In this document: in pieces, positions 1 to 64,000 of the stretch
How the letters are laid out: each line of letters starts with the position of its first letter
Position numbering within the stretch: the first letter of the stretch is position 1
Origin: Candidatus Kuenenbacteria bacterium HGW-Kuenenbacteria-1
Lineage (GTDB): Bacteria > Patescibacteriota > Patescibacteriia > UBA2591 > PGYQ01
DNA: 64,000 nucleotides
NCBI GenBank assembly: GCA_002839745.1
Contig: PGYQ01000001.1
Span: 80,775-144,774, forward strand
Reading direction: 5' to 3'
Notes under the pieces: generated by a model
Seen by the model: the letters and a program-made list of their open reading frames with translations, nothing else
What the model was told of the DNA's origin: nothing
The model's database searches: none
Position numbers and translations under genes: made by a program

Positions 1-1848
1 CAATCTCCAGTTTCTAATTGTCTATCAACTAATTGCAGTTGGAATGATTTTGCTATTTTAGTTAGGGCTAATTCTCAAGCCGAACCATTTTGTCAGGCAT
101 TAGAACAAGCAGGAATTCCTTATCAATTTGTTGCTAAACAAGGACTTTATAATAAACCAATAATTTTAGATATTTGGGCTTATTTAAAATTATTAGATGA
201 TTATCATGAAAGTCCAGCACTTTATCGAATTTTAAATTGCCCGCTTTTTAAAATAGAAACTAAAGATTTAATAAATTTAAATTATTGGGCTCGAAGAAAA
301 AATTGGTCTCTTTTTGAAACTTTAAATAAAGCTGTAATTTTGGGTGGATTTTCTAAAGAAACAATAGAGCAGACAAATAAACTTTTAGGATTTATTCAAA
401 AACATAGTCAATTAGCTCGAGAAAAAAGTGTCAGTAAAGTGGTTTTTGCTTTTTTAGAAGACACTGGCTATCTTAAATTATTAATACAATCCGAATGTAA
501 AAAAAATGAAGATTCAATTAATTTTTTAAATCAGTTTTTTAAAAAAATTGAAGAATTTGAAAGAAATAATATTGATAAATCAATAAAAAATTTTAAAGAA
601 GAATTAGAATTAATTTTAGAAGCAGGTGATGAAGGCGCTTTAAAAGATGATTTAAAAGAGGGACCAGAAGCAGTAAAAGTAATGACTATTCATGGAGCAA
701 AAGGCTTGGAATTTAAATATGTTTTTATTGTTAATTTAGTTGATCGTCGTTTTCCTACAATTGAAAAAAAAGAAAGTATTGAATTGTCTAATGCTTTAAT
801 CAAAGAAATTATTCCAAAAGGGGATATTCATTTGGAAGAAGAAAGGCGTTTATTTTATGTGGCAATGACTCGTGCCAAAATGGGACTTTTTTTTACTTCT
901 GCTGAAGATTATGGCGGGCAAAGAAGTAAAAAATTATCAAGATTTTTAGATGAAATCAAAATTCAATCAATTTTAAAAAATAAAAATTCTGTTGAAAAAA
1001 TAGATAATCAATTAATAGTAGATAAATTTATAAAAAAATATTCTAAAAAATTTGCTATAAATTCTGATGAAATTGAAAAAGATATAAAATATTTTTTTCC
1101 AAAAAAATTTAGTTTTACTCAATTTAGGGCTTTTGAAACTTGTCCTTTGCAATATAAATTTGCTCATATTTTACGTATTCCGATTAAAGGACGATTTACT
1201 TTTAGTTTTGGAAAAACAATGCATAGTACTTTATATAAATTTTTTCAAAGAATAATTACTCCTTTAAATGTAGAACAAATGGATTTATTTTTTTCTTCAG
1301 ATCAATTATTACAAATTTATAAAGAAAGTTGGATTAATGATTGGTATGAAAATAAAAAACATCAAGAAGAATATAAAAAAATAGGAGAAGAAATTTTAAA
1401 AGAATTTTTTAATTCAATTAAAAATAATCCACCAAAAGTTAAATATTTAGAATTGGGATTTAATTTTAAATTAAATGATTTTATTATTAAAGGAGTAATG
1501 GATAGGGTAGATGAAACAGAGAATGGAATTGAAATTATTGATTATAAAACAGGGAAGGTTAAGGATGAAAAAAAAATAACCATAGAAGATAAGGAACAAC
1601 TTTTAATTTATCAAATGGCCGCACAAGAAATTTTTAAAGGAAAATCATTAAAATTAACTTTTCATTATTTAAATGAGAATAAAAAAATTTCTTTTTTTGG
1701 GAAAGAAAAAGAATTAAATTTTTTGAAAGAAAAAATTATTAAAATAATTGAGGAAATTAAAAAAAGTGATTTTGCTCCAACTCCTAATCAATTTAAATGT
1801 AAATTTTGTGATTTTAAAGAAATTTGCGAAGCATCAAATAAAATTTAA
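1..1848 (+). CDS. UvrD/PcrA-like helicase C-terminal half fused to a Cas4/AddB-type PD-(D/E)XK nuclease domain with a 4-Cys cluster. The 5' end is cut by the window edge.
   Basis: The reading frame is open from position 1 (the ORF track's Met at 340 is internal). Helicase motif IV-like ILVRANSQ...GIPYQF and motif VI-like KVMTIHGAKGLEFKYVFIV, RLFYVAMTRAK. The C-terminal part has FETCPLQYKF ... IIDYKTGK ... CKFCDFKEIC, a Cas4/AddB-type nuclease signature with a C-x(n)-CxxC-x5-C arrangement. Confidence 0.8.
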   Translation, partial: QSPVSNCLSTNCSWNDFAILVRANSQAEPFCQALEQAGIPYQFVAKQGLYNKPIILDIWAYLKLLDDYHESPALYRILNCPLFKIETKDLINLNYWARRKNWSLFETLNKAVILGGFSKETIEQTNKLLGFIQKHSQLAREKSVSKVVFAFLEDTGYLKLLIQSECKKNEDSINFLNQFFKKIEEFERNNIDKSIKNFKEELELILEAGDEGALKDDLKEGPEAVKVMTIHGAKGLEFKYVFIVNLVDRRFPTIEKKESIELSNALIKEIIPKGDIHLEEERRLFYVAMTRAKMGLFFTSAEDYGGQRSKKLSRFLDEIKIQSILKNKNSVEKIDNQLIVDKFIKKYSKKFAINSDEIEKDIKYFFPKKFSFTQFRAFETCPLQYKFAHILRIPIKGRFTFSFGKTMHSTLYKFFQRIITPLNVEQMDLFFSSDQLLQIYKESWINDWYENKKHQEEYKKIGEEILKEFFNSIKNNPPKVKYLELGFNFKLNDFIIKGVMDRVDETENGIEIIDYKTGKVKDEKKITIEDKEQLLIYQMAAQEIFKGKSLKLTFHYLNENKKISFFGKEKELNFLKEKIIKIIEEIKKSDFAPTPNQFKCKFCDFKEICEASNKI

Positions 1849-1870
1849 AATTTAAAATTATTTTAATTTT

Positions 1871-1952
1871 GTCGGAGTGGCGAAATTGGTAGACGCGCTA
1901 GGTTTAGGGCCTAGTAGGGAAACCTGTGAGAGTTCGAATCTCTCCTCCGATA
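1871..1952 (+). tRNA. tRNA-Leu (anticodon TAG), class II with a long variable arm
   Basis: Acceptor stem GTCGGAG/CTCCGAT with a G-U pair at 1-72. Anticodon stem CTAGG/CCTAG with loop ttTAGgg. T-arm GAGAG-TTCGAAT-CTCTC. Discriminator A73, typical of Leu. Confidence 0.85.
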
Positions 1953-2035
1953 TTTATAAATAAAAATGGACAAAAGGATAATTTTATATATTATTATAAA
2001 TAATAAAATGAATTTTATTTTTAATAAAAAATAAT

Positions 2036-3301
2036 ATGACTAAAAAAATTAATTTAATTTTAATTATCGCGATTATTGTTTTGGTAATTATAAACATTGG
2101 TACTGTTTATTTTTTGTATTTAAAACAAAATAATAAAATTGATAATAAAAAACAAGAAGTTAATATTATTCCAGAAAATAATATTAGCAATGAGAATGAG
2201 ATATTGGCTGATAAAAAATTATCAACCAGTACATCAGAAAAAAATATTGTGGTTGCTTGGAATGAGTGGCCAATTACAACAATTTTTGGGCAATTATTTC
2301 CTTATGCGCAAATCGAGGAAGTAGTAAAGAATTTTAATAGCAAAAAAGAGAACATAGGTAGTCAAATTGATAAGGACGTTTTTGAAGATAGCGTTAAAAT
2401 TTATAAAGTTGGCGTAATAGCGCAAGGTGATTATTTAGGTGGAGAATTGTTTATTTTAAAATGTATATCAGGACAAGAAGGGATGTATAAAGAACAAATG
2501 TTTCGTGTAATTAAAACAAAGGATGATCGTCTTGTTCTACTTTCTAAATATTCACAAGAACCTTTAGATATTCTAAAAGAATTATGTATTATAGATGATA
2601 AAACTGTAATTTCTGATTTAGAAAAATTGCCAGTCAATATTTCAATACTAAATTCCAAAATTAAATTAATAAAAAATTTAAAAGAACCATTTTTATTAAT
2701 TAATGATTATCAAGAACCAAAAAAACTTTTTGAATATAGTAAAAATGAATTTGTTTATAAAGACAAAGAAAGCAATTGTTTTTTTATTAAAGCGCCGGAT
2801 GGAACAGCCAAAGAATATTATTTGGATTTAGATTTTATTGGTTTAGCAGGAAATAGCGAAGGATCTAATAATAAAAGTATGTTTGCCTACGGAGGTATAA
2901 TTCCTAATATGTTGGATTTTATTTGGTTGGATGACAGTAAAAATAGTAATGAATATACTTTTCAAAAAACTGGTATGTGTGGCTCTTTTGGTTGTTATAA
3001 TTACGCCGATTATATTACTGATATTTCTCAATTAGAAAAAGTTGGACAAACGGCAAATAACAATGCTATTTATGAATTAAAAGATAAAAATTTTACTATC
3101 AAAAATGCTGAAAATAGTATTTTAAAAGAAATCTATAATAATTACTATCCGGGATATGATGAAGTAAAAAAACAAGAAAAAACAAAAATAAGTTTTGAAG
3201 AATTTGTCAAAGAACACCCGCTTATTTATTGGCAAGATCCATTTGGAGAATTTATTGAATTTAAAAACGCTAAATATCTTCCAGCTGTTGAATGTAGCTA
3301 A
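2036..3301 (+). CDS. hypothetical membrane-anchored (N-terminal TM), probably extracytoplasmic protein
   Basis: Uninterrupted 421-aa ORF. N-terminal hydrophobic helix LILIIAIIVLVIINIGTVYFLYL. I recognise no domain. Confidence 0.5.
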   Translation: MTKKINLILIIAIIVLVIINIGTVYFLYLKQNNKIDNKKQEVNIIPENNISNENEILADKKLSTSTSEKNIVVAWNEWPITTIFGQLFPYAQIEEVVKNFNSKKENIGSQIDKDVFEDSVKIYKVGVIAQGDYLGGELFILKCISGQEGMYKEQMFRVIKTKDDRLVLLSKYSQEPLDILKELCIIDDKTVISDLEKLPVNISILNSKIKLIKNLKEPFLLINDYQEPKKLFEYSKNEFVYKDKESNCFFIKAPDGTAKEYYLDLDFIGLAGNSEGSNNKSMFAYGGIIPNMLDFIWLDDSKNSNEYTFQKTGMCGSFGCYNYADYITDISQLEKVGQTANNNAIYELKDKNFTIKNAENSILKEIYNNYYPGYDEVKKQEKTKISFEEFVKEHPLIYWQDPFGEFIEFKNAKYLPAVECS

Positions 3302-3345
3302 TTGGTTTAATTCAAACAGAAATTGATGAATTTATTGATTTTTGG

Positions 3346-3573
3346 TTGCCTAAGATGCAAAAAGATAATTATTATTTTATAACTTTTGTTTCGCAAAAAG
3401 AGTTTAATTTAATCGCGCCGTTAAATGTTTTGCCTCAGCCAGACACTGTTATTAAAGTATTTATGGATTATCAAGGTTTAGATAAACCAGTTCCAATTGA
3501 AGAGCAAGAAATTTCAATTCCAAAAAGAAATGGTTTTACTGTTGTTGAATGGGGTGGCGCGTTAAGAAAGTAA
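3346..3573 (+). CDS. small hypothetical protein. The frame is open back to 3298, so the start is uncertain.
   Basis: 75-aa ORF in a different frame from the upstream gene. No recognisable motif. Confidence 0.3.
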   Translation: MPKMQKDNYYFITFVSQKEFNLIAPLNVLPQPDTVIKVFMDYQGLDKPVPIEEQEISIPKRNGFTVVEWGGALRK

Positions 3574-3650
3574 TTAAATTTTATATTGTTATTATTTTAA
3601 ATAAATCTGATGATTATTAAAATAAATAGATTTTTTAAAAAATTTAAAAT

Positions 3651-4499
3651 ATGAAAAATAATCAACTTATTGTTTTTCAAAATAAAGAGATTCGTCGCCA
3701 TTGGGACGAGAAACAAGAAAAATGGTATTTTGCCATTGTTGATATCATTGCTATTTTGACAAATAGCGATAATCCACAAGTTTATTGGCGTGTATTAAAA
3801 AAACGTCTTATTGATGAAGGTTCAAATAAAACCGTTACAAAATGTAACGGTTTGAAAATGGTGGCGACAGATGGGAAAATGCGTTTTACTGATGTTGCAG
3901 ATGTGGAAATGTTATTGAGATTAATTCAGTCAGTTCCAAGTCCAAAAGCAGAGCCAATTAAATTATGGCTGGCAAAAGTTGGTTATGAAAGAATTCAAGA
4001 AATATCTGATCCGGAAAAAGCTTTAAATAGATCAAGAGATTATTGGCAAAAAATGGGCAGAAGTCAAAAATGGATACAACAAAGAATGATGGGGCAGGAA
4101 ATTAGAAATAAACTAACAGATTATTGGAAAAATAATGAAGTTAAGGAGCAGGATGAATACGCTATTTTGACAAACATTATCCATCAAGAATGGAGCGATT
4201 TATCTGTTAAGGAGCATAAAAATTTGAAAAAGTTAAAAACAGAAAATTTACGCGATCATATGTCTGACGCTGAATTAGTTTTTACAGCATTAGCGGAACT
4301 TTCCACTCGTCAAATCGCTGAAACTATGGAAACAAAAGGTTTGGAAGAAAACAAGATTCCAGCTAAAAAAGGCGGAAGAATTGCTAAAAACGCTAGATTA
4401 GAATTAGAACAAAAAACGAAAAAAAGTATAGTAACTGGCAAAAATTTTAAATTGCCTGTTAGAAGAAATAAAAAATTATCTAACAGAAAAAATAACTAA
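3651..4499 (+). CDS. Bro-N domain protein, DNA-damage-inducible protein D (DinD)-like / prophage antirepressor-like
   Basis: N-terminal LIVFQNKEIRRHWDEKQEKWYFAIVDIIAILT ... AEPIKLWLAKVGYERIQEI fits the Bro-N fold as in E. coli DinD. The stop codon abuts the ATG of the next gene (4497-4499 TAA, 4500 ATG). Confidence 0.6.
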   Translation: MKNNQLIVFQNKEIRRHWDEKQEKWYFAIVDIIAILTNSDNPQVYWRVLKKRLIDEGSNKTVTKCNGLKMVATDGKMRFTDVADVEMLLRLIQSVPSPKAEPIKLWLAKVGYERIQEISDPEKALNRSRDYWQKMGRSQKWIQQRMMGQEIRNKLTDYWKNNEVKEQDEYAILTNIIHQEWSDLSVKEHKNLKKLKTENLRDHMSDAELVFTALAELSTRQIAETMETKGLEENKIPAKKGGRIAKNARLELEQKTKKSIVTGKNFKLPVRRNKKLSNRKNN

Positions 4500-6383
4500 A
4501 TGCAAAGAATAAAAACCACAATGCTTTTCTCAATATTAATCCTGCTAATAATAATTCAAGCAGGATTAATTTTTTGTTATCAATCTAGTTTTAAAGATGC
4601 GAGCAAGGGTTTACATCTATCAACTGCGCAAAAAAATAATATCGCTCCAAGCAATATGCCAACTCATTATTCTTATTTTTCAAAAAAAGAATTTTTTGAT
4701 GAGGCGTATGAACAAGCAATTGGACAAATAAAATCAGCTGATTCTAAAATTTATGGCGGAATAATTCCTCATCATTTAATTGTCAAAGATAAAATCGCCG
4801 CGTTTTTTGAAGGCATTAAACAAAATAATTATGAAACAATTATTTTAATCGGACCCAATCATTTTAGACAAGGCAAGTCTGATATTATTTTATCTCAAGC
4901 TCAATGGAAAACTCCTTATGGAATAATTGAACCGGATCTTAATTTAATTGAAAAATTAAAACAAATAGCTGGCATCAATATTGAAGAAGAACCGTTTATT
5001 GCCGAACATTCAATCTCTGGGTTGGTTGGTTTTATTAAAAAAAGTTTTCCTGATTCTCAAATCGTTCCAATCATTTTAAAAAATAAAACTTCTTCAGAAA
5101 AAAGTACGCAATTAGCCAAAGCAATTTATGAAAATGTTGATCCAGAAAAAATTTTAGTTTTGAGTAGCGTTGATTTTTCGCACTATCAGCCAACAGCAGT
5201 CGCCAATTTTCATGACCAAAAAAGCAACTCAGTAATCAGTAATTTTGATTTTGATAAAATTTATAATTTAGAAATAGATTCTCCCTCTTCTATTTATGTT
5301 TTGTTAAAATATTTAGAAAAAATAAAAGCGAAAAATAGCGAATTAATTTTTTCAACCAATTCAGGAACTTTAATACAAAAAACAGACGAACCAACAACCA
5401 GCCATAATTTTTTTTATTTTAAAAAACACGAAGTAAAAAAAGAAAGTTTAATTAACTTTCTTTTTTTTGGCGATTTAATGCTTGATCGCAATGTTGGTCA
5501 AAAAATAAAACAACATGGGTTAGATTATTTTTTTTCTAAATTGGCTGGTGAAGAGAATAGATTTTTTCAAGGCATTGATATAATTAGCGCTAATTTAGAA
5601 GGCGCGACGACAAATAATGGCGCTCATTACAATCCAAAAATGGCTTATGATTTTGCTTTTAATCCCGAGATTATAAAAGCATTAAAAAAATATCATTTTA
5701 ATTTTTTTAATTTGGCGAATAATCATTTTTCAGATCAAGGTGAAAAAGGAATAACAGAAACTACGCAAAATTTAGACAAATTAAAATTAAATTATTCTGG
5801 TTGTCGCGATGGAATGATTGATGAAAAATGCGCAAGCAAAATTATTGAAATAGACAATCGTAAAATTGGTTTAATTGGATTAAGTATGGTTTATAGCGAA
5901 TTAGACAAGAAAAAGCTTGATGATATTTTTAAAAAAATAAAAAATAAAACTGATTTAATAATTGTTAATATTCATTGGGGAACAGAATATAGTCATAAAT
6001 TCAGTAAAACCCAGCAAGAAATAGCTTATCAATTAATTGACGCTGGAGCTGATATTGTTATTGGTCATCATCCGCATGTTGTTCAAGGAATGGAAATTTA
6101 TCGTAATAAACCAATTTTTTATTCTTTGGGTAATTTTATTTTTGATCAATATTTTTCAAAAGACACGCAAGAAGGATTGGCGGTTGGTGTAAATGTAATT
6201 CAATCAAAAGAACAAAATAAGCTTGAATTTTATTTATTTCCTTTTAAATCAATAGCCAGTCAAGTAAAATTAATGGACAACAAAGAAAAAAATAAATTTT
6301 TAGAAAATTTTATTAATTGGTCAAACATTGACGAAAAAATTATTGAGCAAATTAAAAGTAATAAAATAGAATTTAATTATTAA
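4500..6383 (+). CDS. membrane-anchored fusion protein: MEMO1/AmmeMemoRadiSam-system-protein-B-like domain plus a CapA/PgsA-type metallophosphoesterase domain (poly-gamma-glutamate capsule biosynthesis family)
   Basis: N-terminal TM. The MEMO-like signatures are IYGGIIPHHLIV, TIILIGPNHF, QWKTPYGII, AEHSI, VLSSVDFSHY. The CapA-like signatures are LANNHFSDQGEKG, IVNIHWGTEYS, IVIGHHPHVVQGMEIY, FYSLGNFIFDQ. Confidence 0.65.
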   Translation: MQRIKTTMLFSILILLIIIQAGLIFCYQSSFKDASKGLHLSTAQKNNIAPSNMPTHYSYFSKKEFFDEAYEQAIGQIKSADSKIYGGIIPHHLIVKDKIAAFFEGIKQNNYETIILIGPNHFRQGKSDIILSQAQWKTPYGIIEPDLNLIEKLKQIAGINIEEEPFIAEHSISGLVGFIKKSFPDSQIVPIILKNKTSSEKSTQLAKAIYENVDPEKILVLSSVDFSHYQPTAVANFHDQKSNSVISNFDFDKIYNLEIDSPSSIYVLLKYLEKIKAKNSELIFSTNSGTLIQKTDEPTTSHNFFYFKKHEVKKESLINFLFFGDLMLDRNVGQKIKQHGLDYFFSKLAGEENRFFQGIDIISANLEGATTNNGAHYNPKMAYDFAFNPEIIKALKKYHFNFFNLANNHFSDQGEKGITETTQNLDKLKLNYSGCRDGMIDEKCASKIIEIDNRKIGLIGLSMVYSELDKKKLDDIFKKIKNKTDLIIVNIHWGTEYSHKFSKTQQEIAYQLIDAGADIVIGHHPHVVQGMEIYRNKPIFYSLGNFIFDQYFSKDTQEGLAVGVNVIQSKEQNKLEFYLFPFKSIASQVKLMDNKEKNKFLENFINWSNIDEKIIEQIKSNKIEFNY

Positions 6384-6442
6384 ATGTAGTATACTTTGAA
6401 ATATTATAAAATATATAGTTTCAAGGATTTTAATAAAAATTT

Positions 6443-7648
6443 ATGCAAGAAAATCAATTATCGCCATTGGCCGATCGAATGAGGCCGGAAATATTAGAGG
6501 ATTTTTTAGGACAGGATGATATTTTAGGTTCGGACAAAATGTTAAATCAAGCCATAAAAGAAGACAAAACGCCTTCAATGATTTTTTGGGGACCACCGGG
6601 AAGCGGCAAAACAACATTAGCAAATATTATTGCCAAACAAACAAAATCAGATTTTATTCAAATTAGCGCGGTTTCGTCCGGGGTAAAAGATTTAAGAGAG
6701 ATTATCAAAAAAGCGCAAGAAAATAAATTGCAAAATAAAAGAACGATTTTGTTTATTGACGAAATTCATCGATGGAATAAAACTCAACAAGATGGACTTT
6801 TGCCTTATGTTGAAAAAGGACTAATTGCTTTAATTGGCGCGACAACTGAAAATCCCAGTTTTGAAGTTCGCTCGGCCCTGCTTTCTAGATGTCGGGTTTT
6901 TGTTTTAAAACAATTAAGCGAAGAACATTTAATTGAAATTTTAAACAAGGCGATAAAAGATAAAGAAAAAGGATTGGGTGATTTAAATTTAAAAATAGAA
7001 AAAAATATTTTGAAAAAAATTAGCCAGATGTCAAATGGCGATGCGCGAGTTGCCTTGAATGTTTTGGAATACGCGTCTAGTTTGTCAAACAATATTACTT
7101 TTAAAATTATAAAAGAAGCGTTTCAAAAATCGTATTTGCTTTATGATAAAGATGGCGATGAACATTATAATATTATTTCCGCTTTGCATAAATCAATGCG
7201 CGGTTCTGACGCTGATGCCTCATTGTATTGGTTGGCGCGAATGTTAGAAGCAGGAGAGGATCCTTTGTATATTGCTCGCAGATTAGTTCGTTTTGCCAGC
7301 GAAGATATTGGTTTGGCAAATTCTCGCGCTTTAGAGCAAACTGTGTCCGTATATAATGCTTGCCATTTTATTGGTATGCCTGAATGTAATGTTATTTTAG
7401 CACAAGCTGTTGTTTATTTAGCAAAATGTAAAAAATCAAATGATTTATATTGTGCTTATGAAAAAGCAAAAAAAGATGTTGAACGGTATGGTAATTTACC
7501 TGTGCCTTTACATCTTCGCAATGCGCCGACAAAATTAATGAAAGATTTAAATTATGGCAAGGATTATAAATATAGCCCGGATTTTTATTATCAAGAATCG
7601 CAGGAATACTTGCCTAAGAAATTAAAACACAGAAAATATTTAAAATAA
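6443..7648 (+). CDS. rarA: replication-associated recombination protein A (AAA+ ATPase, MgsA/WRNIP1 family)
   Basis: Walker A GPPGSGKTTLA. Walker B ILFIDEIHRWNK. Sensor region GATTENPSFEVRSALLSRCRVFVL. C-terminal MgsA helical domain. Confidence 0.85.
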   Translation: MQENQLSPLADRMRPEILEDFLGQDDILGSDKMLNQAIKEDKTPSMIFWGPPGSGKTTLANIIAKQTKSDFIQISAVSSGVKDLREIIKKAQENKLQNKRTILFIDEIHRWNKTQQDGLLPYVEKGLIALIGATTENPSFEVRSALLSRCRVFVLKQLSEEHLIEILNKAIKDKEKGLGDLNLKIEKNILKKISQMSNGDARVALNVLEYASSLSNNITFKIIKEAFQKSYLLYDKDGDEHYNIISALHKSMRGSDADASLYWLARMLEAGEDPLYIARRLVRFASEDIGLANSRALEQTVSVYNACHFIGMPECNVILAQAVVYLAKCKKSNDLYCAYEKAKKDVERYGNLPVPLHLRNAPTKLMKDLNYGKDYKYSPDFYYQESQEYLPKKLKHRKYLK

Positions 7649-7659
7649 TTACAAAAAAT

Positions 7660-8613
7660 ATGAGAGAAAATGAATTTTATTTTAATGACAAACCAAAAGA
7701 TGAAAATCTTTTATTAGAAGAAGAAATTGAGGAAGGATCTTTTTTAGAAAAAGGGAAGGAGTTTGAATTGTTTCAAAAAAATGAAGAATTATTTCAAGCT
7801 TTAGAATTAGAAAATGCAAAAGAAGAAAGAAATGAAAAGGAAATTAAAAAAATTAAAGATACGATTATTTTGGCTAATAGAAAATTGGTAATTTTTTTTG
7901 TTAATAAGTATAGGGATCAAGGACTTGAAGTATCTGATTTAATTCAAGAAGGAAATATTGGTTTATTGGAAGCAGTAGAAAAATTTGATTATCGAAAAGG
8001 TTATAAATTTTCCACTTACGCTATTTTTTGGATTAAACAGGAAGTGGTTAGAGCTATAGCTGAGCAATCAAGAATTATTCATCTTCCTGAAGGTATAATA
8101 CAAAAAATTGGGAGATTTGAACAAGCTAAAAATACTTTAATTCAAGAATTGCAAAGAGAGCCATCTTTAGAAGAAATTGCCAAGAAAATGGGAGTTGATC
8201 ATGAAACAATACGAAGCATAATGCAGGCATTTCAAAAAGTAGTTTCATTAGAAACACCAGCTAACAATGATGGCGATACAGTTTTAGGGGATTTTATTTC
8301 TAATGAAGAGCCAGTCATTAAGCAAGAAATAGTGTCTGAAAGGTTTATGAGCTATATTAAAGAAAGAATTTTTCAATCACAAATTTCACAGAAAAAAAAA
8401 GATATTTTAGGAGATTTATTTGGTTTAAACAATGTAAAATTAGAAACAGAAGAAGAAATTGGGGAAAAATATAATTGTTCTAGACAGTATGTTTCTGCCA
8501 CTAAAAAAAAGTTTATTAAAAAGATTAAAGGGCTTTCAGAATTTGAAAAATTATATATGGAACTTTTTAGAAATTCGACTAAATATAAAAAAATAACTGG
8601 TTTTGACCATTAA
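7660..8613 (+). CDS. rpoD: RNA polymerase sigma-70 family primary-like sigma factor, compact with no region 1.1
   Basis: Region 2: DLIQEGNIGLLEAVEKFDYRKGYKFSTYAIFWIKQEVVRAIAEQSRIIHLP. Regions 3 and 4 are present. Confidence 0.85.
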   Translation: MRENEFYFNDKPKDENLLLEEEIEEGSFLEKGKEFELFQKNEELFQALELENAKEERNEKEIKKIKDTIILANRKLVIFFVNKYRDQGLEVSDLIQEGNIGLLEAVEKFDYRKGYKFSTYAIFWIKQEVVRAIAEQSRIIHLPEGIIQKIGRFEQAKNTLIQELQREPSLEEIAKKMGVDHETIRSIMQAFQKVVSLETPANNDGDTVLGDFISNEEPVIKQEIVSERFMSYIKERIFQSQISQKKKDILGDLFGLNNVKLETEEEIGEKYNCSRQYVSATKKKFIKKIKGLSEFEKLYMELFRNSTKYKKITGFDH

Positions 8614-8614
8614 A

Positions 8615-8850
8615 CCATCATTGTCCAATAGTTTTAAGGGAAAGTATAAAGAAATTAAACTTCCAATACTTGTAATATTATCAGAAGATGATAAAGTAAT
8701 AGATACTAAAATAGCTGAAGAATTTTATCAAGAAATTTCATCCACAAAAAAGTAATTGATTATTTTGAAAAATTCAGGGCATGTTATTCAGCTTGATTAT
8801 GAATGGGAAAAAGTTGTTTCTGCTATATCAATATTTATTTATAAAAAATA
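8615..8850 (+). pseudogene. remnant of an alpha/beta-hydrolase C-terminus, interrupted by an in-frame TAA
   Basis: In one frame the sequence reads ...KLPILVILSEDDKVIDTKIAEEFYQEISSTKK*LIILKNSGHVIQLDYEWEKVVSAISIFIYKK*. These are the typical catalytic Asp and His segments of an alpha/beta hydrolase. The N-terminal roughly 200 aa are missing because the sigma factor gene ends at 8613. Confidence 0.5.
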
Positions 8851-8886
8851 ATTTATTTATTAATTACTCATTAAATAAAAAATAAT

Positions 8887-9372
8887 TTGATGAGAGAAAA
8901 AAATATGGGAAATTTTAATCGAGGTGTAGGAAGTTTTGACAGAGGCAATCGAAGAGCTGGAAGTCGTTTTAGCGGAAGAGATTTAGGAAAAGGAGATAGA
9001 GGTCCAATCACTATGTTTAGAGCAATTTGTGATGAATGCAAAAAACCTTGCGAAGTTCCTTTTCGTCCTACAGCAGGAAAACCTGTATATTGTAATGATT
9101 GTTTCAATATACGTGGCAGGGTGAATCAAGATAGAGCACCTAAAAGAGATTTTAATGACAGACCACAAACTCCAAGACCTATTTTTTTAAATAATGAAAA
9201 AGAAGATGATATAAAAAAACAATTAGAATTAGTAAATTCAAAGTTAGAAAAACTTATTAGTTTAATAGAAAATTTTTCTAAAGAAAAACTAAATAAAAAA
9301 GTAGAAATTGTAAAAAATATCGTAGCCTCTTTACCTAAAAAAGAAATAAAAAAGAAAACTATTAAAAAATAG
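8887..9372 (+). CDS. CxxC-x17-CxxC zinc-ribbon protein with an RGG-rich N-terminus (a family I recall as frequent in candidate phyla)
   Basis: ICDECKKPCEVPFRPTAGKPVYCNDCF, preceded by an R/G-rich tail and followed by a K/E-rich coiled region. Confidence 0.55.
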   Translation: MMREKNMGNFNRGVGSFDRGNRRAGSRFSGRDLGKGDRGPITMFRAICDECKKPCEVPFRPTAGKPVYCNDCFNIRGRVNQDRAPKRDFNDRPQTPRPIFLNNEKEDDIKKQLELVNSKLEKLISLIENFSKEKLNKKVEIVKNIVASLPKKEIKKKTIKK

Positions 9373-9392
9373 TATAAAAAAAATTAGTAACT

Positions 9393-10787
9393 ATGGATAA
9401 ATTGTTATATAAAATTAAAAAATATATTCCATTAAAAATCTTTAAAACTTTACGGCCTTTTTATCATTTTTTATTTAGCATTGCATCGGCAATCTGGTAT
9501 CGCTTTCCATCTGATAAATTAATTGTTATTGGTATTACCGGAACAACAGGTAAAACCACGAGCGTTTTTTTAATGGCAAAGATGTTGAGTGATATAGGTT
9601 ATAAAGTTGGATATATTTCTACGGCCATGTTCAGCGATGGTAAAAAAGAATGGTTAAACGATAAAAAAATGACTATGCCTGGTCGTTTTTTTATTCAAAA
9701 AATGTTATTTGAAATGGTAAAAAATAAATGTCATTATGCTATTGTTGAAACAACATCAGAAGGTATTGAGCAATTTCGTCATCGTTTTATTAATTATGAT
9801 ATTTTAATTTTTACAGGTCTTTATCCAGAGCATATAGAATCTCATGGTAGTTTTGAAAATTATCGTAAAGCTAAAGGCAAACTATTTGCTTATTTGAAAA
9901 AATGTCATACAAAATATGTTGATGATAAAAAAGTTGTAAAATTAGCTGATAGCGGTATTAAAAAAATTATTTTAAATAAAATTAAAAAAATTATTATTAT
10001 TAATACTGATGATAAAGAAGCTGATTATTTTTTTAATTTTTGGGCTGAAGAAAAAATGGGATATAAAATTGATAATGAAAATTATCAAAATAAATATAAT
10101 ATAATTAAATATGGAAAAATAAAATCAGATATACATGGCATTAATTTTATTGTTAATAATCTTGAAATAAAATTAAACATATTAGGTGAATTTAATGTTT
10201 CCAATGCTATGAATGCAGTTTGTCTTGGTTTATCTCAAGGGATTGATTTGGCAAAAATTGCTGATAGTTTAAGTAAAATTCAGCAAGTGCCTGGGAGATT
10301 GGAATTAATTAAAGAAGCGCAACCTTTTACTATAATAGTTGATTATTCTTTTGAGCCTGGAGCAATGACAAAACTTTATGAAACCATTGAAGTTTTGCCA
10401 CATCAAAAGATTATTCATCTTTTGGGTTCTTGTGGCGGTGGGAGAGATACGTCTTATAGAAGTGAAAAAGGAAAAATTGCTGGAGCTAAAGCGGATATAG
10501 TAATTATTACTAATGAAGATCCTTATGATGAAGATCCTCAAAATATAATTAATCAGGTTTCATTGGGCGCTATAAGTTCCGGTAAAATTTTAGAAAAAAA
10601 TTTATTTAAAATTTTAGACAGAAGAGATGCAATTCATAAAGCATTATCTCTAGCTAAAGAAGGGGATTTAGTTTTAATCACAGGCAAAGGTTGCGAACAA
10701 GCAATTTGTGTAGCATCAGGAGAAAAAATCCCATGGGATGATAGGAGAGTTGTTAAAGAAGAATTAAAAGATTTTTTATTTATATAA
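9393..10787 (+). CDS. murE: Mur ligase family protein, MurE-like (UDP-MurNAc-tripeptide synthetase)
   Basis: IGITGTTGKTTSVFL, ETTSEGIEQFR, ILIFTGLYPEHIESHGSFENYRKAKGKLF, DYSFEPGAM. These are the canonical Mur ligase ATP-binding motifs. Confidence 0.7.
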   Translation: MDKLLYKIKKYIPLKIFKTLRPFYHFLFSIASAIWYRFPSDKLIVIGITGTTGKTTSVFLMAKMLSDIGYKVGYISTAMFSDGKKEWLNDKKMTMPGRFFIQKMLFEMVKNKCHYAIVETTSEGIEQFRHRFINYDILIFTGLYPEHIESHGSFENYRKAKGKLFAYLKKCHTKYVDDKKVVKLADSGIKKIILNKIKKIIIINTDDKEADYFFNFWAEEKMGYKIDNENYQNKYNIIKYGKIKSDIHGINFIVNNLEIKLNILGEFNVSNAMNAVCLGLSQGIDLAKIADSLSKIQQVPGRLELIKEAQPFTIIVDYSFEPGAMTKLYETIEVLPHQKIIHLLGSCGGGRDTSYRSEKGKIAGAKADIVIITNEDPYDEDPQNIINQVSLGAISSGKILEKNLFKILDRRDAIHKALSLAKEGDLVLITGKGCEQAICVASGEKIPWDDRRVVKEELKDFLFI

Positions 10788-10792
10788 AATAT

Positions 10793-11962
10793 ATGTTTTA
10801 TTTTAATATTTCAAAATTACTCCCGCGTCTCTTAAAAAGAGAAGTGGCTGAATTATACATTACTGTTGCCATAAAAAGTTTCGCTCTTTCAATGATTTCT
10901 ATTTTTGAACCACTTTATTTTTATAAATTAGGTTTTACGATTCCACAAATTTTGCTTTTTTATTTAGCAACCTATATTTTATACTTTTTTATTGTGCCTT
11001 TGGGAGGCAAAATTATTAATCGTTTTGGGTTTGAACATTCAATCTTTTTTTCTGTTCCGTTTTGTATCCTATATTTTTTAACTCTTTATTTAATTTCGAT
11101 TTATTCTTTTTTTATTCTAATTGCCCCTATTTTTTTAATTATTTATAAAACATTATATTGGCCTAGTTATCATGCTAACTTAGCTAAATATGGCATTGAA
11201 AAAGAAAGAGGAAAAGAGGTAAGCGCATTAAATGTAATTGATTTATTATTTGGAGCGATTGGCCCTATTTTGGGAGGATTGATTATTACTTCTTTTGGAT
11301 TTAATATTTTATTTATTATTGTTGCTTGCATTCTTCTTGTTTCAGTTATTCCTCTTTTTACAACAAAAGAAAAATTTATTTCTAAAGAAATCTTTTCATA
11401 TAAAAAATGCTTCGAACGTTTATTTGCTTTAGGAAACAGAAAGGCAATGTGGAAATTTATGGGACTAGGCGAAGAAATGATTTATTTAATTATTTGGCCT
11501 ATTTTTATTTTTTTAATTATCAAAAATTATTCAGTTATTGGTGGTTTAATGACTTTATCTCTTTTAATTAGTGTTTTTGCTACATCTTATATTGGTTATT
11601 CTTTTGATAATGGTAATGGAAAAAAAATATTAAGAAAAAATTTAATTTTATATTTTATTTTATGGCTCATTCGAGGATTTATTAGTACGCCAGTAGGATT
11701 TTTTTTAATAGAACTCTTTAGTAAAATCACTAATGCTGGCATTCATATTCCTTTAATGGCACATACTTATAAAAAAGCCAATAAATATGGAACATTAAAA
11801 TATTCTATATTTTTTGAACAAGCATTAATTATTGGGAAAACATTCATCACTTTTATTGTCTTTTTATTATTTTTTATTTGGGGTGCGGGATTTTGGGTTT
11901 GGGTTGTTTGTTTTTTTATTGCTGGTTTATGTTCTTTATTGTATTATATTGATTCAAAATAA
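10793..11962 (+). CDS. polytopic integral membrane protein, possibly an MFS-type transporter
   Basis: 389 aa with about 10-12 hydrophobic helices. No catalytic motif recognised. Confidence 0.5.
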   Translation: MFYFNISKLLPRLLKREVAELYITVAIKSFALSMISIFEPLYFYKLGFTIPQILLFYLATYILYFFIVPLGGKIINRFGFEHSIFFSVPFCILYFLTLYLISIYSFFILIAPIFLIIYKTLYWPSYHANLAKYGIEKERGKEVSALNVIDLLFGAIGPILGGLIITSFGFNILFIIVACILLVSVIPLFTTKEKFISKEIFSYKKCFERLFALGNRKAMWKFMGLGEEMIYLIIWPIFIFLIIKNYSVIGGLMTLSLLISVFATSYIGYSFDNGNGKKILRKNLILYFILWLIRGFISTPVGFFLIELFSKITNAGIHIPLMAHTYKKANKYGTLKYSIFFEQALIIGKTFITFIVFLLFFIWGAGFWVWVVCFFIAGLCSLLYYIDSK

Positions 11963-11994
11963 AAAATAATATAGAATTAAATTCTATTTTTTTT

Positions 11995-12066
11995 CCGCCT
12001 ATAGCTCAATGGTAGAGCAGTAGCCTCTTAAGCTATTGGTTCCAGGTTCGAGTCCTGGTGGGCGGA
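11995..12066 (+). tRNA. tRNA-Lys (anticodon CTT)
   Basis: Acceptor CCGCCTA/TGGGCGG. D-arm GCTC-AATGGTA-GAGC. Anticodon stem GTAGC/GCTAT with loop ctCTTaa. T-arm CCAGG-TTCGAGT-CCTGG. Confidence 0.8.
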
Positions 12067-12197
12067 AAAAAAATAGAAAATTTTTACTTATTATTATTTA
12101 TTATTTTACAATTTTCTATAAATTTGGTATTATTAAAATAAGATTTAATTTTTATTTTTCGTAACTATATATTAGTTACGAGTTACTCTAAATTTTT

Positions 12198-12380
12198 ATG
12201 ATAAAATCTCATAAATCAATTACAAAACGTTTTAGTAAAACTAAAACTGGAAAAATTTTGCATCGCGTTTGCGGGCAAGATCATTTTAATGCGAGAGAGA
12301 GTGGCAATACAACTAGAAATAAACGCAAAGACAAAGTATTGTCTCCGGCATTTCAAAAAGCTTTGAAAAAATTATTTTAA
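12198..12380 (+). CDS. rpmI: 50S ribosomal protein bL35
   Basis: 60-aa basic protein KSHKSITKRFSKTKTGKILHR, matching the L35 N-terminal signature K-[ST]-H-x-x-x-x-KRF-x-x-T-x-x-GK. Confidence 0.7.
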   Translation: MIKSHKSITKRFSKTKTGKILHRVCGQDHFNARESGNTTRNKRKDKVLSPAFQKALKKLF

Positions 12381-12384
12381 ACAA

Positions 12385-13017
12385 ATGAAATTTATTCGTT
12401 CAAAAAAACTTATTTTTGTAAATAATAAAGGAGGAGTTGGTAAAACTACATTGGCTTTTAATACTGCTGTTAAATTTTCTGAAAATAGAATTATATTTTT
12501 AGGATCTGATTATTTTATCGCGCCTTTAATGCCTGATGCTTTTTCTGTTCAAGGTATTGAGAATTTAGGAAATACTTTTGAGGAATGGAAAGATAATTGG
12601 AAAAAAACTGCAAGAGTTTTAGCAAAAGATAAGGGGATCGCTCATAATAAAGTTTTAGATGGTGAAGGACTGTTTATAGGTTATGTAATAAATTCATATA
12701 ATCAATATTCAAAAAAGCCAATTAAAAATAATGAAGAATGGATTGCTAAAATTCCTAGTTATATTAAAAAATATTTATCAGAAAAACATTGTAGAAATGG
12801 ACTTGTTGAAAAATCTTGGAAATCAGAATTGGCGTTGATTAAAGATTTTGGACAATTGTCTCCATTAGCGTGGATTAAAAATAAAGCTATATTTAATCTT
12901 GATCCAATTATTGATGGTTTTGAAAATATAAAAAGGACTAAAGAAAATCTTGAGCAATCTAAAAAAGAATTTAGCCAGCTATCAGAAAAGATTTTAAAAA
13001 TCCTTTCAAAATATTAA
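12385..13017 (+). CDS. ParA/MinD-like P-loop ATPase homolog that looks internally deleted: deviant Walker A present, switch/Walker B segment absent
   Basis: LIFVNNKGGVGKTTLAFNTA is followed directly by RIIFLGSDYFIAPLMPDAFSVQGIENL, which resembles the C-terminal ParA region. 210 aa. No parB nearby. Confidence 0.5.
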   Translation: MKFIRSKKLIFVNNKGGVGKTTLAFNTAVKFSENRIIFLGSDYFIAPLMPDAFSVQGIENLGNTFEEWKDNWKKTARVLAKDKGIAHNKVLDGEGLFIGYVINSYNQYSKKPIKNNEEWIAKIPSYIKKYLSEKHCRNGLVEKSWKSELALIKDFGQLSPLAWIKNKAIFNLDPIIDGFENIKRTKENLEQSKKEFSQLSEKILKILSKY

Positions 13018-13040
13018 TTTTAATTTTAATTTTTTATTTC

Positions 13041-13589
13041 ATGAGAACTTATCGCAATAAATTTGCTGCTTATAAAAAACAAAAAAAATTTTATTATAAA
13101 AATGAAAAAATATTTGCTTTAGAGGTTAAATTAGTTGATGAACAAGGTGAATTCATTGGAATTTTTCCTACTAAAGAAGCTCTTGAAATGGCCAAAGAAA
13201 GGGGATATGATTTGGTAGAAATTTCTCCAAAAGAAAATCCTCCAGTGGCAAAGTTTTTAAATTTTGGACAACTTCAGTACGAAGAACAAAAAAAAAGACG
13301 AAAAGAAAAGGCTAAATTAAAAACCATAGAAACAAAAGGAATAAGATTAAGTTTACGAATCAGTCAACATGATTTAGATATAAAATTAAAACAAGTTCAA
13401 AAATTTTTTGAAAAAAAACATAAGGTAAAAATAGAAATGAATTTAAAAGGAAGAGAAAGACAACATGCAGATTTAGCAATGCAAATTATTCAGAAATTTA
13501 TTGAACAATTAGGAGAAAAAGTTGTTATTGAACAACCAACAGCAAGACAGGGTGGTCGTTTATTTATTTTAATAAAAGAAAAAGAATAA
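13041..13589 (+). CDS. infC: translation initiation factor IF-3
   Basis: IRLVDEQGEFIGIFPTKEALEMAKERGYDLVEISPKENPPVAKFLNFGQLQYEEQKK and the C-terminal domain. The ORF track starts at an ATG, but a non-AUG start upstream cannot be excluded. Confidence 0.85.
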   Translation: MRTYRNKFAAYKKQKKFYYKNEKIFALEVKLVDEQGEFIGIFPTKEALEMAKERGYDLVEISPKENPPVAKFLNFGQLQYEEQKKRRKEKAKLKTIETKGIRLSLRISQHDLDIKLKQVQKFFEKKHKVKIEMNLKGRERQHADLAMQIIQKFIEQLGEKVVIEQPTARQGGRLFILIKEKE

Positions 13590-13596
13590 TAAAACT

Positions 13597-15048
13597 ATGG
13601 CAGAAGAAGTAATTTTGAGATTTGATAATGTATCATTTGAATATTTATATAAAAAACCTCTTTTAGAAGAGGCTAGTTTTAGTATTCGTAAAGGTTCAAA
13701 AATTACCTTAATGGGACAAAATGGCGCTGGCAAAAGTACTCTTTTTGGTTTAATAAAAAATGAACTTAGTCCAAAAACAGGAAAAATATCAATTACTAAT
13801 AATGCGACAATTGGTACGGCCATGCAAGTAATTAATAGAGAAGATTTTGATTTAACAATAGAAGAATATTTTGCTAAAGCTTTTGAAATAGTGCCAGCTG
13901 ATCTTAAAAGTAAAATAAGCAAGGTAATGGAAGTAGTAAATTTAGTTATTTCTATAGATAAAAAAGTGGGTTTTCTTTCTGGAGGACAAAAAGCTCGATT
14001 GTTATTGGCCTATGCCTTAATTAAAAACCCAGATATTCTATTATTAGATGAACCAACAAATAATCTTGATCAAACAGGAATTGATCATTTAATTACATTT
14101 TTAATAATGTATGAAAAAACTGTTATTGTTATTTCTCATGATGCTGATTTTTTAAATTGTTTTACTGAGGGCGTTATTTATTTGGATATATTTACTAAAA
14201 AACTTGAAACATATGTTGGAGATTATTATTCTGTGGTAGAAGAAATAGAAAAAAGAATAGAAAGAGAAATAAAGAAAAATGCTCAATTAGAAAAACAAAT
14301 TCAAGATCGAAAAGAAAAGGTTAATTTTTTTGCTAATAAAGGTGGAAAAATGCGAAAATTAGCACAAAAATTACGAAATGAAACAGAAGAGATGGAAGAA
14401 AATAAAGTGGACGTAAGAAGAGAAGATAAAACAATAAGAAATTTTATAATTCCTTGTCAGGATATTTTTGGAAATATTGTTACAATAAAATCGGTAAAAA
14501 TTATTAAGGATCATCAACCAATAATTAAAAAAATAGACAAGGTATTAACAAAAGGTATGCGTATGTTAATTTCTGGTCCAAATGGAATTGGTAAAACTAC
14601 TTTTTTGCGATCGCTGATAAATAATGAAAACGAGGGAGCTAATATATTAGATGGAGTTTGTGTGGGATATTATAGTCAAGATTTTACTAATTTGAATTTT
14701 AATGACACTGTTTTTGATTCATTAGAAAGTATTTTAAAAACAGGCACAGACGAACAAGAAATGAGATCAATTGCTGCTGGTTTTTTAATTACTGGCGATT
14801 TAATGGGACATAAAGTATCTCATTTATCTGAGGGGCAAAAAGGGTTATTGTCTTTTGCTCGGCTAGTATTAATGTGTCCGGGACTTTTGATTTTAGATGA
14901 GCCAACGAACCATATTAATTTTAGACATATTCCAGTAATTGCCAAAGCCCTTAATGAATATAAAGGAGCAATGATTTTAATTAGTCATATGCCTGAATTT
15001 GCAGAAAAAATAAAAATAGATGAAAACCTTGATTTAGGAAAAATTTAA
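13597..15048 (+). CDS. ABC-F family ATPase with two ABC domains and no TM domain (translation-associated ABC-F, EttA/Uup-like)
   Basis: Two Walker A/signature/Walker B sets: GQNGAGKST ... LSGGQKARL ... LLLDEPTNNLD, and GPNGIGKTT ... LSEGQKGLL ... LILDEPTNHIN. A charged linker lies between them. Confidence 0.8.
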   Translation: MAEEVILRFDNVSFEYLYKKPLLEEASFSIRKGSKITLMGQNGAGKSTLFGLIKNELSPKTGKISITNNATIGTAMQVINREDFDLTIEEYFAKAFEIVPADLKSKISKVMEVVNLVISIDKKVGFLSGGQKARLLLAYALIKNPDILLLDEPTNNLDQTGIDHLITFLIMYEKTVIVISHDADFLNCFTEGVIYLDIFTKKLETYVGDYYSVVEEIEKRIEREIKKNAQLEKQIQDRKEKVNFFANKGGKMRKLAQKLRNETEEMEENKVDVRREDKTIRNFIIPCQDIFGNIVTIKSVKIIKDHQPIIKKIDKVLTKGMRMLISGPNGIGKTTFLRSLINNENEGANILDGVCVGYYSQDFTNLNFNDTVFDSLESILKTGTDEQEMRSIAAGFLITGDLMGHKVSHLSEGQKGLLSFARLVLMCPGLLILDEPTNHINFRHIPVIAKALNEYKGAMILISHMPEFAEKIKIDENLDLGKI

Positions 15049-16004
15049 AATTCTTTTTTATATTGAGCAAGGATTTTTTGGGCTTCTTTTAAATTTTTAG
15101 TTTCCATTAATTGTATTCGAATTTTTTTAGCAAGAGGAAAACCAGTGATATAAGTATTAAAATGTTTTTTTAAAACAGCAAAATTTTTCGATTCTTGATA
15201 ATTTTTATAAAATAAAAAAGCATGTTCTTGGGTAATTATTATTTTTTCTAAAGGTGAAATTAATTGTTTATCTTTTTTAGAATTAAATATCCAAGGATTT
15301 CCAATGGCTGCTCGGCCAATCATAATCCCATCTGCTCCTGTTTCTTTTGCTTTTATTTTAGCTTCTTTAAGATTTTTAATATCACCATTGCCAATAATTA
15401 AGGTTTCACTTTTTTTGGCAATTTTTACTGCCTCTTTGATCATTTCCCAATGCGAAGGAAAGGAAAACATTTCTTTTCTTGTTCGAGCGTGAATGGTAAT
15501 TGCTACTGGAGCTTCGGCTAAAAGTTCTGGTAACCAACTTGTCAAAATGTTTTTATCATAACCAATCCTTGTTTTTATTGACACAGGTAATTTTCCAGCA
15601 CCTTTTTTTGTTGCTTGAATAATTTCTCGCGCTAGTTTTGGGTTTTTAATTAAAGATGCGCCAGCTCCTTGTTTTTCTATTTTTTTATCAGGACAACCCA
15701 TATTAATATCAATGCCGTCAAAACCTAATGTTTTAATTAATTTTGCCACTTTAAAAAAATTATCTGGTTTAGCGCCAAAAATTTGAGCTACAATTGGTTT
15801 TTCATTTTTTTCAAAAGCAAAATAAGGCAATAATTTTTCTTTTGCTTGCGAACAAAGTCCGTCTACAGAAACAAATTCAGTAAAAAAAACATCTGGTTTG
15901 CCGTATTTTACAAACATTTGTCGAAAAACAATATCAGTCACCTCGTGCATTGGCGCTAAAATAAAGAAAGGTTTTTTTAATTTTTCCCAAAAGCCTTTTT
16001 CCAT
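15045..16004 (-). CDS. dusB: tRNA-dihydrouridine synthase
   Basis: ILAPMHEVTDIVFRQMF, DINMGCPDKKIEKQGAGASLIKNPKLAREII, and the TIM-barrel FMN motifs. Confidence 0.85.
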   Translation of the reverse strand: MEKGFWEKLKKPFFILAPMHEVTDIVFRQMFVKYGKPDVFFTEFVSVDGLCSQAKEKLLPYFAFEKNEKPIVAQIFGAKPDNFFKVAKLIKTLGFDGIDINMGCPDKKIEKQGAGASLIKNPKLAREIIQATKKGAGKLPVSIKTRIGYDKNILTSWLPELLAEAPVAITIHARTRKEMFSFPSHWEMIKEAVKIAKKSETLIIGNGDIKNLKEAKIKAKETGADGIMIGRAAIGNPWIFNSKKDKQLISPLEKIIITQEHAFLFYKNYQESKNFAVLKKHFNTYITGFPLAKKIRIQLMETKNLKEAQKILAQYKKEF

Positions 16005-16052
16005 ATTATCAGTTTAATATAGACTTAATTTTTTTTCAAATAATAATTTAAA

Positions 16053-16093
16053 AAACTATGGGATAAACTATGGGCGTTAAAAACCCATAGTTT
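16053..16093. promoter_or_regulatory. candidate operator in the divergent dusB/murA promoter region: AAACTATGGG direct repeat x2 and a 10-bp perfect inverted repeat AAACTATGGG-N9-CCCATAGTTT
   Basis: AAACTATGGG at 16053-62 and again at 16065-74. The exact reverse complement CCCATAGTTT is at 16084-93. The site lies between divergently transcribed genes. Confidence 0.35.
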
Positions 16094-16158
16094 ATTTTTA
16101 ATTTTCTTTTTATATGTGCCATTGGTAATGATTTAAATTTTATGTTAATATTTTATAT

Positions 16159-17415
16159 ATGAAATATATTATTCAAGGTAAAAGAAAATTAAATGGAGAA
16201 ATCAAGGTTAATGGAGCTAAAAATTTAGCTTTAAAAGCATTAGCCGCTTCTTTTTTATTTAAACAAGATATTATTATTAATAATGTTCCGGATATTGAAG
16301 ATATAAAACAAATGTTAGAAATAATAAAAGATTTAGGAGCCAAAGTGAAAAAAATTAATGATTATAAATATAAAATTTCTACAAAAAATATTAACAAAAT
16401 AGAATTGAGTTCTAGTTTAGCTCCTAAATTACGAGCCTCTATTGTTTTAATTGGTCCAATGTTGGCAAGATTTGGTGAAGCAAAACTTCCATATCCAGGT
16501 GGATGTATAATTGGTATGAGACCAATTGATATTTTTATTGATGGATTTAAAGCATTGGGAGTTGAAATAGAAGAAAATAAAAATGGTTTTTATTTTAAAG
16601 TAAAAAAATTAAAAGGCGCTAAATTTATTTTTCCAATTATTAGTGTTACGGCAACGGAAACATTAATGATGGCGGCAACGTTGGCTAAAGGTAAAACAAC
16701 TTTGGTTAATTCTGCTTGTGAACCAGAAATTTCAGCTTTGGCTAATTATCTTAATTCTTGTGGAGCAAAAATTTCTGGGGCAGGGACAAGCACAATTATT
16801 ATTGAAGGAGTAAATAAATTATTAGCTAAAGACGTTTTTAATATCATTCCGGACAGAATAGAAGCTGGCACTTTTGCTATTATGGCTGCAGCAACAAAAA
16901 GTGATATTTTAATTAAAAATTGTGATCCTAATCATTTAGAAATTCCTCTTTTAATGTTAAAAAAAATTGGTGTAAATTTTGAAACAAAAAAGGATTATAT
17001 TCACGTATTTCCTTCTAAAAATTTAAAAGCGACAAATATTGTCACTCATGAATATCCTGGATTTGTTACTGATTTACAAGCGCCATTTACTGTTTTATTA
17101 ACTCAAGCTCAGGGAATTAGTTTAATTCATGAAACGATTTATGAAGGAAGATTATTTTATATTGATAAATTAAATAGAATGGGCGCGCATATTATTTTAT
17201 GCGATCCACATCGAGCGATTGTTAATGGCTTAACAAAATTATATGGCAAAAAAGTAGAAAGTCCAGATATTCGAGCGGGTATGGCAATAATGATTGCTGC
17301 TCTTATTGCCGAAGGAGAAACAGAAATTGATAATATTTATCAAATTAATCGAGGATATGAAAAAATTGATGAACGATTACAAAAGTTGGGAGCAGAAATT
17401 AAGAGACAGGATTAA
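16159..17415 (+). CDS. murA: UDP-N-acetylglucosamine 1-carboxyvinyltransferase
   Basis: Full-length 418 aa. Begins MKYIIQGKRKLNGEIKVNGAKNLALKALAASFL. The active-site Cys region CIIGMRPID and the EPT fold repeats are present. Confidence 0.9.
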   Translation: MKYIIQGKRKLNGEIKVNGAKNLALKALAASFLFKQDIIINNVPDIEDIKQMLEIIKDLGAKVKKINDYKYKISTKNINKIELSSSLAPKLRASIVLIGPMLARFGEAKLPYPGGCIIGMRPIDIFIDGFKALGVEIEENKNGFYFKVKKLKGAKFIFPIISVTATETLMMAATLAKGKTTLVNSACEPEISALANYLNSCGAKISGAGTSTIIIEGVNKLLAKDVFNIIPDRIEAGTFAIMAAATKSDILIKNCDPNHLEIPLLMLKKIGVNFETKKDYIHVFPSKNLKATNIVTHEYPGFVTDLQAPFTVLLTQAQGISLIHETIYEGRLFYIDKLNRMGAHIILCDPHRAIVNGLTKLYGKKVESPDIRAGMAIMIAALIAEGETEIDNIYQINRGYEKIDERLQKLGAEIKRQD

Positions 17416-17510
17416 AAATCAGTAATTAGTAATGGTTAAACAAATAATGTGAGTGAGGGTTTGCATCTACTTAATTTATTTTTTGGGTAAGTTGGAAAGT
17501 TTATTTTTTT

Positions 17511-17569
17511 GGGTAGGTTGGAGCCTCTGCTCCAACCAAAAAATGAGAGCAGAGGCTCTCATCTACCCC
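17511..17569 (+). repeat. REP-like 59-bp nested palindrome, copy 1
   Basis: GGGTAGGTTGGAGCCTCTGCTCCAACCAAAAAATGAGAGCAGAGGCTCTCATCTACCCC. An outer stem GGGTAG/CTACCC encloses two hairpins, GGTTGGAGC-CTCT-GCTCCAACC and TGAGAGC-AGAG-GCTCTCA. It is GC-rich in an AT-rich genome. A degenerate half-copy GGGTAAGTTGGA lies at 17487-17498. Confidence 0.7.
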
Positions 17570-17746
17570 AAGAATTGGAATTAGGGAATTGGAATTAGAA
17601 TGAATTAGGGACCGTTCATAAAAGTGTGGCTAGCTTTTTTTATCTTTTTGGGTTTAATAGTTAAAAATGGTTGCAATAATAGTTAAATTTGTTTTATTAT
17701 TAGAATAAATATTAAATTTATTATTAAATAATTATACATTTTTACT

Positions 17747-18370
17747 ATGCCAGACACAATTTTATGTAGGGTCTCAAGAATTATAACTTTTAGAAATAAA
17801 AATAATAAAATGCAATTTAAAAATTTTCCTAAATTTCAAGAAGGAATTCATTTTATCACAACAAAAACATTTAGAAATTATCCATATTTTAAAGATGAAA
17901 AAAATTGTCTAATTTTATTAGAAGAATTGAATTTTTATAGAAAAAAATTAGATTTTAAGATTTTGGGTTATGTAATAATGTCAGATCATTTACATTTTTT
18001 AATTTGGTGGGACATAGAAAAATATCCAGAATTAACGATTTCAAAAATAATGCAAGGGATAAAAGGACATTCAGCTATAAAAATAAGAGATTATATAAAT
18101 ATAACGGGTAGGTTGGAGCCTCTGCTCCAACCAAAAGATGAGAGCAGAGGCTCTCATCTACCCCATAAAAAAGGTCTTAAATATAAAATTTGGCAATCTG
18201 GATTTTATGATTTTAATATTATTTCTGAAAGAAAATTTTTAGAAAAGTTAAATTATATTCACAACAATCCAACCAAGTTTGGTTTATGTAAAAATTTAGA
18301 AGATTATAAATGGTCAAGTTATCGACAATTTATAAATTTAGATAAAAATTTAATTTTAAAAATTGATTAG
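17747..18370 (+). CDS. REP-associated tyrosine transposase (RAYT) / IS200-IS605 TnpA-like Y1 HUH transposase carrying an in-frame copy of the REP-like palindrome
   Basis: HUH motif SDHLHFLIW. C-terminal IWQSGFYDFNIISERKFLEKLNYIHNNPTKFGL...YKWSSY matches the RAYT helix that carries the catalytic Tyr. The ORF is about 20 aa longer than typical RAYTs, and the extra segment TGRLEPLLQPKDESRGSHLP is encoded by REP copy 2. Confidence 0.7.
   Translation: MPDTILCRVSRIITFRNKNNKMQFKNFPKFQEGIHFITTKTFRNYPYFKDEKNCLILLEELNFYRKKLDFKILGYVIMSDHLHFLIWWDIEKYPELTISKIMQGIKGHSAIKIRDYINITGRLEPLLQPKDESRGSHLPHKKGLKYKIWQSGFYDFNIISERKFLEKLNYIHNNPTKFGLCKNLEDYKWSSYRQFINLDKNLILKID
18106..18164 (+). repeat. REP-like 59-bp nested palindrome, copy 2, embedded in frame in the RAYT ORF
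   Basis: 58 of 59 positions identical to copy 1. It translates as GRLEPLLQPKDESRGSHLP within the transposase. Confidence 0.7.
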
Positions 18371-18384
18371 TTATAAATTTTTTT

Positions 18385-21384
18385 ATGGAAAAATCATTTT
18401 TCTCAAAAATGGAAGAAGAAATTTTAATTTTTTGGAAAGAAAATAATGTTTTCAAAAAATCTATTGAACAAAGAGATATAAAAAAGTCTTATGTTTTTTA
18501 TGATGGCCCACCATTTGCTACAGGCACTCCGCATTATGGGCATATTGTTGGTAGCGTTATGAAAGACATTATCCCTAGATATTGGACAATGAAAGGTTAT
18601 CGCGTTGAAAGAAAATGGGGATGGGATTGTCATGGTCTACCAATTGAAAATATTGCCGAAAAAGAATTGGGTTTTAAAACAAAAAAAGAAATTAAAGAAT
18701 TAGGAGTGGAAAAATTTAATGAAATTTGTCATTCAAAAGTTTTGAGTTATGTTAAAGAATGGGAAAAAGTAATTGAACGATTGGGTCGTTGGGCAGATAT
18801 GGATAATGCTTATAAAACTATGGATTTGGATTTTATGGAATCTGTTTGGTGGGTTTTTAAACAATTATGGGATAAAGGTTTAATTTATGAAGGCTATCGT
18901 TCTATGGCTATTTGTCCTCGTTGTGAAACAACTTTATCACAACAAGAAATCGCTGAGGGATATAAAATAATTAAAGATTTATCAGCAACAGTAAAATTTG
19001 AATTAGAAGATGAGCCAAAAACTTTTGTTTTAGCTTGGACAACAACGCCATGGACATTAATTGGAAATGTCGCATTGGCAATTGGAGAAAATATTGATTA
19101 TGTAAAAATAAGTTTAAAGTTGAAAGCTTGTGAAGAGCTTGCTGAATCCATTAAAATACAAAAATTAGGAGAATATTTTATCTTAGCCAAAGATAGATTA
19201 ATTGAAAATTTTAAAAATCAAGAATATGAAATTATTAGTGAATTTAAAGGATCAGAATTAATTGGCAAAAAATATAAACCTGTTTTTGATTATTATTTTA
19301 AAAATGAAAATTTAGAAAATAAAAAAAATGGTTGGAAAATATATTCCGGTGATTTCGTAACAATTGAAGAGGGGACTGGTGTTGTTCATATTGCGCCGGC
19401 TTTTGGTGAAGATGATATGAATTTAGGTAAAGAAAATAGTTTACCTTTTATTCAACATGTAAATATGGATGGAACAATTAAGATAGAAGCAAAGAATTTT
19501 GCTGGTATGAATGTCAAACCGATTGGCGATACTCAAAAAACAGATATTGAAATTATAAAATACTTGGCTCATAATGAATCATTGTTTAAAAAAGAAAAAT
19601 ATGAACATAGTTATCCGCATTGTTGGAGATGTGAAACCCCATTAATAAATTATGCGACTACTTCATGGTTTGTGGCTGTAACCAAGGTTAAAGAAAAGGC
19701 AATAAAATTTGCGCAAGAAATAAATTGGTCTCCTTCTCATATTAAAGAAGGTCGTTTTGGCAATTGGCTTTCAGGTAGTCGAGATTGGTCAATTAGCCGT
19801 CAGAGATTTTGGGCATCGGTTATTCCTATTTGGAAATGTTCTTGCGGAGAGATGAAAGTTTTTGGATCTGTAAAAGAATTAGAGGATTTAATAGGGCATA
19901 AAATTACTGATTTACATAAACATACTGTTGATAAAATAACTTTTAAATGTGAAAAATGTGAAAAAGAGATGAAACGAATCCCAGACGTTTTAGATACTTG
20001 GTTTGATTCAGGATCAATGCCATACGCGCAAATGCATTATCCATTTGAAAATAAAGAAAAATTTGAAGCTAATTTTCCAGCAGAGTTTATTGCTGAAGGA
20101 ATTGATCAAACTCGCGCCTGGTTTTATTATTTACATATTATTGGAACAGCAATTAATAATAGCAATGCGTTTAAAAATGTAATTGTTAATGGGATTGTTT
20201 TGGCTGAGGATGGCAAAAAAATGGCAAAGAGATTAAATAATTATTCCGATCCAAAGGAAATTTTTGATAAATATGGAGCAGATGCAATGCGTTTTTATTT
20301 AGCTTCTTCTCCAGTAATGAAAGCAGAAAATTTATCTTTTTCTGAAAAAGGAGTAGATGAAGCAAATAAAAAAATATTAAATACTTTATGGAATGTTTAT
20401 AAATTTTATGAATTGCATTCTAACAATCTAGAAATTAAAAGCTATAATATAAAAACTACTAATGTTTTAGATCAATGGATTTTGGCTAAATTAAATTTAT
20501 TAATAAAAGAAATAACAGTAAATATGGATGCTTATAAAATTATTAATAGTTGTCAATTTTTTGAAACTTTTATTAGTGAATTATCAACTTGGTATATTCG
20601 TAGAAGTCGCGAACGATTTAAATTAATAGATGAAAATAATTTTAAACCATTAATTGTTTTACATTATATTTTATTAACATTATCAAAATTAATGGCGCCA
20701 TTCACTCCATTTATTGCTGAAAAAATTTACCAAAATTTAAAAACCTATAACCTACAACCTACAGCCTACAATTTATCAATACATTTATGCGATTGGCCTC
20801 AATTAGATGAAGAAAAAATTGATCAAGAATTGATTAAACAAATGGATTTGGTTCGACAAATTTGTGAATTAGGACATAGTTTACGCTCAGAAGCTGGCAT
20901 TAAAGTACGACAAACACTAGGAAAATTTTCAATTTTCATCTGCCAGCTGGCGGATCAATTTTTAATTAATGAAGATTGTTTAAATTTAATCAAAGAAGAA
21001 TTAAATGTAAAAAATATAGAAATAGTGGGAGAATTACCAAAGGGAGAAAATTGGAAAACAAGAGAAGAAAATAAAATTCAAATGGCTTTGAATATAGAAA
21101 TAACGCCTGAATTAAAACAAGAGGGAATTTTTAGAGAAATTATCCGTCAGATCAATGTTTTGCGCAAAGAGAAGGGTTTAACAATTAAGGATAAAATTGA
21201 TTTATATGTTTATTTAGAGATAGGGGAGACAAAAGAGGTTTTTGAAAAATTTAAAGAAAAAATAGAAATAGCAACATTATGTAATCAATTATTATTTATT
21301 GAGCATAAAAAAGAAGGGGTTGATTTTGAAAAAGAAATTAAGATTGAAAATCAAGTAGTTTGGACAGGAATAAAAAAATATTAA
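18385..21384 (+). CDS. ileS: isoleucyl-tRNA synthetase, type 2 (eukaryote/archaea-like)
   Basis: PFATGTPHYGHIVGS (HIGH motif), KMAKRLNNY (KMSKS motif), a CP1 editing domain and zinc-binding CxxC pairs. 999 aa. Confidence 0.9.
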   Translation: MEKSFFSKMEEEILIFWKENNVFKKSIEQRDIKKSYVFYDGPPFATGTPHYGHIVGSVMKDIIPRYWTMKGYRVERKWGWDCHGLPIENIAEKELGFKTKKEIKELGVEKFNEICHSKVLSYVKEWEKVIERLGRWADMDNAYKTMDLDFMESVWWVFKQLWDKGLIYEGYRSMAICPRCETTLSQQEIAEGYKIIKDLSATVKFELEDEPKTFVLAWTTTPWTLIGNVALAIGENIDYVKISLKLKACEELAESIKIQKLGEYFILAKDRLIENFKNQEYEIISEFKGSELIGKKYKPVFDYYFKNENLENKKNGWKIYSGDFVTIEEGTGVVHIAPAFGEDDMNLGKENSLPFIQHVNMDGTIKIEAKNFAGMNVKPIGDTQKTDIEIIKYLAHNESLFKKEKYEHSYPHCWRCETPLINYATTSWFVAVTKVKEKAIKFAQEINWSPSHIKEGRFGNWLSGSRDWSISRQRFWASVIPIWKCSCGEMKVFGSVKELEDLIGHKITDLHKHTVDKITFKCEKCEKEMKRIPDVLDTWFDSGSMPYAQMHYPFENKEKFEANFPAEFIAEGIDQTRAWFYYLHIIGTAINNSNAFKNVIVNGIVLAEDGKKMAKRLNNYSDPKEIFDKYGADAMRFYLASSPVMKAENLSFSEKGVDEANKKILNTLWNVYKFYELHSNNLEIKSYNIKTTNVLDQWILAKLNLLIKEITVNMDAYKIINSCQFFETFISELSTWYIRRSRERFKLIDENNFKPLIVLHYILLTLSKLMAPFTPFIAEKIYQNLKTYNLQPTAYNLSIHLCDWPQLDEEKIDQELIKQMDLVRQICELGHSLRSEAGIKVRQTLGKFSIFICQLADQFLINEDCLNLIKEELNVKNIEIVGELPKGENWKTREENKIQMALNIEITPELKQEGIFREIIRQINVLRKEKGLTIKDKIDLYVYLEIGETKEVFEKFKEKIEIATLCNQLLFIEHKKEGVDFEKEIKIENQVVWTGIKKY

Positions 21385-21417
21385 AATTTAAATTTTTATT
21401 GTTTAATATATTTTTAT

Positions 21418-22119
21418 ATGAAAAAAAATATTTTTTTTATATTAATTATTGTGCTATTATGTTTTATAATAGGTGGCTATTTTTTATGGCAAATATTTAT
21501 TAAAAACAATCAACATGTTTTTCCTTCTGATTTTGTGAAAGAAAAAATTAGGGAAAATAATGAAATGATAGATAAAAAAATAGAGGATAATAAAATTTTA
21601 AATAATAACAAAGAAAATATTTCTTTAATAAAAAATATGCAACATATAATAACAATCAAAACTAATATGGGTGAAATTCGTTTTATGACTTATGACGCGG
21701 ATGCGCCCAAAACTGTTAATAATTTTATAACTCTTACTCAAAAAGGATTTTATGATGGAACAATTTTTCATCGAGTGATTGATGGGTTTATGATTCAAGG
21801 TGGAGATCCAGAGGGTACTGGAATGGGTGGTCCGGGATATACCTTTGAAGACGAATTAAATTCTCAAACTGATTCTTATAAGGAGGGTTATAAAAAAGGA
21901 GTAGTTGCTATGGCTAATGCAGGACCAAATACAAATGGTAGCCAATTTTTTATTATGACCGATGATTATCCTTTACCAAATAATTATACAATTTTTGGAA
22001 AAGTAATTTCTGGACAGGAAGTCGTTGATAAAATTGTTAAAACAAAAGTTGGTCAAAATGATCGTCCAATTTCTCCTATAATAATGGAAAAAGTGTCTGT
22101 ATTAGAATTTAAAAATTAA
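21418..22119 (+). CDS. ppiB: cyclophilin-type peptidyl-prolyl cis-trans isomerase with an N-terminal membrane anchor
   Basis: [37 protein letters not shown]...NGSQFFI. Confidence 0.85.
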
Positions 22120-22129
22120 TTTTAATTTT

Positions 22130-23386
22130 ATGTCTATTTTAAAAAAAATTGATTCTGAAATTGCTGAGGCGATTGAAGGGGAACTTAATAGACAAAGAAA
22201 TGGTCTTGTAATGATTCCATCAGAAAATCATGCTTCAGAAGCTGTGCTTATGGCTATGGGGACTCCTGTTTCTAATAAATATGCCGAGGGTTATCCATAT
22301 AAACGTTATTACACTGGTAATGAATTTATAGATAAAATTGAAAATTTAGCTATTGAACGGGCAAAAAAACTTTTTAATGCTGAACATGCTAATGTTCAGC
22401 CCAATGCTGGTTCTGGCGCTAATATGGCAATTTATCTTGCTATGCTCAAATATGGCGATAAAATTATGGGATTAAAACTTGATCAAGGTGGTCATTTAAC
22501 TCATGGGCATCCTGTAAATTTTTCCGGTCAACTTTATAATTTTGTTCAATATGGTGTTAATAAAGAAACTGAATTAATTGACATGGACGAAGTGCGTAAA
22601 ATTGCTTTAAAAGAAAAACCAAAAATGATCGTAACTGGCGCTACGGCTTATCCTAGAATTTTTGATTTTAAAGCATTTAAAGAAATTTGCGATGAAGTCG
22701 GGGCTTTGCTTTTAGCTGATATTTCTCATTTTGTTGGTCTTTGTATCTCAGGAGATCATCCAGAACCATTTCCTTATGCTGATTTTGTGATGACCACTAC
22801 TCATAAAACCTTACGTGGTCCAAGAAGCGCTATCATTCTTTCTAAAGAACAACACGCCAAAGCAATTGATAAAGCTATTTTTCCTGGCACTCAAGGCGGA
22901 CCAATGGAACATATCATTGCTGCCAAGGCAGTTTGTTTTAAAGAAGCTTTAGACCCAGAGTTTAAAAAATATGCTCATCAAATAATGCTTAATGCTAAGG
23001 CATTAGCCAAAGTTTTATTAGATGAAGGATTGCGACTTGTTTCCGGAGGTACTGACAATCATTTAATATTAATTGATTGTCGTTCGCTTAAAATTACTGG
23101 CAGACAAGGTTCGGAAGCGTTGGAAGAATGTGGAATTTATACTAATAGAAATACCATTCCATATGATGATAAAGGCACAGCTTTTGAGCCAAACGGTATT
23201 CGCTTAGGTACTCCTGCCCTAACAACTCGTGGCATGAAAGAAGAAGAAATGAAATTAATTGGTGAAATGATTGTAAATATTATTAAAAATATTGGAGATG
23301 AAAATATTAAAAAAAATGTTAAATTTAAAATTAAAGAATTAACAGAAAAATATCCATTATATAAAGGTTTGAGTTATGTAAAATAA
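22130..23386 (+). CDS. glyA: serine hydroxymethyltransferase
   Basis: [31 protein letters not shown], and the PLP-binding Lys region [11 protein letters not shown]. Confidence 0.9.
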
Positions 23387-23406
23387 AAAAAGTTTATTTT
23401 TTTCTA

Positions 23407-23479
23407 AGCCCCTTGTTGGAATTGAACCAGCAACCTACGGTTTACGATACCGTTGCTCTACCAATTGAGCTAAAGGGGC
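23407..23479 (-). tRNA. tRNA-Thr (anticodon CGT)
   Basis: The reverse complement folds as a cloverleaf. Acceptor GCCCCTT/AAGGGGC. Anticodon stem ACGGT/ACCGT with loop atCGTaa. T-loop TTCAATT. Confidence 0.8.
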
Positions 23480-23484
23480 AATAA

Positions 23485-23559
23485 TGGAGCAGGTGAAGGG
23501 ATTCGAACCCTCGATCTCTTCCTTGGGAAGGAAACATGTTACCGCTACACCACACCTGC
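23485..23559 (-). tRNA. tRNA-Gly (anticodon CCC) with an encoded CCA
   Basis: Reverse complement GCAGGTG...TTCCCAA...GGGTTCGAATCCC...CACCTGC-T-CCA. Anticodon loop ttCCCaa. Confidence 0.8.
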
Positions 23560-23704
23560 GGAAATTTTAAAATAGTAATTAGTAACAAACAATCCGTAAC
23601 GAGTAAACAGATAAAAGATTATTTTTAAATTTAATGTTTAGTATTAATATAAAAATATTACCCGTTACTTATTACTGATTACGTGTTACTTTATTAAGTA
23701 TAAA

Positions 23705-24409
23705 ATGTTTTTTATAAAAAAACAATTTAATGAACAATATAAAAATATTATTTCTTTAGGAGTTTTTAGTTTTTGCTTTTTTGCAGGATTTGGTTTATTG
23801 TTTTATTCTTTTTTTATTATTTATCCTATAGAACAAATTTCTGATACAGAAGACCAAAATATTATAGATGTTAGCGCAGATATAAATATTGTATCAAAAC
23901 CATTTGATCTTAGTAAAGTTAAAATAAATGTTAATACAGAAATAGAATTTCAAAAAATAAAAAATGCAGAGAATAAAGAAGCAGAAAGAATTAAAGAAAT
24001 AGAAAAAATAAAGCAAGAAAAAATCAAAGAAGCAGAAAGAATTAAAGAAATAGAAAAAATAAAGCAAGAAAAAATCAAAGAAGCAGAAAGAATTAAAGAA
24101 ATAGAAAAAATAAAACAAAAAAAAATTAATGAGACAAAAAAAGCAAAAGAAACAGAGATTGGTATGGCTAGTTGGTATTGTCCAAGATGGTGTAATAAAT
24201 TGACTGCGGCTCATCCAAAATATCCCAAAGGAACCAAATTAAAAGTAACTAATTTAAAAAATAAAAAATCAGTAATTGTTATTGTAAATGATTTTGGACC
24301 GATTAAAGCTATACATCCTAATAGAATAATTGATTTAACAAAAACAGCTTTTCAAAAAATTGCTAGTATTAAAGCAGGAAAAATAAAGGTTATGGTAGAA
24401 AAATTATAA
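23705..24409 (+). CDS. rlpA: RlpA-like double-psi beta-barrel (septal ring lytic transglycosylase RlpA family) protein with an N-terminal TM and a tandem-repeat linker
   Basis: The C-terminal segment GMASWYCPRW...TAAHPKYPKGTKLKVTNLKNKKSVIVIVNDFGP...RIIDLTKTAF fits RlpA DPBB. It is preceded by three repeats of EAERIKEIEKIKQEKIK. Confidence 0.65.
   Translation: MFFIKKQFNEQYKNIISLGVFSFCFFAGFGLLFYSFFIIYPIEQISDTEDQNIIDVSADINIVSKPFDLSKVKINVNTEIEFQKIKNAENKEAERIKEIEKIKQEKIKEAERIKEIEKIKQEKIKEAERIKEIEKIKQKKINETKKAKETEIGMASWYCPRWCNKLTAAHPKYPKGTKLKVTNLKNKKSVIVIVNDFGPIKAIHPNRIIDLTKTAFQKIASIKAGKIKVMVEKL
23981..24133 (+). repeat. 3 x 51-bp near-perfect tandem repeat inside the rlpA-like gene
   Basis: The period is exactly 51 bp (copies start at 23981, 24032 and 24083). 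The first two units are identical and the third diverges at its 3' end. Confidence 0.8.
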
Positions 24410-24503
24410 AAAAATATACAAAGGTTCAACCCTCACTTTTATAAAAATTTGATTTTTAATTAAAATTTGTTAATCTTAAAAAATTAATAATAAACTATTT
24501 TTT

Positions 24504-27179
24504 ATGCTTTTCTTTCTAAATCCTAATAAAAAAATATTAAAAAAACTGCAACCGATTGTTGATCAAATTAATGCGCTAGAACCAACATTTGAAAAATTTT
24601 CTGATCAAGAATTGCACGAACAAACCAAAAAATTTCAACAAGAAATAAAAGAACAAAAAAAATCTTTGGATGATATTTTGCCAGAAGCTTTTGCTGTTGT
24701 TAGAGAAGCAGCAAAAAGAGTAATAAAACAAAGACATTTTGATGTTCAGCTTTTGGGTGGGATTATTCTTCATCAAGGAAAAATTGCTGAAATGAAAACA
24801 GGAGAAGGAAAAACCTTGGTTGCTACTTTGCCAGCTTATCTCAATGCCTTAGAGGGTAGGGGAGTGCATATTATTACTGTTAATGATTATTTAACTCAAA
24901 GAGATGCTTTATGGATGGGAAGAATTTTTAATTTTTTAGGCTTAAGTATTGGATGTATTCAACATGAAAAAGCCTTAAAATTTTTTTCTGAAAAAGAAAA
25001 TAATTTATTACAAGATCTACAAACTATAAACTACAAACTGCAAACTGATTTAATTCCTGTTTCTAGAAAAGAAGCGTATGCTTGCGATATTCTTTATGGA
25101 ACAAATAATGAATTTGGTTTTGATTATCTAAAAGATAATATGGTTTATAATTTAAATGAAATGAATCAACGATCATTTAATTATGCAATCATTGATGAAA
25201 TAGACAGTATTTTAATTGATGAAGCAAGAACTCCTTTAATTATTTCCGCGCCTGCTGAAGAATCAGCGGAACAATATAATCAATTTGCTCAATTAATTCG
25301 TCGGCTTAAAGAAAATGAAGATTATAATATTGATGAAAAAATGAAAGCTGCCACTTTAACTGAGGAAGGAATTTCTAAAATGGAAAAATGGTTAGGAATG
25401 CAAAATATTTATACTGAAGGAGGTATTAATTTAGTGCATCATTTAGAGGAAGCATTAAAAGCAGAAACACTTTTTAAGTGTGATAGAGATTATGTAATTA
25501 AAGAAGGAGAAATAATGATTGTGGATGAATTTACTGGACGTTTAATGCCAGGGCGACGTTATTCTGGAGGACTTCATCAAGCTATTGAAGCAAAAGAAGG
25601 AGTTCAGGTTCAAAAAGAAAGCGTTACTTTAGCAACAATTACTTTTCAAAATTATTTTCGTATTTATAAAAAATTAGCTGGAATGACTGGTACAGCAATT
25701 ACTTCTGCGGAAGAATTTTCTAAGGTTTATAATTTAGACGTTGTTGCAGTTCCAACTAATAATTTAATGATCAGAAAAGATTTAGCAGATAAAATTTATA
25801 AAACAGAAGAAGGAAAATATAAAGCCATTGTTGAAAAAATTAAAGAATTACATCAAACCAAACAACCGGTTTTAGTTGGAACAATTTCTATTACAAAAAA
25901 TGAATTATTAGGAGAACTGTTAGATAAAGTTGGAATTCCTTATGAAATTTTAAATGCCAAAAATCATTGGAAAGAAGCGGAAATTATTTCTCAAGCAGGT
26001 AAAAAAGGAGCTGTAACAATTGCCACAAATATGGCTGGACGTGGAGTAGATATCATTTTAGGAGGAAAAAAAACAGAAGAAATTTCAGAAGAAGAATATC
26101 AAAAAACACATAATGAGGTAGTTTCTTTGGGTGGTTTATATATGATTGGCAGTGAAAGACATGAAGCAAGAAGAATTGATAATCAATTAAGAGGACGATC
26201 TGGTCGTCAAGGAGATCCTGGATGTTCTCAATTTTTTATTTCCATGGAAGATGATTTAATGAGAATTTTTGGTTCAGTTAAAATGAAAGAAATAATGACT
26301 CATCTAGGTTTGCCTGATGATATGCCAATTGAAAATAAAATGATTTCTCATTCTATTGAAGCTGCTCAAAATAAAATTGAAGGATATAATTTTGACGTAA
26401 GAAAACATTTACTTGAATATGATGATGTTATTAATAAGCATCGTGAAACTATTTACAAAAAAAGACGTGAAGCGTTAGAACCATCTAAAAATTTAAAAGA
26501 GATAGTTTTAGAAATGATAGAAAAAGAAATCGAACAAGTCGTTTCTTTTCATACTTCCTTAGAAGATGAGCGACAATGGGATTTAGAAGAAATTTATGAA
26601 GTGGTTCATACAATTTTTCCTATTTCAAAAGAAGTTAGAATAAAATTAGAAGACATAGAAAGAGAAGCTGGAAATAAAACTCAAGATATATTAGCAAGAA
26701 CAAAAATTATTCAATATTTAGTTAAATTGTCTTTAAAAGAATATGATAAATTAGAAGAAAAAATAAATTTAGCTATTAATAATAATCAAACTTTAATAGA
26801 AAATAATGACTCTATGAGAAAAATTGAAAAAGAAATTATATTACGCAGTATTGATAATTTATGGATTGAACATCTAGAAGCCATTGATTATTTAAAAACA
26901 GGTATTGGTTTACGTGGTTATGGACAAAGAGATCCATTAATTGAATTTAAAAAAGAAGCTTATAGAATGTTTAATGAATTAATAAATATCATTGAAAAAC
27001 AAATTGTTTATAGTATTTATAAAATTGGTTTTGCTGTTGAAATAGCTCCATCAATAATGCAAAAAAATAATAGCAAATTAAATACTTCTTCTAAGATAAT
27101 TTTGAAACAAAAAATTAGCCGAAATGATTTATGTTCTTGTGGTTCAGGAAAAAAATATAAACATTGTTGTGGAAAATAA
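24504..27179 (+). CDS. secA: preprotein translocase ATPase SecA
   Basis: Both DEAD motor domains (MKTGEGKTLVATLPAYLNAL, IIDEIDSILIDEARTPLIIS), the HWD/HSD scaffold, and a C-terminal zinc finger CSCGSGKKYKHCCG. Confidence 0.9.
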   Translation: MLFFLNPNKKILKKLQPIVDQINALEPTFEKFSDQELHEQTKKFQQEIKEQKKSLDDILPEAFAVVREAAKRVIKQRHFDVQLLGGIILHQGKIAEMKTGEGKTLVATLPAYLNALEGRGVHIITVNDYLTQRDALWMGRIFNFLGLSIGCIQHEKALKFFSEKENNLLQDLQTINYKLQTDLIPVSRKEAYACDILYGTNNEFGFDYLKDNMVYNLNEMNQRSFNYAIIDEIDSILIDEARTPLIISAPAEESAEQYNQFAQLIRRLKENEDYNIDEKMKAATLTEEGISKMEKWLGMQNIYTEGGINLVHHLEEALKAETLFKCDRDYVIKEGEIMIVDEFTGRLMPGRRYSGGLHQAIEAKEGVQVQKESVTLATITFQNYFRIYKKLAGMTGTAITSAEEFSKVYNLDVVAVPTNNLMIRKDLADKIYKTEEGKYKAIVEKIKELHQTKQPVLVGTISITKNELLGELLDKVGIPYEILNAKNHWKEAEIISQAGKKGAVTIATNMAGRGVDIILGGKKTEEISEEEYQKTHNEVVSLGGLYMIGSERHEARRIDNQLRGRSGRQGDPGCSQFFISMEDDLMRIFGSVKMKEIMTHLGLPDDMPIENKMISHSIEAAQNKIEGYNFDVRKHLLEYDDVINKHRETIYKKRREALEPSKNLKEIVLEMIEKEIEQVVSFHTSLEDERQWDLEEIYEVVHTIFPISKEVRIKLEDIEREAGNKTQDILARTKIIQYLVKLSLKEYDKLEEKINLAINNNQTLIENNDSMRKIEKEIILRSIDNLWIEHLEAIDYLKTGIGLRGYGQRDPLIEFKKEAYRMFNELINIIEKQIVYSIYKIGFAVEIAPSIMQKNNSKLNTSSKIILKQKISRNDLCSCGSGKKYKHCCGK

Positions 27180-27213
27180 TAAAACATTTTACTTAGATAA
27201 TGCAGATGTAGTT

Positions 27214-27768
27214 TTAGTTTTTTCTCGTGGCAAAATATAGTTGCATTTGTACTATTGTTGTGCTGATTTGTATAATAAACATTGAAAAAAATAAAATTTT
27301 AAATCCCCATTGATTAACAATTAACGTTCCAATAAAAGAAGCGACGCTGACTGCCAAAAATGCGCCCCCGCTCTCAAAGCCCCATTGCGATCCCTCTTTC
27401 CCTTTTTGAATATACTTTGCAAATAGGGCAGTTAATGGCGCTGACAGACAAGCTGTCCCTATTGCGAATATGACTTGTAGAAAAAATAATTGCCACGGGC
27501 TTGATATAGTTAAATATAACAAACTACCTAAAGCATACATGCCGTATCCGAAAATTGTAATAAGTTCTTTATTTAGTTTATCAGACATTTTACCGACTAC
27601 CATCATTAAAACACCTGTACAAGCACTAAAAACTGTGACAGTAAAACCAATGTCTAAAATACTGCCACCAATTTTTTCAACAAACACAGCATAAAATGGA
27701 CCAATTAGGTTATCACCAAAATTTGCCATTAAACTAGCGGTTAAAAGTATTTTATATCCTTTTTTCAT
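27214..27768 (-). CDS. MFS-type transporter N-terminal six-helix half, either truncated or a half-size transporter
   Basis: 184 aa with 6 TM helices and an MFS-like start MKKGYKILLTASLMANFGDNLIGPFYAVF. The expected C-terminal 6 helices are absent. secA ends 35 bp away. Confidence 0.45.
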   Translation of the reverse strand: MKKGYKILLTASLMANFGDNLIGPFYAVFVEKIGGSILDIGFTVTVFSACTGVLMMVVGKMSDKLNKELITIFGYGMYALGSLLYLTISSPWQLFFLQVIFAIGTACLSAPLTALFAKYIQKGKEGSQWGFESGGAFLAVSVASFIGTLIVNQWGFKILFFSMFIIQISTTIVQMQLYFATRKN

Positions 27769-28031
27769 TTAAGGGGATTTAAATTTAATTTTTATTCCAA
27801 AGAAAAATTAAATTTCGTCTATGGAATTTTAAATTAAAAAATAAAAAATAAATTTAATAAATTTTATGACATAAATTCTAGTAAATTTTTCACTTGTGAG
27901 TTGTTTTATCATTGAGCTATTATGATGCAATAATTAATTAGGATGACTCAAGAAGAGTTATCAAGGGTAGTCGCATAAGGTTTATTGTGCGACGCGATAT
28001 ATATTTTAAAACCGTATTTCCTTTCCTTTTA

Positions 28032-30917
28032 TTAATTATCCCCTTTTATATTAATTATTAATTTTTCGCTTTGAAATGTTTTATCGTCTTTATTAATAAC
28101 AACAGCATAAAGAAAATAATTTCCTGTTAAAGTGTCGTGCCAATCAAAATTTATTTGATTATTTTGAATATTATTTAATTCTCCTATTAAATATTCTTGC
28201 ATTGTATAAATATTTTGCGCATAAATTTTTATATTTTTAGGATTAAAAATATCTATTAAAGAAAGCTTTAATTGTATAAATTCAAATTTTTGAAAAATAG
28301 AATTATTTTGAGGTATAAGCCATAAAATTTGAGGATTATAACTTTTTTCTCTTAATAAATTAAAATTTATTTCATTTTCTCCTTGATTATCAATGTCATC
28401 ATAAAAAACAACCTTTAATTTATGAAAACCATTTTCTAAATTAGAAATTGGCACTTGTTCAAAATCTTGAGGAAAATAATTAATTGTTTTGGCTAATTGA
28501 TTATCAATAAAAAATTCAATTCTGTTTATTTTTTTTCGAGGTATTTCTGCCCCAATTTTTGTTTCTATAAAAGAACTTGTGTATGTTTCATTGTCATTTG
28601 GAAAAATTATTTTTACTTTAGGTTGGTTTTCTTTTATATGTAAATCATCATATTCTGTAGGTATAATTTCATCTAAATATCCTTTTTCTTTCGCCCATTC
28701 TTTAACAGGAGCCTCCCAATTTTTAAATTGAGGATCTTTCCATGCATTTTTAGGATAAGGTCCTTGAGGATCTTCTTTGTTTATAAAATATAAAATATCA
28801 TGCACTTTAGAATATTTTTTTTCTATAATAAAAGAGGATGGAGTTAAATCCGTAGCTAATTTTCCTGAAGCCTTATCAATTTTAACGATTGTTTCATCGA
28901 TAAATTTTCCATTTAAAACCGCTTTATTAGTAACTATTTTTTTAGGTAAAGTAAATTTTTCTATTGGTGTATTTTTTAAAACTTCTTTCATAAAAGCATT
29001 CCAAATAGGCGCAGCAATATCTCCGCCAACTGCTTTTATTTTCATTTTGGTATTATCATTATTCCCCACCCAAACACCCACAGCTAAAGAAGGTGTATAC
29101 CCCATTGTCCAAGCATCTCGAAAATCATTAGTTGTTCCGGTTTTAGCTGCCACTGGTCTTTTCCCTAAATTAAGATTATTGCGAAGACCAAAAATAAAAG
29201 ATCGCGCATTATTATCAGATAAAATATCATTAATTTGTCGACAAACTTCTTGATCTAATATTCTTTGCCCTTGATTATCAGAAGTATAATCTTCTATTAT
29301 TTTTCCTTGATGATCCTCTATTTTTAAAATTGGCGTAATTTCATGTTTTATTCCTTCTTGAGCAAAAACTCCAAAAGCGATTGTATGTTCCAAAAGTTTT
29401 ACTTCGCCAGCTCCAAGAGCTAAAGGAAGACTAAAATTTTCTCTATTTTGAAAAGTAGAATAACCTAATTCATCAGCCAAATCTAAAACAAAATTTATGC
29501 CAGTTAAATAAAGAATTTTTATTGCCGGAATATTTAAAGAACCAGCCAAAGCCTTTTTTAAAGTTACTTGACCATGTTCTGTCCCGTCATAATTTTTAGG
29601 AACATAAGATTTTTTGCCAGTCGTATCAAAATTAGTTTCTAAATCAAAAAGTACTGTTTGAGGAGTAAATCCTTTTTTAAAAGCAGCTGCATAAACAATA
29701 GGTTTAAAAGAAGATCCTGGTTGACGGGGACGAAGAGCAATATTAACATTTCCGTCTTCTTTTAAATTAAAATAATCTTTTGAGCCAACCATAGCTAAAA
29801 TTTCTCCTGTTTTTGGATCAATTGCTACTAAAGCGGCATTAGTTGCTTCCCATTTTTTATTTTTTTCAGCGCCTTGTTTAATTTTTTCTTCGGCTATTTT
29901 TTGTTTTTCAAAATCCAAAGAAGTATAAACCTTTAATCCCCCTTGCTCAACAATTTTTTCTCCATACCTTTGAGTAAGAAGTTCTTTAACATACATAACA
30001 AAATGTGGAGCTAGAATATTTTCTCGACGAGAAACAATTTTTTTTAAAATATCTATCTTCTTAGCTTTTTCTACTTCTTCTTTTTTTAGGTGCCCTTCTT
30101 GAATCATTAAATCTAAAATTAATTTTTGACGAACTAAAAGTTCTTCTTTATGATTTCCCCAAGGTGAATAATAAGTAGGGGCTTTTGGTAAAGCGGCTAA
30201 TAAAGCTGATTCAGCAATATCTAAATCTCGCGCTGATTTAGCAAAATAAGTTTGAGCTGCCGCTTCAATTCCATAAGCTTGAGAACCATAAGGGATTTCA
30301 TTGAGATACATTTTTAAAATTTGATCCTTGGAAAATTTATTTTCTATTTGATAGGCCAAAACAATTTCTTTAATTTTTCGAGTATAGGTTTTTTCAGGAG
30401 TTAGAATAGCATTTTTAATAAATTGTTGAGTAATTGTGGATGCTCCTTGAAATGTTCCTCCTTGAATTAAATTAATATAAAAAGCTTTAATTATTCTTTT
30501 AAAATCAAAACCATGATGTTGATAAAATCTCTTATCTTCAACAACAATAGCGCTCCATTTTATATATTCAGGAAGTTCTTCTAAATTGATTATAGTTCTT
30601 TTTTTCTCCCCATGAATTTCATAAAGCATTATTTTACCTGTCCGATCATAAATTTTAGTGCTGAGTTCTTCAGAGCGTTCTAATAATTTATCCGGATCTG
30701 GTAAATCTTTTGAAAGCCAAGTCCATCCTAGTACTCCTGTAATCCCTATTAAAATTAAAAAAATAAAAAATATTAAAAAACAGATTTTTAAAAAATTTTT
30801 TATTTTAAAACCTATCTTTATAGAATTTTTTCTTTTTTTTGTTTTATGAAAGAAAAAAGATTTTTTTTTAGGATTAGGATCTGCCCAATTTTGGGGAGAT
30901 TTAATTTTTAAACGCAT
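28032..30917 (-). CDS. mrcA: class A penicillin-binding protein (glycosyltransferase GT51 plus transpeptidase) with an additional C-terminal domain of about 250 aa
   Basis: The GT51 motifs are GASTITQQFIKN, RKIKEIVLAYQIE. The transpeptidase motifs are SSFKP (SxxK), SLN, KTGTT. N-terminal signal anchor. 961 aa. Confidence 0.85.
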   Translation of the reverse strand: MRLKIKSPQNWADPNPKKKSFFFHKTKKRKNSIKIGFKIKNFLKICFLIFFIFLILIGITGVLGWTWLSKDLPDPDKLLERSEELSTKIYDRTGKIMLYEIHGEKKRTIINLEELPEYIKWSAIVVEDKRFYQHHGFDFKRIIKAFYINLIQGGTFQGASTITQQFIKNAILTPEKTYTRKIKEIVLAYQIENKFSKDQILKMYLNEIPYGSQAYGIEAAAQTYFAKSARDLDIAESALLAALPKAPTYYSPWGNHKEELLVRQKLILDLMIQEGHLKKEEVEKAKKIDILKKIVSRRENILAPHFVMYVKELLTQRYGEKIVEQGGLKVYTSLDFEKQKIAEEKIKQGAEKNKKWEATNAALVAIDPKTGEILAMVGSKDYFNLKEDGNVNIALRPRQPGSSFKPIVYAAAFKKGFTPQTVLFDLETNFDTTGKKSYVPKNYDGTEHGQVTLKKALAGSLNIPAIKILYLTGINFVLDLADELGYSTFQNRENFSLPLALGAGEVKLLEHTIAFGVFAQEGIKHEITPILKIEDHQGKIIEDYTSDNQGQRILDQEVCRQINDILSDNNARSFIFGLRNNLNLGKRPVAAKTGTTNDFRDAWTMGYTPSLAVGVWVGNNDNTKMKIKAVGGDIAAPIWNAFMKEVLKNTPIEKFTLPKKIVTNKAVLNGKFIDETIVKIDKASGKLATDLTPSSFIIEKKYSKVHDILYFINKEDPQGPYPKNAWKDPQFKNWEAPVKEWAKEKGYLDEIIPTEYDDLHIKENQPKVKIIFPNDNETYTSSFIETKIGAEIPRKKINRIEFFIDNQLAKTINYFPQDFEQVPISNLENGFHKLKVVFYDDIDNQGENEINFNLLREKSYNPQILWLIPQNNSIFQKFEFIQLKLSLIDIFNPKNIKIYAQNIYTMQEYLIGELNNIQNNQINFDWHDTLTGNYFLYAVVINKDDKTFQSEKLIINIKGDN

Positions 30918-30967
30918 AAAAGAAATAGAATTATATTAGAATATTGATTTATATTATCTTAAAAAAT

Positions 30968-30998
30968 AAACAACCCTCAAATAAATTGAAGGTTGTTT
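30968..30998 (-). terminator. rho-independent terminator downstream of rplY
   Basis: 13-bp stem AAACAACCCTCAA / TTGAAGGTTGTTT with one mismatch and loop ATAAA. On the minus strand it is followed by TTATTTTTT. Confidence 0.55.
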
Positions 30999-31064
30999 AT
31001 AGAAAAATGTATATTTAAAATAAGTAATTTGTTTCTTGTTGTTCTTAACTCAATCCCCTCCTCT

Positions 31065-31700
31065 TTATTTATTAATAGCAGATTTATTAGTTGGTTCTTT
31101 TTTTTCTTCTTCTTTCTTTTCTTCAACAACTTCTTTTTTCTCTTCTCTTTTTGGTGGCACAACAGCAGAGACTATTTCATCTAATTTATCTAAAATTTTA
31201 ATATTTAAAGGAATTTTAAGATCTTTAATATGAATAATATCTTCAAAAGTATTAAGACATGAAATATTAACATCTATTTCAGAAATTAAATCTTCAGGCA
31301 AACATTCAATTTCAACAGAGTCTACATTTCTTATTAATACTCCACCCAATTCTTTTATTGCTTTAGATTCTCCAATAAAATTCAATTTTATTGAATGAGT
31401 TATTTTCTCTCCTTTTTTAATTTGATAAAAATCAATATGCAAAATTTCACTTTTTACTGGATCTTTTTGAATTTCTTGAATCAAAACTTTTATAGGTTTT
31501 TGACCATCTATTATTAAATCCAAAAGGCTTCCATCTCCTACTTGTTTATAAAGTTTTTGAAAAATAGATTTTTTAATTTCAATATTTTTATTTTCTATTC
31601 CATGCCCATAAATTACAGCTGGTAAAATTCCCTTTTTTCTTAAACTTTTACTTTTTTTATTTATTAAAGTTCTTAAATTTGTTTTTAAAGTTAAATCCAT
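31065..31700 (-). CDS. rplY: 50S ribosomal protein bL25 / general stress protein Ctc
   Basis: LPAVIYGHGIENKNIEIKKSIFQKLY...SEILHIDFYQI, followed by an acidic/Lys-rich tail. Confidence 0.8.
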   Translation of the reverse strand: MDLTLKTNLRTLINKKSKSLRKKGILPAVIYGHGIENKNIEIKKSIFQKLYKQVGDGSLLDLIIDGQKPIKVLIQEIQKDPVKSEILHIDFYQIKKGEKITHSIKLNFIGESKAIKELGGVLIRNVDSVEIECLPEDLISEIDVNISCLNTFEDIIHIKDLKIPLNIKILDKLDEIVSAVVPPKREEKKEVVEEKKEEEKKEPTNKSAINK

Positions 31701-31733
31701 AAAAATTTATTATTATAAAATAAATGCTTGCAA

Positions 31734-32060
31734 TTAATTTTGTTGATTTTTTTGAAAAAAAGATTGATGAACCAAAATAACATCATCATTATTAACAATA
31801 GAAGAATTTTTAAATTTTAAAACATCGCTCTCTATTAAATCAGTCACTAAACCAACTGAATTGACACCTAAATTATCAGTAGTGACCAAAGAAACAATTG
31901 AACTATAACATTTTTTACATTTTGAATAAATTAAATGTTTATTGCCTTTTTCTTCTAAAATTTTAACTTCTATTAATTTATGGTGTTCATTGCAGATTGG
32001 GCAAAAAGAAATTTTTTTTAATACTTCTAAAGATATTTGATTTAAAAAATTATTAGACAT
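31734..32060 (-). CDS. hypothetical zinc-ribbon protein (CPICN...CKKC)
   Basis: 108 aa with two CxxC pairs at the N-terminus. Immediately downstream of hicA on the same strand. Confidence 0.4.
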   Translation of the reverse strand: MSNNFLNQISLEVLKKISFCPICNEHHKLIEVKILEEKGNKHLIYSKCKKCYSSIVSLVTTDNLGVNSVGLVTDLIESDVLKFKNSSIVNNDDVILVHQSFFQKNQQN

Positions 32061-32076
32061 AAAAATAAATTTAAAA

Positions 32077-32301
32077 TTAAAAGTTATTTTCTAAATCATC
32101 TTTTGAAATTTCAGCTTGTTTTAAAATGCTAAATATTGTACCCTTAGGTAAATCTTTTGTATGATAAGACAAAGTAACTCTTTGTTTTGTTATTAAATGA
32201 TAAAGAATATAATGACTGCCAGTGATATGATCTATTTCAAATCCTTTTTTCTTTAAAATTTTTAAAAGTTGTTTTGAAGAATAATTGGGTATTTTAGGCA
32301 T
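32077..32301 (-). CDS. hicA: type II toxin-antitoxin system HicA-family toxin (mRNA interferase)
   Basis: 74 aa. SKQLLKILKKKGFEIDHITGSHYILYH ... LPKGTIFSILKQAEI matches the YcfA/HicA signature. Overlaps hicB by 8 nt. Confidence 0.7.
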   Translation of the reverse strand: MPKIPNYSSKQLLKILKKKGFEIDHITGSHYILYHLITKQRVTLSYHTKDLPKGTIFSILKQAEISKDDLENNF

Positions 32302-32605
32302 AAACCAAAGAAGGTTTTTTTATAAAAACTTTTTCTAATTCTACGGTAGTCATAAAAGTTTCTTCATCAGAAGGAATTAATTCTTTGTGTTTTTTAAGAC
32401 TAGCAACATAACCCTTGATGGCGTCAATAGCCATAATTTTTGCTTCTTTTAAATCTTTTCCATAAGTAATGCATCCCGGAAGACTGGGAATAATAACAGT
32501 AAACCCTCCTTCTGGTTCTGCTCGAAAAATTATATTATAATGAAAAAATTTTTGTTCTATTTGTTTCATAATTATTAGAAATTTAAAATTTTTTTCTTCT
32601 TTCAA
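32294..32605 (-). CDS. hicB: type II toxin-antitoxin system HicB-family antitoxin (UPF0150 fold)
   Basis: FHYNIIFRAEPEGGFTVIIPSLPGCITYGKDLKEAKIMAIDAIKGYV, the hallmark HicB N-terminal RNase-H-like partial fold. Confidence 0.7.
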   Translation of the reverse strand: MKEEKNFKFLIIMKQIEQKFFHYNIIFRAEPEGGFTVIIPSLPGCITYGKDLKEAKIMAIDAIKGYVASLKKHKELIPSDEETFMTTVELEKVFIKKPSLVYA

Positions 32606-32676
32606 TTAAAAAAATAAAAACTTAAAAATATTTTTATTTTTTTATATTTTATATATTATCAAAATCTATTTTTTTG

Positions 32677-33147
32677 TCAAATATTATATGCCAATATTCC
32701 CATGGTTATTAGTGTAATTATTAAGCCAGCTAATAATACTCCAACAAAAATCAATCCTAATGCTTTCCAATAAGGTATTCCAAATAAAAATGCGGCAACT
32801 GCGCCAGACCAAGCCCCAGTCATTGGTAAAGGAATAGCGACAAAAATAATTAAAGCGATATTACCATATTGTTTAAATTTTTGATAAAAATTTTTTCTGG
32901 TTCTTTCAAAAAGCCAAGTAAAAAATCTATTAAAAAAATAAAACCGTTCCATTAAAATTTTAGACAAAGACCCAAAAAACCACAATAAAAAAAATATAGG
33001 AATCATGTTTCCAAAAACAGCCCAAAAAAATGCTTCAAAAACTGGTAATTTATAAATTCCTATAGCTATTGGGATAGTTCCTCGAAGTTCATTAATTGGC
33101 GTCATTGCTATTAATAAGGTCATTAATTGTTCATTTCCTAAAATCAT
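32677..33147 (-). CDS. small multidrug-export-like membrane protein (Sm_multidrug_ex-like)
   Basis: 156 aa with 4 TM helices and an N-terminal INELRGTIPIAIG motif. Confidence 0.5.
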   Translation of the reverse strand: MILGNEQLMTLLIAMTPINELRGTIPIAIGIYKLPVFEAFFWAVFGNMIPIFFLLWFFGSLSKILMERFYFFNRFFTWLFERTRKNFYQKFKQYGNIALIIFVAIPLPMTGAWSGAVAAFLFGIPYWKALGLIFVGVLLAGLIITLITMGILAYNI

Positions 33148-33196
33148 AATAACACAAATTTAAAATAATTTTAAATAATCTTCTATAATTTATAAT

Positions 33197-34240
33197 TTAC
33201 AATTTCTTTTCTTTCCATTTGTAATTTTCAAAAATCCATTCAATTAAATTTTTCATTTCTATAAAATTTTTTTTCTTTGTTTTATTACCTAATAAAACAG
33301 CAATGATTTCATTTCCGTCTTTATTTTCCGCCTGAATAACCAAACAACTACCTGCTTCATTGGAAAAGCCTGTTTTTCCTGCTTTAATTTTTAATGCGCC
33401 TCCCAATAATTCATTAGTATTTTCCACTATTATTTCTCTTATTTTTTTTAATCCCAAAAAAGTATCAAAATTATATTTATCAATAATTAAAATTTTTTTA
33501 ATTTCTTGATTTTTTAAGGCTTGTTTGGCTAAAATTGCTATTTCTAAAGCAGTGGATAAATTATCCGGGTCTAATCCAGTGGGTTCAACAAAATATGTAT
33601 TTTTTAATCCCATTTTTTGAGCTTTTTCATTCATTTTTTTAACAAAATCTTTTTTATTTAAACCAGTGGATCTATTTAGAGCTAGAAATGCATTATTTTT
33701 TGAACCAATTAAACCGGCGTAAAATAAATCTTTTGTTTTAATTTCTTCTTTAAAATTTACATTTAATCGAGCGCCTCCTATTTCATCTTCTTTTATAATT
33801 TTTATTTTTTTCATTAAATCAGGATTTGTTTCTAAAAAAATCAAAGCACTCATTAATTTAGTTAAGCTAGCAATACTTTTTTTCTCTTGAGGTTTTTTTT
33901 GCCAAAGAATTTTTTTTGTTTTTAAATCAACAACTATTCCATTAGGAACAGCCAATTTAATCTCTGGATTTTGCTTATTAATTCTAATAGGTTCTTTAGA
34001 TTTTAAAGGAGCTGGTTTTAAATCTACTCTTATATTTGTGGTTTGTTTTGGCAAAGTATTAAATTTTGTAAAAATATCTTTTTCTAAATATTTAGGCAAC
34101 ATCAAATTTATTTTAGATGTATCACTAATTAATTTGGTATTGTTTGTTAATTCTAAAGAAAATAAATTTATTAATTGTCCAAAAAATATTATCAATAAAG
34201 TTGTCAAAATTATTAAAAGCCATTTTATATTTTTCTTCAT
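33197..34240 (-). CDS. dacA: D-alanyl-D-alanine carboxypeptidase (peptidase S11, PBP5/6 family)
   Basis: SxxK SIASLTKLM, SxN GSKNNA, KTG KTGFSNEAG. N-terminal signal anchor. Confidence 0.8.
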   Translation of the reverse strand: MKKNIKWLLIILTTLLIIFFGQLINLFSLELTNNTKLISDTSKINLMLPKYLEKDIFTKFNTLPKQTTNIRVDLKPAPLKSKEPIRINKQNPEIKLAVPNGIVVDLKTKKILWQKKPQEKKSIASLTKLMSALIFLETNPDLMKKIKIIKEDEIGGARLNVNFKEEIKTKDLFYAGLIGSKNNAFLALNRSTGLNKKDFVKKMNEKAQKMGLKNTYFVEPTGLDPDNLSTALEIAILAKQALKNQEIKKILIIDKYNFDTFLGLKKIREIIVENTNELLGGALKIKAGKTGFSNEAGSCLVIQAENKDGNEIIAVLLGNKTKKKNFIEMKNLIEWIFENYKWKEKKL

Positions 34241-34349
34241 GTAAATTTTAATTAAATTTTTAATTTAAAATAGCTAAAAGTTATTTTAAATAAACCCTCC
34301 AATAAATTTTTAACGTTGCTTTGGTATTGTTTTTCATAAAGAAAAAAGA

Positions 34350-35390
34350 TTACTGATTTTGTAATTGCCATTCTAAACGGTTGGGATTATTTAATTGAAT
34401 GAAGTCATAAGCCAAATCTAAAATATTTTGCTTGGAACGATAATTTTTTATTAAAGCAATTTGTTTTGCTTTTGGATAATCTTTTTTAAATTGCATTACA
34501 TTGCTAATTGAAGCGCCACGAAATTTATAAATTGATTGGTCATCATCAAAGGAAACGGTAATATTATTTTTTTGGGCACTTAATAATTTTATTAATTCAT
34601 ATTGAGCCCAATTGGTATCTTGAAATTCATCAACAAGAATATATTTAAATTGTTTTTGATATTTTTCTAAAATTTGTGGCCTTTTTTTAAATAATTTTAA
34701 GGTATAATTAATTAAATCTCCAAAATCCAGGGCACTGTTTTCTAATAAAAGTTGTTGATAAATATGATAAGCATTTGCAATTTCATTAATTCGCGCAATT
34801 TCTTGATCTTTAATTTTTTCTTTGTTTAAATTTTTTTTCAATTTTTCGGCATATTTTAAATAATCCTCCGGCCAAATTTCTTCATCCTTGGCTCTGGAAA
34901 AATGTTTAATCATTGCTTGAATAAATTTTGTTGGATTTCCCAAAGGGCGATAATAATCCAAATTAAATCGATCAAAATTTCGTCTGATTAAAAAATTTTG
35001 TTCTGTTTGTGTCAATAATTTAAAATTATCAGACAAGCCAATATCAATGGCGTGTTGTTTAAGAATTCTTTCCGCAAAAGAATGAAAAGTAGAAATCCAC
35101 AAATCAACATAACCATAAGGCAAAAGTATATCCACTCTTTCCTCCATTTCTTCTGCCGCTTTATCAGTAAAAGTTAAAGCTAAAATTTCTTCTGGCTTCG
35201 CTTGATTAGATAAAATTAACCAAGCTATTCTGCTGGTAATAACGGTCGTTTTCCCAGTTCCTGCTCCGGCAATAATAAGCAAAGGACCATTTTTATAAGT
35301 CACTGCTTTTTTTTGTTCTTCATTTAAATTTTCTAATAAATTTTTTTCCATAAAAATATGTTTAGGTATGTTTGGGGGTCGTATCCACAA
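34350..35390 (-). CDS. UvrD/Rep-family helicase N-terminal half (motifs Q through IV), terminating abruptly. Likely truncated or split.
   Basis: GAGTGKTTVITSRIAWL (motif I), ILALTFTDKAAEEM (Ia), ILVDEFQDTN (II), VSFDDDQSIYKFRGA (III), NYRSKQNILDLAYDFIQLNNPNR (IV). A stop follows and domains 2A and 2B are missing. Confidence 0.65.
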   Translation of the reverse strand: MWIRPPNIPKHIFMEKNLLENLNEEQKKAVTYKNGPLLIIAGAGTGKTTVITSRIAWLILSNQAKPEEILALTFTDKAAEEMEERVDILLPYGYVDLWISTFHSFAERILKQHAIDIGLSDNFKLLTQTEQNFLIRRNFDRFNLDYYRPLGNPTKFIQAMIKHFSRAKDEEIWPEDYLKYAEKLKKNLNKEKIKDQEIARINEIANAYHIYQQLLLENSALDFGDLINYTLKLFKKRPQILEKYQKQFKYILVDEFQDTNWAQYELIKLLSAQKNNITVSFDDDQSIYKFRGASISNVMQFKKDYPKAKQIALIKNYRSKQNILDLAYDFIQLNNPNRLEWQLQNQ

Positions 35391-35393
35391 ACA

Positions 35394-36968
35394 TTAGATT
35401 AAACTGTTTCCTGTCATTTCTTCTGGTTCTGAAATATTCATAATTTTTAAAATTGTTGGGGCAATATCAGCTAAAACACCAGAAGAAACAAGTCCACTTA
35501 AATCTGGATTAATTCTACCTAATTCTATAGCTTTATTTTCCCATTGTTTTCCAATTAAAATAAACGGCACTGGATTAGAAGAATGTTCTTTATCAATTTC
35601 TCCTGTATATAAATTAATAACTTCTTCAGCATTACCATGATCAGCAGTGATTAAAGCAGTTCCATTTTTTGATAAAATTTCATCAACAATTTTTTTTAAA
35701 CATTCATCAATATATTCCGTTGCTTGAATAACCGCTTTTAAATTTCCTGTGTGCCCAACCATATCTGTGTTAGCAAAATTTACTACAATAAAATCATATT
35801 CATCTTTGGAAATTTCTTGAAGCAATTTTTCTATTATTATAGGGGCACTCATTTTTGGCTGTTCAGCGTATGAAGAAATTTGAGGAGATGGAACAACAAT
35901 ATTGCTTTGTCCTTTGAAAGGTTTTTCTTCTCCACCATTAAAAAAATATGTCACATGAGCGTATTTTTCCGTTTCGGCAATATGTAATTGATTTAATCCT
36001 GAATCACTAAGAATTTTTGCTAATGGCATTTTAATTTCTTCTGGCGAAAAAGCTATTTTTACTAAAAGATCTTTTTCATATTCAGTCATTGTTGCAAAAT
36101 ATAAATTTTTCAAAAATTGAGGTCTTTTAAAATTTTGAAAATCTGGTAAAACAAACGCCTGAGTTAATTCTCTAGCGCGATCTGATCTAAAATTAAAAAA
36201 AATCACCGCGTCTTTGTCTTGAATTTTAGTAATTGGCTCTTTGTTTTCATTTAATAAAACTGTTGGCAAAAATTCTTCATCAAAAATATTTCGATCATAA
36301 GAATCTTGAATTGCTTCAATTGAATCATTAAAACTTTTTTCTGATTGTCCCTCTGTCATTGCTAAAAAAGTTTTTTCAATCCGATCCCAATGATTATCTC
36401 TATCCATCGCATAAAATCGTCCAGAGATTGTAGCAATTTTTCCGATACCAATTTGATTTATTTTTTCTTCTAACTCTTTTATAAATTCTATACCACTATT
36501 ATAAGCCACGTCTCGACCATCTAAAAATGCGTGAATATAAACTCGTTTTTGTTTTTCTTTTTTTGCTAATTCTAATAAACCGAAAAGATGTTCATTAAAA
36601 CTATGTGTCCCGCCATTTGAAACCAACCCCATCAAATGCAAAGCAGAATTATTTTCTTTGGTATATGAGCATGCTTCTAAAAAAACTTTGTTATTAAAAA
36701 AACTTCCATCTAAAATAGATTTATTAATTCGAGGTAAATTTTGATAAACAATTTTTCCAGCTCCCAAATTTAAATGTCCGACTTCTGAATTACCTACTTC
36801 TCCATAAGGTAATCCCACTGCTTCTCCAGAAGCCTGCAAAACAGCGCTAAAATAAGTGGTAATATATTTATTAAAATTAGGAGTTTTTGCTAAGCTAATT
36901 CCATTTCCTCTGGATGCCGGAGCCACTCCCCAGCCATCAAGAATAATTAAAACAATTGGTTTTTTCAT
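35394..36968 (-). CDS. gpmI: 2,3-bisphosphoglycerate-independent phosphoglycerate mutase
   Basis: KKPIVLIILDGWGVAPASRGNGISLAKTPN, plus Mn-binding His/Asp motifs and ADHGNAEE. Confidence 0.9.
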   Translation of the reverse strand: MKKPIVLIILDGWGVAPASRGNGISLAKTPNFNKYITTYFSAVLQASGEAVGLPYGEVGNSEVGHLNLGAGKIVYQNLPRINKSILDGSFFNNKVFLEACSYTKENNSALHLMGLVSNGGTHSFNEHLFGLLELAKKEKQKRVYIHAFLDGRDVAYNSGIEFIKELEEKINQIGIGKIATISGRFYAMDRDNHWDRIEKTFLAMTEGQSEKSFNDSIEAIQDSYDRNIFDEEFLPTVLLNENKEPITKIQDKDAVIFFNFRSDRARELTQAFVLPDFQNFKRPQFLKNLYFATMTEYEKDLLVKIAFSPEEIKMPLAKILSDSGLNQLHIAETEKYAHVTYFFNGGEEKPFKGQSNIVVPSPQISSYAEQPKMSAPIIIEKLLQEISKDEYDFIVVNFANTDMVGHTGNLKAVIQATEYIDECLKKIVDEILSKNGTALITADHGNAEEVINLYTGEIDKEHSSNPVPFILIGKQWENKAIELGRINPDLSGLVSSGVLADIAPTILKIMNISEPEEMTGNSLI

Positions 36969-37013
36969 CTTAAAATAAACTCGTAACAGTAAACCAGTAA
37001 CGAGTAATTAAAA

Positions 37014-38567
37014 TTAGAAATTTAATTTAAAATTTTCAATTAAACTTTTTCCTTTCATTTCTTTTGGTTTTTCTATTTCGAATAATTCTAAAATTGTTGG
37101 AGCGACATCGGATAAAATTCCATCTTTTCTTAATTTTCTTTTTTGATTATCTACTAAAATAAATGGCACGGGATTTTTTGAATGTTTTGTGTCAATTTCT
37201 CCAGTTTCCAAATTAATCATTTCCTCAACATTGCCATGATCAGCTGTTATTATTACTGTTCCATTTTTTTCTTGAACCTTTTTAATAATTTTTCCCACAC
37301 ATTTATCAACGCATTCTATTGCTTGGATAGCTGCTTTTAAATTTCCTGTATGACCAATAATATCTGGGTTAGCAAAATTCACCGCAATAAAATCATAATT
37401 TAATTTATTTAAAACTGTTTTTGTAATTTCTGGCGCGCTCATTTCTGGTTGTTTATCATAATAAGGAATATCTAATGAAGGAATTTTTATTCTTTCTTCG
37501 CCATTCACAGGATCAGCATATCCGCCATTAATAAAATAAGTCATATGAGCATATTTTTCTGTTTCAGCAATATAAACTTGTTTAAATTTTTCCAAAACAA
37601 GAGGCAAACACATTTTTATATCACGAGACGGAAAAGCTGTAAAAACATGAGGTAAATCAGGTCCAAAATCAGTCATTGCTACAAAACGAATATTTTGCAA
37701 AACTTTCTTTCTTTTAAATGAACCTTCGTTCATTTTATTAAAATCTTTTTGAAGAAACGCCTTGGTTAATTCTCTAGCGCGATCAGATCTTAAATTAGAA
37801 AAAACAATCATATCATTGTCATGAATAACACTTATTGGTTTTTTGTTTTTTGTAATTACTGTCGGAGAAATATATTCATCAGTTAAATTTTTATTATAAG
37901 CCTTTGAAATTGCTTGTTCTGGACTTTCCGCTCCCTCCCCCTTTCCTAAAACCATTGCATTATAAACACTTTCAATTCTTTCCCATTTTTTCTTTCTATC
38001 CATGGCAAAAAATCGTCCAGAAATTGTAGCAATTTTTTCTTGACCTTGAAAATAAGCCTCAACTTTTTTTAAATATTTTATTGCTCCATGCTGAGAAGAA
38101 TCGCGACCATCAGTGAAAAAATGAAAAAAAATTTTATTACTATTTATTCCTTGTTGTTCAATTAATTTTAATAAAGCGTGAATATGACTCAAATCAGTAT
38201 GAGGACTTTGTGAACCTGAAAGCAAACTCATTAAATGAATATTTGTTTTATATTTTTTTGTGTGTTTTATTGCTTCTAAAATGGCTGTATTTTTAAAAAA
38301 TGTTCCATCAATAATACTTTCTGAAATATAAACAGCATCTTGTTTAACTATTCTGCCAGCTCCTAAATTAATATGCCCGGCTTCAGAATTGCCATCCTGA
38401 TAATTAGGTAAGCCAACATATTTTCCATGGGCTTTTAATAAAGTATTTGGATATTTTTTATATAAAAAATCCATCACTGGCGTCTTGGCTAAAGTGACAG
38501 CATTTCCTTTTGACGCCGGAGCAATTCCCCAGCCATCAAGAATAATTAAAACTATTGGTTTTGACAT
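37014..38567 (-). CDS. gpmI: second, diverged paralog of 2,3-bisphosphoglycerate-independent phosphoglycerate mutase. The start is probably the internal Met, so the called ORF extends 23 codons upstream.
   Basis: MSKPIVLIILDGWGIAPASKGNAVTLAKTP ... ADHGNVEE. Tandem with the first copy and roughly half of residues identical by eye. Confidence 0.85.
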   Translation of the reverse strand: MSKPIVLIILDGWGIAPASKGNAVTLAKTPVMDFLYKKYPNTLLKAHGKYVGLPNYQDGNSEAGHINLGAGRIVKQDAVYISESIIDGTFFKNTAILEAIKHTKKYKTNIHLMSLLSGSQSPHTDLSHIHALLKLIEQQGINSNKIFFHFFTDGRDSSQHGAIKYLKKVEAYFQGQEKIATISGRFFAMDRKKKWERIESVYNAMVLGKGEGAESPEQAISKAYNKNLTDEYISPTVITKNKKPISVIHDNDMIVFSNLRSDRARELTKAFLQKDFNKMNEGSFKRKKVLQNIRFVAMTDFGPDLPHVFTAFPSRDIKMCLPLVLEKFKQVYIAETEKYAHMTYFINGGYADPVNGEERIKIPSLDIPYYDKQPEMSAPEITKTVLNKLNYDFIAVNFANPDIIGHTGNLKAAIQAIECVDKCVGKIIKKVQEKNGTVIITADHGNVEEMINLETGEIDTKHSKNPVPFILVDNQKRKLRKDGILSDVAPTILELFEIEKPKEMKGKSLIENFKLNF

Positions 38568-38694
38568 AAGAAAAATATTTAAAAAAATTCTAAATTTTAA
38601 ATTTCTAAAACCTAGAACATAATTAAAATTATACAAAAAAACTTCAAAATAGCAATTTAAAAATAAAAGATTATAATTTTTATTATTTTAATAA

Positions 38695-39135
38695 TTAAAA
38701 ATCAGCAACTTCTTGCCATGAAATAATATTAATTGTTGGATTTATTTTATCAATAATAATTTTTGCTTTTCTAATAATTATTCCGACTGTGCCAGATGAA
38801 GTGATTGTGCGATTTTGTCCACCTTGACTTGTGACAGTGTAAGCGCAAATTCCTTGTCCCAATGTAAGACTGCCACTACCAGTATATGAAGTTGAATCTC
38901 TCATTTGTTGAAGCGCTTCTTCTGCGCAGGCATTAGTCAATGCTTTGGCTTGATTTGATTGCTCAATTGCAAAACTTGTTCGCGATGATCCAACACCAAG
39001 CAAAAGCAATGATACTACAATTGCTATTCCAATCGCACCTAACACTAACACGCTTATTAATACCACATATCCATTATTTTTATATTTAACGGAGCGAAGC
39101 AGATCCATAAAATGTTTTTGAAAAATTATACTCAT
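38695..39135 (-). CDS. PilX-like minor pilus assembly protein (N-terminal TM, no prepilin cleavage motif)
   Basis: NGYVVLISVLVLGAIGIAIVVSLLLLGVGSSRTSFAIEQSNQAKALTNACAEEALQ resembles the PilX N-terminal domain. Overlaps the upstream pilin gene. Confidence 0.45.
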   Translation of the reverse strand: MSIIFQKHFMDLLRSVKYKNNGYVVLISVLVLGAIGIAIVVSLLLLGVGSSRTSFAIEQSNQAKALTNACAEEALQQMRDSTSYTGSGSLTLGQGICAYTVTSQGGQNRTITSSGTVGIIIRKAKIIIDKINPTINIISWQEVADF

Positions 39136-39637
39136 TACGATTTGATAAATTTTGATGTATAAGTGTAAATTGAATACGAATTATGCCTGACGTATTAGTG
39201 CGAGATAAATTTGAAAAAGAAAGATTAGAAACAATAACGCGAGAATTGGTAATAGACACATTTGAACCGGTCCCCTCTTTAATTTTAATCACGCCGTTAG
39301 TAAGATCAAAAATTGTCGGATCATTTGCACTAGCAATAACATCTAATGTTAAAGATGAAGCGCTTATGCCTTGCAAAGGCGAAATGATGGCTTCCGCATT
39401 CCGCGCTGTTTGTGTAATAATTTGCATCACTGCTAATCCTTGTTGTTCCACTTCAGCAATGGTTTGATTTTTCACACGCGATTGAAGTAATAAAAATAAA
39501 AATATAGAAATAGCCAAAAGCATTATTGATGCAATGCTAATGTAAAGCAATAATTCAATAAGAGTAAAACCCTTGGTAGCTTTTAGCTGATAGCTGTTAG
39601 CTAATAGGTTTTTAAATTTATTTTTTTTTATTTTCAT
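39086..39637 (-). CDS. type IV pilin / pseudopilin with a prepilin-type N-terminal cleavage/methylation motif
   Basis: Leader ...SYQLKATKG|FTLIELLLYISIASIMLLAI. The G-F-T-L-I-E motif is followed by a hydrophobic helix. Confidence 0.65.
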   Translation of the reverse strand: MKIKKNKFKNLLANSYQLKATKGFTLIELLLYISIASIMLLAISIFLFLLLQSRVKNQTIAEVEQQGLAVMQIITQTARNAEAIISPLQGISASSLTLDVIASANDPTIFDLTNGVIKIKEGTGSNVSITNSRVIVSNLSFSNLSRTNTSGIIRIQFTLIHQNLSNRNEYNFSKTFYGSASLR

Positions 39638-39693
39638 AATTAAAAAGCTAATTAATTTATTAGAAATTTCCTAAAAAGCTAAGAAGCTAGAAC

Positions 39694-40305
39694 TTATTTT
39701 GCGCAACAAGTGTCAGCAGAAGGAATAGTGCAAAAAGAGTCACCGCCAGATAAATATATTTCATTATATTTAACGCATTGTTGTTCATTTTGTCTGCAAA
39801 TGCCAGAAACATATCCTTGTTGCACAGCATAATCATTGCAAGAACCAGGAACAGGCGCGCTTTTTTGCCAATTTGTCATTCTAGAACTTAATGACACCAA
39901 GCCAACCCGTTGTGGATTTTGTTGCCATGTAATATTTGAAATAATATTTTTACGATTTAAATCAATTGATGAAATAATAATTTGTCTAGTAAAAATATCA
40001 TTCATATCTTGCGAGCCAGAAAAATTCCATTGATTACCAGAAATTACAAGACCATGATTTGCATCAGTTAAATTATTAAAATTAGCATCACGAATATTAC
40101 GCGTTGCTTCTAATCCTTCCTCAGCCAACATTGTTGCTCGTACTCGATTACCCGCAAACACACTTGCTTCTTGCGCATAGAGATATGCGCCCACAAATGT
40201 CGTAACCAATAAAACAAAAATTGCGCTAACAAGTATAATTTCAACAAGACTAAAACCTTTATTAAGTGTTAAGTTGAAAAAATTGTGTTTTGATTTTATT
40301 TTCAT
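39694..40305 (-). CDS. type IV pilin / pseudopilin with a cysteine-rich C-terminus
   Basis: Leader ...TLNKG|FSLVEIILVSAIFVLLV. C-terminal CNDYAVQQGYVSGICRQNEQQCVKYN...FCTIPSADTCCAK carries 7 Cys. Confidence 0.65.
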   Translation of the reverse strand: MKIKSKHNFFNLTLNKGFSLVEIILVSAIFVLLVTTFVGAYLYAQEASVFAGNRVRATMLAEEGLEATRNIRDANFNNLTDANHGLVISGNQWNFSGSQDMNDIFTRQIIISSIDLNRKNIISNITWQQNPQRVGLVSLSSRMTNWQKSAPVPGSCNDYAVQQGYVSGICRQNEQQCVKYNEIYLSGGDSFCTIPSADTCCAK

Positions 40306-40371
40306 TTTTTTAAAATAAAAATAAACAATAAAACTTTAAAAAAAGAATAAACTTTTATATTAGGCTTAGTC

Positions 40372-44167
<3,796 letters not shown>

Positions 44168-44209
44168 AAAATAATTTTAATAGAAATATACAGGGGTTGA
44201 GTCCTATAT

Positions 44210-45637
44210 TTAGGAAATTAAAAAGGCTTTATAACCTAAATAAGCACAATAAATATCAGCTTTGGAAACAATTTCTAATGGAGCGTGCATATTAAATAAT
44301 GCTACTCCAATATCAACAACATCAATATTACGATTAGCTAAATATTTAGCGATTGTTCCTCCACCACTCTGATCAACTTTACCACCTAATCCACCAGAAA
44401 ACTGATAAACAATATTTTTATCTTGTTTAAATATATTTTTCAATTTTTGCAAAAACTCAGCCGATGCTTCAGAAGTAGAATATTTACCACCATGACCAGT
44501 ATGTTTTTCTATAGCTAATCCAAATCCCATTTTACAAACATTTTTTAATTCAACAAAATTTTTATAATCAGGATCTAGCGCCACTGTCACATCAGCTGAA
44601 ATTGCTTGACTTAAAGAATAAGAATTATAAATTTCTTCTAAACTACTTTTACTTTTATTTAATTTTAAAATATTCAACAAAAAATTTTCAATAAACAATG
44701 ATTGAGAGCCAGTATTTCCATCTGATCCTATTTCTTCTCTATCAATTAAAATACAAATTTGCGTTTGATCAACTATTTTCGCATCTAAAAAACTCATTAA
44801 AGATGAATAAGCGCACACCTTATCATCATGTCCATAAGCTGAAATTAAACTTCTATCAAAACCCAAATCTCTTGCTTTTTCACTTGGCACAGCTTGTATT
44901 TCTGCGCTAACAAAATCCTCTTCTTTAATTCCATATTTATTAAAAAGATATTCTAATATTGCTAATTTAACTTTTTCTTTAACTTTTTTATCATTAACAG
45001 GCAATGACCCTAATAATAAATTTAATTCTTCTCCTTTAATTTCATGAAATTCAGATTTCCCTCCACTAACATTTCGATCAAGATGCGGTAATAAATCTGT
45101 AATCATAAAAATCGGTTCATCAATTTTTTCTCCAATTTTAATATTTACTTTTTTTCCATTTTCTAAATAAACAACTCCATACAAAGCTAATGAAACAGTT
45201 GGCCATTGATATTTTTTAATTCCTCCATAATAATGAGTTTTTGCAAAAACTAAATTTTCTTCTTCATAAAGTGGATTTACTTTAAAATCTAAATGAGGAG
45301 AATCAATATGCGACATAATTATTTTCATTCCTTTTTCTAATCCTTTTTTTCCAATTTTAGCTAAAAATAAACTTTTATCACGATTAACTGCATAAACTTT
45401 ATCACCAACAGAAAGAGATTTTATTTCTTTAATATTTTTAAAACCGTTTTCTTTAGCTAATTTAATTCCTTCTTCAACTGCTTCTCTTTCTGTTTTAGCT
45501 TCACTTACAAAATTTTTATAACCTTCAGCAAAATCAAAAGCATTTTTTTTAATTTTATCATCCCAAACTTCCCAACAACTTTTTTTTTCTAATTTAAGTT
45601 GTTTTTCTAATTTTTGATAATCGATTTTTTTAGACAT
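44210..45637 (-). CDS. M18-family (aspartyl/ApeA-like) aminopeptidase
   Basis: IIMSHIDSPHLDFKVNPL matches the M18 aHTDSPxL motif. The C-terminal HAPLE region is present. Confidence 0.7.
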   Translation of the reverse strand: MSKKIDYQKLEKQLKLEKKSCWEVWDDKIKKNAFDFAEGYKNFVSEAKTEREAVEEGIKLAKENGFKNIKEIKSLSVGDKVYAVNRDKSLFLAKIGKKGLEKGMKIIMSHIDSPHLDFKVNPLYEEENLVFAKTHYYGGIKKYQWPTVSLALYGVVYLENGKKVNIKIGEKIDEPIFMITDLLPHLDRNVSGGKSEFHEIKGEELNLLLGSLPVNDKKVKEKVKLAILEYLFNKYGIKEEDFVSAEIQAVPSEKARDLGFDRSLISAYGHDDKVCAYSSLMSFLDAKIVDQTQICILIDREEIGSDGNTGSQSLFIENFLLNILKLNKSKSSLEEIYNSYSLSQAISADVTVALDPDYKNFVELKNVCKMGFGLAIEKHTGHGGKYSTSEASAEFLQKLKNIFKQDKNIVYQFSGGLGGKVDQSGGGTIAKYLANRNIDVVDIGVALFNMHAPLEIVSKADIYCAYLGYKAFLIS

Positions 45638-45666
45638 AAAATAATAAGTTAAAAATAAAAGTTAAT

Positions 45667-47430
45667 TTATCTTTTTGCTTTTAAATTTTGTTTACGCAAA
45701 CGAATATTTTTTGGTGTAATTTCCAAATATTCATCTTCAGCGATAATTTCCAAACCACGTTCCAAAGTTAAGTCTATTGGCGTAATTAATTGAATAGCAA
45801 TGTCAGCGCCTGAAGATCGCATATTACTCAATTGTTTTCCTTTGGTTGGATTAACAACCATATTATAACCTTTGGCAGTATTGCCAATTACTTCGCCCTC
45901 ATAAACTTCTACATTTGGATTTATATATAAAGCGCCACGATCTTGAAGATTAGCCAAAGAAAACGCCAATGTCTTTCCTGTTTCTCCAGAAATCATAGAA
46001 CCCAAATTGTGTTTTTCAATTTCACCAGCATAAGGTTTAAAATCTATTAATTCGCTACACAAAATTCCCTCTCCTTTTGTGTCAACAATAAATTCACCTC
46101 GATAACCCAGAAATCCACGAGTTGGCATTTCAAAAATTAATCGGATATGATTTTGTTCTGGATTCATTTCAATCATTTGCCCTTTTCTTTTTGAAATTTT
46201 TTCTATAATAATACCAACAAATTCTTGCGGAACATCGATGGTAATTCTTTCAAATGGTTCATTTTTTTTACCATCAATTTCTTTAAAAATTACCTGCGGT
46301 TGAGAAACTTGAAGTTCAAATCCCTCGCGTCGCATATTTTCTAATAAAATAGCAATATGTAATTCACCACGACCAAAAATTTTATAATGTTCAATAGGAG
46401 AAAAATCTATTTTTAGTCCCACATTAACCTCTAATTCTTTTTCTAATCGTTCTTTAATTTGGCGACTAGTAACAAATTTTCCTTCCTTTCCCGCAAAAGG
46501 CGAATTATTAACTAAAAAATTTAAAGAAATTGTCGGCTCATCTATTCTAATAGCTGGTAAAAGTGCTTGATTCAAATTACTACAAATTGTGTCACCAATA
46601 TAAATGTTTGGTAATCCGGCAATCATAACAATATCTCCGCCTTTAATTTCTAAAACTTCTTTTCTTTCCACACCTTCAAAAGTGAAAGCCTTGGTAATAT
46701 TTCCGGAAATAATTTCTCCAGATTGTTTTTTAATAAAAACCTTATCCCCTACTTTTGCTGAACCTTGATAAACGCGACCAATGCCTAAACGACCCAAATA
46801 ATTATCATAAGCAAGATTGCATGGCTGAAAAGCAAATGATAAATTTTCATCAACTTTTGTGGATAAAACTTTTTCTAAAATTGTATCTAAAAGTGGAGTA
46901 AGATCTTTAGAATCGTCATCTAATTTTATTTTTGCAATACCTTGTTTGGCAATCGCGTAAATAGTAAAAAAATCCAATTGTTCGTCGTTAGCGCCTAAAT
47001 CCATAAAAAGTTCTAAAACTTTTTCATGAGCCCATTCTGGTCGAGCAGCTAATTTATCAATTTTATTAATCACTACAATTGGTTTTAATCCTAATTGTAA
47101 TGCCTTTTTTAAAACAAATTTAGTTTGAGGCATTGGACCTTCTTGCGCATCAACCAGTAAAAGCACAGAATCAATGGAACGTAAAACACGCTCTACTTCT
47201 GAACCAAAATCCGCGTGACCAGGAGTATCAACAATATTAATTTTAGTTCCCTTATAAAAAACCGAGGTATTTTTAGAATAAATTGTAATACCCCGTTCTT
47301 GTTCTAAGGCATTAGAATCCATGCTCGCTGTATCATCAGTAACCATACCGGTTTGACGCATTAAAGCATCTGTTAAACTTGTTTTGCCATGATCTACATG
47401 AGCAATAATTGCAATATTTCTAATTTCCAT
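45667..47430 (-). CDS. typA: translational GTPase TypA/BipA
   Basis: RNIAIIAHVDHGKTSLTDALM, DTPGHADFGSEVERV, NKIDK. 587 aa with a BipA-type C-terminal domain. Confidence 0.9.
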   Translation of the reverse strand: MEIRNIAIIAHVDHGKTSLTDALMRQTGMVTDDTASMDSNALEQERGITIYSKNTSVFYKGTKINIVDTPGHADFGSEVERVLRSIDSVLLLVDAQEGPMPQTKFVLKKALQLGLKPIVVINKIDKLAARPEWAHEKVLELFMDLGANDEQLDFFTIYAIAKQGIAKIKLDDDSKDLTPLLDTILEKVLSTKVDENLSFAFQPCNLAYDNYLGRLGIGRVYQGSAKVGDKVFIKKQSGEIISGNITKAFTFEGVERKEVLEIKGGDIVMIAGLPNIYIGDTICSNLNQALLPAIRIDEPTISLNFLVNNSPFAGKEGKFVTSRQIKERLEKELEVNVGLKIDFSPIEHYKIFGRGELHIAILLENMRREGFELQVSQPQVIFKEIDGKKNEPFERITIDVPQEFVGIIIEKISKRKGQMIEMNPEQNHIRLIFEMPTRGFLGYRGEFIVDTKGEGILCSELIDFKPYAGEIEKHNLGSMISGETGKTLAFSLANLQDRGALYINPNVEVYEGEVIGNTAKGYNMVVNPTKGKQLSNMRSSGADIAIQLITPIDLTLERGLEIIAEDEYLEITPKNIRLRKQNLKAKR

Positions 47431-47520
47431 AATTAATTAAATTAAACAATTAAAATTAAATTAAATTATTATAATTAAATTATAACAAAAAAACAAAAAA
47501 TCAGCAATTTAAAAAATTTT

Positions 47521-47548
47521 CATTCCTTTGATGGCCATCAAAGGAATG
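47521..47548 (-). terminator. rho-independent terminator downstream of the pilin gene 47574..48044
   Basis: Perfect palindrome CATTCCTTTGATGG|CCATCAAAGGAATG. On the minus strand it is followed by AAAATTTTTT. Confidence 0.55.
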
Positions 47549-47573
47549 AAAGTTTTGCTAATTTTTTTTATAT

Positions 47574-48044
47574 TTAATATTGAATTAATCCTTTATTATT
47601 AATAATAATATTCCGCGCTTCATTATTATTAGTCAAAGTAATTATTCCTGTGGTTTGTGGAAAGCCAGTAAATTTTGCAAAAACTATTTCAGAAAGTCCT
47701 GATTGAATAATATTTGTTGGTATTTCAAACACTTCATCAAAAGCAATATCTCGTATAGCATAACTTTCGCCTTTAAATAAAGTGATATTTCCTATTGTAA
47801 TATGCATACCCCATGAAATATCACCATTAATTGCTTGTGATAAAACTTGTGCGCGACGCAATGTTTGAACAATTTCATTTGTCGCAACATCAAGATTATT
47901 TTTATTTTGAAATGACTGAGAAATTGGAAAGGAAATTCCAGCAATAATTGTGATTAACGCGACAGAAAGCATTGCTTCTAACAAGGTAAAACCTTGAGAA
48001 GTTTTTAGCTGATAGCTTTTAGCTGTTAGGAAATTAAAAAACAT
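47574..48044 (-). CDS. type IV pilin / pseudopilin
   Basis: Leader MFFNFLTAKSYQLKTSQG|FTLLEAMLSVALITIIAG. Confidence 0.65.
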   Translation of the reverse strand: MFFNFLTAKSYQLKTSQGFTLLEAMLSVALITIIAGISFPISQSFQNKNNLDVATNEIVQTLRRAQVLSQAINGDISWGMHITIGNITLFKGESYAIRDIAFDEVFEIPTNIIQSGLSEIVFAKFTGFPQTTGIITLTNNNEARNIIINNKGLIQY

Positions 48045-48097
48045 AAAAATATTTGATATTTACATTTTACATTTTTATTAGAAAGCTAAGAAGTTAA

Positions 48098-49162
48098 TTA
48101 ACTAGCTTTAAATCCTCCGATTAAACTATAAATCGGTAAAATGATTGCCATTGCTACCGCAACAACACCCAACCATACAATTACCAGCAATATTGGCTCT
48201 AAAAGAACACTTAAATTTTTTGTTGTATTATCTGTTTTGGCTTCAAATGTCTGACCAATTTTTAATAACACAATAGAAAGTGTAGCTGATTGCTCCCCAA
48301 TAATTATCAGTTGCTGAATAGATGCGGGAATTAAACGATTAATATTTTTAAAAGAAACAAAACTTTTTTGAAATGAATTGCCTTCGGCAATTGAATCGCG
48401 TAAATGAATGTAAAAATTTTTATATTGCAAAATTTCTGTGGCGCTAATCAGCGAGTCCAGTGCTTGAATAATTGGTAAACCAGCAGAAAGTAATGTACCT
48501 AAAAGATAGCCAAAACGCGTTAATTCCACTTCTTTAATTAATTGTTTAACGCCGGGCAAAGAAAATAAAAAATATTGACCAATAACTTTTGTTTTAGAAA
48601 AAGAAAAAATAAAATAAAATAAAACACCAATGATTACAACTATCATTGGTATCGCATATTGTCCATAATGACCTAAAAAATCTCCAAAACTAATTAAAAT
48701 TTTAGTAATTAATGGTAGTTCTATTTTAAGTTGAGTAAATACTGATGTTAATTTTGGTAAAATAAACCAAGCAATACCGATTCCAATAATCACTGTCAAT
48801 GATAATACAAATATCGGATACATCATTGCCGAACTAAGTTTTGATTTTAATGCGCGATTTTTTTCTTGTTCATAAGAGACTATTTTTAAATTTTCAATTA
48901 GTTTTCCAGATTTCTCACCCAAACGAATCAACGAAATAGCGTAATCAGCAAATAAATTCGTTTTTTGAAGCGCTTTCCAAATTGGTGAACCAGATTCAAT
49001 ATCTGCGCGAATAAAAACTAAAATTTTTTTTATGCGAGATGAACGCAATTCTTTAGAAATAGAATCTATTGCACTTAAAATCGGCATACCCGAAGCAACT
49101 AATATGCTTAAATTTTCAACAAAAAAATCTCGTTCTTTATTGAGGAAAAAAGTTGATAGCAT
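48098..49162 (-). CDS. pilC: type IV pilus / type II secretion platform protein (GspF/PilC family)
   Basis: Two T2SSF-like repeats and three TM segments. 354 aa. Confidence 0.75.
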   Translation of the reverse strand: MLSTFFLNKERDFFVENLSILVASGMPILSAIDSISKELRSSRIKKILVFIRADIESGSPIWKALQKTNLFADYAISLIRLGEKSGKLIENLKIVSYEQEKNRALKSKLSSAMMYPIFVLSLTVIIGIGIAWFILPKLTSVFTQLKIELPLITKILISFGDFLGHYGQYAIPMIVVIIGVLFYFIFSFSKTKVIGQYFLFSLPGVKQLIKEVELTRFGYLLGTLLSAGLPIIQALDSLISATEILQYKNFYIHLRDSIAEGNSFQKSFVSFKNINRLIPASIQQLIIIGEQSATLSIVLLKIGQTFEAKTDNTTKNLSVLLEPILLVIVWLGVVAVAMAIILPIYSLIGGFKAS

Positions 49163-49334
49163 ATAAAAATGTAAAATGTAAATATCAAAAATAAATAATT
49201 TCTAAACTTTGGCAAAAATCTTAAAATTTATTGTCATCCCGACCGAGGCTTCCAAGCGGAGGAATCCCTTTTTTATTATTTAAATCCGCTAGCTAGTGGA
49301 GAAAAAGGAAAATTTTTCATTTTAATTTTACCTA

Positions 49335-50993
49335 TTAATTGTCGTGCGCTTCGCACGGCGGTTCTGCGACTCTTAATAATTCTTCAATTGTTGTAATGCC
49401 TGTTTTAACTTTTTCTATACCATCTTCAAAAAGCGATTGCGAACCTTGTTTACGCGCTAATTTCCATATTTCTTGCGTTGACGGCGATTTTAAAATAAGA
49501 TTTTGCATCTCTGAAGTAATTTGAATAAATTCAAAAATTGCGGTTCTACCTTTATATCCTGTATGATTACAAGTTTCACATCCTTTACCTTGATAAAGCG
49601 TAATAGATTCTTCAGAAAAAAAACGAGTTATAGATTTAAATTGCGAAATATTAAGTTCGCTAACTTTTTTTATTACACTGCAACGGCAATGATCACAAAT
49701 TTTTCTAACCAATCTTTGAGCAATCACTACATTTAATGTAGAAGCCAATAAAAATGGTTCAGCGCCCATATCTAAAATACGCGGAATAGCGGTTGCCGCA
49801 TCATTGGAATGAAAAGTAGAATACAATAAATGCCCAGTCAAAGCCGCATTAACTGAAATTTCTGCTGTTTCATTGTCTCTTATTTCGCCCACTAAAATAA
49901 TATCCGGATCTTGACGAACAATTGATCGCAAACCTTTAGAAAATGTTAAACTGGTTTGCGTATTAACTTGAATTTGATTTATGCCTTGAATTTTATATTC
50001 AATTGGATCTTCAATAGTTGTAATATTTACATCCGGATTATTTATTAATTTTATTAACGCATACAATGTTGTTGTTTTTCCACTACCTGTTGGTCCTACA
50101 ACAAGAATCATACCAAATGGTTTTTCGGTTGATGTTTTTAATAATTTTTGATGTGGCAAAGAAAGACCCAAATCACCTAAAGTAAATCCTTGCACATATG
50201 CCGCTAAAACACGCAATACTACTTTTTCTCCTTCAATTGTTGGCACAATTGAAACGCGCATATCCACTGCTGTGTTATTCCTTTCATATCGCAAAGAGCC
50301 ATCTTGAGCGGAAAAATGCTCATCAATCCGCAAACTGCTTTGAACTTTAATTCTGTTTAAAATATTTTCATAAAATTCTTTTGGAATACAACCTGCTTCT
50401 TGAAGCACGCCATCAATACGAAATCGAATAACAATTTTATTTTTTTGAGGTTCAAAATGAATATCAGACGCATTATAAACAAGTGCGTCTTCAAAAATTT
50501 CTTCCAATAATTTAGGAGCAACGCGGTCTTGTTTTTCAAAAATTTTAGAAAAACGTGTTTCAAGTGATTTTTGATAATGAACAAAACAAGAGTCAATATC
50601 TTCAGAAAGAGAATAAGTAATTTTAATTTTTTGTTTATCAAATAATAACTTCAATTCTAAAAGTAATTGAGGATTTTGTGGATTATCCGTGGCAATAATA
50701 ATTTCATTTTCTGTTTCAAAAAAAACAACCGCGCGAATCAATGTTGCAATTTTTTTAGGTATTTTTAATATCTGTTCTTTTGAGGGTAAATTTGAATTAA
50801 GATCCGAATAAGAAATATTAAATGACTCAGCAATCGCTTGTCCCAAAAGATCTTTTGTGATCAATCCTTCTAAAAAAAGATATTCAGTCATTAAAGTATG
50901 ATGCGTTTTAGCATACTCTTCAGCTTTTTGAATATCTTTCTTAGTAATATAATTTCCTTGCAAAAGAATTTGTTTTAATATTGTGTCATTCAT
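49335..50993 (-). CDS. pilB: type IV pilus assembly / type II secretion ATPase (GspE/PilB family)
   Basis: N-terminal GspE_N region. Walker A VGPTGSGKTTTLYA. Asp box and Walker B IILVGEIRD. His box. C-terminal tetracysteine CDHCRC...CETCNHTGYKGRTAIFE. Confidence 0.85.
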   Translation of the reverse strand: MNDTILKQILLQGNYITKKDIQKAEEYAKTHHTLMTEYLFLEGLITKDLLGQAIAESFNISYSDLNSNLPSKEQILKIPKKIATLIRAVVFFETENEIIIATDNPQNPQLLLELKLLFDKQKIKITYSLSEDIDSCFVHYQKSLETRFSKIFEKQDRVAPKLLEEIFEDALVYNASDIHFEPQKNKIVIRFRIDGVLQEAGCIPKEFYENILNRIKVQSSLRIDEHFSAQDGSLRYERNNTAVDMRVSIVPTIEGEKVVLRVLAAYVQGFTLGDLGLSLPHQKLLKTSTEKPFGMILVVGPTGSGKTTTLYALIKLINNPDVNITTIEDPIEYKIQGINQIQVNTQTSLTFSKGLRSIVRQDPDIILVGEIRDNETAEISVNAALTGHLLYSTFHSNDAATAIPRILDMGAEPFLLASTLNVVIAQRLVRKICDHCRCSVIKKVSELNISQFKSITRFFSEESITLYQGKGCETCNHTGYKGRTAIFEFIQITSEMQNLILKSPSTQEIWKLARKQGSQSLFEDGIEKVKTGITTIEELLRVAEPPCEAHDN

Positions 50994-51098
50994 AATAAAT
51001 GTTAGCTGTTAAGGGTTAATATTGGTATGAAACCAATGTACCCTAAATATCAATTTGGGAATTTTTATTAATTTTTAATTTTAAAAAAGATTAAATTT

Positions 51099-52295
51099 TT
51101 ATTTTATATCTCCTCCCCAAATATAACCCTTAAATTTAGGAACATTTTTTCTTCCGATCAAATAATCTTTTTTTATACCTGCTATTTTTGATAATCTTTC
51201 TAAATTGTTTTGATCAATTTTAGTTGGTGATTCTTTAATTTCTAATGCTATTTTTTTATTTAAAATAAAATCAATTTCATTTCCATCTTTTAAAGCATAA
51301 TAACGAACCTCTCCTTTATGACGAATTTGATTAAAAAATGCATTTTCAAATTTTGATCCACTACTATTTTCCGCTAAAATATTTACTAATCCATTATCGC
51401 AAAAATAAATTTTCTGAGCTTTTACTATTTCGCGATCTATACTATGAGTATGAACAGATATTCTATGAATTAAATAAGTTTTTTCAAAAAAATCTATATA
51501 TTCTTCAACTGTATGACGCGATAAACCGCTTAGGCTAGCCAGTTTATTATAATCAAGACGAGTACCAATTCTAGATGCCAACATTTTTATTAAATTATAA
51601 ATCTCTTTGTCTTTGCGAAAATCAGAAAGTGTTTTTATATCAATATTTACATAAGAGCTAATAATATCATTTAATATCTCTTTTTTAAGTTCATCTTTTT
51701 TTACTAATACTACTTCTGGAAATCCGCCAAAATTAATAAATTCTTCATAATAAAATCTTAATCTTTCATATTCAAATTCAGAAAACATTTTCTCAAAAAT
51801 ATTTTTTTCTTTATAATAAACTTCTTTAAAATTTAAAAACTCGCCAAAATCCAATGGAAATAATTCAAATACAATTTTTCTTCCTGCAAGTGATTGAGTA
51901 AAAAAATTTTTAAGATAATAAGAACTTGAACCAGTTACAAAAAATTTTATATTATAATGATCATAAAGATATTTTATAACACTTGTAATATTAGGTAGAA
52001 ATTGGATTTCATCAATAGCTAAATAAATTTTCTTTCGTATATTTATTCCTTTTCCTTCAAGATCAAGTAAAATATTATCATAATTTTCTTGATCAAAAAC
52101 ATTTCTATCTGATAATTTTTCTAAATCAAAATAGATCTTATTTTCGGACTTTATTTCAGAAAGAATTTGTTTTAAAATAGTGGTTTTTCCAACCCTTCTC
52201 ATTCCAGTAATAACAATTACTTGTTTTGCTTTAAAATATTTTTTAATGTTTTTATAAATTTTTCGCTGATATATCATATATTTATATATTACCAA
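51099..52295 (-). CDS. AAA-family ATPase, AAA_14 N-terminal plus DUF4143-like C-terminal
   Basis: Walker A VITGMRRVGKTT. Walker B IYLAIDEIQ. C-terminal FCDNGL...YALKDGNEIDFIL is typical of DUF4143 ATPases. Confidence 0.65.
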   Translation of the reverse strand: MVIYKYMIYQRKIYKNIKKYFKAKQVIVITGMRRVGKTTILKQILSEIKSENKIYFDLEKLSDRNVFDQENYDNILLDLEGKGINIRKKIYLAIDEIQFLPNITSVIKYLYDHYNIKFFVTGSSSYYLKNFFTQSLAGRKIVFELFPLDFGEFLNFKEVYYKEKNIFEKMFSEFEYERLRFYYEEFINFGGFPEVVLVKKDELKKEILNDIISSYVNIDIKTLSDFRKDKEIYNLIKMLASRIGTRLDYNKLASLSGLSRHTVEEYIDFFEKTYLIHRISVHTHSIDREIVKAQKIYFCDNGLVNILAENSSGSKFENAFFNQIRHKGEVRYYALKDGNEIDFILNKKIALEIKESPTKIDQNNLERLSKIAGIKKDYLIGRKNVPKFKGYIWGGDIK

Positions 52296-52458
52296 AGTAT
52301 AAGTACACTATAACTTTAGTAATACTATTTTGTCAATAGGTTTTTATTTAAGTGATTAAAATTGAACTCCTATCACTTTTATTTTATATGATATTTTCTT
52401 TTTTAATTTATTGCATTGGAAAGTAAATATTTATTCTCTTTCTGTCATCCCGACCCCC

Positions 52459-52621
52459 CACGGTTGGGATGTTCTAAAAAAAATATAAAATGTGTTATTA
52501 TTTATAAATAATTTTATTAAAAATTAATAAATTTATGGGGTAGATGAGAGCCTCTGCTCTCATCTTTTTTTTGGTTGGAGCAGAAGCTCCAACCTACCCA
52601 AATCTTTTGGTTAGAACATCC
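52459..52621. mobile_element. MITE-like element: a 163-bp unit bounded by 19-bp perfect terminal inverted repeats, carrying an inverted REP-like copy
   Basis: Left TIR CACGGTTGGGATGTTCTAA (52459-77). Right TIR TTAGAACATCCCAACCGTG (52603-21). The interior is AT-rich except for the REP-like palindrome at 52529-52591. Confidence 0.5.
52529..52591 (-). repeat. REP-like nested palindrome, copy 3, in reverse orientation and slightly diverged
   Basis: The reverse complement is GGGTAGGTTGGAGCTTCTGCTCCAACCAAAAAAAAGATGAGAGCAGAGGCTCTCATCTACCCC. Against copies 1 and 2 it has one substitution in the first hairpin and a longer A-tract. Confidence 0.65.
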
Positions 52622-52639
52622 CAACCGTGCCCTAGAGCC

Positions 52640-53002
52640 TTATTTTAATTTTTCTTTTACCCATTCAACAATTTCAGCGATGGGTTTGTCAGATTTAACA
52701 AAAAAAGCTATCGCGCCTAATTCTATTGCACGTTTTTCATCATCTAACTGACCCAAATTAGTCAATACAGCCACTGGTATTTTAATTTTTATTTCCTTTA
52801 ATTTTTCTAATACTTGAAATCCATCCATTTTTGGCATAATTAAATCAAGTAAAATAAAATCTACTGTTTCTTTTTCAAGAAACAAAATAGCCTCTTTTCC
52901 ATTTTGTGCATTAATTACATCAAAACCTTCAAACTTAAGTTTAAATTTTAATGCATTTGCGATTGATTTTTCATCTTCTATAATAAGAATTCTTTTTGGC
53001 AT
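52640..53002 (-). CDS. stand-alone response regulator receiver domain (CheY-like)
   Basis: ILIIEDE ... ILLDLIMPKMDG ... and a K near the C-terminus. 120 aa with no output domain. Confidence 0.8.
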   Translation of the reverse strand: MPKRILIIEDEKSIANALKFKLKFEGFDVINAQNGKEAILFLEKETVDFILLDLIMPKMDGFQVLEKLKEIKIKIPVAVLTNLGQLDDEKRAIELGAIAFFVKSDKPIAEIVEWVKEKLK

Positions 53003-53112
53003 AAAAGTTAGCCATCAGGTTTTAACTGTTAGCTTAGGTTTAAATCATAAATCTAAAATCTTAAATTTCTAATTTAAAGACAAATAAGGGTGCTTCTATA
53101 TAAAATTACATT

Positions 53113-53493
53113 TTATAATTCCAATTTTTCTTTTACTTTTTGAACAACATCGTTAATTTTCCAATCTGATTTTACAAGATAACTATGGAATCCAAATAAC
53201 ATTGCTTCAGCCACTTTTTCACTATCACTTAAATTTGTCAACATAATTACCTTTGCATTTTTTCCCCATTCACTTTCTGTTCTTAATTTTTTTAGCATTG
53301 TGATGCCATCCATTACAGGCATTACAATGTCTAATAAAATTAAATCGGGTTTTTCTTGCAAAGCAATTTCAAACCCTTGCTCGCCATTTTTTGCATCAAA
53401 TACTGTGAATTCTTCAGATTCTAGTTTTTTATGAAGAATACTTAATAATGCTATTTCATCTTCTACAATAAGAATTCTTTTTTTTGTATTCAT
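53113..53493 (-). CDS. stand-alone response regulator receiver domain (CheY-like), second copy
   Basis: ILIVEDE ... LILLDIVMPVMDG. 126 aa. Confidence 0.8.
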   Translation of the reverse strand: MNTKKRILIVEDEIALLSILHKKLESEEFTVFDAKNGEQGFEIALQEKPDLILLDIVMPVMDGITMLKKLRTESEWGKNAKVIMLTNLSDSEKVAEAMLFGFHSYLVKSDWKINDVVQKVKEKLEL

Positions 53494-53659
53494 AAAAATT
53501 AATTATTATAATAAAATTATTTATAGTTTATAGTATTTTAGAATTAAAACAAGGGTGTGTATAATATTAAAAACCAAAATTTAAATATTAAAAACCCAAT
53601 TATTGATTTTTAGATTATTTTTTGTTAATCTTTATATAATTTAACTTAGACTTATTTTT

Positions 53660-55090
53660 ATGTTCAGAAAAGAATCATATATTTTACGTGACTCTCAAGA
53701 AAACCAAAAAACTCATAATATTTTTTCAATTATTATAGAAGGTCAAGAAGAAAAAAATCTAGAAGAAAAAGAAAAATATCGTCAAAAACTAAAAAAAGAA
53801 ATGGAAAAAGGTTCAATAAATAAAGAGGCTAAAGATTTTTTATTTTCAGAATTTAAAATAGAAAAATCAAATGAAAATTTAAGTATTGATGAGCTGGTAG
53901 ATTTTTTGATTCCTAATAAATTTACCAAAAAAAAATCCGCGCCAACGCCAATAGAAACGTCTAAAATAAAAGAGGAACCACCTTTAAATGTTATTGAAAT
54001 AAATGATATTTTAATTCCAGCTAATAAAAACTTAATGCCAAGAAAAGAACAAAAGAACAATTATAACCAAGAAAAAATTAAAACTAAAAGTGGAAATAAA
54101 ATAGAAATGTTAACTAAACTATTAGAAAAAAATAATAAACCATATTTACGCATAAAGGGGGAAGTAGAAAAAGAAATGATGAGAAAAGAAGGTTATGAAA
54201 TGTTTGTTATCCCATTTTTTAAAAAAATGATTTTAGTTTGCAACGAAGAAAGAAATGCCACTTTTATAATTCATAAAATAGAAAATCCAGAATCTTTTGA
54301 TCCAATAAATCCAAAAACTTATTATGAAAATAATAAAGAGGCATTAAAATTTTATTATTCAATGACTAAAGATGAATTAAAAGCATTAAAAGGAATAGAA
54401 TTGGTAAGTTTAATTATTTGGTCTAATAAGGAAAAATGGGAAAATGATATTTTAAATATTTTAACTAAACAAATAGATCAAAAAATAGATCAAAAAGAAA
54501 TTTTAGAAATAATAAAAAAAGAAGAAAAATTAGAAAAAATTTCTGAAAGAGTAAAAGAATATCTTAGATCTCTTAATGATGGAGAATTAATGAAAAGTGG
54601 CTCTCAACTTTATAAAGAAGCTGAATTTCATGGGGAAAAAATTGATTTAAAAAGCGCAGGTTATTCTTTTGGCGCATTTCAATCATTATTGACGGAAATA
54701 AGAATAGAAAAAGGAATAAAATTATTTTGTGATCAAGTAAAAGAATATCTTGAATCTCTTCCTAATAAAGAATTAAAAAAAAGTAATCTTTTACTTCATC
54801 AAAAAGTTATAGAAAAATTTAAAGTTACTAGTGAAAGATATCCGCTTAAAACATTTGAAAGCATATTAAGTAATGTAAGAGTAGAAAAAGAAATAAAATT
54901 ATATTGGGAAGACGTAAAAAAAGAACTTATTTCTTTATCTGCTAAAGAATTAAGCCAAAAAAGTTCGTATTTTTATAAAAAAATTCAAGAAAAACTTGGA
55001 TTTACTGAAAACGATTATTCGTTTAGTGCATTTAGATATATATTAGGAAAAGTCCGAAATAAAAATAACAAAAACACAAAATTAATCTAA
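53660..55090 (+). CDS. hypothetical cytoplasmic protein with an acidic/basic N-terminal region and three C-terminal repeats of about 60 aa
   Basis: The repeats are (1) VKEYLRSLNDGELMKSGSQLYKEA...FGAFQSLLTEIRIEKGIKLF, (2) VKEYLESLPNKELKKSNLLLHQKV...LKTFESILSNVRVEKEIKLY and (3) VKKELISLSAKELSQKSSYFYKKI...FSAFRYILGKVRNKN. Confidence 0.5.
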   Translation: MFRKESYILRDSQENQKTHNIFSIIIEGQEEKNLEEKEKYRQKLKKEMEKGSINKEAKDFLFSEFKIEKSNENLSIDELVDFLIPNKFTKKKSAPTPIETSKIKEEPPLNVIEINDILIPANKNLMPRKEQKNNYNQEKIKTKSGNKIEMLTKLLEKNNKPYLRIKGEVEKEMMRKEGYEMFVIPFFKKMILVCNEERNATFIIHKIENPESFDPINPKTYYENNKEALKFYYSMTKDELKALKGIELVSLIIWSNKEKWENDILNILTKQIDQKIDQKEILEIIKKEEKLEKISERVKEYLRSLNDGELMKSGSQLYKEAEFHGEKIDLKSAGYSFGAFQSLLTEIRIEKGIKLFCDQVKEYLESLPNKELKKSNLLLHQKVIEKFKVTSERYPLKTFESILSNVRVEKEIKLYWEDVKKELISLSAKELSQKSSYFYKKIQEKLGFTENDYSFSAFRYILGKVRNKNNKNTKLI

Positions 55091-55098
55091 TTTTTCTT

Positions 55099-57744
55099 AT
55101 GAACAAAACTTACGAACCACAAAATTACGAAGATAAAATTTACCAGAAATGGGAAAATAGCGGTTATTTTAATCCAGATAAATGTGTTAAAGATGGAATA
55201 GCGGATAAAAACGCGCCAACTTATACAATTATTTTACCACCGCCAAATATAACAGCAAAATTACATTTAGGACATTCTGCGATGTTGGCAATTGAAGATT
55301 TAATGATTCGTTATCATAGAATGAAAGGCGATCAAACATTATGGTTGCCTGGAACCGATCATGCTGCAATTGCAACGCAAAATGCTGTTGAGAAAAAAAT
55401 ATTTAAAGAACAAGGTTTGACTCGTCATGATTTAGGTAGAGAAAAACTTCTTGAAGAAATTTGGATATTTTTAAAAGAAACGCAATCAACAATTTTAAAA
55501 CAAATGAGAAAAATGGGTGCTTCTTTAGATTGGTCGCGCGAAGCTTTTACTTTTGATAAACAAAGAGAAAAAGCAGTTACAAAAATGTTTGTTGATATGT
55601 ATGAAGCAGGTGTAATTTATAAAGGAGAAAGAATTGTAAATTGGTGTCCTAGATGCCATTCTACTTTAGCTGATGATGAAGTTGAATATAAAGAACAAAA
55701 AACAAAATTATATTTTTTCAAATATAGTAAAGATTTTCCTTTTACAATTGCAACTACTCGGCCAGAAACAAAATTAGGAGATACAGCAGTTGCAGTTAAT
55801 CCAAAAGATGACAGATATAAAAAATATATTGGAAAAATTTATGAAATAGATTTTTTAGGTGTTATTTTAAAATTAAAAATTATTGCAGATTATAATGTTG
55901 AAATGGAATTTGGAACAGGAGCTCTAGGTGTAACACCAGCTCACTCTGCAGTTGATTGGCAAATGGCTGAAAAAAATAATTTAGAAATAATTAAAGTAAT
56001 AGATGAAAATGGAAAAATCAGACAGGGATTTAATGAATTTTCAAATAAAAATGTTTTAGAAGCGCGAGAAATGATTGTTGAAAAATTAAAACAGCAAAAT
56101 TTATTAGAAAAAGAAGAAGAAATAAATAATAATTTATCAATTTGTTATCGTTGCAACACACCAATTGAACCATTGCCATCAAAACAATGGTTTGTTAATG
56201 TAAATAAAAAATTAGAAAGATTAGGAAATAAATCATTAAAAGAAAAAGCAATTGAAGTTGCAAAAAATAAAGAAATAAAATTTATTCCTGAAAGGTTTGA
56301 AAAAAGATATTTAGATTGGATGGAAAATTTGCATGATTGGTGCATTTCAAGACAAATTTGGTTTGGACATCAGATTCCTGTTTGGTATAAAAGTAAGTTT
56401 AAAGATAATGATGAAATTTATGTTGGTATTGAAAAACCAAAAGAAGATAATTGGACTCAAGATCCAGATACTTTGGACACTTGGTTTTCTTCTGGCATGT
56501 GGACTTTTTCAACATTAGGATGGCCTGATACTTTTAAAAAAAATAAAAAATCAGGAGATTTAGCGAAATTTCATTCAACGCAAGTTTTGGAAACTGGATA
56601 TGAAATTTTAACGCTTTGGGTTTCGCGGATGATTATGATGTCTTTATTTGCTATTCAAGAAATTCCTTTTGAAAATGTTTATTTGCATGGAATGATTTTA
56701 GATAAAAATGGGAAAAAAATGAGCAAATCAAAAGGTAATGGAATTGATCCAATTGATATGATTGAAAAATTTGGCGCTGATGCTGTTCGTTTATCAATGT
56801 TAATTGGAAATACCCCTGGCAATGACGCGCGATTAAGCGAAGAAAAAATTGAAGGATTTAGAAATTTTATTAATAAGTTGTGGAATATTTCAAGGTTTAT
56901 AATAAGTCAAAAATCTATAAAGTTGAAAGTTGAAAAATTAGAAATAAAAATCGAAAAAGAATGTTTAACTTTGGCTGATGTTTGGATTTTGAATAAATTT
57001 AATAATTTAATAAAAAAAGTTGACGATGATTTAAATAATTATAATTTTTCACAAGCTGGTGAAAAATTAAAAGAATTTACTTGGAATGATTTTGCTGATT
57101 GGTATTTAGAAATAAGTAAGTTTGAAAAAAATGAAGAAAAAAATGAAATATTATTTTATATTTTAGAAAATTTATTAAAACTTTGGCATCCATTTATTCC
57201 TTTTATTACTGAAGTTATTTGGCAAGAATTAAGCGAGCGAAAATTTTTAATGATAGAAAAATGGCCAACCCAATTTGTTGTAAAAAAAAATAATATAGGA
57301 AATGATTTTGAAATAATTAAAAATATTATTATTGCTATTCGTAATGTGCGATCTGAAAATAAAATTGAACCTTCTCAAAAAATTAAAGTAATAATTTATG
57401 CTAACAAAAAAATTGAGTTAATAAAAAATCAAATTCATTTAATTAAAAGTTTGCGAACAAATATAAATGAAATAGAAGTTAAAGATAAAGGAGAAAAAAT
57501 ATCTCAGGCAATTTATATTTCTGTTGATGAGATTGAAATTTATTTATTAGCAGAAATAGATGTTGAAAAAGAAAAAGCAAGAAAAGAAAAAGAAATTAAT
57601 AATTTAGAAAAAATAATAAAAACAGTTAAGAATAAATTAAGTAATCAAGAATTTATTAAAAAAGCGCCAAAACAAATTATTAAACAAGAAAAAGAAAAAT
57701 TAGAATTATGGCAAACAGAATTAAAAAATTTAAAATTTTTATAA
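55099..57744 (+). CDS. valS: valyl-tRNA synthetase
   Basis: PPPNITAKLHLGHSAMLAIEDLMIRYHRMKGDQTLWLPGTDHAAIATQ (HIGH motif), GKKMSKSKGNGIDP (KMSKS motif), a CP1 editing domain and a C-terminal coiled coil. Confidence 0.9.
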   Translation: MNKTYEPQNYEDKIYQKWENSGYFNPDKCVKDGIADKNAPTYTIILPPPNITAKLHLGHSAMLAIEDLMIRYHRMKGDQTLWLPGTDHAAIATQNAVEKKIFKEQGLTRHDLGREKLLEEIWIFLKETQSTILKQMRKMGASLDWSREAFTFDKQREKAVTKMFVDMYEAGVIYKGERIVNWCPRCHSTLADDEVEYKEQKTKLYFFKYSKDFPFTIATTRPETKLGDTAVAVNPKDDRYKKYIGKIYEIDFLGVILKLKIIADYNVEMEFGTGALGVTPAHSAVDWQMAEKNNLEIIKVIDENGKIRQGFNEFSNKNVLEAREMIVEKLKQQNLLEKEEEINNNLSICYRCNTPIEPLPSKQWFVNVNKKLERLGNKSLKEKAIEVAKNKEIKFIPERFEKRYLDWMENLHDWCISRQIWFGHQIPVWYKSKFKDNDEIYVGIEKPKEDNWTQDPDTLDTWFSSGMWTFSTLGWPDTFKKNKKSGDLAKFHSTQVLETGYEILTLWVSRMIMMSLFAIQEIPFENVYLHGMILDKNGKKMSKSKGNGIDPIDMIEKFGADAVRLSMLIGNTPGNDARLSEEKIEGFRNFINKLWNISRFIISQKSIKLKVEKLEIKIEKECLTLADVWILNKFNNLIKKVDDDLNNYNFSQAGEKLKEFTWNDFADWYLEISKFEKNEEKNEILFYILENLLKLWHPFIPFITEVIWQELSERKFLMIEKWPTQFVVKKNNIGNDFEIIKNIIIAIRNVRSENKIEPSQKIKVIIYANKKIELIKNQIHLIKSLRTNINEIEVKDKGEKISQAIYISVDEIEIYLLAEIDVEKEKARKEKEINNLEKIIKTVKNKLSNQEFIKKAPKQIIKQEKEKLELWQTELKNLKFL

Positions 57745-57745
57745 T

Positions 57746-60256
57746 ATGAAATTGAAAATTAGAAAAATAAAAGAAAAAGAAAACGAAACTTTAGATAAAA
57801 AACAGCTTCATTTAGTTAATCTTAAAATTTTAAAAAAGAAAAAAAATATTTTTTCTTTTTTAAAATATATTATATATTCACAAAAAATAATTCATAAGAT
57901 AAAAATTTTTTTACAAAATTTAATATCCTTAAAAAAAATAAAATATGAATTTTCTGAATCTAAAAAAGCATTATTTTTTTATACACAAAAATTTTTTATC
58001 TCCTTTAAAACTCTCTTATTTAAATTTCCTTTAATAATTAAATTAATAAACATAAAACATTTATTCAATGTTTTTTTAACAAAACTTGCCTTTATTGAAA
58101 ATCAATGTCTTTCTTTTATTATAATAATATATAAAAAAACTACAAACAAAAAACATTTAAATATTCCATTTAAAAAAGAACTGCCTTTAAAAAGTATTCC
58201 ATTAAAAAAAATAGAATCTCAAAAAACAATCATAAAAAAAATAAACAAACATCACTCTTTTGTACAAAATTTAATATTTCTAATAAAAAAAATTTTTAAT
58301 ATTCCTTTATTTTTCCAACAAATTTCACATATTTCTTTTAAAAAATTAAAAATAAATCCTTTTAAGGATTTGCAAAGAAAATTTAACAATGTAAACCCTA
58401 TTAAATACAAAGTAATTTTTACAGAACAAAAATTATTTAATAAAATAAAACCTCTTTTAATTTTTATTTTAATTGCTTTTATTTTTGTTTTTTCGCTTTA
58501 TTTTTTATTTTTAAAACAAAAATCTCAAAACCCTATAAAAGAAACTAAAAAAAATATTGTAGAATTAACCAATGAAATTGGTTTATCTAATTTTATTTTA
58601 AATCAACAACAATTAAACCAGATAATTAAATTATTACCTGCTAATTCAAAAAATCGCGCTTTATTTAAAGCTGAAAAATATTTATCAGAATCTGAAAAAT
58701 ATTTAATTTCCGCCTTAAATAAAGAAGGAATAAAAAAAGGAACTCCTTGTGAACAAATAACTGATTTTCAAAATAATTTATTAATAGCTTTGCCTAAAAT
58801 TCAAATTGCTAATTATTATTTAACTCAAGTTAAATTTGAAACAATTCCCAAACAAAACAGAAATGAATTTAATCAAGTAAAAATTTATTTATCAAAATTA
58901 GAAAATAATATTCAAGAATTTTTAGATTATTCAAAAATATTATTAAAAATACTTGGACACGAAAAAAAACAACGCTATTTAATTATTTTTCAAAATGATG
59001 ATAAAATACGCCCTACTGGCGGATCTATAGAAGCTTTTATTTTGGTTGATGTTAATCAAGGTATAATTAAAAAAGTAGAAACACAAGATCTTGCGTTTCT
59101 TGAACAACAAAATAATTTAATTCAACCGCCATATCCTTTGCGTCTTATTAATTCTTCTTGGCAAGCCCAAGACGCTAATTGGTTTCTTGATTTCCCTACT
59201 TCTGCTCAAAAAATTATTTCGTTTTATCAAAAATTAGAAAACTTTAATAAAAAAATTGATGGAGTAATTAGTTTAAACGCAAATTTAATTTCTAAAATTT
59301 TAGAAATTTACGGACCAACTAAAACTTCGCAATCTTCTATTTCTGATTTTATTCCTGAATTGTTAAATAAAATTTTGTCTTCTCAAAATAATCCAGAACA
59401 ATTTTTAAAAACTCTTGGGGTTTTAAATGAATCTTTATCTAAAAAAGATATAATGTTTTATTTTGATAATTTTGATTTACAAAAAGATATTTCAAAAAAT
59501 AATTGGAGCGGAGAAATAAAATCAATAAATAATGGGGATTATTTAGCTATTGTTAATGCTAATATTAATGGAGGATCGGATAAAAATATTAAACAATCAG
59601 TTAATTTGCAAACACAAATTTTAGACGATGGCGTAATTATTAATACAGTAAAAATTACTAGAACATATCTCGAAAGCGATGATTTTGCTAAAAATCTTAA
59701 TTATGTAAGAATTTATGTTCCAAAAGGAAGTACTTTTCTTGAAATAAAAGGATTTAAAAAACTTTTAACGTCTGAGTTTAAAATTTCTTCAGAAGAAACT
59801 TTAATAGATAAAGATTTATTAAAAATTCAAAAACAAATGTTAATTGATGAAGCCACTGAAACAAGAATTAATCAAGAATTTGATAAAACAGTTTTTGGTA
59901 ATTGGATTGAAGTTGAATCAGGAAAGTCTGCAACAATTACATTTAAATATAAATTACCTTTTAAATTTGAAGATTTAAAAACAAATTTAAATTCGCCAAA
60001 ATTTTTCCAACAATTTTATAAAAAAATAGCAAAAAATTTTAATTTAATTGATGAAACATTGCCTTATCAGCTTTTAATTCAAAAACAATCAGGAAGCAAA
60101 GATGATGTTTGGAAATATTCCATTAATTTACCAATAAATTGGCAATTAGTATGGCAAAATTTTCCTATTGATTTTTTAGAAAAAGACAATCAAATTGAAT
60201 TTAATTCTTTTTTAAACCAAGACCAACTTTGGACAATGCTGTTAAAGAAATTATAA
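57746..60256 (+). CDS. large DUF4012-like protein with a K/I-rich low-complexity N-terminal region and one TM
   Basis: KQRYLIIFQNDDKIRPTGGSIEAFILVDVNQG resembles the DUF4012 core as I recall it (RYLvlfQNnaElRptGG). TM segment LLIFILIAFIFVFSLYFLFL. The start codon is 2 nt after the valS stop. Confidence 0.5.
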   Translation: MKLKIRKIKEKENETLDKKQLHLVNLKILKKKKNIFSFLKYIIYSQKIIHKIKIFLQNLISLKKIKYEFSESKKALFFYTQKFFISFKTLLFKFPLIIKLINIKHLFNVFLTKLAFIENQCLSFIIIIYKKTTNKKHLNIPFKKELPLKSIPLKKIESQKTIIKKINKHHSFVQNLIFLIKKIFNIPLFFQQISHISFKKLKINPFKDLQRKFNNVNPIKYKVIFTEQKLFNKIKPLLIFILIAFIFVFSLYFLFLKQKSQNPIKETKKNIVELTNEIGLSNFILNQQQLNQIIKLLPANSKNRALFKAEKYLSESEKYLISALNKEGIKKGTPCEQITDFQNNLLIALPKIQIANYYLTQVKFETIPKQNRNEFNQVKIYLSKLENNIQEFLDYSKILLKILGHEKKQRYLIIFQNDDKIRPTGGSIEAFILVDVNQGIIKKVETQDLAFLEQQNNLIQPPYPLRLINSSWQAQDANWFLDFPTSAQKIISFYQKLENFNKKIDGVISLNANLISKILEIYGPTKTSQSSISDFIPELLNKILSSQNNPEQFLKTLGVLNESLSKKDIMFYFDNFDLQKDISKNNWSGEIKSINNGDYLAIVNANINGGSDKNIKQSVNLQTQILDDGVIINTVKITRTYLESDDFAKNLNYVRIYVPKGSTFLEIKGFKKLLTSEFKISSEETLIDKDLLKIQKQMLIDEATETRINQEFDKTVFGNWIEVESGKSATITFKYKLPFKFEDLKTNLNSPKFFQQFYKKIAKNFNLIDETLPYQLLIQKQSGSKDDVWKYSINLPINWQLVWQNFPIDFLEKDNQIEFNSFLNQDQLWTMLLKKL

Positions 60257-60310
60257 ATTTTAAATTAAAGAATTTGTACTTTTCACTTTTATTTTCTAAA
60301 ACCTAATTTT

Positions 60311-61468
60311 ATGGATATTAGAAATTTTTGTATCATCGCTCATATTGATCATGGAAAATCGACTCTTGCCGATCGATTTTTAGAATTGACAAAAACTATA
60401 GATAAATTAAAAATGCACTCTCAATTTTTAGATCAAATGGATTTAGAAAGAGAAAAAGGAATTACTATTAAACTTCAACCAGTTCAACTTGACTACAATC
60501 TCCAATCTATAAACTATAAATTAAATTTAATAGACACGCCAGGACATGTTGATTTTGGTTACGAAGTTTCTAGATCTTTGGCCGCAGTAGAAGGAGTTCT
60601 TTTATTAGTAGACGCTACTCAAGGAATTCAAGCACAAACTTTGGCTAATTTACATTTAGCTTTAGAACAAAATTTATTTATTATTCCAGTAATAAATAAA
60701 ATTGATCTACCTAATGCTCAACCAGAAAAAACAGCTGAAGAAATAAAACAATTATTAGATCGCGAATCATTGTCAAATATTAGTTGCTCGCCATTTTTTA
60801 TTTCTGCAAAAACAGGCGAAGGTGTCGAACAACTTTTGTGTTCAATAGTTAAATATATCCCCACACCATCTATAAATTTAGATAAACCTTTTAGAGCTTT
60901 AATTTTTGATTCGGTTTATGATGAATATAAAGGAGTGATTGTTTATGTTCGGATTGTTGATGGAAAAATAGAAAAAGGAGATCAAATTGAATTTATGGGA
61001 ACTAAAAAACAAGGAGAGGCTTTAGAAGTAGGAGTTTTTAAGCCTAATTTTTTTCCAAAAAACAGATTAGAATCTGGCGAGATTGGCTACATTGCTACTG
61101 GATTAAAAGATATTGGTAATTGTAAAGTTGGCGATACAATTATAAATCCCAAAAACCAAATAATGAACAATAAACAAATTGAGGCTTTGCCTGGCTATAA
61201 AGAAGCTAAATCAATGGTTTTTGCTGGCTTATTTTGTAAAGATGGGAGTGATTATTCAAAATTTAGAGAAGCATTGGATAAATACAAATTAACTGATGCC
61301 AGTTTATTTTATGAACCAGAGGTCTCTCAAGCTTTAGGATTTGGTTTCCGTTGCGGATTTTTAGGAATGTTACATTTAGAAATTGTTCAAGAACGTCTAC
61401 ATAGAGAATATGGACTAGATCTTGTAATTACTACTCCCAGCGTGGCATATAAAATAATTTTAAAATAA
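60311..61468 (+). CDS. lepA: elongation factor 4 (LepA) N-terminal about 385 aa. The C-terminal third, about 200 aa, is missing.
   Basis: IRNFCIIAHIDHGKSTLADRFLE, LDQMDLEREKGITIK, DTPGHVDFGYEVSRSL, NKIDL. GFGFRCGFLGMLHLEIVQERLHREYGLDLVITTPSVAYKI corresponds to residues around 340-385 of the 599-aa E. coli LepA. A stop follows and no LepA-like sequence lies downstream. Confidence 0.75.
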   Translation: MDIRNFCIIAHIDHGKSTLADRFLELTKTIDKLKMHSQFLDQMDLEREKGITIKLQPVQLDYNLQSINYKLNLIDTPGHVDFGYEVSRSLAAVEGVLLLVDATQGIQAQTLANLHLALEQNLFIIPVINKIDLPNAQPEKTAEEIKQLLDRESLSNISCSPFFISAKTGEGVEQLLCSIVKYIPTPSINLDKPFRALIFDSVYDEYKGVIVYVRIVDGKIEKGDQIEFMGTKKQGEALEVGVFKPNFFPKNRLESGEIGYIATGLKDIGNCKVGDTIINPKNQIMNNKQIEALPGYKEAKSMVFAGLFCKDGSDYSKFREALDKYKLTDASLFYEPEVSQALGFGFRCGFLGMLHLEIVQERLHREYGLDLVITTPSVAYKIILK

Positions 61469-61552
61469 ATTATTAAAAAATGTCGGGAGTTCAACTTCTG
61501 ACACTAATCTTTTAACTATTACAAAATTTGTCTTACAAATTTTGCCTATTTT

Positions 61553-62578
61553 ATGCAAATTTCAATGATGATTTTTATCGCAATAATTGCTGTTTTATTA
61601 ATCGCCGGATTTGGCGCGTTTTTTTATTTATTAAATAAAAAATTTCAAGAATTAACAGAAAAACAAAAAAATGATCCAACAATAAATTTACTTAATCAAA
61701 ATATTCAGGGCATACAATCAAATATACAATCAAATATTCAGGGCATGCAATCCAATATGCAAAATATGCAATCAAATATGCATTTACAATTAAGCAAAAC
61801 CACGGAAGCGATCAATCAACGACTGGATAACGCGGCAAAAATTATTAACGGAGTAAACAAAGAATTAGGACAAATGCAAGAAGTAGGAAGACAAATGAAA
61901 GATTTACAAGATTTTTTGCGTTCGCCAAAATTACGAGGAAATATTGGAGAACAAGTTTTGCGAGATTTATTAGAACAATTTTTTTCTAAAAAGCATTTTG
62001 AATTACAATACAAATTTCGCGAAGGTCAAATTGTTGATGCGATTATTAAAACCGATAAAGGAATAATTCCAATTGATTCTAAATTTCCAATGGAAAATTT
62101 TCAAAAAATGTTTAAAACAGAGTCAGAAAAAGAAAAAAATAATTTTTCGCGAGAATTTATTAAAGATGTAAAAAAACACATAAATGATATTAGTAAAAAA
62201 TATATTTTACCTCAAGAAGGCACAATTGATTTTGCGGTAATGTATATTCCTTCAGAAACTATTTATTATGAAATCATTAGAAACGACGAAAACTTAAATA
62301 CTTTTGCTCAAGAAAAAAAAGTTTTAATTGTTTCACCAAATAGTTTTTATTATTTTTTAAGAGTAATAATGATTGGAATGGAAGGCAAACGAATTGAAGA
62401 AGCGAGTAAAATAATCCTTCAAACATTAAACGCGATTCAAAAAGATTCTATTAGGTTTGGAGAAAATTTGGGAGTTTTAACGACACATATCACAAATGCT
62501 AAATCGGCTATTGATCGCGTTAATAATGAATATTCTAAATTGTCCGGCAAAATTGATCAAGTTAAATTATTAAAATAA
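61553..62578 (+). CDS. rmuC: DNA recombination protein RmuC
   Basis: N-terminal TM and coiled coil. C-terminal RmuC nuclease-like core RGNIGEQVLRDLLEQ ... GQIVDAIIKTDKGIIPIDSKFPMENF. Confidence 0.8.
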   Translation: MQISMMIFIAIIAVLLIAGFGAFFYLLNKKFQELTEKQKNDPTINLLNQNIQGIQSNIQSNIQGMQSNMQNMQSNMHLQLSKTTEAINQRLDNAAKIINGVNKELGQMQEVGRQMKDLQDFLRSPKLRGNIGEQVLRDLLEQFFSKKHFELQYKFREGQIVDAIIKTDKGIIPIDSKFPMENFQKMFKTESEKEKNNFSREFIKDVKKHINDISKKYILPQEGTIDFAVMYIPSETIYYEIIRNDENLNTFAQEKKVLIVSPNSFYYFLRVIMIGMEGKRIEEASKIILQTLNAIQKDSIRFGENLGVLTTHITNAKSAIDRVNNEYSKLSGKIDQVKLLK

Positions 62579-62581
62579 AAA

Positions 62582-62602
62582 GTACAGGGTTCAACCCCGT
62601 AC
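62582..62602. terminator. bidirectional terminator hairpin between the convergent rmuC and der genes
   Basis: GTACAGGGTTCAACCCCGTAC stem-loop flanked by T-runs on both strands. Confidence 0.5.
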
Positions 62603-62608
62603 ATTTTA

Positions 62609-63976
62609 TTATTCTGGTTTTTCAAGTTCAATTGTAAAAGGTATTCCTTCAAAATCAAATTTTTTTCTCAACTCTTTTTCTAAAATATTCAAACAAGCTT
62701 GAGGTAATGGCGTTTTTTGCTGAATAACCAAAGCAAATTTTGGAGGATTATCTCTTATTTGACTAAATTTATAAACTGAGAAAAATTTTTGCTTAACGGT
62801 TTTAGGATGAAGCTTGCGTTCAGAAGGATCAATAAAAAATGAATACTTTTTTTTCATTTCTTCTAAAAATTTATCTAATTCTTTTTGATCAAAAATCCTG
62901 TTTAATCTTTGTTTAATTTTTAAAGCTGTGTCTAAAATTTTTTTTATCTGAAAATTTTCTTTGGCTGAAACAAAAACAATGGGAGCCCAAAGAAAAAAAG
63001 AAAATTGCGCTTTTAAATATTGAATATATTGATTTACTTTTCTTTTATCTTTTTGAGAAAGTAAATCCCATTTATTTACAACAATTATTACTCCTTTATT
63101 TGTTCTTTCAATATGATTGGCTATTCGTTTATCTTGAGAAAGAGCTGTTTCCCCTGCTTCTAATACTAAACAAATTACATCCGCCCTTTTAAAGGTTTGA
63201 AGACTTTGCAAAGATCCAATTTTTTCTATATGACAATCAATTTTACTTTTTTTTCTTAATCCAGCAGTATCAACAATTAAAATGGATTGATTTTTATAAG
63301 TAATTAAAGTGTCTAAGGCCTCGCGAGTCGTATGTGGTATCTCACTCACAATAACTCTTTCCTCTCCTAATATTGCATTAAAAATAGAAGATTTTCCAAC
63401 ATTTGTCCTGCCAGTTAAAATTATTTTAACTGGTTTTTTAATTGGTTCTTTTATTATAATATTTTCATCAGATTTAATTTTAGGCAAAACAAAAAGTTTT
63501 TTTACTATTTCATCTAATAAATCGCCTGTGCCAATTCCAGTAATAGCTGAAATTAACATTGGCTCACCAAATCCCAATTTAAAAAAATCACTTGCCATTT
63601 TTCTTAAACTATTTTTATCAACTTTATTTACTGCAACAATAATAGGTTTTTTAAGATTTCTTAAAATTTTTGCAATATCTTTATCTTCCAAAAGCAATCC
63701 ATCTTTTACATCAACTACAAAAAGAATTAAATCCGCTTCTTTTAAAGCAACTTGAGTTTGTTCTTGAACTTTTTTTTCAACTTTATTAATTCCCGCATCC
63801 TGTAATCCCCCTGTGTCTATTAAATCAAACTTTTCTTTTCTCCAAAAACATTCCGCATAATTTCTATCTCGAGTGGTGCCAGCTATTTTAGAAATAATGG
63901 CTTTTTCTTGATCAATTAAACGATTAAAAAGAGTGGATTTTCCCACATTAACTCGACCAATAATACATACTTTCAT
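62609..63976 (-). CDS. der: ribosome-associated GTPase Der/EngA with two tandem GTPase domains plus a KH-like domain
   Basis: GRVNVGKSTLFNRL and GRTNVGKSSIFNAIL Walker A motifs, DTGG/DTAG, NKVD/NKWD. Confidence 0.9.
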   Translation of the reverse strand: MKVCIIGRVNVGKSTLFNRLIDQEKAIISKIAGTTRDRNYAECFWRKEKFDLIDTGGLQDAGINKVEKKVQEQTQVALKEADLILFVVDVKDGLLLEDKDIAKILRNLKKPIIVAVNKVDKNSLRKMASDFFKLGFGEPMLISAITGIGTGDLLDEIVKKLFVLPKIKSDENIIIKEPIKKPVKIILTGRTNVGKSSIFNAILGEERVIVSEIPHTTREALDTLITYKNQSILIVDTAGLRKKSKIDCHIEKIGSLQSLQTFKRADVICLVLEAGETALSQDKRIANHIERTNKGVIIVVNKWDLLSQKDKRKVNQYIQYLKAQFSFFLWAPIVFVSAKENFQIKKILDTALKIKQRLNRIFDQKELDKFLEEMKKKYSFFIDPSERKLHPKTVKQKFFSVYKFSQIRDNPPKFALVIQQKTPLPQACLNILEKELRKKFDFEGIPFTIELEKPE

Positions 63977-64000
63977 AAAAATTAGCTAATTAGCTTTTAA

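What the first reader, a model, noticed from the sequence alone, without database searches (positions are those of the whole stretch)
4500..6383. Unusual domain fusion: extracytoplasmic MEMO1-like domain joined to a CapA/PgsA-type metallophosphoesterase, translationally coupled to the Bro-N gene
Residues about 60-300 carry the MEMO/AmmeMemoRadiSam-B hallmarks (IIPHH, GPNHF, EHSI, SVDFSHY). Residues about 310-627 carry CapA/PgsA poly-gamma-glutamate family motifs (LANNHFSDQG, HWGTEYS, IGHHPHVVQG, SLGNFIFD). I am not aware of this architecture. MEMO normally partners with AmrS/AMMECR1, and neither is present here. The ATG at 4500 directly abuts the Bro-N stop at 4499, implying co-expression of a DNA-binding, phage-type regulator with an envelope enzyme.
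Basis: partly seen in the sequence, partly recalled or inferred. Interest (0 to 1): 0.55.

Follow-up and report, generated by a model that had tools for sequence, protein, structure and literature searches.

The report
Membrane-anchored Memo–CapA fusion enzyme of Patescibacteria
The gene really does encode a membrane-anchored, outward-facing protein that joins a Memo-like domain to a CapA-like domain, but this design is common in ultra-small Patescibacteria, its conserved companion is an unannotated ~600-residue envelope protein that is broken in this genome, and the phage-type Bro-N gene is a one-off insertion.

Summary
ORF 4500-6383 (627 aa) has an N-terminal membrane anchor, a Memo domain (PF01875, E 2.5e-27) and a PGA_cap/CapA domain (PF09587, E 4e-61). 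The AlphaFold model is confident (pLDDT 92, pTM 0.87). The metal and catalytic residues of both domains are conserved.

The fusion is not rare. All 120 best 90%-identity clusters and 127 of the 150 best 50%-identity representatives carry both domains, mostly from Patescibacteria. Pipelines name it after one half only, and I found no paper on it.

The Bro-N gene abuts the start codon but is absent from all other loci retrieved. It is a phage-family gene (phrog_15286) inserted here.

The conserved neighbour is a ~600-aa membrane-anchored protein with no Pfam, NCBIfam, PDB or Foldseek match. It is adjacent in 22 of 29 fused loci and 0 of 54 CapA-only loci. In this window it has lost 90 residues of its most conserved domain and changed frame.

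No PgsB or PgsC is nearby; the nearby Mur ligase is MurE.

Most likely this is an envelope-modifying two-protein module. The chemistry is inferred, not shown: metal-dependent acid/base catalysis as in MslH and PgsA.

The parts
4500..6383 (+). Memo-PGA_cap fusion gene (627 aa), identical to NCBI 'AmmeMemoRadiSam system protein B' of Candidatus Kuenenbacteria bacterium HGW-Kuenenbacteria-1
   Evidence: ORF. Both Pfam domains. 100% identical database entry P0001. No deviation at any of 130 family columns with at least 90% consensus.
4515..4604 (+). N-terminal signal-anchor transmembrane helix (residues 6-35)
   Evidence: AlphaFold2 helix at 6-35. Kyte-Doolittle 2.79 for the 19-mer starting at residue 8. 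113 of 127 fused representatives have such a segment before the Memo domain.
4662..5423 (+). Memo / LigB-superfamily domain (residues about 55-308)
   Evidence: Pfam PF01875 at 86-291. TIGR04336 at 67-295. Foldseek MEMO1 3bcz, TM 0.76. A profile alignment to MEMO1 pairs GPNH, EHSI and SVDFSHY with MEMO1 GPSH, EHSI and SSDFCHW. H91, H92, H121, D225 and H228 are invariant.
5442..6380 (+). PGA_cap / CapA calcineurin-fold domain (residues about 315-627)
   Evidence: Pfam PF09587 at 321-550. MslH matches by sequence (E 6e-14) and by fold (E 1e-16). D325, E367, N408, H409, D412, H492, H524 and H526 are invariant.
2036..3301 (+). N-terminal fragment (421 aa) of the conserved partner gene, truncated
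   Evidence: Matches residues about 30-430 of the 595-613 aa partners of relatives (E 2e-62 to 2e-77). Deposited as hypothetical protein CVV26_00410.
3301..3573 (+). C-terminal remnant of the partner gene in another reading frame (listed ORF 3346-3573)
   Evidence: tblastn matches partner residues 506-595 / 520-609 at 63-64% identity in frame 1, whereas the N-terminal fragment is in frame 2. Ninety residues of the most conserved core are missing.
3651..4499 (+). Bro-N gene (282 aa), a lineage-specific insertion between the partner and the fusion gene (inserted segment about 3574-4499)
   Evidence: Pfam Bro-N 36.4 bits. phrog_15286, E 3e-94, full length. No homologue in the other loci. 45-55% identical copies on small 'Bacteriophage sp.' contigs.

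Best explanation
ORF 4500-6383 encodes a type-II membrane-anchored enzyme that faces outward and has two metal-binding domains: a divergent Memo (LigB-superfamily) domain packed against a PGA_cap/CapA calcineurin-fold domain. It belongs to a large family, mostly from Patescibacteria, whose conserved functional partner is an adjacent, usually translationally coupled gene. That gene encodes a ~600-aa membrane-anchored protein whose C-terminal ~190-aa domain belongs to an unannotated family. The pair most likely forms a cell-envelope modification module. In this genome the module has been rearranged: the partner lost 90 residues of its core domain and changed frame, and a phage-family Bro-N gene was inserted exactly at the partner/fusion junction. 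The fusion gene is therefore now read directly after Bro-N. Shown here: the domains, the topology, the residue conservation, the family size, the partner linkage, the deletion and the insertion. Inferred: (1) The PGA_cap domain performs metal-dependent acid/base chemistry on a carboxylate-bearing peptide-like envelope substrate, by analogy with MslH (C-terminal peptide epimerase) and PgsA (sets the D/L ratio of poly-gamma-glutamate). (2) The Memo domain supplies a second metal site for substrate binding or redox. (3) The substrate is the partner protein or a wall peptide.
For: Both domains and their boundaries are confirmed. The model has pTM 0.87, which indicates a fixed inter-domain packing. 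The family is large: 120 of 120 and 127 of 150 top clusters are fused, and at least 585 GTDB species genomes hold relatives. The partner is adjacent in 22 of 29 distinct fused loci and in 0 of 54 CapA-only loci (Fisher p = 2e-14), with gaps of 1-22 nt or short overlaps in most. The next most frequent neighbour, translin, occurs in only 5 loci. A 207-aa protein made of the partner's C-terminal domain alone also sits next to a fusion gene. Of the eight MslH catalytic or ligand residues, seven are conserved: D11, E44, N87, H88, D91, H259 and H295 correspond to D325, E367, N408, H409, D412, H492 and H526. PgsA shifts the D/L ratio of poly-gamma-glutamate from 5/95 to 75/25 (PMC6029982). The equivalents of MEMO1 H81, D189 and H192 are conserved. 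The fusion protein deviates at 0 of 130 highly conserved family columns.
Against: No biochemical data exist for any member. The PGA_cap domain keeps H524 where MslH has Gly293, and it has Gly494 where MslH has the Ca ligand His261. Its metal site therefore looks like the two-metal phosphoesterase type (YmdB) rather than the one-Ca MslH type, so phosphoester hydrolysis is equally compatible. Seven of 29 fused loci lack an adjacent partner. These include the Caldisericum- and Atribacteria-labelled loci. CapA-only relatives at 52-58% identity exist without Memo or the partner. The partner is broken in this genome while the fusion gene looks fully conserved, which is odd if the two are obligate partners.
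Confidence: 0.55

Rival explanations
1. One reading: the Bro-N DNA-binding, phage-type regulator and the envelope enzyme form a functional, translationally coupled pair.
For: The Bro-N stop (TAA 4497-4499) directly abuts ATG 4500. The scan found no plus-strand terminator-like site between 2036 and 6383, so co-transcription is plausible.
Against: No Bro-N homologue was found in any of the other 89 loci searched. In relatives the gene abutting the fusion start is the conserved partner. The Bro-N protein is a full-length member of phage family phrog_15286, and its closest collection matches are small phage contigs.
Confidence: 0.04
2. It is the CapA/PgsA component of a poly-gamma-glutamate capsule synthase.
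For: There is a strong PGA_cap Pfam match. The membrane-anchored, outward-facing topology resembles PgsA. JGI names some homologues 'poly-gamma-glutamate synthesis protein'.
Against: No PgsB- or PgsC-like family recurs next to the 29 fused loci. The only nearby Mur-type ligase in the window (9393-10787) is MurE, with TIGR01085 at 326 bits against a cut-off of 257. The other neighbours are housekeeping genes. This reading explains neither the Memo domain nor the partner.
Confidence: 0.05
3. It is an extracytoplasmic two-metal phosphoesterase or nucleotidase that scavenges phosphate or nucleosides for a metabolically reduced cell, with the Memo domain as an accessory binding module.
For: The full two-metal ligand set is invariant (D325, N365/E367, N408, H492, H524-x-H526, plus the H409/D412 dyad). 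This includes H524, which the one-metal MslH lacks (PMC10406935). Foldseek also matches YmdB and 5'-nucleotidases at E about 1e-8.
Against: Those Foldseek matches reflect the shared fold. The two PGA_cap members with functional data (MslH and PgsA) point to peptide stereochemistry, not phosphoester hydrolysis. Scavenging does not explain the tight linkage to the partner or to Memo.
Confidence: 0.2
4. In this genome the module is decaying: with the partner broken, the fusion gene is a non-functional leftover.
For: The partner lacks its most conserved 90 residues and is frameshifted. A foreign gene has been inserted at the operon junction.
Against: The fusion ORF is intact and matches the family consensus at all 130 columns with at least 90% conservation, the best of 117 members. 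CapA-only and partner-less fused loci exist, so the enzyme may work alone. The deletion could also be recent or an assembly error.
Confidence: 0.1

Closest known systems
MEMO1 / AmmeMemoRadiSam system protein B (PF01875, TIGR04336; PDB 3BCZ, 7KQ8, 7L5C)
   Same: Same fold (Foldseek TM 0.76). HMM scores are above the cut-offs. The equivalents of MEMO1 H81, D189 and H192 and the EHSI motif are conserved.
   Different: Here the domain is extracytoplasmic, membrane-anchored and fused to PGA_cap. No AMMECR1 or radical-SAM neighbour is present. It scores only 96 bits, against 185 bits for the canonical Memo half of the cytoplasmic Memo-AMMECR1 protein of relatives. The equivalent of the metal-site residue Cys244 could not be assigned; the region carries an invariant D260-S261.
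PgsA / CapA of the Bacillus PgsBCA poly-gamma-glutamate synthase (PF09587)
   Same: Same Pfam family (E 4e-61). It also has an N-terminal membrane anchor with an outward-facing catalytic domain. PgsA influences the stereochemistry of a peptide-like polymer (PMC6029982).
   Different: No pgsB or pgsC is next to it in the window or in 29 related loci. It carries an extra Memo domain and has a different conserved partner.
MslH, lasso-peptide C-terminal Trp epimerase (PDB 8GQ9/8ITG; NF038314)
   Same: Best solved-structure match by sequence (E 6e-14) and by fold (E 1e-16). Both His/Asp dyads and three of the four Ca ligands are conserved.
   Different: It scores 66.7 bits against the 700-bit equivalog cut-off. 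It has Gly494 in place of the ligand His261, and His524 in place of Gly293, which restores a two-metal type H-x-H motif. There is no lasso-peptide cluster, and it is membrane-anchored rather than cytoplasmic.
YmdB-type two-metal calcineurin-like phosphoesterases (PDB 4B2O)
   Same: Same fold (Foldseek E 2e-8). The pattern of metal ligands and the catalytic His/Asp dyad match those listed for YmdB in PMC10406935.
   Different: Similarity is only at the superfamily level. No phosphoesterase activity is known for any PGA_cap member that I could find.

Membership tests
Memo superfamily domain (PF01875) | HMM match above the curated cut-off, and the Memo fold | tested here: met
   96.2 bits against a cut-off of 27. 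TIGR04336 109 bits against 26. Foldseek MEMO1 E 4e-15, TM 0.76.
Memo superfamily domain (PF01875) | Metal-site residues (MEMO1 His49, His81, Asp189, His192, Cys244) | tested here: inconclusive
   The equivalents of H81, D189 and H192 (H121, D225, H228) align and are invariant. The His49 equivalent (H91/H92) is inferred from its position in the Pfam match only. The Cys244 equivalent could not be assigned.
AmmeMemoRadiSam system (the name NCBI gives this protein) | Gene neighbourhood or fusion with AMMECR1 (protein A) and the radical-SAM protein AmrS | tested here: not met
   No such family is among the window neighbours or among the recurrent neighbours of 29 fused loci. The Memo HMM hits only this ORF in the 64-kb window. 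Relatives carry a separate Memo-AMMECR1 protein.
AmmeMemoRadiSam system (the name NCBI gives this protein) | Cytoplasmic location (needed to act with a radical-SAM enzyme; from general knowledge) | tested here: not met
   N-terminal signal anchor, with the rest predicted to lie outside the membrane.
PGA_cap / CapA family (PF09587) | HMM match above the cut-off, and a calcineurin-like fold with conserved ligand motifs | tested here: met
   207 bits against a cut-off of 27, covering profile positions 3-255 of 255. The GD, NLE, NNHxxD, HWGxEY and GHHPH motifs are invariant. Foldseek matches MslH and YmdB.
PgsBCA poly-gamma-glutamate synthase (the CapA/PgsA role) | Operon with the amide ligase PgsB/CapB and the membrane protein PgsC/CapC | tested here: not met
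   Not adjacent in the window (the ligase is MurE) or in related loci. The rest of the genome could not be searched.
MslH-type peptide epimerase (NF038314) | Equivalog HMM cut-off | tested here: not met
   66.7 bits against 700, and only residues 467-547 match.
MslH-type peptide epimerase (NF038314) | Catalytic dyads His88/Asp91 and His295/Asp11; Ca ligands Glu44, Asn87, His259, His261 | tested here: inconclusive
   Seven of eight are conserved. The His261 position is Gly494, and an extra His524 stands where MslH has Gly293. The Asp11 to D325 assignment rests on motif position, not on an alignment.
MslH-type peptide epimerase (NF038314) | Epimerase activity on a peptide C-terminus | not testable with these tools
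   Needs enzymology.
   No Bro-N homologue in any of the other 89 loci searched.
Partner + Memo-PGA_cap two-gene module (proposed here) | Adjacent, same-strand partner gene with the conserved C-terminal domain | tested here: inconclusive
   The family-wide linkage is strong: 22 of 29 against 0 of 54. In this window the partner is split and lacks 90 core residues, and it is separated from the fusion gene by the Bro-N insertion.

The most novel reading that the evidence does not exclude
The Memo-PGA_cap ectoenzyme and its unannotated partner form a Patescibacteria-wide envelope machine. In it, a Memo domain works outside the cell and without AMMECR1 or a radical-SAM enzyme, together with a CapA-type acid/base metal centre, to modify a protein or wall peptide post-translationally (for example by epimerisation or oxidation). 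The partner's Tyr/Trp-rich C-terminal domain would be either the substrate or the specificity subunit. This would give the first concrete biochemical context for bacterial Memo and a new envelope-maturation pathway in ultra-small bacteria.
Probability: 0.25. Interest if true: 0.7.

Novelty: new variant of a known kind. Interest (0 to 1): 0.45.

Why it matters
Memo and CapA-family proteins are both widespread, and what most of them do remains poorly understood. A rigid, conserved fusion of the two placed outside the membrane, tightly linked to a third, unannotated protein family of thousands of members, gives three linked leads to function in Patescibacteria, which are rarely cultivated and whose envelope biology is largely unknown. 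It also shows that current database names for these proteins are misleading. 'AmmeMemoRadiSam system protein B' implies a system that is not there, and 'poly-gamma-glutamate synthesis protein' implies a PgsBC pathway that is not encoded nearby. For this window specifically, the apparent regulator-enzyme coupling is an accident of a phage-gene insertion into a conserved operon.

Tried and rejected
1. Partner annotation. Pfam on single members and on all 29 aligned members, NCBIfam, a profile search of PDB sequences and Foldseek of a pLDDT-83 model against PDB all gave nothing significant.
2. A single-sequence phmmer search of the Memo domain against PDB found only noise. A 13-sequence profile was needed to reach MEMO1.
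3. A search for target-site duplications or terminal inverted repeats around the Bro-N insertion found only short AT-rich chance repeats.
4. The promoter and terminator scan is uninformative at 27.5% GC: 46 promoter-like sites against 29.5 expected, and no plus-strand terminator.
5. GC content does not mark Bro-N as foreign: 31.8% against 27.5% for the window, while rarA is 33.6%.
6. Literature searches for the fusion (Memo + PGA_cap; Patescibacteria + CapA/poly-gamma-glutamate; AmmeMemoRadiSam) found no relevant paper.
7. I considered whether the nearby Mur-type ligase could be a PgsB. It is MurE.
8. I could not examine the geometry of the two active sites because model coordinates are not exposed.
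9. Record titles such as 'uncultured Gammaproteobacteria' on ~0.9-Mb genomes look unreliable. I did not verify the non-Patescibacteria labels (Caldisericum, Atribacteria, Spirochaetales, Planctomycetota).
Full report
**1. Observation**

ORF 4500..6383 on the plus strand starts with ATG and encodes 627 residues.

- Pfam finds PGA_cap (PF09587) at residues 321-550, with E 4.2e-61 and 207 bits against a cut-off of 27.
- Pfam finds Memo (PF01875) at residues 86-291, with E 2.5e-27 and 96 bits against a cut-off of 27.
- NCBIfam TIGR04336 (AmmeMemoRadiSam system protein B) scores 109 bits against a cut-off of 26. The MslH equivalog model scores only 66.7 bits against 700.
- An AlphaFold2 model built on a 43-sequence alignment is confident (mean pLDDT 92, pTM 0.87). 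It shows a helix at 6-35, a disordered linker at 34-49, an alpha/beta domain at about 55-308 and a second domain at about 315-627.
- Foldseek against the PDB matches the C-terminal half to the lasso-peptide epimerase MslH (E 1e-16). It matches the N-terminal half to human MEMO1 (E 4e-15, target TM 0.76). LigB-type dioxygenases, YmdB and 5'-nucleotidases follow further down.
- The only strongly hydrophobic segment is at residues 8-26 (Kyte-Doolittle 2.79), preceded by R3 and K5. This fits a signal anchor with the rest of the protein outside the membrane. 113 of 127 fused relatives have such a segment.

The upstream ORF 3651..4499 has a Bro-N domain (36.4 bits against a cut-off of 25.6). Its TAA at 4497-4499 directly precedes ATG 4500.

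**2. How common the architecture is**

The protein is 100% identical to a deposited entry of Candidatus Kuenenbacteria bacterium HGW-Kuenenbacteria-1, which NCBI names 'AmmeMemoRadiSam system protein B'.

- All 120 best 90%-identity clusters carry both PF09587 and PF01875. They are about 560-660 aa long and come mostly from Patescibacteria. Where named at all, they are called 'AmmeMemoRadiSam system protein B', 'CapA' or 'poly-gamma-glutamate synthesis protein'.
- In the exhaustive search of 50%-identity representatives, 29,335 proteins match at E <= 1e-3 and 1,898 at E <= 1e-30. Of the best 150, 127 have both domains, 21 have CapA only and 2 have Memo only.
- Fused genes appear in many Patescibacteria lineages. 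They also appear on contigs labelled Caldisericum, Atribacteria (both complete fusions) and Spirochaetales. Several record titles are clearly unreliable, so I did not verify these labels.

The fusion is thus common and machine-annotated, but always by one half only. Full-text searches found no paper describing it.

**3. The conserved neighbour is not Bro-N**

Relatives have a 586-613 aa gene with no Pfam hit immediately next to the fusion gene. I used HMMs built here for the Memo half, the CapA half and this partner.

- The partner is adjacent and on the same strand in 22 of 29 distinct fused loci. It is usually directly upstream with a gap of 1-22 nt or a short overlap, and is directly downstream in four loci.
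- It is adjacent in 0 of 54 loci that have a stand-alone CapA gene (Fisher p = 2e-14).
- No other neighbour recurs in more than 5 loci.
- The Bro-N protein has no homologue in any of the other 89 loci searched.
- The Bro-N protein is a full-length member of phage family phrog_15286 (E 3e-94). Its only matches in the phage collection are four small 'Bacteriophage sp.' contigs at 39-55% identity.

**4. What happened in this window**

ORF 2036-3301 (421 aa) aligns to residues about 30-430 of the partner. A second piece at 3301-3573 aligns to the last 90 residues in a different reading frame. Ninety residues in between are missing: 416-505 of the closest partner.

The missing stretch is the most conserved part of the whole protein, with the consensus CGKPVIYLYPE ... 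YPYLFWEG .... After the remnant's stop at 3573 comes a 926-nt segment (3574-4499) that holds the Bro-N gene and ends exactly at the fusion start. In relatives the partner stop and the fusion ATG lie 1-9 nt apart or overlap.

I found no flanking target duplication or inverted repeat. No plus-strand terminator-like site lies between 2036 and 6383. The fusion gene shows no decay: it matches the family consensus at all 130 columns with at least 90% conservation, the best of 117 members.

**5. The partner**

It has an N-terminal hydrophobic helix, a low-complexity linker, beta-rich middle domains and a C-terminal alpha/beta domain (model pLDDT 83, pTM 0.60).

- It has no significant match in Pfam, NCBIfam, PDB sequences or PDB folds.
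- A profile of the C-terminal ~190 residues finds at least 3,079 proteins with no Pfam domain over that region.
- One stand-alone 207-aa form sits directly downstream of a fusion gene.
- Two forms on contigs labelled Eubacteriales or of Clostridia type are not linked to Memo or CapA.

**6. Active sites**

Residues D325, E367, N408, H409, D412, H492, H524 and H526 are invariant in the family. Alignment to MslH, together with the residue roles reported for MslH (PMC10406935), gives the following correspondences.

| MslH residue | This protein |
|---|---|
| E44 | E367 |
| N87 | N408 |
| H88 | H409 |
| D91 | D412 |
| H259 | H492 |
| H295 | H526 |
| D11 | D325 (by motif position only) |
| H261 (Ca ligand) | Gly494 |
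| Gly293 | H524 |

The H524-P-H526 motif therefore resembles the two-metal His175/His177 pair of YmdB.

In the Memo half, a profile alignment to MEMO1 pairs GPNH, EHSI and SVDFSHY with MEMO1 GPSH, EHSI and SSDFCHW. The equivalents of H81, D189 and H192 are thus kept. The His49 equivalent is inferred, and the Cys244 equivalent could not be assigned.

**7. What it is not**

It is not a component of the AmmeMemoRadiSam system.
- No AMMECR1 or radical-SAM neighbour occurs in the window or in related loci.
- The domain lies outside the cell.
- Relatives carry a separate canonical Memo-AMMECR1 protein of 508 aa, whose Memo half scores 185 bits.

It is not demonstrably a poly-gamma-glutamate synthase subunit.
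- No pgsB or pgsC is adjacent.
- The nearby Mur-type ligase is MurE.
- The other neighbours are housekeeping genes: an AddB-like nuclease, RarA, a sigma factor, an MFS transporter and IF3.

**8. Most likely mechanism**

The PGA_cap members for which I found functional evidence both concern the stereochemistry of a peptide-like substrate. MslH epimerises a peptide's C-terminal residue by metal-assisted acid/base catalysis. PgsA shifts the D/L ratio of poly-gamma-glutamate from 5/95 to 75/25 (PMC6029982).

I therefore favour an envelope-modifying role. In this reading the CapA half acts on a carboxylate-bearing peptide substrate, either the partner or a wall peptide. The Memo half contributes a second metal site, and the partner is the substrate or the specificity subunit. 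This step is inference.

The intact two-metal ligand set keeps a phosphoesterase activity as a serious rival. Spirochaete-labelled variants retain Memo and the partner but only the last third of PGA_cap. This suggests that the Memo-partner link is the core of the module.

**9. Verdict**

The domain fusion is real and its function is unknown. The Bro-N coupling is a local accident of insertion. Interest is moderate: this is a widespread, mis-named two-gene envelope module of unknown function in Patescibacteria that gives a lead on Memo and CapA biochemistry, with no demonstrated mechanism.

Noticed in passing
window 2036-3573: The conserved partner gene is split into a 421-aa ORF and a 75-aa ORF (alignable from 3301). 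It lacks 90 residues of its most conserved domain and changes reading frame at 3298/3301. It is either a pseudogene or an assembly error. NCBI annotates the first piece as an ordinary hypothetical protein.
   Followed up: yes
partner C-terminal domain (P0268 residues about 405-597; window 3301-3573 holds its last 90 residues): An unannotated ~190-aa domain family (consensus CGKPVIYLYPE...YPYLFWEG...EWGG) with at least 3,079 database members and no Pfam, NCBIfam, PDB or Foldseek match. It occurs as the end of ~600-aa proteins, as stand-alone ~200-aa proteins, and fused to SH3_3 or TIG domains.
   Followed up: partly
L087 10660-12186 and L088 10521-12047: Close relatives encode a 508-aa cytoplasmic Memo-AMMECR1 fusion about 3 kb downstream of the envelope Memo-PGA_cap gene. 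These genomes therefore hold two very different Memo paralogues. None is present in this 64-kb window.
   Followed up: partly
L043 5689-7206 and L065 6875-8332 (contigs labelled Spirochaetales/Spirochaetaceae): Variants of 485-505 aa keep the Memo domain and the adjacent partner, but only the last third of the PGA_cap domain.
   Followed up: partly
L013 6860-8878: Memo (296 aa) and PGA_cap (374 aa) are encoded as two adjacent genes instead of one. This is either a fission variant or a frameshift.
   Followed up: no
L087 8060-8823 and L088 7921-8684: An IS110-family transposase (DEDD_Tnp_IS110 plus Transposase_20, called as two ORFs) is inserted directly downstream of the fusion gene in the closest long-contig relatives. 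This region seems prone to insertions.
   Followed up: no
L005, L006, L087, L088, L089 upstream of the partner: The closest relatives share the gene order T2SSE (PilB-like ATPase) - translin - partner - fusion. This window instead has an AddB-like helicase-nuclease (1-1848) upstream, so synteny is broken on that side as well.
   Followed up: no
loci L013-L029 and L078 (record titles): Many records titled 'uncultured Gammaproteobacteria' (for example a 0.93-Mb chromosome, OZ246400.1) carry these Patescibacteria-type genes. The titles look like placeholder or incorrect taxonomy.
   Followed up: no
window 3651-4499: Only the first ~110 residues of the Bro-N protein match Pfam. The whole 282 aa matches phrog_15286 (function unknown), and there is a sub-threshold hit to pPIWI_RE_Z (24 bits against a cut-off of 25).
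   Followed up: partly

Follow-up and report, generated by a model that had tools for sequence, protein, structure and literature searches.

How does a palindromic repeat come to lie, in frame, inside the gene of the enzyme presumed to mobilise it, and what keeps it there? This question is raised by a locus in the window analysed here, a 64-kb stretch (64,000 nt) of DNA from Candidatus Kuenenbacteria HGW-Kuenenbacteria-1, an uncultured groundwater bacterium with a genome of 27% GC. The gene concerned occupies positions 17747-18370 of the plus strand and is present as one copy in the window. As the initial annotation had placed it, it lies in the spacer between murA and ileS. The domain PF00275 of MurA is found on one side and the domains PF00133, PF08264 and PF19302 of an IleRS-type class I tRNA synthetase on the other, and 14 nt separate the end of the gene from ileS.

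The 207-aa open reading frame encodes a small "domesticated" transposase, a REP-associated tyrosine transposase (RAYT, or TnpA_REP) of the HUH-Y1 nuclease type, as identified by curated profile, fold and homologue alignment. It scored 101.3 bits with the NCBIfam model NF047646 (REP_Tyr_transpos, cut-off 80) and 37.8 bits with Pfam PF01797 (cut-off 23). The AlphaFold2 (AF2) model had a pLDDT of 82.8, and Foldseek returned the E. coli TnpA_REP structure 4ER8_A as its top match (E = 6.3e-8, TM 0.67 on the target). The true start is probably the ATG at 17810 (M22), which would give a protein of 186 aa, because the homologues begin at an equivalent MFKNLPKF; residues 1-30 of the model have pLDDT values below 60.

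Both catalytic signatures claimed for the protein at the outset are present. The HUH motif H81-L-H83 (17987-17995, plus strand) falls on strand beta3, which spans residues 81-87 in the model, and in an alignment of 30 homologues H81 is invariant and H83 nearly so. Sequence reading and the same alignment place a WQ pair (W149-Q150) at 18191-18196 (plus strand). The catalytic Tyr motif YIHNNP (18254-18271, plus strand; Y170, N174) lies within a model helix of residues 161-177. W149, Y170, H172, N174 and P175 are invariant among the 30 homologues, while H83 and Q150 are kept in at least 90% of them. The asparagine at Y+4, N174, is likely to be the third metal ligand; it is the counterpart of N119 in E. 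coli TnpA_REP (PMC6006769).

IS200/IS605 elements are characterised by a Y[IV]ENQ motif, an optional tnpB, subterminal LE/RE hairpins around the gene and multiple identical copies. Such an element was considered and rejected here, since the IS200 profile NF033573 gave 26.8 bits, below its cut-off of 55, and the Tyr motif is YIHNNP and not Y[IV]ENQ. No tnpB-like gene was found near the RAYT gene among the listed open reading frames.

The protein had been said to exceed typical RAYTs by about 20 aa, and this holds against the NCBIfam model, with 160 residues aligned to 139 model positions. The surplus was attributed to an in-frame GC-rich palindrome between the HUH motif and the Tyr helix, and we locate this element, GGGTAGGTTGGAGCCTCTGCTCCAACCAAAAGATGAGAGCAGAGGCTCTCATCTACCCC, at 18106-18164 of the plus strand. 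Its 59 nt, of the pattern GGGTAGGTTGGAGC..CTACCC, begin at base 3 of codon T120, end at base 1 of codon H140 and encode the 20 residues T120-P139, TGRLEPLLQPKDESRGSHLP. An enclosing stem (GGGTAG/CTACCC) surrounds hairpin 1 (18111-18132) and hairpin 2 (18136-18159), and the predicted single-stranded DNA fold is a double hairpin within a 4-bp outer stem (-22.1 kcal/mol, z = -7.9). The 12-nt cores GAGCCTCTGCTC and GAGCAGAGGCTC are reverse complements of each other; therefore, one long hairpin is an alternative fold, as had been proposed. Covariation was seen between the two hairpin loops. The plus strand of the element carries GTAG-GTTGGAGC..GCTCCAAC and the minus strand GTAG-ATGAGAGC..GCTCTCAT. 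As each half thus contains a GTAG-headed REP, the whole is an inverted dimer of REPs, similar to a REPIN.

The element differs strongly in composition from its surroundings. The GC content is 55% in the insert versus 20% in the remainder of the gene, and GC3 is 0.50 versus 0.12. The insert codons CTC, CCC and AGG are nearly missing from the neighbouring genes, in which 144 leucine codons include no CTC and one CTG. An intron, an intein and an assembly artefact were all rejected as origins of the insert, which has only 59 nt and codes for 20 aa in a gene identical in three independent assemblies. A search of Rfam gave only sub-threshold look-alikes (miRNA precursors, sok) and no known RNA family for the element. 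In the protein model, the insert is preceded by a helix (residues 98-120) and followed by a strand (154-158), and residues 131-143 have pLDDT values below 50. In this model, the 20 inserted codons form a loop of low confidence, probably disordered, that connects helix alphaC to strand beta4. The Pfam match ends at residue 115.

Copies of the element also occur outside the gene. The initial annotation had listed a 58/59-identical copy upstream and a degenerate half-copy beside it, and both are present; it overlooked a third copy, which brings the REPIN copies in the window to three. The upstream copy (17511-17569, plus strand) lies 178 nt before the open reading frame in the same orientation, and its one mismatch to the internal 59-mer compares with no match in 100 shuffles. 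The 5' half-copy GGGTAAGTTGGAAAG (17486-17500, plus strand) matches at 11 of 15 bases and is preceded by a T-run, as is the full copy. The third copy, 63 nt long, is intergenic and lies on the other strand at a distance of 34 kb (52537-52599, minus strand). Its spacer has four additional A and its loop reads TTCT instead of CTCT, and its predicted fold reaches -21.5 kcal/mol (z = -7.8). No copy was found downstream of the RAYT gene, but with cognate REPs beside it the gene fits the REPtron arrangement. The REPINs described here measure 55-63 nt, each REP consisting of a GTAG head and an 8-10-bp hairpin, with the heads outward and a spacer of 5-11 nt.

A short tandem repeat, GAATTGGAATTAGG, whose membership in the REP system is uncertain, adjoins the upstream copy. 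It had been noted at 17575-17615 and is real but small, covering 17572-17598 with a period of 14 and 1.9 copies. At two other loci, L014 and L020, this REPIN is likewise bordered by short tandem repeats that are rich in AT.

Dispersal of the repeat was visible in a scan of a genome collection that covered relatives, not HGW-Kuenenbacteria-1 itself. The 22-mer GAGCAGRGGCTCTCATCTACCC was found there in 27 stretches in 9 metagenome-assembled genomes (MAGs), mostly outside long open reading frames; the exact 22-mer was present in 6 contigs of MAG CSMAG_2279 and in 10 contigs of MAG binchicken_co262_332, again mostly outside long reading frames. No target-site duplication or common flank was evident around REPIN copies. 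In MAG CSMAG_437, type-A REPINs are dispersed and the RAYT found there has a different internal palindrome.

The near identity of the internal and upstream copies, which differ at 1 of 59 bases, is the observation that favours a recent self-insertion in the HGW-Kuenenbacteria-1 genome, one of the two origins first suggested. The homologues make this very improbable. L001 and L028, the latter from a Stahlbacteria MAG, encode RAYTs about 68% identical, come from other environments and phyla, and contain the element at exactly the same codon (ACG GGT AGG...) and in the same frame, with lineage-specific compensatory changes in the stems. In addition, the gene and its element are identical in the three independent assemblies, none of them an empty-site variant, and none of the 166 homologues listed is a RAYT more than 90% identical that lacks the 60 nt. 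Because the same element occupies the same codon in homologues this divergent, with compensatory stem changes, we regard the internal copy as inherited and not recent. The other origin suggested, an adapted insertion, is possible but unproven.

The relatives further indicate what is preserved at this site. The clade is large, with more than 5000 profile matches that include Chloroflexota and WOR-3/Stahlbacteria; the best 120 matches all belong to uncultured Patescibacteria or Chloroflexota, with no named cyanobacterial relative among them. The metagenome locus scan gave mostly distant RAYTs (about 30% identity), which were used as an outgroup. REP hairpins occupy this loop throughout the clade, and some relatives have other REP types or several units. 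All RAYTs with an HUH-to-W spacing of at least 63 aa contain a hairpin, and those with a spacing of at most 56 aa are mostly free of perfect hairpins; four of the latter have a single short one, which in three of the four has only a 7-bp stem. Flanking REP copies are also present at L004, L032, L033 and L034, and the internal copy matches the flanking ones at the window locus, at these four loci and at L115. At L003, L112 and L113, no extragenic copy of the internal palindrome was found within 6-19 kb of DNA.

One way to read the insert is that the peptide itself is selected, as a DNA-recognition loop beside the REP-binding surface, and that the palindrome is a by-product, for example because palindromic codings of L-E-x-x-L-Q exist. 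Motifs resembling GLEQMLQ[SP]T are indeed common across the clade. The position of the insert also fits: it adjoins residues aligned with T85, H86 and K91 of 4ER8, ending exactly at those aligned with T85/H86, upstream of K91. According to Fig. S7C of PMC6006769, these three residues contact the REP. Since the insert lies beside residues aligned with REP contacts, the loop may not be functionally neutral. However, the loop peptides of relatives are radically variable (TGRLEPLLQPKDESRGSHLP, TGRRKPSLSPYSNGASEGSHLP, GKQGQLPLPTR, EQRLSSTH...), but the hairpins keep their architecture and their GTAG/CTAC feet. Closer relatives show the drift from LEPLLQP to LKPLLQP or RRKPSLSP. The case of the 20 aa being conserved in homologues without the palindrome, raised in the initial annotation, was not encountered; the palindrome is conserved and the peptide varies. 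Selection on the peptide is also at odds with the rare, palindrome-compatible leucine codons used, with the presence of identical sequences outside genes and with the pLDDT below 50 in the loop. This reading is already disfavoured, and we consider it improbable.

Conservation at the level of DNA leaves a second reading, in which the internal REPIN is a maintained cis-element. It could be a protected master or seed copy that moves along with its gene in horizontal transfer and founds the REPIN population anew, or an autoregulatory or antisense-stalling site; in the putative autoregulatory version, the RAYT would bind the single-stranded DNA or mRNA of its own gene, or the structure would stall or terminate antisense transcription. 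Across 18 aligned copies, 96.6% of the alignment cells in the stems are paired and 6 pairs have changed on both sides, so that compensatory changes keep the hairpins while the peptide drifts; in one example E124 becomes K and a synonymous CTC to CTT change compensates. The palindrome lasts at 55% GC in a gene with a GC3 of 0.12. A G:C pair stands at stem position 11/22 in all three window copies, where 12 of the 18 aligned copies have A:T, and this common, genome-specific variant also suits a cis-element. So does the antisense strand, on which hairpin 2 is followed by a T-run with a terminator-like score. MAGs that bear the labels Kuenenbacteria, Buchananbacteria, Stahlbacteria, WOR-3 and Actinomycetota share a near-identical element of 54-59 nt, an observation that fits co-transfer of gene and repeat, although cross-phylum labels of MAGs can stem from binning errors. 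Some internal copies, however, decay: hairpin 1 has been lost from the first unit at L004, and next to no palindrome-like peptide is present in P0040. Moreover, the insertions vary in frame and number, with about 5 units in another reading frame in the RAYT of L009 and 3-4 units in that of L004, as expected from repeated opportunistic insertion. We regard a maintained cis-element as a minor possibility, somewhat doubtful on present evidence.

On balance, the explanation that we find moderately probable is that of a RAYT locus with its cognate REPIN, whose internal copy is inherited in a tolerant loop, in a known type of arrangement discussed below. By analogy with E. coli TnpA_REP and IS200/IS605, the HUH/Tyr enzyme would bind REP hairpins in single-stranded DNA, read the foot GTAG, and cut and rejoin the DNA there, and such cutting and rejoining would disperse the REPINs. 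The alphaC-beta4 loop appears to accept nearly any REP-encoded peptide, and insertions into it would persist only when in frame and stop-free. REPs already present may draw in more, such that units pile up in some relatives. In HGW-Kuenenbacteria-1, the internal copy would have come down with the gene without a recent gain. It may keep its high GC content and its ability to fold, in a genome of 27% GC, as a member, together with the extragenic copies, of what is likely one evolving REPIN population, with exchange between internal and extragenic copies by copying or conversion in either direction. We count against this account of an inherited passenger the retention of a 55%-GC palindrome under strong AT pressure, which could equally reflect direct selection on the internal copy. 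We also count against it the lack of extragenic copies at L003, L112 and L113 within the DNA covered, the differing internal palindrome in CSMAG_437, and the position of the loop beside residues aligned with REP contacts. A more speculative extension of the cis-element reading, which we put forward as unlikely, is that the intragenic REPIN serves as a heritable master copy or autoregulatory site, so that, through its embedding in the RAYT reading frame, enzyme and substrate move together between phyla and the repeat is shielded from AT-biased decay; relatedly, REP-encoded peptides might have been exapted as the extra domain that certain RAYT subclasses have at alphaC-beta4.

With this locus, the range of REP/RAYT systems, and above all of REPs housed by their own transposase genes, grows to include the candidate phyla radiation (Kuenenbacteria, Buchananbacteria, Parcubacteria) as well as an uncultured clade of very large size. 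It also provides a clean case of DNA-level conservation within a coding region, by which the question of passenger versus cis-element is open to experiment. Practically, such inserts inflate the length variation of RAYTs and break profile alignments, as where the Pfam match ends at the insert; they can break assemblies as well. Current ideas on the working of RAYTs are unchanged by this locus.

The arrangement itself had been thought unusual, but Quentin, Siguier, Chandler and Fichant (2018, BMC Genomics 19:475; PMC6006769) had already reported, for subclass 2.4, tnpA_REP genes that contain in-frame REPs in the interval from the HuH to the Tyr motif. The key motifs of that subclass are NH[IFV]H, WQ and YIxNNP (Table 1 in PMC6006769). 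The present arrangement is of this already-described kind, and hence a new example and not a new phenomenon. As in subclass 2.4, REPs both flank the gene and lie inside it, in frame between the two motifs; the insert varies in length and number; the REPs are canonical GT[AG]G units, with double-foot REPs among relatives (L034, L038, L112, L115); WQ and YIxNNP are present; and the distribution is patchy across several phyla. Subclass 2.4 corresponds to RAYT group 4 of Bertels et al. Unlike subclass 2.4, the HuH motif here is DHLH and not NH[IFV]H, and the proximal tail is of the KWSSY type. The insert lies at alphaC:beta4 in the AF2 model versus beta3:alphaC in PMC6006769, where the placement came from homology modelling, and the mismatch may be methodological. 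The host is a candidate-phyla-radiation bacterium, a group absent from the taxa that PMC6006769 gives for subclass 2.4.

Among cultured organisms, a tblastn search against plasmids returned only distant relatives, in Bernardetia (36% identity) and Kovacikia (22%), both without an intragenic REP. The Bernardetia plasmid RAYT, the closest of the cultured-organism relatives found, resembles subclass 2.6 (NHVH, YIHNNP, YSS). With E. coli TnpA_REP (YafM; 4ER8) the protein shares the HUH-Y1 fold, the W94/Q95 pair of E. coli (W149/Q150 here) and the asparagine at Y+4, and in both systems the REP is a GTAG head with a hairpin and REPs adjoin the gene. The identity is only 18%, however, and the HUH-to-W distance is about 32 residues in E. 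coli versus 68 here; the E. coli gene has no internal REP, and the E. coli REPs are longer and bulged.

REPINs were reportedly described by Bertels and Rainey in 2011 in Pseudomonas fluorescens. Like those REPINs, the present element is an inverted REP pair as the replicating unit, which can fold as one long hairpin and is associated with a single RAYT gene. Unlike them, the unit is far shorter, at 55-63 nt with a 5-11-nt spacer, its documented copy number is low and one copy is intragenic. Palindromic elements of Rickettsia are said to have been described by Ogata et al. in 2000. These elements and other intragenic REPs (Di Nocera et al. 2013, PMC3733652) likewise place palindromic repeats in frame in coding genes, adding 20-30 residues in presumably tolerant loops. 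Their hosts, however, are unrelated genes such as uvrA, uvrB and polA, whereas here the host is the presumed mobilising enzyme.

The RAYT ORF of the window (17747-18370, plus strand, 207 aa; window GC content 27.5%) encodes a product 100% identical to the hypothetical protein CVV26_00490 of HGW-Kuenenbacteria-1. Profile searches bore out the Y1/RAYT assignment, as Pfam Y1_Tnp gave 37.8 bits (cut-off 23), the NCBIfam equivalog REP_Tyr_transpos 101.3 bits (cut-off 80) and the IS200 model only 26.8 bits (cut-off 55). Its key motifs are HLH (H81-H83), WQ (residues 149-150) and YIHNNP (Y170 and N174), and with intact catalytic residues the enzyme is predicted to be active. An AlphaFold model (input of 30 homologues, pLDDT 82.8) matched best 4ER8, the E. 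coli TnpA_REP with bound REP hairpin, followed by the IS608 and ISDra2 TnpA proteins. The homologues begin at the position matching M22, and the model is poor over residues 1-30; the true protein therefore probably has 186 aa and starts at 17810. RAYT genes of this clade lie between same-strand housekeeping genes, and at least one of the two neighbours is 9-15 nt away; the contexts in loci L114 (10001-10621) and L115 (10001-10546) of relatives and in the window were pheS-RAYT-pheT, pyrC-RAYT-carB and murA-RAYT-ileS. They look operon-embedded, not located in islands.

ORF, profiles, fold and the position of the 59-mer (18106-18164) confirmed the palindrome in frame within the RAYT gene that the initial annotation had described. 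As single-stranded DNA, the 59-mer folds into two hairpins within a short outer stem (-22 kcal/mol, z ~ -8) or, alternatively, into a single long hairpin, in agreement with the earlier proposal. A REP is by definition a GTAG with a hairpin directly after it. Each half of the 59-mer, on either strand, presents GTAG with a hairpin immediately after; therefore, the unit as a whole is a REP dimer in inverted orientation whose heads face outward, namely a REPIN. The upstream copy (17511-17569) showed the single mismatch already reported (58/59), and a third copy, on the minus strand at 52537-52599, had been overlooked. The cognate REPIN is hence present upstream of the RAYT gene, within it and 34 kb away, and the 64-kb window contains no GC-rich GTAG-footed hairpin units besides these three copies. 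No 59-mer match occurred in 100 shuffles, and an Rfam search of the palindrome returned no family. The insert has a GC content of 55% (GC3 0.50) against 20% (0.12) in the remainder of the gene, and its codons CTC, CCC and AGG are nearly missing from murA, ileS and dus.

The third copy is flanked by a perfect 19-bp inverted repeat (CACGGTTGGGATGTTCTAA, arms 52459-52477 and 52611-52629), which also spans ~60 nt of AT-rich DNA beside it and lies just 3' of a response-regulator gene (52640-53002, minus strand); the window holds no further arms. This structure may represent a further, larger palindromic element, or else a MITE hit by REPIN insertion. GC skew is positive to ~28 kb, negative from there to 54 kb, mostly positive from 54 to 58 kb and then variable in sign, and in all three copies (17.5, 18.1 and 52.5 kb) the G-rich strand carries the same REPIN strand. 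Such an arrangement would be compatible with a lagging-template mechanism that acts on single strands, but n=3 and the skew may merely track gene orientation.

In the model, beta3 with the HUH motif (residues 81-87) is followed by alphaC (98-120), the insert loop (120-139), beta4 (154-158) and the Tyr helix (161-177), with pLDDT <50 for residues 131-143. HMMER aligned L138-P139-H140...K145 with F84-T85-H86...K91 of 4ER8, where T85, H86 and K91 are among the labelled REP contacts (Fig. S7C, PMC6006769). By this alignment, the REP-encoded peptide lies immediately N-terminal to part of the putative REP-binding surface.

At the insert position, the nearest homologues carry the peptide TGRLKPLLQPDESRGSHLP, others TGRRKPSLSPYSKGASEGSHLP, a large Chloroflexota-like group GLEQMLQ[SP]T, and some others far longer, repeat-like inserts. 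The DNA of the homologues explains this variation in the "extra" peptide. A relative of 68% identity (L001) has the same REPIN element at the identical codon position, with a compensatory G:C to A:T change in stem 1 (E to K on one side, synonymous on the other), and a Stahlbacteria MAG (L028) likewise has it at the same codon. These loci speak against the recent self-targeting in this genome that had been suggested initially. L003 and L113 have another stem set (GGCGAAAGC-CCTC-GCTTTCGCC plus GTGCGAGC-GAGG-GCTCGCAC), still bounded by GGGTAGG and CCTACCC. One 32-nt "double-foot" palindrome (GGGTAGG...CCTACCC) was found in L112, L034 and L038, one REP (TTGGAGCAGATGCTCCAA plus CTACCC) in L115, L032 and L033, and three to four REP units in L004. 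The loop of a Buchananbacteria RAYT (L009, minus strand, ~2800-3550) contains ~5 units in another reading frame than the window's (EQRLSSTH..., QEQRLLSTHHEGSSEPPLRD repeated), and one additional unit lies directly upstream of the gene. In the set of loci screened for RAYT motifs, genes with <=56 residues from HUH to W mostly had no perfect hairpin in this interval, except for four with one short hairpin (only a 7-bp stem in 3/4), while all those with >=63 residues had at least one. Long spacing and palindrome presence follow a nearly clean pattern. The REPIN element is inherited clade-wide and one loop is the target of recurrent insertion. The element is conserved at the DNA level, and a purely peptide-level explanation of the insert is disfavoured.

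Internal and external REPIN copies go together: in the window and in L004, L032, L033, L034 and L115, an extragenic palindrome that flanks the gene or lies nearby is the same as the internal one. In an alignment of 18 type-A/C copies, the double-hairpin structure had 96.6% of its cells paired, with 6 pairs altered on both sides (~41% pairing in shifted-register controls), and the loops of hairpins 1 and 2 co-varied. Stem pair 11/22 was G:C in all three window copies and A:T in 12 of the 18. In a genome collection without the source genome, the 22-mer GAGCAGRGGCTCTCATCTACCC occurred in 27 stretches from 9 MAGs, with labels including WOR-3, Stahlbacteria, Buchananbacteria and Actinomycetota, mostly outside long ORFs. 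In MAG binchicken_co262_332, the hairpin-2 half (GATGAGAGCAGAGGCTCTCATCTACCC) is joined to another conserved left part (GAAAAGTACGTATCCAGTCCTTAA); this fusion, seen on several contigs (L011, L013, L018, also L026 and L029), is a composite or a different repeat family with one REP in common.

Three independent assemblies of this organism share an identical RAYT gene and palindrome. What sets them apart is an indel of 24 nt shortly before the RAYT ATG: L116 and L117 have 24 additional bases (AACACTTTAACTATTATGACAAAA) between 17728 and 17729. Apart from that, L116 and the window agree throughout the 20.6 kb compared, and L117 has no more than a handful of other differences. The indel is a population-level variant in a likely promoter or leader.

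By analogy with E. coli TnpA_REP and IS200/IS605, the RAYT would bind GTAG-footed hairpins in single-stranded DNA, then cut and rejoin them and so disperse REPINs. The alphaC-beta4 loop may put up with REP-encoded peptides, only in-frame, stop-free insertions would survive there, and REPs already in place might draw in further ones. The persistence of a GC-rich palindrome in a strongly AT-biased gene points either to turnover with the active REPIN pool or to an internal copy that is itself directly under selection, in the role of master copy or regulatory site. Such selection would account for the same persistence, yet we regard it as rather unlikely; turnover with the pool is our preferred reading and is probable, if far from certain.

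Heptamer-type tandem repeats were also found at 20733-20779, 39544-39616 and 47966-48038. A CCTATAACCTACAACCTACAGCCTACAA heptamer repeat lies within the ileS ORF (..YNLQPTAYNL...), and TAGCTGA/TAGCTGT arrays at two further sites show 74% similarity; together they may form a further small repeat family with one member in frame in a housekeeping gene. Unrelated to the RAYT are a lysine/glutamate-rich tandem repeat (23944-24152; periods 18/33/51) and two neighbouring stretches ~1.6 kb apart, 73-79% identical (35389-38574), which may have arisen by tandem duplication of a gene.

Our literature search turned up no account of RAYTs in Patescibacteria. The RAYT with an in-frame cognate REPIN stands as initially annotated, but the suggested option of recent self-targeting and the description as unusual do not, as the element is inherited in homologues and in-frame REPs within tnpA_REP genes are already known (subclass 2.4; Quentin et al. 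2018, PMC6006769). "Double foot" REPs were described there as well, and in-frame REPs in other genes by Di Nocera et al. 2013 (PMC3733652) and in the Rickettsia RPE literature. The nearest cultured-organism relative found, from Bernardetia (36% identity), resembles subclass 2.6 and lacks a REP within its gene. Judged on motifs and model, the window RAYT fits subclass 2.4 imperfectly: its HuH motif is DHLH instead of NH[IFV]H, its KWSSY tail counts as a misfit, and its insertion lies, in the model, in alphaC:beta4, whereas that of subclass 2.4 has been placed in beta3:alphaC.

What the first reader, a model, noticed from the sequence alone, without database searches (positions are those of the whole stretch)
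52459..52621. MITE-like element with 19-bp perfect TIRs carrying the third, inverted REP-like palindrome
CACGGTTGGGATGTTCTAA (52459-52477) and its exact reverse complement (52603-52621) bracket about 125 bp of AT-rich DNA plus a 63-bp inverted, slightly diverged copy of the RAYT-associated palindrome. The element sits between the DUF4143 ATPase and the receiver genes. This would be a composite: a REP unit packaged inside, or hitchhiking on, a TIR-bounded miniature element. That could show how this palindrome family moves, by RAYT in trans or via the TIRs. A different mobility mechanism would be implied for each.
Basis: seen in the sequence. Interest (0 to 1): 0.55.

Follow-up and report, generated by a model that had tools for sequence, protein, structure and literature searches.

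The report
REP hairpin nested in inverted repeat
A 171-bp stretch between two genes of an ultra-small groundwater bacterium is a real, perfect 19-bp inverted repeat enclosing a small mobile palindrome, but it looks like a one-off pile-up of related palindromic repeats rather than a new kind of jumping element.

Summary
The inverted repeat is real. The right arm is mis-placed by 8 bases: arms are 52459-52477 and 52611-52629, so the unit is 171 bp, not 163. The arms extend to 28 nt at 25/28. The enclosed 63-bp palindrome (52537-52599) is a GTAG-tagged double hairpin. It is 90-93% identical to two copies at the window's only RAYT gene (17747-18370).

The MITE reading is not supported.
- The arm sequence occurs nowhere else in the window or 18 kb of extra flank.
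- It has no exact match in three large collections, though none of them holds this genome.
- No DDE transposase or recombinase is nearby.
- The only possible target duplication is CCC.
- None of 42 related palindromes in other genomes is bracketed by an inverted repeat.

The right arm plus 10 nt aligns significantly to the first half of the palindrome itself. The arms are therefore degenerate REP-derived copies that lack the GTAG tag.

Best reading: a nested, BIME-like REP cluster. It sits in the 3' untranslated region of the receiver genes, just outside a horizontally mobile ATPase cassette that split a receiver-pilB operon.

Ordinary in kind; modest interest.

More interesting side finds: the RAYT gene family carries its REP in frame, and an independent assembly breaks on both sides of the interior.

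The parts
52459..52477 (+). Left arm of the inverted repeat, CACGGTTGGGATGTTCTAA. The imperfect extension runs to 52486.
52611..52629 (-). Right arm, the exact reverse complement of the left arm. The imperfect extension starts at 52602. Read on the minus strand with the next 10 nt, it is a degenerate copy of the REPIN first half: hairpin 1 with a 4-nt deletion, the A4 linker, then GAT.
   Evidence: Alignment GGTTGG-G---ATGTTCTAACCAAAAGAT versus GGTTGGAGCCTCTGCTCCAACCAAAAGAT, reached by 0 of 2000 shuffles.
52478..52536 (.). AT-rich spacer of 59 bp at 3% GC. It contains an imperfect AT palindrome at 52508-52536.
52537..52599 (-). REPIN copy C. On the minus strand it reads GGGTAG-hairpin 1 (52573-52594)-A8-hairpin 2 (52543-52564)-CTACCCC.
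   Evidence: Covariance model R1 gives 69.5 bits, E = 1.7e-15.
52442..52471 (+). Alternative local hairpin GTC-ATCCCGACC-CCCCAC-GGTTGGGAT-G. It shares its 3' half with the left arm. Its head TGTCATCCCGACC recurs at 49232-49244.
   Evidence: Fold of -16.8 kcal/mol.
52640..53002 (-). Stand-alone receiver gene. Its stop codon lies 10 nt from the right arm, so the element is in its 3' untranslated region.
51061..52353 (-). DUF4143/AAA_14 ATPase single-gene cassette with its own promoter (TTGACA-18-TATAGT, 52336-52307). It is horizontally mobile among Patescibacteria. The inverted-repeat element lies about 105 nt outside its upstream boundary.
17747..18370 (+). The only RAYT (REP-associated tyrosine transposase) gene in the window, and the presumed mobiliser of the REPIN in trans. 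It carries REPIN copy B (18106-18163) in frame.
   Evidence: Pfam Y1_Tnp. NCBIfam NF047646 at 101.3 bits against a cut-off of 80. PDB 4ER8 TnpA-REP..
17511..17568 (+). REPIN copy A, about 180 bp upstream of the RAYT start. It is preceded at 17441-17471 by a decayed REPIN second half.
   Evidence: The decayed half is reached by 2 of 2000 shuffles.

Best explanation
The locus is a single-copy, nested cluster of REP-type hairpins. It is comparable to an E. coli BIME or a REPIN cluster, and it is not a TIR transposon.

INNER UNIT. The 63-bp unit is a REPIN: two GTAG-tagged hairpins in inverted orientation, closed by GGGTA/TACCC. It belongs to a family shared by Dehalococcoidia and Patescibacteria. 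It is most likely copied in trans by the genome's RAYT as single-stranded DNA, without TIRs or target duplication (inferred from the IS200/IS605-RAYT paradigm).

OUTER ARMS. The 19-bp perfect (28-bp imperfect) arms are two inverted copies of one degenerate REP-derived sequence that has lost the GTAG tag. They are either an older variant REP doublet or a local inverted duplication kept perfect by palindrome correction. The younger REPIN now lies in the loop between them.

SETTING AND EFFECT. The cluster accumulated in the spacer created when a mobile ATPase cassette split a receiver-pilB operon. Its likely effect is passive. A very stable stem-loop at the 3' end of the receiver transcript would insulate the cassette promoter and stabilise the mRNA, as described for other REPs.

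SHOWN: the anatomy, the family membership of the inner unit, the REP homology of the arms, single-copy status in the accessible data, and the position outside the cassette.
INFERRED: mobilisation by the RAYT, the order of events, and the RNA-level effect.
For: - Covariance model R1, built from 27 units of 25 loci, finds exactly three copies in the window, all with E <= 1.7e-15.
- Hairpin 2 shows compensatory changes at 4 pairs, and no shuffle reaches the covariation score (0/500).
- The RAYT passes NCBIfam's REP_Tyr_transpos equivalog cut-off.
- The right arm plus 10 nt aligns to the REPIN first half, reached by 0 of 2000 shuffles. A second decayed REPIN half lies next to copy A, reached by 2 of 2000, so decayed relics beside intact copies recur.
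- Both arms share the same 4-nt deletion and substitutions, so they are copies of each other.
- Arm-like sequence: a <=4-substitution search of the window plus 18 kb of flank finds only the two arms and one 4-mismatch partial match (34376), read as chance.
- The arm has no exact hit in three collections.
- No DDE transposase or recombinase is in the window.
- Nested insertions into hairpin loops occur in this family: L130 hairpin 1, and hairpin-2 loops in L028, L038 and L056.
- Relative L128 has the receiver gene, 44 nt, then pilB. The cassette's DNA homology to five other contexts stops at 52353.
- Published precedent exists for TIR-like repeats built from degenerate GTAG REPs, and for decaying REP partners (PMC3733652; PMC3116915).
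Against: - Only about 82 kb of this genome could be searched, and none of the three collections holds this genome. A variant REP or MITE family elsewhere in it cannot be excluded.
- 19/19 identity between the arms is unexpectedly clean for a relic in a genome that is visibly decaying GC-rich repeats. That hints at recent duplication, selection on pairing, or activity.
- The left arm also fits a different hairpin type (GTCATCCC...GGGAT), so the arms' origin is not unique.
- The Logan assembly of run SRR3546457 breaks on both sides, at 52488 and 52603. Known repeats do not predict this. It could mean the interior is polymorphic.
- No transcript or conservation data support the RNA-level role. 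No U-tract follows the stem on the sense strand.
Confidence: 0.55

Rival explanations
1. A genuine TIR-type MITE. It would be moved by a DDE transposase encoded elsewhere in the genome, and it either captured a REPIN or was hit by one.
For: - Perfect 19-bp terminal inverted repeats, a 171-bp non-coding body and an AT-rich interior.
- CCC directly flanks both ends. CCC occurs at 0.4% of window positions.
- Most of the genome was not searchable.
Against: - Single copy in 82 kb.
- No exact 19-mer or 17-mer match in three large collections.
- No transposase in the window or flanks.
- The arms are homologous to the REPIN itself rather than to any IS end.
- The CCC on the right matches the REP-like ...CCC tail, and the CCC on the left belongs to a C-run of a local hairpin.
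- No other unit of the family is IR-flanked.
Confidence: 0.08
2. The outer pair is itself an active REPIN of a second, variant REP family: two inverted REPs about 70 bp apart before the inner insertion. It would be multi-copy elsewhere in this genome and moved as a unit by the RAYT.
For: - The architecture matches the REPIN definition of two inverted REPs plus a spacer forming a long hairpin (PMC3116915).
- The arms are REP-like and identical to each other.
- 133 minus 63 gives a 70-bp spacer.
Against: - The arms lack the GTAG tag that the family's intact units all carry.
- Each arm forms only a 6-bp hairpin with a G-T pair.
- No other copy in 82 kb.
- Only one RAYT was seen, and its internal and flanking REPs are of the canonical type.
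Confidence: 0.15
3. A selected regulatory structure. It would be a terminator or insulator, or a switch between the local hairpin (52442-52471) and the long-range stem. It would control read-through from the receiver genes into the ATPase-pilB-pilC genes, with the arms kept perfect by selection.
For: - Position 10 nt after the receiver stop and upstream of the cassette promoter.
- Extreme stability, z = -10.
- Two mutually exclusive pairings for GGTTGGGAT.
- The closest receiver homologue, L127, also has a GC-rich palindrome right after its stop. Similarity to the window sequence is weak, p about 0.02.
Against: - No U-tract after the stem on the sense strand. The only terminator-like hairpin with a T8 run is on the antisense strand.
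- No relative is close enough to test covariation.
- L128 lacks any such structure.
- No Rfam match.
Confidence: 0.12
4. The interior is polymorphic in the natural population: excisable (a REPIN plus tail caught moving) or invertible between the arms.
For: - Two Logan contigs of run SRR3546457 stop at 52603 and 52488. They leave out almost exactly what lies between the 28-nt arms.
- A k=31 graph of the known sequence predicts branch points only at 52532-52568.
- The hypothetical empty allele would be a neat 57-nt hairpin of -39.8 kcal/mol.
Against: - Four long contigs from other assemblies carry the same gene arrangement. Only the JGI contig's element sequence was read, and it is identical to the window.
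- Coverage loss at a 3%-GC spacer and strong hairpins is a simpler cause.
- An inversion would branch at the end of the 19-bp core, not 8-11 nt further in.
- No recombinase is nearby.
Confidence: 0.08

Closest known systems
REPIN-RAYT systems (Bertels & Rainey 2011, PMC3116915; NCBIfam NF047646 REP-associated tyrosine transposase)
   Same: - The inner 63-bp unit is two inverted REP hairpins forming a larger hairpin.
- It is GTAG-tagged.
- It is present at the RAYT gene and dispersed.
- Only one RAYT gene was seen in the window.
- Decayed partners lie next to intact copies.
   Different: - The unit is very compact (56-62 bp, linker 0-8 nt) and closed by a GGGTA/TACCC third helix.
- The hosts are Patescibacteria and Dehalococcoidia rather than Proteobacteria.
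- Copy number here is low: 3 in 64 kb, two of them at the RAYT.
- One copy sits in frame inside the RAYT gene.
BIMEs / REPIN clusters (mosaics of REP variants and other short motifs in intergenic DNA)
   Same: - Several REP-type modules of different ages and kinds are packed into one intergenic spacer at a gene's 3' end.
- The modules are an intact REPIN, degenerate REP arms and a GTCATCCC-type hairpin.
   Different: - The modules are nested rather than tandem.
- Two degenerate modules form a perfect 19-bp long-range inverted repeat.
- This arrangement is a single instance, not a recurrent one.
TIR repeats built from degenerate GTAG REPs, and 'TIRtrons' (Di Nocera et al. 2013, PMC3733652)
   Same: Long inverted repeats derived partly from degenerate REP units, in genomes with RAYT-type transposases.
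   Different: - Those TIRs flank the transposase gene or form repeat families of many copies.
- Here the inverted repeat flanks a REPIN, is 34 kb from the RAYT, and is single-copy in the data.
Bacterial MITEs (Correia/NEMIS, RUP, ERIC, Nezha)
   Same: Size, non-coding body, terminal inverted repeats, location next to a gene end, and a strong RNA fold.
   Different: - No multi-copy family.
- No target-site duplication beyond CCC.
- No parent IS.
- The arms are homologous to the enclosed REP.

Membership tests
MITE (TIR-bounded non-autonomous transposon) | Terminal inverted repeats bounding a short non-coding body | tested here: met
   19-bp perfect arms bound a 171-bp unit. No convincing gene lies inside it; the only ORF touching it is a 58-aa TTG-start reading frame (52575-52751) that runs out into the receiver gene on the opposite strand.
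MITE (TIR-bounded non-autonomous transposon) | Several copies per genome | tested here: not met
   - One copy in the window plus 18 kb of flank, about 82 kb in all.
- No exact hit in the genome, metagenome or viral collections.
- The rest of this genome could not be searched.
MITE (TIR-bounded non-autonomous transposon) | Target-site duplication | tested here: inconclusive
   Only CCC is shared by the two flanks, and a fourth base differs. Both CCC runs can be explained by local REP-like sequence.
MITE (TIR-bounded non-autonomous transposon) | Parent IS or transposase with matching ends | tested here: not met
   No DDE transposase or recombinase among the 47 ORFs of the window or the flank genes. 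No other occurrence of the arm sequence.
REPIN (inner 63-bp unit) | Two REP hairpins in inverted orientation forming a larger hairpin | tested here: met
   Hairpin 1, hairpin 2 and the GGGTA/TACCC closing helix. 97.6% of cells are paired over 27 units. Four pairs in hairpin 2 show compensatory change.
REPIN (inner 63-bp unit) | Cognate RAYT gene in the genome, with REPs at the gene | tested here: met
   ORF 17747-18370 scores 101.3 bits against NF047646, cut-off 80. One REPIN lies about 180 bp upstream and one inside the ORF. The classical pattern of REPs flanking both sides is not seen.
REPIN (inner 63-bp unit) | Conserved GTAG tetranucleotide at the REP foot | tested here: met
   GG-GTAG-GTTGG... 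and ...CAT-CTAC-CCC are invariant in all 27 aligned units. The feature is described in PMC3733652.
REPIN (inner 63-bp unit) | Repeated and dispersed within genomes | tested here: met
   - Three copies in the window.
- More than 120 loci carry hairpin 1, with many per Dehalococcoidia MAG.
- Density in this genome is low.
REP (outer arms) | Sequence homology to the genome's REP | tested here: met
   Right arm plus 10 nt against the REPIN first half scores 28, against a shuffle mean of 13.4. No shuffle of 2000 reaches it.
REP (outer arms) | GTAG tag and a stable hairpin of its own | tested here: not met
   The arms read GGGCAC-GGTTGG... (CTAG/GCAC instead of GTAG). Each arm alone forms only GGTTGG/CTAACC, 6 bp with one G-T.
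Intrinsic terminator of the receiver operon | GC-rich stem followed by a U-tract on the sense strand | tested here: not met
   On the minus (sense) strand the outer stem is followed by GGGGGGUCGGG. The only hairpin followed by a T8 run is on the + strand.
Invertible DNA switch (inverton) | Inverted repeats plus a nearby invertase, with both orientations present | not testable with these tools
   Inverted repeats are present. No recombinase is in the window. Orientation heterogeneity needs raw reads. The Logan contig breaks are only suggestive.

The most novel reading that the evidence does not exclude
The 114 bp between the imperfect arms (52489-52602: the REPIN plus its AT-rich tail) may be present in only part of the sampled population. 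That would be a REPIN-type element caught polymorphic after inserting into the loop of a REP-derived hairpin. It would give the first direct view of how this compact GTAG REPIN family chooses targets (hairpin loops) in Patescibacteria. The in-frame REPIN in the RAYT gene's hypervariable loop would then be another example of the same loop-targeting behaviour.
Probability: 0.1. Interest if true: 0.6.

Novelty: new member of a known kind. Interest (0 to 1): 0.3.

Why it matters
As it stands, the locus is one more example of REP-type repeats piling up in an intergenic spacer. It does not reveal a second mobility mechanism for the palindrome family.

Its value is mostly contextual, in three ways.
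- It documents a RAYT/REPIN system in a Candidate Phyla Radiation genome whose REP hairpin is shared almost base for base with Dehalococcoidia.
- It shows that these units nest inside one another.
- It flags a site where read-level data could test for ongoing REPIN movement.

Two side observations are more likely than the TIR composite itself to repay follow-up: the REP sequence carried in frame inside the RAYT gene across the family, and the ATPase cassette that moves between Patescibacteria.

Tried and rejected
- KNOWN RNAS. Rfam at gathering level over the whole window, and at E <= 10 over 52200-52800, gave only chance-level hits. ARAGORN found no tRNA or tmRNA here. A known RNA is rejected.
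- COLLECTION SCANS. The 19-mer gave 0 hits in metagenome contigs and genome contigs, and a 17-mer gave 0 in viral contigs. These sets do not contain this genome, so they test spread across taxa, not copy number.
- REPIN PATTERNS. A REPIN pattern in viral contigs gave 0. A CPR-type REPIN pattern in metagenome contigs gave only 2 loci.
- FUZZY ARM SEARCH. A search with <=4 substitutions across all fetched loci gave only chance-level hits: 34376 inside a helicase gene, and L019.
- EMPTY-SITE COMPARISON. The closest receiver homologues are only 60-69% identical. L123-126 are in a non-orthologous context. L127's contig ends in a palindrome 33 nt after the stop. L128 lacks the whole 1.6-kb region. 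No allele lacking only the 171-bp unit is available.
- PART OF THE ATPASE CASSETTE. Rejected. DNA homology to five other cassette contexts stops at 52353, and none carries the inverted repeat.
- LARGE-LOOP HAIRPIN 1 AS A COMMON STATE. Rejected. Only 1 true case (L130) against 128 four-nt loops.
- IR-FLANKING AS A FAMILY TRAIT. Rejected.
- INTEGRON attC SITE. Considered from the GTTAGAA/TTCTAAC ends and rejected by inspection. The R'/R'' consensus is not met, and the cassette has its own promoter.
- RAYT GENES IN THE 120 HAIRPIN-1 LOCI. tblastn found none. DNA-level confirmation of the in-frame REP in homologues was therefore not possible.
- ARM-ENCODED PEPTIDES IN RAYT HOMOLOGUES. None found.

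Full report
SOURCE AND SETTING

The window comes from Candidatus Kuenenbacteria bacterium HGW-Kuenenbacteria-1, a member of the Patescibacteria (CPR). The receiver protein, the RAYT and the ATPase are each 100% identical to proteins named from that MAG, and the same DNA is on JGI contig Ga0246100_100184. G+C is about 27%.

The finding lies in a 344-nt spacer on the minus-strand side of a co-directional gene row. The row reads two stand-alone receiver genes (53113-53493, 52640-53002), a DUF4143/AAA_14 ATPase (51099-52295), then T2SSE/pilB (49335-50993) and T2SSF/pilC (48098-49162).

CHECKING THE OBSERVATION

The 19-mer CACGGTTGGGATGTTCTAA is at 52459-52477. Its exact reverse complement is at 52611-52629.

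These are the only two matches in the window even with three mismatches allowed, and 100 shuffles gave none. Complementarity continues inward to 28 nt at 25/28.

The interior has three parts:
- a 59-bp spacer of 3% GC;
- the 63-bp palindrome (52537-52599);
- 11 further bases.

It is the only long-range inverted repeat (more than 100 nt between the arms) with a perfect core of this length and real G+C content in the 64 kb. The region folds far better than shuffles: RNA of the sense strand gives -80.4 kcal/mol, z = -10.

THE INNER PALINDROME

It reads GGGTAG-GTTGGAGC-loop-GCTCCAAC-C, then a linker, then GATGAGAGC-loop-GCTCTCATC-TACCC. That is two hairpins closed by a third helix, with GTAG/CTAC at the feet.

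Two further copies lie at 17511-17568 and 18106-18163, in the opposite orientation and 90-93% identical.

The adjacent ORF 17747-18370 is a REP-associated tyrosine transposase by three tests:
- Pfam Y1_Tnp;
- NCBIfam NF047646 at 101.3 bits against a cut-off of 80;
- closest solved structure E. coli TnpA-REP, 4ER8.

These were mostly Dehalococcoidia/Chloroflexota MAGs plus a Buchananbacteria CPR genome. Most show the same architecture.

In an alignment of 27 units, hairpin 1 and the closing helix are invariant. That is partly by ascertainment, since the units were found by searching for hairpin 1. Hairpin 2 varies with compensatory changes at four pairs, and no shuffle reaches the covariation score (0/500).

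A covariance model built from that alignment finds exactly the three known copies in the window and nothing else.

The inner unit is therefore a REPIN of a GTAG-tagged family (the class described in PMC3116915 and PMC3733652). Here it is present at low density.

IS THE COMPOSITE A MITE?

The tests go against it.
- The arm sequence, searched with up to 4 substitutions, is absent from the rest of the window and from about 18 kb of extra flank recovered from other assemblies. The one 4-mismatch hit, inside a helicase gene, is read as chance. No REPIN or GTCATCCCGACC copy lies in those flanks either.
- Exact scans of the genome, metagenome and viral collections found nothing. These collections do not contain this genome. 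They therefore exclude a widespread element, not a private family.
- None of the 47 ORFs of the window is a DDE transposase or a recombinase, nor are the flank genes.
- The only flanking direct repeat is CCC.
- In other genomes, 42 units of the same palindrome family have no flanking inverted repeat above 10 nt within 130 nt, exactly as at control positions.

WHAT THE ARMS ARE

Read on the minus strand, the right arm and the next 10 nt align to the first half of the REPIN:
  GGTTGG-G---ATGTTCTAACCAAAAGAT
  GGTTGGAGCCTCTGCTCCAACCAAAAGAT
The matched part covers hairpin 1, the A4 linker and the first three bases of hairpin 2. The score is 28 against a shuffle mean of 13.4, and 0 of 2000 shuffles reach it.

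The left arm is the same sequence with three GC-to-AT changes at its inner end. Both arms carry the same 4-nt deletion. They are therefore copies of each other, not independent decays.

They lack the GTAG tag (GGGCAC instead of GGGTAG). Each on its own forms only a 6-bp hairpin.

A comparable relic, a decayed REPIN second half, lies just upstream of copy A (17441-17471; 2 of 2000 shuffles).

The left arm can also pair locally with GTCATCCCGACC just upstream, giving a hairpin of -16.8 kcal/mol. The 13-mer head of that hairpin recurs at 49232, in the pilB-pilC spacer.

The locus is thus a mosaic of REP-type modules. Nesting is seen elsewhere in the family: a 61-nt insertion in the hairpin-1 loop in L130, and extra hairpins in the hairpin-2 loop in L028, L038 and L056. 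A split hairpin 1 is rare, however: 1 true case against 128 intact.

The literature already records TIR-like repeats assembled from degenerate GTAG REPs (PMC3733652). It also records decayed REP partners and REPIN clusters (PMC3116915).

CONTEXT

The ATPase has homologues at 83-93% amino-acid identity and 83-91% DNA identity in at least five unrelated gene neighbourhoods of other Patescibacteria. The neighbouring receiver's best homologue is only 69% identical.

DNA homology runs only from 52353 to about 51061. That span is the promoter (TTGACA-18-TATAGT) plus the gene.

In two of the other contexts the cassette is flanked by long direct repeats of the upstream host gene's 3' end: 183 bp at 95% in L135, and 118 bp at 93% in L132.

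A relative, L128, has the receiver gene followed after 44 nt by pilB, and pilB followed after 3 nt by pilC. In the window, then, the cassette and about 290 nt of extra DNA have been inserted into a receiver-pilB operon. The inverted-repeat element lies in that extra DNA, about 105 nt outside the cassette. None of the other cassette copies has it.

MOST LIKELY MECHANISM

- Inner REPIN: copied in trans by the RAYT as single-stranded DNA. This is inferred from the family paradigm; nothing here shows movement.
- Outer arms: an immobile, REP-derived inverted duplicate.
- Whole structure: a very stable stem-loop at the end of the receiver transcript. It plausibly blocks read-through and exonucleases, as described for REPs generally.

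It is not a canonical intrinsic terminator. No U-tract follows the stem on the sense strand.

Confidence is 0.55. The rivals are an active variant REPIN (0.15), a selected regulatory hairpin (0.12), a true MITE (0.08) and a polymorphic or invertible interior (0.08).

UNEXPLAINED

The Logan assembly of run SRR3546457 does not span the element. One contig ends at 52603 and another starts at 52488. The missing piece is almost exactly the DNA between the 28-nt arms. A k=31 graph of the known sequence predicts branch points only at 52532-52568.

The cause could be coverage loss at hairpins and 3%-GC DNA, unseen repeats elsewhere in the genome, or a population polymorphism. Read mapping would decide.

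VERDICT

The MITE interpretation is not supported. The locus is a new instance of a known kind of thing, a nested REP/REPIN cluster. Interest is modest (0.3).

Noticed in passing
window 18106-18163 within ORF 17747-18370; alignment A1 of 26 homologues; 115 homologues P0121-P0235: The RAYT gene carries a complete REPIN in frame, encoding GRLEPLLQPKDESRGSHLP. The insert sits in a loop between the IKGxSA and IWQxGFYDFN motifs that varies from a few to more than 90 aa across the family.

38 of 115 homologues, from CPR and Dehalococcoidia alike, have LE..LQ there, which is the translation of TTGGAGCnnnnnnCTCCAA from hairpin 1. 23 have GSHLP-type peptides, which correspond to hairpin 2.

So the family either keeps its cognate REP inside the gene, or this loop is a REPIN landing site. 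I found no description of this in the RAYT papers checked.
   Followed up: partly
window 51061-52353 (-); L131, L132-134, L135-138, L139-144: The DUF4143/AAA_14 ATPase with its promoter is a 1.3-kb single-gene cassette. It recurs at 83-91% DNA identity in at least five unrelated neighbourhoods of other Patescibacteria.

In two of these it is flanked by long imperfect direct repeats of the upstream host gene's 3' end: 183 bp at 95% in L135, and 118 bp at 93% in L132.

A conserved palindrome, TTACTAAAGT...ACTTTRGTAA, overlaps the -10 region. No integrase is linked to the cassette, except for an rve gene next to the L131 copy.
   Followed up: partly
window 52488 and 52603; L002 and L150 (Logan run SRR3546457): An independent assembly of the same organism breaks on both sides of the element's interior. 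It omits 52489-52602. Repeats in the known sequence predict breaks only at 52532-52568.
   Followed up: partly
window 49163-49334, with the GC-rich island at 49229-49272: The pilB-pilC spacer is 172 nt here, against 3 nt in relative L128. It holds a GC-rich island, TTGTCATCCCGACCGAGGCTTCCAAGCGGAGGAATCCC. Its 13-mer TGTCATCCCGACC also heads the hairpin on the left flank of the inverted repeat. This looks like a second small repeat family of the GTCATYCC... type, which is also seen next to REPINs in the Dehalococcoidia loci.
   Followed up: no
L003-L122, L129, L130 (genome and metagenome loci): The hairpin GGTTGGAGC-N4-GCTCCAACC, with GGGTA/TACCC closure, is shared essentially unchanged between Dehalococcoidia/Chloroflexota MAGs and CPR genomes. 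There are many copies per MAG. The RAYT homologues show the same two-phylum spread. This suggests an old or horizontally shared RAYT-REPIN system. Several units carry extra hairpins nested in their loops.
   Followed up: partly
L127 2199-2231: The closest receiver homologue (69% identical) is followed directly by a perfect 30-nt GC-rich palindrome, TTAGGGGTTAGGAAATTTCCTAACCCCTAA. The Logan contig ends there, about 15 nt past the palindrome's centre. Similarity to the window's right arm is weak, p about 0.02.
   Followed up: partly
window 11939-11999 and 12061-12121: A 61-nt imperfect inverted repeat (72% complementary) brackets tRNA-Lys (11994-12067).
   Followed up: no
window 51012-51046: An imperfect hairpin, GGGTTAATATTGGTATGAAACCAATGTACCC, lies between the ATPase stop and the pilB start. 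It has a GGGT...ACCC closure and a TTGG/CCAA core. It could be an AT-decayed REP relic or a native pilB leader structure.
   Followed up: no
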